A DNA stretch of 64,000 nt from NCBI GenBank assembly GCA_002269645.1, contig NIVC01000212.1:186001-250000 (forward strand). The letters are read 5' to 3'. Positions 1 to 64,000 of this stretch are shown in pieces. Position 1 is the first letter of the stretch; each line of letters opens with the position of its first letter. This DNA is from Macrostomum lignano (taxonomy: Eukaryota). Position numbers and translations under genes: made by a program. The notes below the pieces were generated by a model. The model saw nothing but the letters and a program-made list of their open reading frames with translations. It made no database searches and was not told the origin of the DNA.

Positions 1-424
1 ATAGCGAAATGATTGTTTTTTTATGCGAGCCGGGTTATGGGGTTTCCTGTTTGTCTGGACGGCGGGGCATTTTGAAAACTCGAAACATGAAACGTTTCAC
101 TTGTGAATGCCCCGTCTTTACTCAGGGCAGGCCCACCTGCCTCGGGGCCCAATCCCGGACTTTTCCAATGTTTTCAGGCCCGAGAATCTCTGCCAGCTCG
201 TCCGCTACCAAAGGGCTACGCGGGTAAAGTAACCATCCACATGGACCATCCACCTGGACTCTCTGAAAGGTGGACCAAGCTGCGGGCACCGCAGCACCAG
301 CTGCCCATGGTTGCCAAGGGTTAACGGAATGGGCATCAACGCCTCACCGCTGTATCTGGATGCTAGGAGACTCCCTGCAACTGAGTCAAGCAAGCAAGCT
401 TCTACCGCCACAGGAAGCTATCTC

Positions 425-1300
425 TCACCTGAAGGTTTCCTTCCAGGTCAGGGGAGGTATCGCTCCGTAGGTTATCGCTCCGTAGAACATCTTCGAATTT
501 TCAATAATCGGAGCTCGAAAATTAAAGTAGCCCCATAGAGAGTCGAATTTCTTTTTAAAGAACTTCGTCGAACACGGACTAGATGACAGAGGCACCTGCG
601 ACAACAGGGAGGCTTGAGATACGTGTCTCGGCGACTGCAAGCCCAAGTTGTTAGGCTTAGTCTCCAAGGGCAGGCTGAGGAACAAATAGGTGATGTCCAA
701 CTCTCTTGAGGCGGACATCATCTCGAACAGGCTCTGCGGATTGTAGCTGACTGGCGTGAACTCCAGGGTCAGATGGGGCGAGGACAGCAGGATGGAGTAG
801 CCATTGATGAGGTCTAAAGTGCAGCTGTGCAGGCAGAGAGTCAGGTGAGGCGTCAACTCTTGTGCCAGGGCCTGCCATTCGGGCCTGGTTATACCCTGGT
901 TCCCCCACTTCGCCAAGTCGTTACTTTCCGACGCCTGACACGCGGTCGACGACGTCCCGCACGTGGCAGGCGTTGATTGTCTGGCCATCAGCAGGAGGCC
1001 GTCGGCGAGCACCAGCACCATGGGCGGCTGGTCGCTCAACGGTCCGGTCCGCACCTCGCAGAGAAAATCTGGCAGGAGAATCTCCGTAGGCGGCAGAAGA
1101 AACTCGTTAGGCTCAGCGTGTTCTGTTGATTTCTCGTGGTATTCTTTCAGGCGCTGGAGGCAGGTGGCGGTGAAAGTAGCCTGGCGGCAGCGCACCACTT
1201 TGTGCGAGTTGATTAGGGTTATTAGCTTCGGGCGCACCTGGGAGTCCCAGCTGAGGCTCATGGTGCAGCAGGGTTGCAGTTGCAAAATTGGACTTTGAAC
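425..1300 (-). CDS. Large exon of an uncharacterised protein, possibly PH-like fold; gene model unresolved (candidate extra exons 2341-2386 and 205-417)
   Basis: 293-aa non-repetitive ORF; acceptor cataatgcag| at 1301; upstream candidate exon with GTGAGG donor at 2340 is phase-compatible; segment MVLVLADGLLLMARQ...YSILLSSPHLTLEF resembles PH beta-strands by eye only. Confidence 0.4.
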   Translation of the reverse strand, partial: VQSPILQLQPCCTMSLSWDSQVRPKLITLINSHKVVRCRQATFTATCLQRLKEYHEKSTEHAEPNEFLLPPTEILLPDFLCEVRTGPLSDQPPMVLVLADGLLLMARQSTPATCGTSSTACQASESNDLAKWGNQGITRPEWQALAQELTPHLTLCLHSCTLDLINGYSILLSSPHLTLEFTPVSYNPQSLFEMMSASRELDITYLFLSLPLETKPNNLGLQSPRHVSQASLLSQVPLSSSPCSTKFFKKKFDSLWGYFNFRAPIIENSKMFYGAITYGAIPPLTWKETFR

Positions 1301-1359
1301 CTGCATTATGAAATCGTTTTAATCAGTTTAAAGCAGAACTTATGATTGTGCTCGTTTCA

Positions 1360-2195
1360 TTTCACCCACCCCACTGCTTACCCACCTCACTGCTCACCCA
1401 CCTCACTGTTCACCCACCCCACTGCTCACCCACCCCACTTCTCACCCACCCCACTGCTCACTTACCTCACTGCTCACCCACCCACTGCTCACCCACCCCA
1501 CTGCTCACCCACCCCACTGCTCACTTACCTCACTGCTCACCCACCTCACTGCTCACCCACCCCACTGCTCACCCACCCCACTGCTCACTTACCTCACTGC
1601 TCACCCACCCACTGCTCACCCACCCACTGCTCACCCACCCACTGCTCACCCACCCACTGCTCACTTACCTCACTGCTCACCCACCCACTGCTCACCCACC
1701 CCACTGCTCACCCACCCCACTGCTCACTTACCTCACTGCTTACCCACCTCACTGCTCACCCACCTCACTGCTCACCCAGCTCACTTACCTCACTGCTCAC
1801 TTAACTCACTGCTAACCCACCCCACTGCTCACCCACCCCACTGCTCACTTACCTCACTGCTCACCCACCTCACTGCTCACCCACCTCACTGCTCACCCAG
1901 CTCACTTACCTCACTGCTCACTTAAATCACTGCTCACCCACCCCACTGCTCACCCACCCCACTGCTCACTTACCTCACTGCTCACTTACCTCACTGCTCA
2001 CCCACCTCACTGCTCACCCACCCACTGCTCACCCACCCCACTGCTCACCCACCCCACTGCTCACTTACCTCACTGCTTACCCACCCCACTGCTCACTTAC
2101 CTCACTGCTCACCCACCCCACTGCTCACTTACCTCACTGCTCACCCACCTCACTGATCACCCATCTCACTGCTCACCCACCTCACTACTCACCCA
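1360..2195. repeat. 16-bp minisatellite (CACCCACCCCACTGCT / CACTTACCTCACTGCT)
   Basis: Direct inspection of tandem units. Confidence 0.95.
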
Positions 2196-2599
2196 CTACA
2201 CTTTTCACCAACTAAACTGCCCACCAAGCTTACTGATTACCTTACTTCGCTGCTTACCCACTTTTCTAGTAAAAATTTCATAAAAATATGATTTCAGCAG
2301 ACAACAAATAGATAGAATTACAAACGAAACAGGGCCTCACCGGTCCAGTAAAGTCAGCCTGGCTCGTCGACTCGGGCAAGAAACTCCTTGAAAGAAGTAA
2401 ACAGGCGGCTTTTCCTGCCTTCTACCCGCGATGCCTCAGCTTGAATAGCTAGGGATAAACAACTTCTGGGAATCGGTGATTCGCTGAGACAAAGCACTGG
2501 CTTTGACGGGGGAGGGGTTGAAGGAAGAGGAAGAGAAAGTGATAAGGGCTGCATACAGAATTTCAAATGAAAATGGCGCGGCGCTCTCTTAAATTAAGT

Positions 2600-3125
2600 C
2601 ACGTCTAGGAGTCCTTAAGAGTCCCCTAGAGTCTGTAAGAGTCCCTAAGATTCCCATACAGTCTATATGAGTCCCTAAGAGTCCCATTGAGTCTAAAGGA
2701 GTCCCTAAGATTCCGATAGAGTCTATATGAGTCCCTAAGAGTCCCATTGAGTCTATAAGAGTCCCTAAGATTCCGATAGAGTCTATATGAGTCCCTAAGA
2801 GTCCCATTGAGTCTATAAGAGTCCCTAAGAGTCCCTAAGAGTCCCTTCGAGTCTATAAGAGTCCCTAAGAGTCCCTTCGAGTCTATGAGAGTCCCTAAGA
2901 GTCTATATGAGTTTTTAAGAGTCCCATAGAGTCTATGTGAGTCCCTAAGAGTCCCATAGAGTCTTATATGAGTCCCTAAGAGTCCCTAAGAGTCCCCTTG
3001 AGTCACTACGACTCCTCAGAGTCTGTGAGTCCCATTCAGTCTGTAAGAGTTCCCTAAAAGTACCCTATATAGTCCCCTAAAAGTTTATAAGAGTTTAAGA
3101 GTCTCTGAGAGTCCCTAGGAGCTTC
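2600..3125. repeat. ~30-bp minisatellite built from GAGTC subunits
   Basis: GAGTCCCTAAGAGTCCCATTGAGTCTATA-type units in tandem, decaying rightward. Confidence 0.9.
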
Positions 3126-4117
3126 TATAAAAATCCTTAGATTCCCTACGATTTCCTTAGACTCTAAAAATAACTTTTTATTTCAGTTAAAAAGAAAAAA
3201 TTCCGTTTGCGCAAATTCCAAAACCGTTTGTTTTCTAACTGAACTTAAATGCTATTCTAACCGTCTGTCTATTCTCAAATTTTTATCAAGGAAATATTAC
3301 ATAAAAAATTCATGGCGAGGCTTAGTTGCTAGCCAAACTACACGATTAGCCAATTACCAGGACACGGAGTGTGTGCACAGAGGCCTGACAATGAAAAAGG
3401 TGCGTGTGTACGAGTGCTTCAGGGGTCAGCTTTTCGCACTGCTCAAAAAAGCCAGTATTTTGAGCATCACTTTCTTGAACATCGGCACTGCGTAATAGCA
3501 ACAGCTGTTCCGATCGATCCCGCTGCACTGACAACCGGCCGCGGTGTCACGAGCGGGCAACCGCCGCTCCCTGCTGCAGTCGCGGCAGTCGGCCTGTCCT
3601 CGAGAGCTAAGCCTCGAAAATTGAGAATAATTACAGACTGAGGGACACAAGACGCTGCTAGAATGCAGAAAGAAATATGTGGGGAAGGGAAGGATGGTTT
3701 GAGACCCTTGCAGACTGTCAGGCTGGCCTGTAATTATGGCCAGGCTATGGTGGGGAGGAGAATCGCGAAGGGGCAGGTGCAACCTGTAGCTTAATTAGGA
3801 AGTAGCCCTCCTCCCCCCTGTCGGCTATGTGCCTGGGCGCCGCAGCTACGCATACAGTATCACTCATTTTCTCCGGGTGAGCCGCATCCTTGTCTCTTTC
3901 TTTTCTGTCTACCGGACTCCGATGCTCATTTCTGCCTGACTGGGTACAAAACTGAGTTCTATATCCTGGCCTGTGACACATGCAGCTACCTATACGGTAA
4001 GGTAAAGAAGAAATTGACGCCATTAAAAACAGATGTTCGAAAAATATTAAAGGAAGGGGTGAGGTAGCCAAGTTAAGTCACAAAACATGTCGATAAAAGC
4101 TTGTCGATACAGTTCTA

Positions 4118-4360
4118 GCATTTGGAGTGGAAACGAGTTTTTCACTTTTACCTCATGAGGTCACGCAATTATTGTTAAGATAATGTTCACCGCATGGAGA
4201 AAGCACTGAATGTCTATGACTCATTCTGACTCTGCCTATGCTACTCGCAAAAAAGACTAAATGAGGTTTACAAACTGCGTACACGGACTACTTAAGTAGT
4301 CCGTGACTGCGTAGCCTCATGATCGAGGTAAAAGTTAAAACTCGTTTCCACTCCAGACGC
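4118..4360. mobile_element. MITE, Tc1/mariner-type (TA target duplication)
   Basis: TA|GCATTTGGAGTGGAAACGAGTTTT...AAAACTCGTTTCCACTCCAGACGC|TA; the inverted repeat extends imperfectly to ~50 bp. Confidence 0.75.
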
Positions 4361-4714
4361 TAATTATAGTGCTCATTATAGAACTCCTTGCCTCGGGATT
4401 CTCCCAGTAAATTTCACTGCCAATATTGATCGACTGGGTAGAGTGACGGATTCCCCTACTAGATTGTACACCTACAGACAGCGATTTCCGGGTAGAACTG
4501 CTCCGATGAGTGAACCGATTACAAAGGATTTGATAATTAAAATGATTATCAATCAGTAGATTCATTGTATTCAAACGAACTTCAGTTCCTCGTGGGGAAC
4601 TGAAACGATCATTAATTACATTCCTGCATTCAAATAACCTATCGATATGAACTACATTAATATGATCTATCATTCTGAAATTTATTAAATTAGCGTTCGA
4701 TTTTCCTATATCCT

Positions 4715-4900
4715 AAAAATGAGTTGTCTGTGCATGTATGTATGTATGTAGCTGTGTGATCGATTAGAGAAAAACGGCTCAACCGATTTTCTTCAAACTT
4801 GCACCATTCGATCAGAAATTTTCCTGGGACGGTGTACATGCATCCTGGCTAAGAAATTACTCAATGTTCGAAAAACAAGCTTTTTTGCAAAGGTCAAGCA
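4715..4900 (+). mobile_element. Possible Helentron-associated (HINE/DINE-1-like) fragment
   Basis: Short TGTA microsatellite followed by AAACGGCTCAACCGATTTTCTTCAAACTTG, resembling the aaccgatttt...aaactt motif of such elements. Confidence 0.3.
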
Positions 4901-5464
4901 AAATTTTAGACTTGAAACACATTGTAAGATAGAATGCTAGAGAAAAAACTGACTGACTGAATTTTGATTCTGATAAAGATTGCATCACAACAAGTTGAAA
5001 ACAGTGTCGAAGAAATGCGCACACGACTTGATTTAAATTGCGTAACCATATTGCTAACTTGAATTGAGACTGATACTGGCTGACTGAGAAATTGATTATG
5101 TCATAACTTTTTACTCTAACCGACTTGCTGTAAGTATTGAACTATAAGGGCCACAATTCATGTTCTCCAATTGAAAAGAGATAGCCTATATGATGCGAAC
5201 AGACTGAACTGCTAATGTAGCGACCTGGGTTCGAATCTTAGTAGTGCAAAATAATTTTTTTATTAAAACACCTTAAAAACACAAAATGCTAAACATAAAA
5301 GAGCCACCATGTCAAACATAAAAGAGCCACCATGCCAAACATAAAAGAGCTATCATTTCAAACATAAAAGAGACACCGTTTCAAACATAAAAAGAAGTGT
5401 CATGCCAAACAAAATGGAGCCTATAAAGCTAAGGAAATTGTTGCACTAGCTACTTGTTCTCTGG

Positions 5465-5915
5465 TGGATGCTTGCTATTTAAGGATGGTTTCTTGCTATC
5501 AGGGGGATGATTGCTATCTGAGGGATGCTTGCTATCTGAGGGATGCTTGCTATCTGAGGGATGCTTGCTATCTGAGGGATGCTTGCTATCTGAGGGATGC
5601 TTGCTATCTGAGGGTTGCTTGCTATCGGAAGGATGCTTGCTACTGGGGTAACTTGCTATTGGAAGATGCTTGCTCTTGGGGGGTGGAGGGTACTTGCTAT
5701 CTGAGAGGGGGTTGCTAGATATCTATAAAGTCTCTTTGTATCCAGGTTATGCTAGCTATCTGGGGGTTGCTTGCTATCTGGGGGATGCTTGCTATCCTGG
5801 GGTTGCTTGCTATCTGGGGGGATGCTTGCTATCCTGGGGTTGCTTGCTATCTGGGGGGGTGCTTGCTATCTGGGGGATGCTTGCAGTCTGGGGGATGCTT
5901 GCTATTTGGGGATCG
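5465..5915. repeat. 18-bp minisatellite (GGGATGCTTGCTATCTGA), with a separate short 23-bp array at 5290-5420
   Basis: Direct inspection. Confidence 0.9.
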
Positions 5916-6527
5916 ATGCTTGAATGCTGTCTTTGGATGTTTTGTTTTTAGAGGGAATGTCTGTTGTTTTTTATGAAGGCTTTATTTCGCTGTCTATTTG
6001 TTATTTGTAAAGAGCAAGGATTCTATCCAGATGTCCCAATCGGGAGGGCGAAGATTGCTAGTTAGTTACAGTTACTAAATTCACTCTGTCTGGAGACCTC
6101 TGTCAGAGACCTGTGTCGGGAGGTCTATGTCCAGACACCCTGTCTAGAAACCCAATCCAGAGACATTCAGGTGGTATCGTACCACATTGAAGTTTAGACA
6201 AATTAGCGCTTTAAATTTATCAATTCTATCAAAAAACCTTACTTGCAGGTGAGCTAAATAATGCGAGTAACGATTAAATAGGAGCATCTGATTGGATACA
6301 GTAAGGTTAGGTTGGATTGAGTTAGGGTCAGGTTCTGATTAGGGTTAGGTTTAGGGTTAAGTCTATGGTTAAATCAGGGTTTGGGTCAGTCAGCAGTTGG
6401 TGCCGTTTTTAGATAAAGTCAGTAAAATAAGAGTTGTTTGAAACATTGCAATTGTTTATATTTTGCATTTAAACAGATGTTTAACGACAGTTTCTGTTCA
6501 AGCATCCAATTCAGCAGCTTTCATCAG

Positions 6528-9500
6528 TCAGGCAGTTTCGCCAGAGTAGTTCTTCGGAACCGGAACCAGATCGAATATCTCCATTGCGTCCCTACCGCCG
6601 CACTTTTCACCATACAAATAGTTGTAACATTGAACGTTGCATATCAAATTGAGAACATTTCGGGACCTGATTTCATCTCCACAGAAGCACCGTCTACCAT
6701 CAAACAGGCCAAAGTATTTCCAAGTTTTTTCCATCAAGCAGTGAGTGGCGCAGACTCGTTGGCTCATGTATTTGAAGTCTTCGTCAACTTCATATTTTAA
6801 AGCAAAATCTCTATGATCTCCATTCAGGTACCAAAGGTAGCATCCTTTCGAAGGCGCTTGAAAAAAATGGAACGAAAGTTAAGTAAAAGAATGCGAATGA
6901 TGAGGCAGAGCCAGCAAGACTTACCGGGAATCATGGGCTGCATATCGATGGGTGCACCTGAAATTTACAGGTTATGATGGCGTTCTTGAGCTCAATAGTA
7001 TACTATATTCACAAGCTGAAATTTTCAGATTGTAAAAAGTTGTTGTTTTATTGCCCCGAAAGACAATCTTGTTTTGAAGACAATCAATAAAAGTTCATAC
7101 ACTTTTCCGTACACTTTGAGCTTGAAAAAGCAACGCGTGAATAGCCTGCATAATGTGGCAAACTATTTTTGTTTGTATAATTGCAAACAATCTCAACTCA
7201 ATTTAGGAGGCTGCTCAGTTATTGCACACAATGACAGGTCGGTTTTGCAGACTGATTAGTTATTGCACACAATCACAGTTTGGTTTTGCAGACTGATTAG
7301 TTATTGCACACAATCACAGTTTGGTTTTGCAGACTGATTAGTTATTGCACACAATCACAGTTTGGTTTTGCAGACTGATTAGTTATTGCACACAATCACA
7401 GGTCGGTTTTGCAGACTGCTCAATATTAGCACACGATAACAGGTCGATTTTGATGCACTTAAATTTCTCACCTTCAGGTTCGTAGACATCCAGAGCGCTT
7501 TGGCCGGAGTAGATTTTCGGTACCGGCTTCAGATCGAATACTTCTATTGCGCCCCTACCGCCGCATTTTTTATGATACAAATAGTTGAAACATGAAGCGT
7601 TGCAGTAATACTTGGGAATAATTTGTGATTGGATTTTATTTCCACAGAGGCACCGTCTACCATCAGCCAGGCCAAAGTATTTCCATCTTGTTTCCATCAA
7701 GCAGTGAGAGGCGCAGACTCGTTGGCTCATGTATTTGAAGTCTTCTTTGATCTCTCTAGTAAGAACGGAATAACCATTCCCCCAATGGTAGCATCCCTTC
7801 GAAGGCGCTTAAATGAAAAATGGACGAAAGTTAGGCAAAAAAAGGAATGCGAATGATGAAGCAGAGCTAGCAAGACTTACCGGGAATCATTGGCTGCATA
7901 TCGATGGGTGCACCTGAAATTCATGAGGTTTTTATGGCGTTTTATATGACAACTATACCATTAGCTCTTAATCTTTACAAGCTCTTCACAAACTGTTGTA
8001 AGCTTTGAAAAAGTTTAATATTTTGTCAATAAAAGTTCACTAGCTGGCTACAGAACATTTGAGCTTGACAAATAAAAGAATCTTGAATAGTCTTCATAAT
8101 GTGACAGACTCATCATTCCTAAGACTGATTAGTTATTGCACACAATGACAGGTCGGTTTTGTAGACTGATTACTTATTGCACACATTCACAGGTCGGTTT
8201 TTCAGACTGATTAGTTATTGCACACAATTACAGGTCGGTTTTGCAGACTGATTAGTTATTGCACACAATGACAGGTCAGTTTTGCAGACTGATTAGTTAT
8301 TGCACACAATGACAGGTCGGTTTTGCAGACTGATTAGTTATTGCACACATTCACAGGTCGGTTTTGCAGACTGATTAGTTATTGCACACAAGCACAGGTC
8401 GGTTTTGCAGACTGATTAGTTATTGCACACATTCACAGGTCAGTTTTGCAGACTGATTAGTTATTGCACACAATCACAGGTCGGTTTTGCAGACTGATTA
8501 GTTATTGCACACAATCACAGGTCGGTTTTGCAGACTGATTAGTTATTGCACACAATCACAGGTCGGTTTTGCAGACTGCTCAATATTAGCACACGATAAC
8601 AGGTCGATTCTGATGCACTTAAATTTCTCACCTTCAGGTTCGTAGACATCCAGAGCGCTTTGGCCGGAGTAGATTTTCGGTACCGGCTTCAGATCGAATA
8701 CTTCTATTGCGCCCCTACCGCCGCACTTTTTATGATACAAATAGTTGAAACATGAAGCTTTGCAGTCCAACTTGGGAACAATTGTTTTGCTATGGATTTT
8801 ATTTCCACAGAGGCACAGTCTACCATCAGCCAGGCCAAAGTATTTAGATCCTAATTCCATCAAGCAGTGAGAGGCGCAGACTCGTTGGCTCATGTATTTG
8901 AAGTCTTCTTTGATCTCTCTACTAAGAACGGAATAATGATTCCCCCAATGGTAGCATCCCTTCGAAGGCGCTTAAATGAAAAATGGACGAAAGTTAGGCA
9001 AAAAAAGGAATGCGAATGATGAAGCAGAGCTAGCAAGACTTACCGGGAATCATTGGCTGCATATCGATGGGTGCACCTGAAATTCATGAGGTTTTTATGG
9101 CGTTTTATATGACAACTATACCATTAGCTCTTAGTCTTACAAGCTCTTCACAAACTGTTGTAAGCTTTGAAAAAGTTCAATATTTTGTCAATAAAAGTTC
9201 ACTAGCTGGCTACAGAACATTTGAGTTTGACAAATAAAAGAATCTTGAATAGTCTTCATAATGTGACAGACTCATCATTCCTAAGACTGATTAGTTATTG
9301 CACACAATGACAGGTCGGCTTTGTAGACTGATTAGTTATTGCACACATTCACAGGTCAGTTTTGCAGACTGATTAGTTATTGCACACAATCACAGGTCGG
9401 TTTTGCAGACTGATTAGTTATTGCACACAATGACAGGTCGGTTTTGTAGACTGATTAGTTATTGCACACAATCACAGGTCGGTTTTGCAGACTGATTAGT

Positions 9501-12500
9501 TATTGCACACAATGACAGGTCGGTTTTGCAGACTGATTAGTTATTGCACACAATCACAGGTCGGTTTTGCAGACTGATTAGTTATTGCACACAATGACAG
9601 GTCGGTTTTGTAGACTGATTAGTTATTGCACACAATCACAGGTCGGTTTTGCAGACTTATTAGTTATTGCACACAATGACAGGTCGGTTTTGCAGACTGA
9701 TTAGTTATTGCACACAATCACAGGTCGGTTTTGCAGACTGATTAGTTATTGCACACAATCACAGGTCGGTTTTGCAGACTGATTAGTTATTGCACACAAT
9801 CACAGGTCGGTTTTGCAGACTGATTAGTTATTGCACACAATGACAGGTCGGTTTTGTAGACTGATTAGTTATTGCACACAATGACAGGTCGGTTTTGCAG
9901 ACTGATTAGTTATTGCACACAATGACAGGTCGGTTTTGCAGACTGATTAGTTATTGCACACAATCACAGGTCGGTTTTGCAGACTGATTAGTTATTGCAC
10001 ACAATGACAGGTCGGTTTTGTAGACTGATTAGTTATTGCACACAATGACAGGTCGGTTTTGCAGACTGATTAGTTATTGCACACAATCACAGGTCGGTTT
10101 TGCAGACTGATTAGTTATTGCACACAATCACAGTTTGGTTTTGCAGACTGATTAGTTATTGCACACAATCACAGGTCGGTTTTGCAGACTGATTAGTTAT
10201 TGCACACAATCACAGGTCGGTTTTGCAGACTGATTAGTTATTGCACACAATGACAGGTCGGTTTTGCAGACTGATTAGTTATTGCACACAATCACAGGTC
10301 GGTTTTGCAGACTGATTAGTTATTGCACACAATGACAGGTCGGTTTTGCAGACTGATTAGTTATTGCACACAATCACAGGTCGGTTTTGCAGACTGATTA
10401 GTTATTGCACACAATCACAGGTCGGTTTTGCAGACTGATTAGTTATTGCACACAATCACAGGTCGGTTTTGCAGACTGATTAGTTATTGCACACAATGAC
10501 AGGTCGGTTTTGTAGACTGATTAGTTATTGCACACAATGACAGGTCGGTTTTGCAGACTGATTAGTTATTGCACACAATGACAGGTCGGTTTTGCAGACT
10601 GATTAGTTATTGCACACAATCACAGGTCGGTTTTGCAGACTGATTAGTTATTGCACACAATGACAGGTCGGTTTTGTAGACTGATTAGTTATTGCACACA
10701 ATGACAGGTCGGTTTTGCAGACTGATTAGTTATTGCACACAATCACAGGTCGGTTTTGCAGACTGATTAGTTATTGCACACAATCACAGGTCGGTTTTGC
10801 AGACTTATTAGTTATTGCACACATTCACAGGTCGGTTTTGCAGACTGATTAGTTATTGCACACAATCACAGTTTGGTTTTGCAGACTGATTAGTTATTGC
10901 ACACAATCACAGGTCGGTTTTGCAGACTGATTAGTTATTGCACACAATCACAGGTCGGTTTTGCAGACTGATTAGTTATTGCACACAATCACAGTTTGGT
11001 TTTGCAGACTGATTAGTTATTGCACACAATCACAGGTCGGTTTTGCAGACTGATTAGTTATTGCACACAATGACAGGTCGGTTCTGCAGACTGATTAGTT
11101 ATTGCACACAATCACAGGTCGGTTTTGCAGACTGATTAGTTATTGCACACAATGACAGGTCGGTTTTGTAGACTGATTAGTTATTGCACACAATGACAGG
11201 TCGGTTTTGCAGACTGATTAGTTATTGCACACAATGACAGGTCGGTTTTGCAGACTGATTAGTTATTGCACACAATCACAGGTCGGTTTTGCAGACTGAT
11301 TAGTTATTGCACACAATCACAGGTCGGTTTTGCAGACTGATTAGTTATTGCACACAATCACAGGTCGGTTTTGCAGACTGATTAGTTATTGCACACAATG
11401 ACAGGTCGGTTTTGTAGACTGATTAGTTATTGCACACAATGACAGGTCGGTTTTGCAGACTGATTAGTTATTGCACACAATGACAGGTCGGTTTTGCAGA
11501 CTGATTAGTTATTGCACACAATCACAGGTCGGTTTTGCAGACTGATTAGTTATTGCACACAATGACAGGTCGGTTTTGTAGACTGATTAGTTATTGCACA
11601 CAATGACAGGTCGGTTTTGCAGACTGATTAGTTATTGCACACAATCACAGGTCGGTTTTGCAGACTGATTAGTTATTGCACACAATCACAGTTTGGTTTT
11701 GCAGACTGATTAGTTATTGCACACAATCACAGGTCGGTTTTGCAGACTGATTAGTTATTGCACACAATCACAGGTCGGTTTTGCAGACTGATTAGTTATT
11801 GCACACAATGACAGGTCGGTTTTGCAGACTGATTAGTTATTGCACACAATCACAGGTCGGTTTTGCAGACTGATTAGTTATTGCACACAATGACAGGTCG
11901 GTTTTGCAGACTGATTAGTTATTGCACACAATCACAGGTCGGTTTTGCAGACTGATTAGTTATTGCACACAATCACAGGTCGGTTTTGCAGACTGATTAG
12001 TTATTGCACACAATCACAGGTCGGTTTTGCAGACTGATTAGTTATTGCACACAATGACAGGTCGGTTTTGTAGACTGATTAGTTATTGCACACAATGACA
12101 GGTCGGTTTTGCAGACTGATTAGTTATTGCACACAATGACAGGTCGGTTTTGCAGACTGATTAGTTATTGCACACAATCACAGGTCGGTTTTGCAGACTG
12201 ATTAGTTATTGCACACAATGACAGGTCGGTTTTGTAGACTGATTAGTTATTGCACACAATGACAGGTCGGTTTTGCAGACTGATTAGTTATTGCACACAA
12301 TCACAGGTCGGTTTTGCAGACTGATTAGTTATTGCACACAATCACAGGTCGGTTTTGCAGACTTATTAGTTATTGCACACATTCACAGGTCGGTTTTGCA
12401 GACTGATTAGTTATTGCACACAATCACAGTTTGGTTTTGCAGACTGATTAGTTATTGCACACAATCACAGGTCGGTTTTGCAGACTGATTAGTTATTGCA

Positions 12501-15500
12501 CACAATCACAGGTCGGTTTTGCAGACTGATTAGTTATTGCACACAATCACAGTTTGGTTTTGCAGACTGATTAGTTATTGCACACAATCACAGGTCGGTT
12601 TTGCAGACTGATTAGTTATTGCACACAATGACAGGTCGGTTCTGCAGACTGATTAGTTATTGCACACAATCACAGGTCGGTTTTGCAGACTGATTAGTTA
12701 TTGCACACAATGACAGGTCGGTTTTGTAGACTGATTAGTTATTGCACACAATGACAGGTCGGTTTTGCAGACTGATTAGTTATTGCACACAATCACAGTT
12801 TGGTTTTGCAGACTGATTAGTTATTGCACACAATCACAGGTCGGTTTTGCAGACTGATTAGTTATTGCACACAATCACAGGTCGGTTTTGCAGACTGATT
12901 AGTTATTGCACACAATCACAGTTTGGTTTTGCAGACTGATTAGTTATTGCACACAATCACAGGTCGGTTTTGCAGACTGATTAGTTATTGCACACAATCA
13001 CAGGTCGGTTTTGCAGACTGATTAGTTATTGCACACAATCACAGGTCAGTTTTGCAGACTGATTAGTTATTGCACACAATCACAGGTCGGTTTTGCAGAC
13101 TGCTCAATATTAGCACACGATAAAAGGTCGATTCTGATGCACTTAAATTTCTCACCTTCAGGTTCGTAGACATCCAGAGCGCTTTGGCCGGAGTGGTTTT
13201 TCGGAACCGGCACCAGATCGAATACTTCCATGGCAGAACTACCGCCGCACTTTTCAACGTCAGAAAAATTGAAACATGGAACGTTGCAGTCCAACTTGGG
13301 AACAATTATTTTGCTATGGATTTTATTTCCACAGAAGCACAGTCTACCATCAGCCAGGCCAAAGTATTTAGATCCTAATTCCATCAAGCAGTGAGAGGCG
13401 CAGACTCGTTGGCTCATGTATTTGAAGTCTTCTTTGATCTCTCTATCAAGAACGTAATAATGATTCCCCCAAACGTAGCATCCCTTTGAAGGCGCTTAAA
13501 TGAAAAATGGACGAAAGTTAGGCAAAAAAAGGAATGCGAATGATGAAGCAGAGCTAGCAAGACTTACCGGGAATCATTGGCTGCATATCGATGGGTGCAC
13601 CTGAAATTCATGAGGTTTTTATGGCGTTTTATATGACAACTATACCATTAGCTCTTAGTCTTACAAGCTCTTCACAAACTGTTGTAAGCTTTGAAAAAGT
13701 TCAATATTTTGTCAATAAAAGTTCACTAGCTGGCTACAGAACATTTGAGCTTGACAAATAAAAGAATCTTGAATAGTCTTCATAATGTGACAGACTCATC
13801 ATTCCTAAGACTGATTAGTTATTGCACACAATGACAGGTCGGTTTTGTAGACTGATTAGTTATTGCACACAATCACAGGTCAGTTTTGCAGACTGATTAG
13901 TTATTGCACACAATCACAGTTTGGTTTTACAGACTGATTAGTTATTGCACACAATCACAGGTCGGTTTTGCAGACTGCTCAATATTAGCACACGATAAAA
14001 GGTCGATTCTGATGCACTTAAATTTCTCACCTTCAGGTTCGTAGACATCCAGAGCGCTTTGGCCGGAGTGGTTTTTCGGAACCGGCACCAGATCGAATAC
14101 TTCCATGGCAGAACTACCGCCGCACTTTTCAACGTCAGAAAAATTGAAACATGGAACGTTGCAGTCCAACTTGGGAACAATTGTTTTGCTATCGATTTGA
14201 TCTCCACAGAAGCACCGTCGACCATCAGCCAGGCCAAAGTATTTCTTTTTGCGCATCAAGCAGTGAGTAGCGCAGACTCCTTGGCTCATGCGGTCGAAGT
14301 CTTCTTTAACCTCCATGTCGAGAAGGGCGTCCTTCGGGCTCCATTGGTGGCATCCCTTCGAAGGCGCTTGAATTAAAAGCAGACAGTGACAGGACAAAGG
14401 TTAAGCTAAGAATGTGAATGTTGCAGCAGAGCCAGCAAGACTTACCGGGAATCATGGGCTCCAGATTTATGGGTGAACCTGAAATTCACAGGTTGTGATA
14501 GTGTTTTATAAGCTTATGACTTCACAGGTCGGTTTTGCAGACTGCTCAGAATCATTCGTAACACATGTATAGTCCGCGACGAGAAAAGGGCGGGATCAAG
14601 AGCCAGTTAGAGGGCAGCGAGAGAGGGAAAGCGAAAACAGAGGGAGAGAAAACAGAGGGAGAGAAAACAGAGGGAGAGAAAACAGAGGGAGAGAAAGAGA
14701 AAACAGAGGGAGAGAAAACAGAGGGAGAGAAAACAGAAAAGGGCGTGAAAACAGAGGGAGAGAAAACAGAGGGAGAGAAAACAGAGGGAGAGAAAACAGA
14801 GGGAGAGAAAACAGAGGGAGAGAAAACAGAAGAGGGCGAGAAAACAGAGGGCGAGAAAACAGAGGGAGAGAAAACAGAGGGAGAGAAAACAGAGGGAGAG
14901 AAAGAGAAAACAGAGGGAGAGAAAACAGAGGGAGAGAAAGAGAAAACAGAGGGAGAGAAAGAGAAAACAGAGGGAGAGAAAACAGAGGGAGAGAAAACAG
15001 AGGGAGAGAAAACAGAGGGAGAGAAAACAGAAGAGGGCGAGAAAACAGAGGGAGAGAAAACAGAGGGAGAGAAAACAGAGGGAGAGAAAACAGAAGAGGG
15101 CGAGAAAACAGAGGGAGAGAAAACAGAAGAGGGCGAGAAAACAGAGGGAGAGAAAACAGAGGGAGAGAAAACAGAGGGAGAGAAAGAGAAAACAGAGGGA
15201 GAGAAAACAGAGGGAGAGAAAACAGAGGGAGAGAAAACAGAGGGAGAGAAAGAGAAAACAGAGGGAGAGAAAGAGAAAACAGAGGGAGAGAAAACAGAGG
15301 GAGAGAAAACAGAGGGAGAGAAAACAGAGGGAGAGAAAGAGAAAACAGAGGGAGAGAAAGAGAAAACAGAGGGAGAGAAAGAGAAAACAGAGGGAGAGAA
15401 AACAGAGGGAGAGAAAACAGAGGGCGAGAAAACAGAGGGATGCCAGTGCCAATAGCACACAATCACAGGTCACTTTTGCAGACTGCTCAGCATTAGCACA

Positions 15501-15769
15501 CGTAATAGTTCGCGACGAGAGGAAGGCGAGAGCAATGAGCCAATCAGAGGGCAGCGAGGGAAAGAGAGAAAATAACAAGACTGAACAAGACAGACGGGAG
15601 AGAAAACAGAGCAAGCTGAGACAAGTGAAGGTGAATTAAAAATATGCCTGAGAAGTCGCGACATCACACAATCACAGGTCAATTCTGAGACACCAAATCT
15701 CTTACCTTTGGCTTCGTAGAATTCCTGAGCAGTCACAAGGATTATCAGAGTCAGTGCTGAGCACAGCAT
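6528..15769 (-). CDS. Secreted protein with five tandem WSC domains, 11 exons, ~635 aa
   Basis: Exons 15769-15706 (signal peptide MLCSALTLIILVTAQ...), 14478-14446, 14366-14031, 13600-13568, 13494-13156, 9076-9044, 8970-8632, 7913-7881, 7807-7472, 6957-6925, 6856-6528; all GT-AG, all phase 1; total 1908 nt = 636 codons; each domain has the 8-Cys WSC pattern GC..C..C..YFGL.DG..C.CG..C..C..CGG. Confidence 0.85.
9284..13101. repeat. 41-bp intronic satellite, ~93 units; same family at 7217-7417 (~5), 8122-8577 (~11) and 13808-13976 (~4)
   Basis: Unit GATTAGTTATTGCACACAATCACAGGTCGGTTTTGCAGACT; no spacers. Confidence 0.97.
14630..15440. repeat. 15-bp purine-rich minisatellite (GAGGGAGAGAAAACA) in intron 1 of the WSC gene
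   Basis: Direct inspection. Confidence 0.95.
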
Positions 15770-16397
15770 GATGCAGGATTTATTTTGCTATATCGAACTT
15801 CTTTATTAAGTATTGAATGGGTCCTTGGTTTGTCAAAAGTTGAGCTGGGAGCCGCAGTCGAGCCTCGCGTCTTTTTATGCAGCAGAAGTGTTTAGCCATA
15901 GACGCTGCAGTTCGTCCCTGCATGTACAGTGCATGCTTGCTTTATAGTCTCTGACCCTTCCTCTGAGTCTGAGTGCAAGCAGTGATAAAATAAAAGTACA
16001 AGTGACTGATGGTTCGACAATTAGCGCGAAATGTTAAACTCTGCAGCTGTTGAGCTTTTACTTGAGCCTAATTCTCACAGGTTATTCGTCCACACCCTGC
16101 GTGAATATAGGCGGGTTACAGAACCTGTATAAGCTGCTGCTGCATGTGACGCTCAACTCTATTAGAGTTAGCAGCTAGACTCTATCAATCTATCCAAGAG
16201 CTGCACCAAACTGCCGGTGTTCTACTGAAAGTAGACAGTCAAACTCAGAAATAATAAAACTAAACACTTTTTCTATGTCTAAGATGATTGGTTGTTCAAA
16301 ATATGTCTTACAATGTCTTTAAAATGGCCTGGGTGTCGGTTTTGAGCTGTTTGTCTGACAAGAAAAACTGGATCTGTTGACAAAAATCACCTTGAAA

Positions 16398-18713
16398 ATG
16401 TCAGGTAAGTCGGCGTAGGTTGTCTGCGGTTTGTTTGATCAATTAGAGCAGGGAGTGTAATGAGTCTAAATGCCCAAAATTAAAAGCTGTTTCACTAGAA
16501 TGCATCTAGAAAGCATGTTGTGTAGAGAATGTCAGACTATTGAAAATGTCTGGCTCGATAAAGACATCGTACACCAAGTAAATGTGTTTGAAAAGAACTA
16601 CGCTTAGTTGGAATAGTTAAGCCGAATTATAAACTTAGCGACATGTATTTAATATCTCAGATCTGGAAACGAATTTCTGGTCAAAAGCGCTGAGCCGCAC
16701 GCTGAGTCGGGTGGCCATCAGCGCCCTCTTGCTGGCACCAATCGGACTGGCGCTGCTCTTTGGCACCTGTCTGCGCCGCTGCCTGCGTATTCGCCGACGC
16801 AGACGGCTGTGGCGTAACTTGGCCGCCCTGATGACGGCGGTACGCCAGGCTGCTGACGAAACGGATGCGGCGCGTAGACATTTCCAGCATCAACGCCGAC
16901 GGTCAGAAGCGACCGCCAGCTCAGCGGGGGGCCGGCGGTGCACCAGACGAAACCAGCTGCTGGAATGTACGGCATCCATCAATCCTGCCAGTGGTCGCCA
17001 GGAAAGTTCGCTGACAGCCAACTGCCCAGCAGTGCAAGTGGGTTCGCGTCTGGTTCCTCAATTTTTCACAGCGAAGTCTCGGTGATTTTTAAATGACAAA
17101 TGAAACATGCTGAGGCTGAGACTCTGGCGCACTTTAAGCGACATGGGCACACAACCGGCGAGAGGCATTGCTGCCCATTCCGCCGACTCCTCTGAGCAGG
17201 CAAACAAGCGTGCAGATACGTACACAGTCATACCTACAGGCACACACTCACAGGAGTGTACGGCGGCCCGGGTTTCATTTATCGTTAGTCATGTACACTG
17301 CACTGTGTGCGCCAGGATTCCAGCCAGGGCCGCTGGTCTACATGAGTTGAAGGCATAGCCTTAGCAATGAGCAGTCCCATCTGACAGTAAAGTCACTATT
17401 TTCTGTAAATCCTTGCAGAAGATTGAGCAAAATCATCAGCAAAATAATTTGGTCGCAGGTGCAAAATTCTCAACGCCTGCAAGCTTGAAAGCTTTGCGAA
17501 ATCAAAGACACAAGGAGACAGGCAAGAAGCGATTGCATGCTCCCCAGATGCTTTGCTCGTCCCAATAATAGCTGAGAAATATTTTTCCAACAAATTTACT
17601 GAACGATTAAAACAGCTGAAACATCTCCACCTGTAGCAACCCACTTCTCCCATGGCTTGAGCATCCCGTCATCTCCGCCTGTAGCAACCCACTTCTCCCA
17701 TGGCTTGAGCATCCCGTCATCTCCGCCTGTAGCAACCCACTTCTCACATGTCTTGAGCATCCCGTCATCTCCGCCTGTAGCAACCCACTTCTCACATGGC
17801 TTGAGCATCCCGTCATCTCCACCTGTAGCAACCCACTTCTCCCATGGCTTGAGCATCCCGTCATCTCCACCTGTAGCAACCCACTTCTCCCATGGCTTGA
17901 GCATCCCGTCATCTCCGCCTGTAGCAACCCACTTCTCCCATGGCTTGAGCATCTCGTCATCTCCACCTGTAGCAACCCACTTCTCCCATGGCTTGAGCAT
18001 CCCGTCATCTCCACCTGTAGCAACCCACTTCTCCCATGGCTTGAGCATCCCGTCATCTCCGCCTGTAGCAACCCACTTCTCCCATGGCTTGAGCATCCCG
18101 TCATCTCCGCCTGTAGCAACCCACTTCTCCCATGGCTTGAGCATCCCGTCATCTCCACCTGTAGCAACCCACTTCTCCCATGGCTTGAGCATCCCGTCAT
18201 CTCCACCTGTAGCAACCCACTTCTCCCATGGCTTGAGCATCCCGTCATCTCCGCCTGTAGCAACCCACTTCTCCATGGCTTGAGCATCCCGTCATCTCCG
18301 CCTGTAGCAACCCACTTCTCCCATGGCTTGAGCATCCCGTCATCTCCACCTGTAGCAACCCACTTCTCCCATGGCTTGAGCATCCCGTCATCTCCACCTG
18401 TAGCAACCCACTTCTCCCATGGCTTGAGCATCCCGTCATCTCCGCCTGTAGCAACCCACTTCTCACATGGCTTGAGCACCCCGTCATCTCCACCTGTAGC
18501 AACCCACTTCTCCCATGGCTTAAGCATCCCGTCATCTCCACCTGTAGCAACCCACTTCTCCTATGGCTTGAGCATCCCGTCATCTCCACCTTTAGCAACC
18601 CACTTCTCCCAAGTCAAGGTGAGATATTCAAAGCTGACGCAAAGCAAACACGATCATAAATCTTATAAACACTGCGTGTATAACCCTGTAATTTGCAGGA
18701 AACGAGGCTGTGA
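16398..18713 (+). CDS. Single-pass membrane protein with 16-aa Ser/Pro/His-rich tail repeats and C-terminal ETRL; one 1-bp frameshift in the repeat exon as given
   Basis: Candidate exons 16398-16404, 16661-17037, 17419-17458, 17616-18618, 18699-18713, all GT-AG and phase-compatible if one C is restored at ~18273 (~480 aa); hydrophobic VAISALLLAPIGLALLFGTCL followed by RRCLRIRRRRR. Confidence 0.6.
17624..18612 (+). repeat. 48-bp VNTR, ~20 units, probably coding (SIPSSPPVATHFSHGL)
   Basis: Flanked by acceptor aaaacag| (17615) and donor aag|gtgaga (18619). Confidence 0.9.
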
Positions 18714-18753
18714 AGTCAACATCTACTGAGCCAAATTCGGACCCTGTGTGATA

Positions 18754-19260
18754 CGAGGGGTGTTCCGTAAGTATTTTCCCTTTTAAGTATTTAACCTTTT
18801 GAGTAGCTCAGTCTGCAGAGGTCTGATTCTGGAACTTTTTTGTGTGCTTCTTTTGACACCAGCATCATTAGAGAATATCTACTCTGCGCAAAATTCCATA
18901 CTTTTACAGTGACAGCGTCTGAAATGACAAACTCTGCAATGCCATTGTGACCGGAAATCGCAAGTTGCTGATATGCTGCAAACCTTTTGGGCAGTCGAGT
19001 TTCTTTAAAAGTACGTTAAGATTATGAGAGAAGCTTCTTCTTCTTGCACTTTTAACGCCAACACAAAATTCAGTTTTTTGCAGACTTTGATTTTTGTAAA
19101 CCGAGGGTAGATGTCTATGGCATAAACTCTGTTAGCGCAGAGCTGGCTTCACACTTTGATGTCACTTTGGTGTCAAAAGCATAGATAAAAGTCCAATGCA
19201 ATCTGACCTCTACAGTCTGAGCTATACTCAAAACGGAAAAGAATTATGGAACACCACTCG
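18754..19260. mobile_element. Non-autonomous mariner-like element, 507 bp
   Basis: TA|CGAGGGGTGTTCCGTAAGTATTTTCC...GGAAAAGAATTATGGAACACCACTCG|TA, ~26-bp imperfect terminal inverted repeats. Confidence 0.75.
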
Positions 19261-19800
19261 TATATATTTTTCAACTTTCCAGTTATAACACTTTCAACTC
19301 ATTCAGCTTAGACTAAACTTAAATAAAAAAATGTTAAAAATGCTGTGAAAAAATCCTGGTATTTAAGAACGCTTTTTGTTATTTGCAATATGTTTTTGTT
19401 TTTTTCAACTAAAAATACAACTTGTATGCATTCCAACTCAAATTTCTGCATTGATTTTATCGTGTAATTTTCTACGAAGCAAATTTCAAAAAATAGAATC
19501 TAAGAACAATAACAATGAATTGAATAAAATTCGTCAACCAACTGAAATACAAAACTACAAATATAACGTTCGAACAAAAGGCACTTGTGTCAATTTAGTT
19601 TGGACTTATAAACACAAAACTGCTTTCAGCCCGTGAAATTATTTGCTAGCAATTTCGTTAGCAAACAGTAACAAGCTCTATATTTTTAGGAAGGTTGACA
19701 GCATTAGAAGATGTAGTGAAGCAATACAGTAGATTGTGTTTTGTTCAAAGTTCATTCAAAAATATTTTTCTGGGACTACAGTGGGTTTCTGATGAGGTCG

Positions 19801-20146
19801 TTTGGATCAGCTGACTGCAGAGGTCACTCACAGCAGAGGAGTGGAGACGGTGTTTGGATTGGATCAGCTGACTGCAGAGGTCACTCACAGCAGAGGAGTG
19901 GAGACGGTGTTTGGATTGGATCAGCTGACTGCAGAGGTCACTCACAGCAGAGGAGTGGAGACGGTGTTTGGATTGGATCAGCTGACTGCAGAAGTCACTC
20001 ACAGCAGAGGACTGGAGACGGTGTTTGGATTGGATCAGCTGACTGCAGAAGTCACTCACAGCAGAGGACTGGAGACGGTGTTTGGATTGGATCAGCTGAC
20101 TGCAGAGGTCACTCACAGCAGAGAGGAGTGGAGACGGTGTTTGGAT
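19801..20146. repeat. 57-bp minisatellite, 6 units, directly after the UBXN10-like stop codon
   Basis: Unit GGATCAGCTGACTGCAGAGGTCACTCACAGCAGAGGAGTGGAGACGGTGTTTGGATT. Confidence 0.95.
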
Positions 20147-20797
20147 TTAGTCAAACGCGGTCCGCTGCAGAACCAACAATGAGCGATCGGTAATGCCCAA
20201 TTGTTGCAAAGTCTTTGTCATGTCAGCTTCACCAAATGTGACCCTGTCCGCTGGTGACACAACCTCCAGCGGTTCGCTACTCAAGCTCAGCTTTGCAGAG
20301 TCAGCTCTCTCGCCGCTGCGCACGTCCCGACAGAGGACGCCCAGCTGCGTGTCGGACGAATAGCTGCACTGACGACGCGCACCGTCTGGAGTTCGAATCG
20401 CCAGGTAAAGCAACTGCTTTTGCTTGCTAGCTAATTGTTTCTGTGCTTGTTTTTTATGCGATGTTGGGTGCTGCTCTCTATGAATGTTTTGTTCTTTCTG
20501 TTGCGCAATATCCGGCAGTACATTGTACTTTTGAGCCGACAAAGGTCGTTCAGGCCGCGACTGGTCCAAGCTGGACCGTCGCCTCATCGGCTGAGCCAGC
20601 GGCAGAGGCGAGGTCGGGGCGGCTCTGGGCGACGGGTGGGACGGTTGAGGAACCCGCGATCTGGACGGCTTCTTTGTCGCCGCAATGGGAATAATGCCGA
20701 AGCGATCGAACCTATTGGGAAGAGACTGCATCGCCAAGGCTGAGGTCCGACTGGCCCGTCCGCTTCGCAGCTGCAAATCGCGGGAAGCGGCCGACAT
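20147..20797 (-). CDS. UBXN10: UBX domain-containing protein 10-like (p97/VCP cofactor), single coding exon, 216 aa
   Basis: C-terminal UBX domain LLYLAIRTPDGARRQ...DMTKTLQQLGITDRSLLVL and upstream KYNVLPDI motif, matching recalled UBXN10 features (KYPVLPSI, LLLAVRSP). Confidence 0.75.
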   Translation of the reverse strand: MSAASRDLQLRSGRASRTSALAMQSLPNRFDRFGIIPIAATKKPSRSRVPQPSHPSPRAAPTSPLPLAQPMRRRSSLDQSRPERPLSAQKYNVLPDIAQQKEQNIHREQHPTSHKKQAQKQLASKQKQLLYLAIRTPDGARRQCSYSSDTQLGVLCRDVRSGERADSAKLSLSSEPLEVVSPADRVTFGEADMTKTLQQLGITDRSLLVLQRTAFD

Positions 20798-20924
20798 TGC
20801 ATCAAAAACTTTGTGACAATTTCTTCTGGGTCGCTTTTAAAAGCTCGAAACTTTACAAGCTGAAATATTATGTTGTTGAAATCGCTTTCTAATTGTTGAG
20901 TCAGCAGAACTGACTCAGTTCAGG

Positions 20925-21505
20925 AGTCATTCTCTCAGGTGGTTCAGGCGTGATTCTATTAGGCGGTTCAGGTGTGTTTTCTCAGTTTGTTCAGGATTCA
21001 TTCTCTCGGGTGGTTTAGGGAGGATTCTCTCAGGTGGTTTAGGGGTGATTCTCTCAGGTGGTTCAGGGGTGATTCTCTCAGGTGGTTCAGGATTCATTCT
21101 CTCAGGTGGTTCAGGGGATTCTCTCAGGTGGTTTAGGGGTGATTCTCTCAGGTGGTTCAGGGGTGACTCTCTCAGGTGGTTCAGGATTCATTCTCTCAGG
21201 TGGTTCAGGGGTGATTCTCTCAGGTGGTTCAGGGGTGATTCTCTTAGGTGGTTTAGGGGGGTTCTCTCAGGCGGTTCAATGGTGCTTCTCTCATGTGGTT
21301 CAGGGGTGATTCTCTCAGGTGGTTTAGGAGTCATTCTCTCAGGTGGTTTAGGAGTCATTCTCTCAGGTGGTTCAGGGGTCATTCTCTCAGGTGGTTTAGG
21401 AGTCATTCTCTCAGGTGGTTCAGGGTCATTCTCTCAGGTGGTTCAGGGGTCATTCTCTCAGGTGGTTCAGGGGTCATTCTCTCAGGTGGTTTAGGGGTGA
21501 TTCAT
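20925..21505. repeat. 24-bp minisatellite (GGGTGATTCTCTCAGGTGGTTCAG)
   Basis: Direct inspection. Confidence 0.93.
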
Positions 21506-21989
21506 GGATAATCTACTGCTGAAGGCTCTGCACTATTCCTAAGACACGGAGAGCTATACGGAGCTAAGCTGGGCTGTGAGTAAAAATTTCAAATCAACAT
21601 GTAATTATAAATTACAGCCAGGAAACTACACAGGGTAACACATACTTTAGTTGAATAAAAAAATTTCATTTAACGTAATTTATGGTTTATTTTAATTATT
21701 AAATTTTCGAAGCTAATTCATCACTGAGCGGATTTATCTACTAAAAGTAGAAAACTGGCACACAAGCAGAGTGATTATAAGCAAGACATTTCAAAGTTAA
21801 ATTTCATTTTATGTCCAATAATAAAGACAGCCCCGTCAGATAAAAACTTACGCATAAAAATGAAGCGAATCATTTATAGTAAAATAAAATTATTATTTTC
21901 AAATCAGGCTACTAACAGTAGTTAGCAACAAGCAGTCAGGTTGGAATTCCTATCGCTGTCAGGAAAAATTGTTAAATTTTTTTGCGAAG

Positions 21990-24382
21990 TCAGTCCCGAT
22001 TGGCTCGGCTGTTGCCGCCAGCAGCACCGCCAGCAGCCGCGGCGGGCCCGAGTGCCTGGCCCTCCCGTTTCACCAGGGTGAGCAGAGTCTGCGAGCTCTC
22101 CAGAATCTTACTGTAGGCAGCCTCAGTCTCAGCTATGGTCCGATCGTATTGAGCCCTGTGGGCGAGTTTCTTGCTCAGGCTTTCGTTCACTTTGGCCAAC
22201 TCGTCGCTCAACAATTTGAGATCGCGCTGAAGTTTTGTCTTCTCGGCCTCCTCCTTGTCGATCTCTTTTTGTAGCAGGTCCCGTCTGGAGCACAGTTCCT
22301 CAATGCCTGAGATGGGTTCAATAAATTATTGTTAAATCACTTGACAACAGTCCAAGAACTTTCTAGGTATAATAACAAAATAAATGCCTCAATATGAACA
22401 AGTATTCGCAAGTATATCATCTATGATTACTATAAAATATATTGGGACATAATTACTTTCGACTAAAGCTCTTAGCTTCTTGTGTTGTTTAAAATGGCAT
22501 CTAAACTGAAAAAATTTACCACAGTAAACATTTTTTGAGATTTGACTAAATCTAATTAACCTTTGTAGTTATTTTATAGAAATGAAATTCTATTGGTATA
22601 CACTATGTATATCAAAGATTAGAAGCTTGATTAAAATGTAAAACTAATAGAATAAATAAATAGGATATGAACATGTCTATATTTCTTTTAAATTTTTAAT
22701 TTGCAATAATTAAATTACTTTACTTACAGGGACTTTATGTTGATTGAAATATTTTTAAATGAAAATATATATAAAAATTGTTTTCTAAATAGCTTTTGAC
22801 TTTTTGGAATGGTTAAATGAAATAGTATTTGTGTAGAAATATTTCAACATTTCTGACAAACATCATTAATTTTGAAATGTGAACTTTAAAAATAAGATTT
22901 GCTTTTTAATCATTTTTTGATAATTTTATTTTTTTAATTACAAACAAGAATTAACTATAAATAAGGAGCAAAACTTATATATGAGCAACTGTGTTTGTGT
23001 TGGACCTTATCTACCTGCATGAAGTTGACTAATTTTTGCAAATCTAGCTCATTCTAGTTCAATGAGTTTGTTAATTAGAAAAGGAACAATGAAGATATAG
23101 ATATTAAAGACAATGCTGAAAAATATAAATAAGAAACAGGATCTAGATAGTCAAAGATGAAATATATACTAAAGGTATATTACAATATACTATGAGGGGC
23201 AACCCAAAAGTCCATTCAGTAACCTTATAGTAGTTCTAGAATCACACTGCTGTTGAACAACACTTGAATAACTGTGCTGAAAAGCTCATTCATGCAGTAA
23301 CAGCAATGGCTTACATTTAGATTTTTTAACTTAGGAAAAGATAAAAGTTGCAGGGACTTATAATAGTATCAGAAGAATATAGGACCTCTATTAAATGTGA
23401 CAGAGCAAGCAGTAGTCATAAAGTATGTTTTATTTAAGTTTTAGATGAAAATGTATAGTTTATTTTTATTAAATTGACTGCCGGTTTACAATCCAAAGGG
23501 GCAGTAGTTCTATAATGGTCAACTGCAATATATAATGAAGGGCCTTCAGTCTAGCATATAATAGATTGAGTTTGATTGGTCACAAGACCATGCTAGAGCC
23601 CATGCAGGAAAATGCAGCCAAAAATAGACAAAATTAATACACTTCAAAATAATTCATTTTGAGATACAATTAAAACAAACTTAAGTATTGATTACATTAG
23701 ATTTATATATATCAAGTTAATTAATCAATATTACATTTAAAAAATCACAAATGTTATGCTCAAATAATTCAAAGTATTTGAATGAATTTGACACCGTCAC
23801 ACTAGGTATAGCAATATTTCTCAGCTATAGTTCTCCAATAGCCCTATCAAATTTATAGCTATATGAGAATTTATATTGTCATGAAGCAGCATATGTGTTT
23901 TGTGTGCTTATCCCTTAAGTGAGCCTACAATTTGTAAACTGCTTGCTTAGTGAAGCAGTGGTGCAGCTAGGTGATGGCTCTGTATTTTGGTAAAGATGTG
24001 CTTGATCAACCCTGTGATTTTTTCAGGCTTTTGGCTAAGGGGGCAACTACTTCCCACCACTAGTTGCACCACTGCAGTGAAAGCATGTTACTAAAATGAC
24101 TTTGTGCATATATCAAATGTCTAATACAGAATAATAGAAACAGCCAGGGATAAAAAAGGTAACAAAAATTATGGAATAGATTCTTACTGCTTATTAAATA
24201 TTAGACTTTTATGTAAACCATACATGCATGATGCATATATTACTTTTTTGCTAATGACTATATCTCAACTAACAAAATACGATCAAACACACAGTATGGC
24301 CTTATTAAAGTTCAGTCTAGTATCACTTACATTTAACAAGCTCGTTGTTATACCCCTGAAGCGCAGCGCCTTGTTGTGTCAT
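21990..24382 (-). CDS. SSNA1: SSNA1 / NA14 / DIP13 coiled-coil centrosome and basal-body protein
   Basis: Exon 1 24382-24331 [17 protein letters not shown](C), phase-1 GT-AG intron, exon 2 22306-21990 IEELCSRRD...[22 protein letters not shown]. Confidence 0.97.
23956..24074. mobile_element. hAT-type MITE, 119 bp, in the SSNA1 intron
   Basis: Inverted ends CAGTGGTGCAGCTAG / CTAGTTGCACCACTG; 8-bp flanks TAGTGAAG / CAGTGAAA (6 of 8 match). Confidence 0.65.
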
Positions 24383-25108
24383 TTTCCGCTGAATATTAGT
24401 AAAAATTCAGATTTTTTAGGTTAGGTTACAGATAAGTCAAAGGCTTTAAAGTCAAATTATTGAAGTAAAATAGTAAACAATGATATTAAATACTCAAATA
24501 AGCAAAAACTAGAGTAAATACTCAACAGTCTAGCTAAGTGAATGACTATTTCGTACGGTTATAGTTTTAAGTTTCAACTACTAACTTTCTGAAGGGAATC
24601 TCATCCAAATCGAAATATTCAAAGACAAATATATTTGCCGACGCTATTTTTTTACTAATAAAAGTGCCCAATCCTTAATTTTTTTAACGATAAAAACATT
24701 ATGTACAAGAAAAACTTTAGTCAGTTGTTTTCTTGGCTAAAATATCTGTCGTTATAGCATACATTGTTTTACTTGTTGCTCCTATGTAAAGAGTAAAGCG
24801 CACTGTTTAACTTTATGATTTTCGTACCATTATTTTTTGGTCGATTCATAAATGGCTTCAAAGAGGATTCAGTTGCAGCAAACTCATTAGTCAATAAATC
24901 AAAGCTACAAAAATTTTATGAGCCTTAGGTTTCTAACCGTGTGGTGCATCAAACATACAGAATCATAAATTTGGCATATTTTAATTTATCAGCCTTTGAA
25001 AACTCGCCTTTTTGCTGGCTGAGTCTGCTAAAAAAGTCTAAATTTGTGTGGATTTACTTTTTACTCTATCTGGATGCGTAAATTGAGAATCAGAGCAATA
25101 CATGAAGC

Positions 25109-25337
25109 CAGTGGCGGCGCACGCGGGGCAGAGGGGGCTGCTCCCCCCGGGTGACCACCCTCCCATCCGCCATCCCTCGTGGAGTGACCCCCATAAATGT
25201 TTAGTACTAGCTCGTTATGTTTTTGTGAGATTTTCGCGTAATGTGCTGTATGCTCTAATTCTAAAAATTCGCTGGGGGAGGGAGTGACCACCCCACCACC
25301 GCCCCCTCCCCTAATCGGAGGTGCTGCGCCGTCACTG
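25109..25337. mobile_element. GC-rich hAT-like MITE between SSNA1 and DNHD1
   Basis: Inverted ends CAGTGGCGGCGCA / TGCGCCGTCACTG; GC island in AT-rich DNA; target duplication not preserved. Confidence 0.55.
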
Positions 25338-25876
25338 CTTATAAAGACATTTATTTTATTAGTTAATTCAAAATATGTTGTTAACTTTCTGTCTCAGTCA
25401 TAGGGTAAGGATGCTTAGTGAAGTTCTTAGGCCAGCAAGTATTGAATATAATGTGTGCTACGATGGAGTACTTATATCGTATCTGACAGCAAGTTCACAG
25501 CTTAAAGCAGCATTTATTAATGCAATGTAAAAAATATATTAAAAATATATTGATATGACAAAAGATAAGGTCTGTATCTTGATGGTCGACTCATATTTGG
25601 CATTAGTCTTTTAATAATTTATAATAATAATTAATTCAAAAATCACCGTGAAAAAAATTTAGTTATAGCTGTACTGTTGTAATACTCTTGTAATCTTGTG
25701 TTGCTTGATGAGCTAAAATTATAGGGTATTTAAACTAATTAATTTTTTCTTCTTTTTGTCAATTCGTCAATTTTATTTTCGTTTATTCAGTTAGAAAAGG
25801 TGTGAACCACTATAAACATTGCATGAATAGAAGCATTGCAAAGTTGTAAGCAGCTTAACTTTAAAGTTGTTACAGA

Positions 25877-56268
<30,392 letters not shown>

Positions 56269-56270
<2 letters not shown>

Positions 56271-56521
56271 TAAATATGCACCAATCGACCAATCAAGTTT
56301 GTGGCGAACTTCTCTACGCTTATCTGTAGTTAACTGTAGCCTTTGTAACTAAGTAAGCTGTGACTCATTGACCACCTGTGAGCTAAAAGCATGTTGTGAT
56401 TTTTTACTCCTTGATGATGAAGATGCTAAGAACCGTTTTAATAGCGGTCAATGTTGTTTCGATTCTACAAAATTAAATACATATCGGAGCTGGAATTGTC
56501 TCCATTCTTTTATTCAATAAA
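56269..56521 (+). terminator. Candidate poly(A) signals of the dynein gene (AATAAA at 56269 overlapping the stop, and at 56516)
   Basis: Canonical hexamers downstream of the last exon. Confidence 0.5.
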
Positions 56522-56594
56522 TACGAGTACCCCAGATCAGGCGAGCTGCCGCGCCTTTTGATTTTCAAAGCAAGTGTTTCTGCTGAATCAGACT

Positions 56595-58090
<1,496 letters not shown>

Positions 58091-58458
58091 GTCAGTTATC
58101 TGTGCATTCATAATTGCGTTATTCTCACAGAGAGCACCGCGGCAATTAACTAATTCTACATGCAATTATATAAATTTTTAAATTTTCCAAGCTTTTGTAA
58201 TGAGCCGTGCTACATGAATGTACTAAAAGAAATAATAATACTAAGCTAAAGACACTCAAAAGTCCCTGTTCTCGCACACCGAGACCAACTGTCTATGGCT
58301 AAAATCTCAGGACCCGAATTCGCAATTCTCGAGAGGTTTAAGGAGCTGGGCGGGGCCCTCAGCTGCTTAAGAGACAGATCTGCCTTTCGCTCGCTTACTC
58401 GGTGGTTTCTGCCTACTCGAGTCCAAGTTTCGGCAAACTGACAGAGTGGAAAAGCACC

Positions 58459-58926
58459 ATGCAGGCGATTCAATTAATAATTATTGCAAGCTTGCTGCTT
58501 AGCATGACCTCCATGGTTGCCGAGGCATGCCTGCCGCTCATCATCCCGGCGGTTGCCATGGCAGCTTCGGGCATTGGCGTCTTCGCCGCCGGCAGAAACG
58601 TCGGCTCCAAAAAGAACAAAGGTCACCCGCCGACAAAGAACATGGGCTGCTTCGCTGACAGTCCGAACAAGCGCGACATGAACGAGCTGGTGCACCAGAG
58701 CGGCAACATGACGCAGGTGCTGTGCACGGACTTCTGCCGCCAGGCCAGCACCACCTACATGGGCCTGCAGAACGGCGACCAGTGCTACTGCGCCAACGAA
58801 TACGGCAATTTCGCCGAAATTCCGACGTCGAAATGCGACAAACCGTGCGCCGGAAATCCCAAGGAGAACTGCGGAGGCTACCTGTCCAATTATGTAATTA
58901 AATTGGCGCCACTGGAAACTAGCTGA
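58459..58926 (+). CDS. Small secreted single-WSC-domain protein, intronless CDS, 155 aa
   Basis: Signal peptide MQAIQLIIIASLLLSMTSMVAEA; WSC motif MGCFAD...LCTDFC...YMGLQNGDQCYC...CDKPCAGNPKENCGG; AATAAA at 59052. Confidence 0.9.
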   Translation: MQAIQLIIIASLLLSMTSMVAEACLPLIIPAVAMAASGIGVFAAGRNVGSKKNKGHPPTKNMGCFADSPNKRDMNELVHQSGNMTQVLCTDFCRQASTTYMGLQNGDQCYCANEYGNFAEIPTSKCDKPCAGNPKENCGGYLSNYVIKLAPLETS

Positions 58927-59285
58927 ACAAAAATTATTTCCAAGAAAGCCAACTACTGTGTAACTACTGACTACTACTAACTAGTACTATATGAGGTTTT
59001 TTAGTGTCGCCTTCCTGTCTAGTTCAAGAAATTCAGTTTTGTCGAACGAGTAATAAACAAAATATTATTCTTAGCCTCAGAAGTTTGAACCCAACCCATC
59101 CTTACTTTTTTATTATTAAATATATTTATAAACTGACTTGCTTAGCTACCATCTCTTCATTTACTCTTTCTTGCTCAGTGTAGCATACAAAATGCGTTAT
59201 TTGCCTCTTGACTAAGATTTATTGGCTCTGAAGGCTAAAAATTGTGAAGTTTGTACTTTAACGTGCGCAATTTTTAGTCCTTCCT

Positions 59286-59475
59286 GTTGTCCATAGCAAC
59301 AAACTTAGTGACCCTAGCAACACTTCATTCCCCTAGCAACAAGCCTGGAGCCCCAAGTAATCTACCTAGAGGCCCTGGCAACAAACTTGGAAAGCATGGC
59401 AGCAACCATGGCGTCCCTAGCAACAAGACGAGGCGTATCAAAAGCATCAAACCTGCAAGCCCTAGCAAAAACACT
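59286..59475. promoter_or_regulatory. Cluster of RFX X-box-like sites
   Basis: GTTGTC-CAT-AGCAAC (59286), GTGACC-CT-AGCAAC (59308), plus near or half sites at ~59331, 59369, 59411, 59461. Confidence 0.4.
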
Positions 59476-59824
59476 TTCATCGCAGAATGCATCAGCGAGA
59501 TAGGGAAGAAAAATGTTTTTTTGTGCTCATAAAAAGTGTATTTAATGCTAGATTACAAATAGCTACATATGCATGCCAGCTCACAAAAACTCCTTTTCAA
59601 TATCGGAGTCCCTTAAAAACAGTAGCGTTGTGTCAGGATTCATTGCGCGGTGCTAAGTTATAACGCGCTCTAGGTAAGTAATTCAGGTAGCTATTGGCGG
59701 ACAATGACCAATTAAAAGCTAGGTGCTGAACTGCCACTTAAAATTTCGAATTCAATCGTTAATATTGTCTACTAGGTAGTCTAGATAATTTTAGAAAGAG
59801 TTTAACAACCTGCAGGCTGCAGGT

Positions 59825-62800
59825 TCACCCTTGTTTGAGCACCGGCTTCAGTGAAATCTCGAACGGGCACTTAACAAACAGTTGCCCGGCCTCAACCTTG
59901 CACTCGAATGTTTCTTGCTGAAATTCGAGAGAAGTTAAACAAAAACTGGGGTAGATTTTGAAGTCAGCTGATTAGAGCCGGAGGAATGAGGTGGCTGTCA
60001 GCTGATAAGAGCCGGAGGAATGAGGTGGCTGTCAGCTGATAAGAGCCGGAGGAATGGGGTGGCTGTCAGCTGATAAGAGCCGGAGGAATGAGGTGGCTGT
60101 CAGCTGATAAGAGCCGGAGGAATGGGGTGGCTGTCAGCTGATAAGAGCCGGAGGAATGAGGTGGCTGTCAGCTGATAAGAGCCGGAGGAATGGGGCGGCT
60201 GTCAGCTGATAAGAGCCGGAGGAATGAGGTGGCTGTCAGCTGATAAGAGCCGGAGGAATGGGGCGGCTTTCAGCTGATAAGAGCCGGAGGAATGAGGTGG
60301 CTGTCAGCTGATAAGAGCCGGAGGAATGAGGTGGCTGTCAGCTGATAAGAGCCGGAGGAATGGGGCGGCTGTCAGCTGATAAGAGCCGGAGGAATGGGGT
60401 GGCTGTCAGCTGATAAGAGCCGGAGGAATGAGGTGGCTGTCAGCTGATAAGAGCCGGAGGAATGAGGTGGCTGTCAGCTGATAAGAGCCGGAGGAATGGG
60501 GCGGCTTTCAGCTGATAAGAGCCGGAGGAATGAGGTGGCTGTCAGCTGATAAGAGCCGGAGGAATGAGGTGGCTGTCAGCTGATAAGAGCCGGAGGAGTG
60601 AGGTGGCTGTCAGTTGATAAGAGCCGAAGATGTTGATCAGGAATGTAGGAAAATTTTAGAAATTGTCAAAGTGAACTACTCATGCTACTAACCTGCAGAC
60701 CGTAAGTAGTTGAGCCGTCTTGCAGGCAGATAGCGTAGCCGTGCCATGGGCACACGATGGAGCACTTGCCTCTGTACTCTTCGATGTCTCCGTGGAATAG
60801 AGGGCCGCCTGTGTAAAAAAAATAGGAATTTTATCCGAGCAAAGTGTGACAGCATTTCGATCGAGTGGATTAGGTTTAAGAAGACTTATCTCCTAGTAGG
60901 ATCTAAAGATTTATGGGAAGCCAAAGACTCTGTGAGTTGATCCCTTCTGCTATTCATGAGAAAGTTTTTCCATTAAGGATATTGGCGTTGCAAGTTTACA
61001 GTGACCCGCCGCCACGTGACTCTTGAGCTAGAATCGGAGAAAAAAATTTTCCATGCTGCTATACTGATCTTGTGACACAGGATGTGACTCAATATGTGAC
61101 ACAGGATGTGAATCAATATGTGACACAGGATGTGAATCAATATGTGACACAGGATGTGAATCAATATTTGACACAGGATGTGAATCAATATGTGACACAG
61201 GATGTGAATCAATATGTGACACAGGATGTGAATCAATATGTGACACAGGATGTGAATCAATATTTGACACAGGGTGTGACTCAATATGTGACACAGGATG
61301 TGAATCAATATGTGACACAGGATGTGACTCAATATGTGACACAGGATGTGACTCAATATGTAACACAGGATGTGACACAGGATGTGACTCAATATGTGAC
61401 ACAGGATGTGACTCAATATGTAACACAGGATGTGACACGATGTGACTCAATATGTAACACAGGATGTGAATCAATATGTGAAACAGGATGTGAATCAATA
61501 TGTGAAACAGGATGTGACTCAATATGTGACACAGGATGTGACTCAATATTTGACACAGGATGTGACTCAATATGTGACACAGGATGTGAATCAATATGTG
61601 ACACAGGATGTGACTCAATATGTGACACAGGATGTGAATCAATATGTGACACAGGATGTGACTCAATATTTGACACAGGGTGTGACTCAATATGTGACAC
61701 AGGATGTGACACAGGATGGGACTCAAATGTGACGCAAACAATATGATTCAATATGTGACACAGGTGTGGCACAGGATGTGACTCAATATGTGACACAGGA
61801 TGTGACTCAATATGTGACACAGGATGTGACTCAATATGTGACACAGGATATGACTCAATATGTGACTCAATATGTGGCACAGGATGTGACTCAATATGTG
61901 ACACAGGATGTGAATCAATATGTGACAGGATATGACTCAATATGTGACACAGGATGTGACTCAATATGTGACACAGGATGTGACTTAATATGTGACATAA
62001 AATGATGCATGTGATCTAATATGTGACAGGTTTTGACACATGATAAGACTCAAAATGTAACACATATGACTCAATATGTGACGCAGAATGAGACATGATA
62101 TGTGACATAGGATATAGCACAATACACAACACAAAAGTACGCAATGCACCAACTCTGATGAGGGCACCAGGCGTTCATAGCGTAGAAATTGTTCTTGTAG
62201 TGCACCAGCACCAGATCGTTCGCCGTCTCCTTGGTGTACAGCCGTCTGCAACGGGTCGTTGCCAGCTCCTGGACAGGGCCGACCTTCTGCCAGAGTGTTG
62301 AGTCTTCGCCACCTGTTTTTGCGTTTCATAGACAATTTGTTGGGGATTTAATTGTGCTCTCTGCCGGGTCTGTGTAGCATCTGATCTGCTAGGACAGCCA
62401 GCTGATCTACTAGAACAGTCAGCTGATCTACTATAACAGTCAGCTGATCTACTAGAACAGTCAGCTGATCTACTAGAACAGCAGCTGATCTACTAGAACA
62501 GTAATCTGATCTACTAGAACAGTAATCTGATCTACTAGAACAGTAATCTGATCTACTAGAACAGTAATCTGATCTACTAGAACAGCAGCTGATCTGCTAG
62601 GACAGCCAGCTGATCTACTAGAACAGTCAGCTGATCTACTAGAACAGCAGCTGATCTACTAGAACAGTCAGCTGATCTACTAGAACAGTAATTTGATCTA
62701 CTAGAACAGTAATCTGATCTACTAGAACAGCAGCTGATCTACTAGAACAGTAATTTGATCTACTAGAACAGTAATCTGATCTACTAGAACAGTAATCTGA

Positions 62801-63232
62801 TCTACTAGAACAGCAGCTGATCTGCTAGAACAGTAATCTGATCTACTAGAACAGTAATCTGATCTACTAGAACAGCAGCTGATCTACTATAACAGTCAGC
62901 TGATCCGCTAGAACAGTCAGCTGATCTACTAGAACAGTAATCTGATCTACTAGAACAGTCAGCTGATCAGCTAGAACAGTCAGCTGATCTACTATAACAG
63001 TCAGCTGATCTACTAGAACAGTCAGCTGATCTACTATAACAGTCAGCTGATCTACTAGAACAGTCAGCTGATCTACTATAACAGTCAGCTGATCTACTAT
63101 AACAGTCAGCTGATCTACTATAACAGTCAGCTGATCTACTAGAACAGTCAGCTGATCTACTAGAACAGTCAGCTGATCTACTAGAATGTTATGCAATACT
63201 ATTTATAACAAAACAGACTCACCAGTAGACAT
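59825..63232 (-). CDS. RFESD: Rieske [2Fe-2S] domain protein, RFESD-like, 4 exons, 125 aa
   Basis: Exons 63232-63223, 62312-62154, 60808-60693, 59917-59825, phase-compatible GT-AG; both ligand boxes intact: FYAMNAWCPHQSGPLFHGDIEE...IVCPWHG. Confidence 0.85.
59965..60625. repeat. 34-bp array, RFESD intron 3
   Basis: GAGCCGGAGGAATGAGGTGGCTGTCAGCTGATAA. Confidence 0.96.
61072..62100. repeat. 24-bp array, RFESD intron 2
   Basis: GTGACACAGGATGTGACTCAATAT. Confidence 0.95.
62385..63185. repeat. 20-21-bp array, RFESD intron 1
   Basis: CAGCTGATCTACTAGAACAGT. Confidence 0.95.
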
Positions 63233-63699
63233 TCTTGAGCTCAATCAATAATTGATCGTAGAATAAATTTTTTTTTCAATCAACTATATAAAGCCACGAC
63301 TATTGCAGATTGCGGCAAGATCTATGCACAGCAATGCAATGCGAATAGGGGGGGGGGGCTAAGACTTAAGTAAGTTGCAGTTTGCTCACTGTGTAGGAGC
63401 GTAGGACCAAGTTGAGGTGGGATGGACGGCGCGAGGATGAGAGATAAGGGAGGTGGACGGGATTAGGGCAGTGCGTAGGACAGGACTCGAAAGGGTCTCT
63501 TCCCAGTCGCTTACCCTTTCAACACTCTAGTCAGGATTCGACGCAAGGGGGGGGGATGAGCTCGAAACGGAAACTGGGGAATTTTCGGGAATGAGTGTAC
63601 AGTACGCTGAAGCCCCATCGCCCATAGCAACTGACAGTACAGAATCTTGTCCAATTAGCTATAGCTCATAGGCATTTGTTGCTTGGTCTATCTAGGCTA

Positions 63700-63870
63700 G
63701 CAGTAGGCTCTAGCCAGACTGATTAGAGTGCAACTTGTGCACAGTTTGTAGCCGAGGTAGCTGAGGTCAGTGGTAAACTGTGAATTGTGAATCGCACGAC
63801 AACCCGCGTACGGAATCGAACCCCTGCACTCTGAGACGCGTTTAACCACTGGCTTACTCAGTCCGCTATT
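63700..63870 (-). mobile_element. tRNA-derived SINE head (right boundary approximate, left boundary not resolved)
   Basis: Minus strand: A-box-like TAAGCCAGTGG (63856-63846) and B box GGTTCGATTCC (63822-63812); no cloverleaf. Confidence 0.45.
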
Positions 63871-64000
63871 CAGCTGAGAGATGCAGGGCAGAGAAAACTG
63901 TTTGTCTATTCCATCTTGTTTACGCATAGATGCACTATAAAAATGTTTGCTTTTTTATAGCTTAGTCTAAATTAGTCGGTAGCAATTTTTGTCTCAAAGA

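What the first reader, a model, noticed from the sequence alone, without database searches (positions are those of the whole stretch)
6528..15769. Five-WSC protein still shows its origin by head-to-tail fusion of a one-domain gene at a 5-nt microhomology
Seen: WSC exons 1-4 end in GCT CTG GAT GTC TAC GAA CCT GAA G|GTGAGAAATTTAAGTGCATCAGAATCGACC. This matches the end of the signal-peptide exon and the start of its intron, GCT CAG GAA TTC TAC GAA GCC AAA G|GTAAGAGATTTGGTGTCTCAGAATTGACC (19 of 25 exonic nt identical, intron starts also alignable). The last WSC exon ends GAA ACT GCC TGA and the leader reads GTG ACT GCT CAG, sharing ACTGC exactly where the stop would be. Inference: a tandem duplication joined the WSC 3' end to the leader 3' end in frame, removing stop and signal peptide. 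That made a repeatable [33-nt linker exon + WSC exon + satellite intron] module, now in five copies.
Basis: partly seen in the sequence, partly recalled or inferred. Interest (0 to 1): 0.8.

Follow-up and report, generated by a model that had tools for sequence, protein, structure and literature searches.

The report
Five-WSC gene born by internal duplication
A flatworm (Macrostomum lignano) gene for a secreted protein with five WSC domains still carries the junction scar of the small head-to-tail duplication that turned a one-domain gene into a repeatable module: a clean example of an already known way that repeat proteins grow.

Summary
On the minus strand, 15769-6528, an 11-exon model gives a 635-aa protein with five WSC domains. 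It is identical to NCBI PAA87879.1 of Macrostomum lignano, whose gene models were built from RNA-seq. The last 25 nt of the leader exon plus the start of its intron are homologous to the ends of WSC exons 1-4 (19/25 nt; score 34 against about 4±2 in controls). Left of the sequence ACTGC the internal exons match the terminal exon (51/63). Right of it they match the leader (16/22). The 3'UTR shows no homology to the internal tails. One head-to-tail junction explains both boundaries. A one-domain paralogue with the predicted architecture exists in the same genome. It has the same leader, a satellite-free intron, a 33-nt linker exon, and a WSC exon ending GAAACTGCCTGA. The two ACTGC sites lie 689 bp apart. 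Other copies of the gene carry five or six modules. Three things stay unresolved: whether there was one step or two, whether the one-domain gene is ancestral or a secondary collapse, and the exact breakpoint, because the junction now reads AGCGC. This is a well-preserved case of gene elongation by internal tandem duplication, of moderate interest.

The parts
15706..15769 (-). Leader exon (64 nt, ATG at 15769): MLCSALTLIILVTA|QEFYEAKG. It is a hydrophobic signal peptide followed by a 25-nt tail (15730-15706), and ends in a phase-1 donor G|GTAAGA.
   Evidence: Identical to the N-terminus of PAA87879.1. Cleavage after VTA is an inference from the -3/-1 rule and was not computed.
15729..15733 (-). 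ACTGC in the leader exon (codons T13-A14): the inferred 5' breakpoint and microhomology site.
6532..6536 (-). ACTGC in the terminal WSC exon (GAA ACT GCC TGA): the inferred 3' breakpoint and microhomology site, directly before the stop codon at 6530-6528.
14479..15705 (-). Intron 1 (1227 nt). Its 5' and 3' ends are homologous to the inter-module introns. It contains a 15-nt TC-rich (GA-rich on the + strand) minisatellite of about 52 copies at 14633-15440, and partial copies of the 41-bp unit.
14031..14478 (-). Module 1: 33-nt linker exon 14478-14446, 79-nt intron, WSC exon 14366-14031 (336 nt). The chimeric junction AGCGC is at 14058-14054 and the leader-derived tail at 14055-14031.
13601..14030 (-). 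Inter-module intron 1-2 (430 nt): leader-type donor region followed by the 41-bp satellite, 4.1 copies (13808-13977).
13156..13600 (-). Module 2: linker exon 13600-13568, 73-nt intron, WSC exon 13494-13156 (339 nt). Junction at 13183-13179. The exon is a mosaic: its 5' half resembles module 3 and its 3' half is identical to module 1.
9077..13155 (-). Inter-module intron 2-3 (4079 nt) with the 41-bp satellite, 93 copies (9284-13102).
8632..9076 (-). Module 3: linker exon 9076-9044, 73-nt intron, WSC exon 8970-8632 (339 nt). Junction at 8659-8655.
7914..8631 (-). Inter-module intron 3-4 (718 nt) with the 41-bp satellite, 11.8 copies (8122-8606).
7472..7913 (-). Module 4: linker exon 7913-7881, 73-nt intron, WSC exon 7807-7472 (336 nt). 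Junction at 7499-7495.
6958..7471 (-). Inter-module intron 4-5 (514 nt) with the 41-bp satellite, 5.8 copies (7217-7452). From the last unit onward it is collinear with intron 1 of the one-domain paralogue.
6528..6957 (-). Module 5 (terminal): linker exon 6957-6925, 68-nt intron, WSC exon 6856-6528 ending ...NYSGETA*. It keeps the original, unfused 3' end and 3'UTR.
15770..16003 (-). 5'UTR and promoter region shared, together with the leader exon and the start of intron 1, at 87% identity with the one-domain paralogue. It includes a conserved TATAAAG at 15946-15940. Its function is inferred only.

Best explanation
**What it is.** This is gene BOX15_Mlig022635g1 of the flatworm Macrostomum lignano. 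It encodes a secreted 635-aa protein made of five WSC domains. WSC is an eight-cysteine module thought to bind carbohydrate.

**The ancestor.** The gene grew from a three-exon, one-domain gene with this layout:
- a 64-nt leader exon
- an intron
- a 33-nt linker exon
- a short intron
- a WSC exon ending in a stop codon

**The founding event.** A head-to-tail tandem duplication of about 0.7 kb had one breakpoint in the leader exon, just after the signal peptide. The other breakpoint was in the terminal exon, just before the stop codon. Both fell in a shared ACTGC and joined in frame.
- The upstream WSC exon lost its stop codon.
- It gained the last 23-25 nt of the leader exon together with that exon's phase-1 splice donor and intron.
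- This made a phase-symmetric (1-1) unit of [intron + linker exon + WSC exon with tail] that can be copied any number of times.

**Later growth.** Unequal crossing-over and gene conversion raised the number to five modules (six in one paralogous copy). The tails became homogenised and mosaic exons were produced. A 41-bp piece of the intron expanded into a satellite.

**What is shown and what is inferred.**
- Shown: the exon structure, the chimeric junction, the existence of the one-domain architecture, and the variation in copy number.
- Inferred: the repair mechanism (microhomology-mediated), the cleavage site, the carbohydrate-binding function, and any benefit of multivalency.
For: - **Gene model.** The 11-exon model gives a clean ORF with five WSC hits (170 bits). 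It is identical to PAA87879.1. Models of that assembly come from RNA-seq by StringTie/TACO (PMC5730564).
- **Leader tail against module tail.** 19/25 nt plus an alignable intron start, z = 16-21 against pseudo-donor controls, 0 of 20,000 shuffles.
- **Three-way chimera.** Internal exon against terminal exon is 51/63 left of the junction. Internal exon against leader is 16/22 to the right. The 3'UTR is not homologous to the internal tail.
- **Independent mapping.** With the one-domain paralogue as reference, terminal-type homology ends at window 14058/13183/8659/7499 and leader-type homology starts at 14055.
- **One-domain paralogue S** (L003 10001-10734). It has the same promoter and leader, a 243-nt intron without a satellite, a 33-nt linker exon, and a WSC exon ending GGCGAAACTGCCTGA with the same 3'UTR. 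Its two ACTGC sites are 689 bp apart and in the same codon phase.
- **Microhomology.** A run of 5 nt or more is expected at 0.7% of random junctions.
- **Consistent ages.** The tail has diverged 24%. Module 5 differs from modules 1-4 by 22-26% in nt, with dS 0.33-0.51.
- **Phase.** All module introns are phase 1, and the exons are 33 nt plus 336 or 339 nt.
- **Module number.** It differs among loci: 5, 5 and 6. Satellite copy number also differs.
- **Older ends.** The leader exon with tail and donor is recognisable in the distant paralogue P0173 (z 7.4; tail alone z 3.5).
Against: - The junction in all internal exons reads AGCGC, not ACTGC. Two of the five bases must have changed afterwards, so the exact breakpoint is not directly visible.
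- All four internal tails are identical. They count as one observation, homogenised or recently copied, not four.
- Transcript support is indirect: short-read, genome-guided assembly of a repetitive gene. No full-length cDNA was examined.
- The one-domain paralogue cannot be shown to predate the fusion. S falls outside the five modules in 56-77% of bootstraps and groups with module 5 in 41%. dS between S and module 5 (0.28) is no larger than dS between module 5 and modules 3/4 (0.33-0.37).
- No orthologue from another species was available to date or polarise the event.
Confidence: 0.8

Rival explanations
1. Two-step origin. The whole one-domain gene was first duplicated in tandem. A deletion between the two copies, again at ACTGC, then removed the stop codon, 3'UTR, intergenic DNA, promoter and signal-peptide coding part of the downstream copy and fused the genes.
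For: The final junction would be identical to what is seen. Family members do lie close together on the same strand. For example, a 131-aa WSC gene sits 1.3 kb upstream of the one-domain gene in L003 and L006.
Against: It needs two events where one is enough. No remnant of intergenic or promoter sequence is found between the modules. Small tandem duplications of a few hundred bp have clearly occurred elsewhere in the family: P0173 has a one-exon, two-domain fusion.
Confidence: 0.15
2. Reverse polarity. The ancestor already had several WSC modules. The leader tail was copied from an internal exon end, and the terminal exon end arose separately by truncation. One-domain genes would then be secondary collapses.
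For: The tree and dS values do not exclude that the one-domain gene S is sister to module 5. Recombination between the homologous leader-tail/intron and module-tail/intron could cleanly delete the internal modules.
Against: Two independent events would have to break within the same 2-5 nt and in the same register. The 3'UTR shows no trace of a former tail or intron. A homologous leader exon with tail and donor exists in a paralogue with saturated dS (P0173) whose WSC exons lack such a tail. The chimeric tail ALDVYEPE occurs only in this gene cluster.
Confidence: 0.03
3. The leader/module resemblance is chance, or a by-product of shared splice-donor and codon constraints.
For: Both sequences flank a G|GTRAGA donor, which by itself gives a few identities.
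Against: 117 other GGTRAG sites in the window score 4.4±1.8 (maximum 7) against an observed 34. None of 20,000 shuffles that keep the donor reached the observed score or 19/25 identity. Homology continues about 40 nt into the intron and reappears at the 3' ends of the introns.
Confidence: 0.01
4. The five-module array is an assembly artefact of a repetitive region.
For: The satellites and near-identical modules 3/4 are hard to assemble. Satellite lengths differ between near-identical copies (93 against 27 units). Two copies carry a 1-nt deletion in a homopolymer.
Against: Three separate contigs show the same order of distinguishable modules, which are 74-94% identical to each other. An RNA-derived model spans all of them. 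The junction argument needs only one internal module.
Confidence: 0.01

Closest known systems
Domain-repeat expansion by tandem duplication of phase-symmetric exons (general principle; e.g. Schad et al. 2013, PMC3632108; Piccolo zinc-finger amplification, PMC3484663)
   Same: Tandem copies of an exon set that encodes one domain. The introns are homologous, phases are symmetric (1-1), and copy number varies between paralogues.
   Different: In the usual case the breakpoints lie in introns flanking an exon that is already internal. Here the domain exon was the terminal exon. It became internal only because the breakpoints lay in the first and last coding exons, so the leader exon's 3' end and donor were grafted onto it.
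Gene elongation by internal duplication with non-homologous breakpoints, e.g. the human haptoglobin Hp2 allele (from my own knowledge; not checked here)
   Same: A small intragenic tandem duplication created by illegitimate recombination lengthens the protein in frame.
   Different: As I recall it, the Hp2 breakpoints are intronic. Here they are exonic, remove a stop codon, and coincide with the predicted start of the mature protein.
Head-to-tail polyprotein genes such as polyubiquitin or notothenioid antifreeze glycoprotein (from my own knowledge)
   Same: Several complete copies of a mature protein unit are concatenated behind a single signal or start.
   Different: The linkers here (SGQSALDVYEPEGAPIDMQPMIPAPSKGC) contain no dibasic or other evident processing sites, and introns separate the units. 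It is most likely one multidomain protein, not a precursor.
Paralogue BOX15_Mlig001653g2 (P0173) in the same genome
   Same: A second WSC gene of the family became two-domain by a small tandem duplication whose 3' breakpoint lies just before the stop codon.
   Different: Its 5' breakpoint is in the short intron. About 22 nt of former intron now code for the linker, and both domains share one exon. There is no reusable splice module and no further expansion.
WSC domain proteins (Pfam PF01822; Kremen1 WSC domain, PDB 5FWS/5FWW; fungal Wsc1 sensors)
   Same: Eight-cysteine WSC domain. Pfam gives 170 bits over five copies. The best solved relative is Kremen1 at E = 1e-5.
   Different: This is a small secreted protein made only of WSC units, from a lineage-specific M. 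lignano family with 1 to 6 domains. It has no transmembrane, kringle or CUB parts.

Membership tests
WSC domain (Pfam PF01822) | Profile match above Pfam's gathering score | tested here: met
   170 bits against a cut-off of 27.8, in five stretches
WSC domain (Pfam PF01822) | Eight conserved cysteines per domain | tested here: met
   Counted in the translation of each of the five modules (alignment)
WSC domain (Pfam PF01822) | Carbohydrate binding | not testable with these tools
   Needs a binding assay. Only sequence similarity to the Kremen1 WSC domain was found (E = 1e-5)
Gene elongation by internal tandem duplication | Head-to-tail repeated units that include homologous introns | tested here: met
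   Five units with homologous linker exons, short introns, WSC exons and flanking intron ends
Gene elongation by internal tandem duplication | A junction that is a chimera of the two ends of the duplicated segment | tested here: met
   Internal exon end = terminal-exon sequence followed by leader-exon sequence, with the switch inside 5 nt
Gene elongation by internal tandem duplication | Reading frame preserved (phase-symmetric unit) | tested here: met
   All module introns are phase 1. The exons are 33 nt plus 336 or 339 nt. ACTGC is in the same codon phase at both sites
Gene elongation by internal tandem duplication | An unduplicated relative with the predicted ancestral architecture | tested here: met
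   One-domain genes S (L003) and S2 (L006). Whether they predate the event is inconclusive
Microhomology-mediated rearrangement (replication slippage, template switching or MMEJ) | A few bases of identity at the breakpoints and no longer homology around them | tested here: met
   ACTGC is in register at both parental sites in W, S and S2. The flanks are 12/63 identical. P(5 nt or more) = 0.007 for random junctions
Microhomology-mediated rearrangement (replication slippage, template switching or MMEJ) | Microhomology retained once at the junction | tested here: inconclusive
   The junction now reads AGCGC (3 of 5 bases). The surrounding divergence of about 25% makes later change plausible
Polyprotein precursor | Protease processing sites between the units | tested here: not met
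   No dibasic or other recognisable sites in the 29-residue linkers (translation). Cleavage was not tested experimentally

The most novel reading that the evidence does not exclude
The gene belongs to a lineage-specific family of small secreted WSC proteins in Macrostomum. In this family, concatenation of whole mature proteins has arisen repeatedly by different routes:
- an exon-exon junction in this gene
- an intron-exon junction in P0173
- classical exon duplication in P0015

Two further observations fit this reading. The WSC cores evolve at dN/dS of about 1. A core can also be swapped as a sharply bounded cassette between paralogues (S against S2). Together these would point to selection for multivalent, rapidly diversifying glycan-binding proteins, for example in reproduction, adhesion or defence. 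The satellite-filled introns would promote changes in module number.
Probability: 0.15. Interest if true: 0.6.

Novelty: new member of a known kind. Interest (0 to 1): 0.4.

Why it matters
Most repeat proteins are too old for the first step of their growth to be seen. Here four things are still readable in one genome: both parental ends, the junction, a one-domain relative with the pre-duplication architecture, and later copy-number variants. This gives a concrete, testable example of how a terminal exon can be turned into a reusable internal exon by capturing the first exon's splice donor. It also shows how a signal-peptide gene can become a multivalent secreted protein. The value is as a didactic and comparative case. 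It does not reveal a new mechanism.

Tried and rejected
1. **Is the terminal exon a decayed internal exon?** I looked for homology between its 3'UTR or flank and the internal tail or intron. There was none (z -0.1 to 1.2).
2. **Does P0015 show the same chimera?** At protein level it looked as if it might (…PPETDEKRQGAK against leader …HEKKQGAK). The DNA shows ordinary exon-pair duplication with the shared residues in the linker exon, so I rejected it as a parallel.
3. **Rooting the WSC-exon tree to decide whether the one-domain gene is ancestral.** The result was unresolved: 56-77% against 41%. Core swapping between paralogues further undermines such trees.
4. **Orthologues in other species.** Both protein searches returned only M. 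lignano proteins as close relatives. The next hits are a fungal protein and a Diplonema protein.
5. **Literature on these genes.** There are no papers for the gene identifiers or for "WSC domain" together with Macrostomum.
6. **Other WSC genes in the window.** There are none.
7. **Structure prediction.** Not run. Pfam and PDB sequence matches were enough for domain identity.
Full report
**Observation**

The feature lies on the minus strand. I read the region and located the motifs. I then built an 11-exon model:
- a 64-nt leader exon, 15769-15706
- five repeats of [33-nt linker exon, 68-79-nt intron, 329-339-nt WSC exon]
- the stop codon at 6530-6528

All ten introns are GT-AG and phase 1. The CDS is 1908 nt and 635 aa. 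Pfam finds five WSC domains (170 bits against a cut-off of 27.8), each with eight cysteines. The nearest solved relative is the Kremen1 WSC domain (E = 1e-5).

The protein is identical to NCBI PAA87879.1, BOX15_Mlig022635g1 of Macrostomum lignano. Gene models of that assembly were derived from RNA-seq by StringTie/TACO plus a de novo transcriptome (PMC5730564). The AAG|GTGAGA donors therefore have indirect transcript support.

**Is the leader/module similarity real?**

Yes.
- The last 25 exonic nt are 19/25 identical, and the first 42 or so intronic nt align with one gap.
- The semi-global score over 67 nt is 34.
- Against 117 other GGTRAG sites in the window the leader scores 4.4±1.8 (maximum 7).
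- 20,000 shuffles that keep the donor give 4.0±1.9 (maximum 17). None reached 34 or 19/25.
- Homology between intron 1 and the inter-module introns also appears further in and at the 3' ends next to the linker exons.

**The junction**

I placed the terminal exon, an internal exon and the leader in one ungapped, codon-aligned register.
- Left of A(CT/GC)GC, the internal exon matches the terminal exon at 51/63 and the leader at 12/63.
- Right of it, the internal exon matches the leader at 16/22 and the 3'UTR at 8/22.
- Gapped tests find no homology between the 3'UTR or flank and the internal tail or intron (z about 0).

Both supposed parents read ACTGC in register and in the same codon phase (ACT GCx). 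In a gene of this kind only 0.7% of random junctions have 5 nt or more of microhomology. The product now reads AGCGC, so two of the five bases have changed. This fits the roughly 25% divergence of the flanks, but it means the exact breakpoint is inferred.

**One junction or two events?**

If the internal exon end is the chimera, one event explains both homology boundaries and leaves both parents where they are found: the leader at the 5' end and the unfused exon at the 3' end. The reverse polarity needs two independent events that break within the same few nucleotides.

Both parental ends also exist outside this gene.
- The distant paralogue P0173 (dS saturated) has a homologous leader exon with a post-signal tail and donor (z 7.4; tail alone z 3.5), while its WSC exons have no such tail.
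- The ...VPVPKNxSGxTA* end occurs in two one-domain genes.

**The predicted one-domain gene exists**

An exhaustive profile search with module 5 found P0012 (BOX15_Mlig018627g1). Its locus, L003 10001-10734, has these parts:
- the same TATA-containing promoter; the block from the 5' flank through the leader into intron 1 is 87% identical to the window
- a leader exon matching at 63/64 nt
- a 243-nt intron 1 without any satellite
- a 33-nt linker exon and a 71-nt intron
- a WSC exon ending GGCGAAACTGCCTGA, followed by the same 3'UTR as the terminal exon here

BLASTN of this locus against the window independently places the end of terminal-type homology at window 14058/13183/8659/7499 and the start of leader-type homology at 14055. 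The two ACTGC sites are 689 bp apart, so the founding event can be modelled as a 0.7-kb tandem duplication.

The ACTGC codons encode T-A of ...LVTA|QEF..., the likely signal-peptidase site by the -3/-1 rule. This is my inference and was not computed. If it holds, the modules are whole mature proteins joined end to end.

**Is that gene ancestral?**

This is unresolved.
- NJ trees place it outside the five modules in 77% of bootstraps, or 56-59% when the tail columns are removed. It groups with module 5 in 41%.
- dS values are all about 0.3-0.5.
- A secondary collapse by recombination between the homologous leader tail and a module tail is possible.

The origin argument does not depend on this point.

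**Later history**

Module 5 is 74-78% identical in nt to modules 1-4. Module 1 is 79-87% identical to modules 2-4, and modules 3 and 4 are 94% identical. Module 2 is a mosaic of module 1 (3' half) and module 3 (5' half). All four tails are identical, so they are homogenised or recently copied.

Two other contigs carry the gene:
- L002 has five modules.
- L001 has six modules; its modules 3 and 4 are identical apart from one missing G in module 3.
- Both have a G5-to-G4 deletion in module 3. This is either a frameshift or a homopolymer assembly error, and it explains their truncated annotations.

The 41-bp satellite has the following copy numbers in the four inter-module introns:

| Locus | Copies |
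|---|---|
| Window | 4.1, 93, 11.8, 5.8 |
| L002 | 4.1, 27, 15.8, about 6-8 |

L001 has five such introns. TRF gives 9.1 and 10.8 copies for the first and last, and one merged array of about 97 copies that spans the three 1128-nt introns between them.

The one-domain gene has a single copy of the unit (GACCTGTGATTATGTGCTATTACTGAGCAGTCTGCC) and is otherwise collinear with the inter-module introns. The satellite therefore arose after the founding duplication and was not part of the original module.

**Family context**

The closest relatives are all M. lignano proteins with one to six WSC domains. Two other multi-domain members were examined at DNA level.
- **P0173** became two-domain by an independent small duplication. 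Its 5' breakpoint lies in the short intron, so about 22 nt of former intron now code for the linker and both domains share one exon.
- **P0015** grew by ordinary duplication of an exon pair, with GC-AG introns.

The route seen in the window, capture of the leader donor, is thus one of several used in this family.

**Comparison and verdict**

This is gene elongation by internal tandem duplication, followed by expansion of phase-symmetric exons (compare PMC3632108). The less common detail is that both breakpoints are exonic and turn a terminal exon into a reusable internal one. It is not a polyprotein in the usual sense, because the linkers have no processing sites.

What remains open:
- one-step against two-step origin
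- the exact breakpoint
- the polarity of the one-domain paralogue
- the function of the protein

The case is a well-preserved example of a known process and not a new one. Interest 0.4.

Noticed in passing
L003 10419-10662 versus L006 about 5930-6170 (syntenic one-domain genes S and S2): The two copies are about 99% identical through the promoter, leader, intron 1, linker exon and short intron, and again through the last 70 or so coding nt and the 3'UTR. Across about 245 nt of the WSC core they are only about 50% identical. S2's core resembles a different paralogue group (O1/P0173-like). This is a sharply bounded cassette replacement or gene conversion.
   Followed up: partly
L005 9290-9350 (BOX15_Mlig001653g2, P0173): Two WSC domains lie in a single exon. 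The junction joins ...GTGCCGGAAACTCGG of a terminal-type exon to the last 22 or so nt of the short intron (ACCTCTGCCGTTTTTTCAG), which now encodes the linker TSAVFS. This is an independent stop-removing tandem duplication.
   Followed up: partly
L004 8050-10380 (BOX15_Mlig010030g1, P0015): A three-WSC gene whose WSC exons all end ACAG|GCAAGT, which look like GC-AG introns. The sequence after the last WSC exon is homologous to the inter-module introns, indicating ordinary exon-pair duplication.
   Followed up: partly
L001 about 10010 and L002 about 10010 (third WSC exon of each): Both other copies of the gene have GGGGG reduced to GGGG in CCATTGGGGGAATG. This shifts the frame and explains the truncated annotated proteins that start MLPLGN... 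It may be real pseudogenisation or a homopolymer assembly error.
   Followed up: partly
window 6528-14366 (WSC exons) and L003 10412-10734: dN/dS between modules and the one-domain paralogue is about 0.6-1.25 (2.1 for the youngest pair). The short introns are more conserved (80-89%) than the WSC exons (66-76%). The domains are evolving fast or under relaxed or diversifying selection.
   Followed up: partly
window 14633-15440: Intron 1 carries a 15-nt GA-rich (TC-rich on the gene strand) minisatellite of about 52 copies. It is flanked by duplicated blocks ending TCGTCGCGAAC / TCGTCGCGGAC and by partial copies of the 41-bp unit. It is present in all three multi-module loci and absent from the one-domain gene.
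   Followed up: no
window 1-64000: The window is packed with more than 30 different minisatellite or microsatellite arrays with periods of 4-57 nt (up to about 218 in higher-order rows), many of them inside introns. This agrees with the reported 15% of simple and tandem repeats in this genome (PMC5730564).
   Followed up: no
window about 35700-55900, + strand: ORF fragments match dynein heavy chain domains (DHC_N2, AAA_7, AAA_8, AAA lid, Dynein_C). A large dynein heavy chain gene with repeat-filled introns occupies much of the rest of the window.
   Followed up: no
window 6290-6370: About 160-240 nt beyond the gene's stop codon there are degenerate TTAGGG-like repeats (gttagggtcaggttctgattagggttaggtttagggtta).
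   Followed up: no
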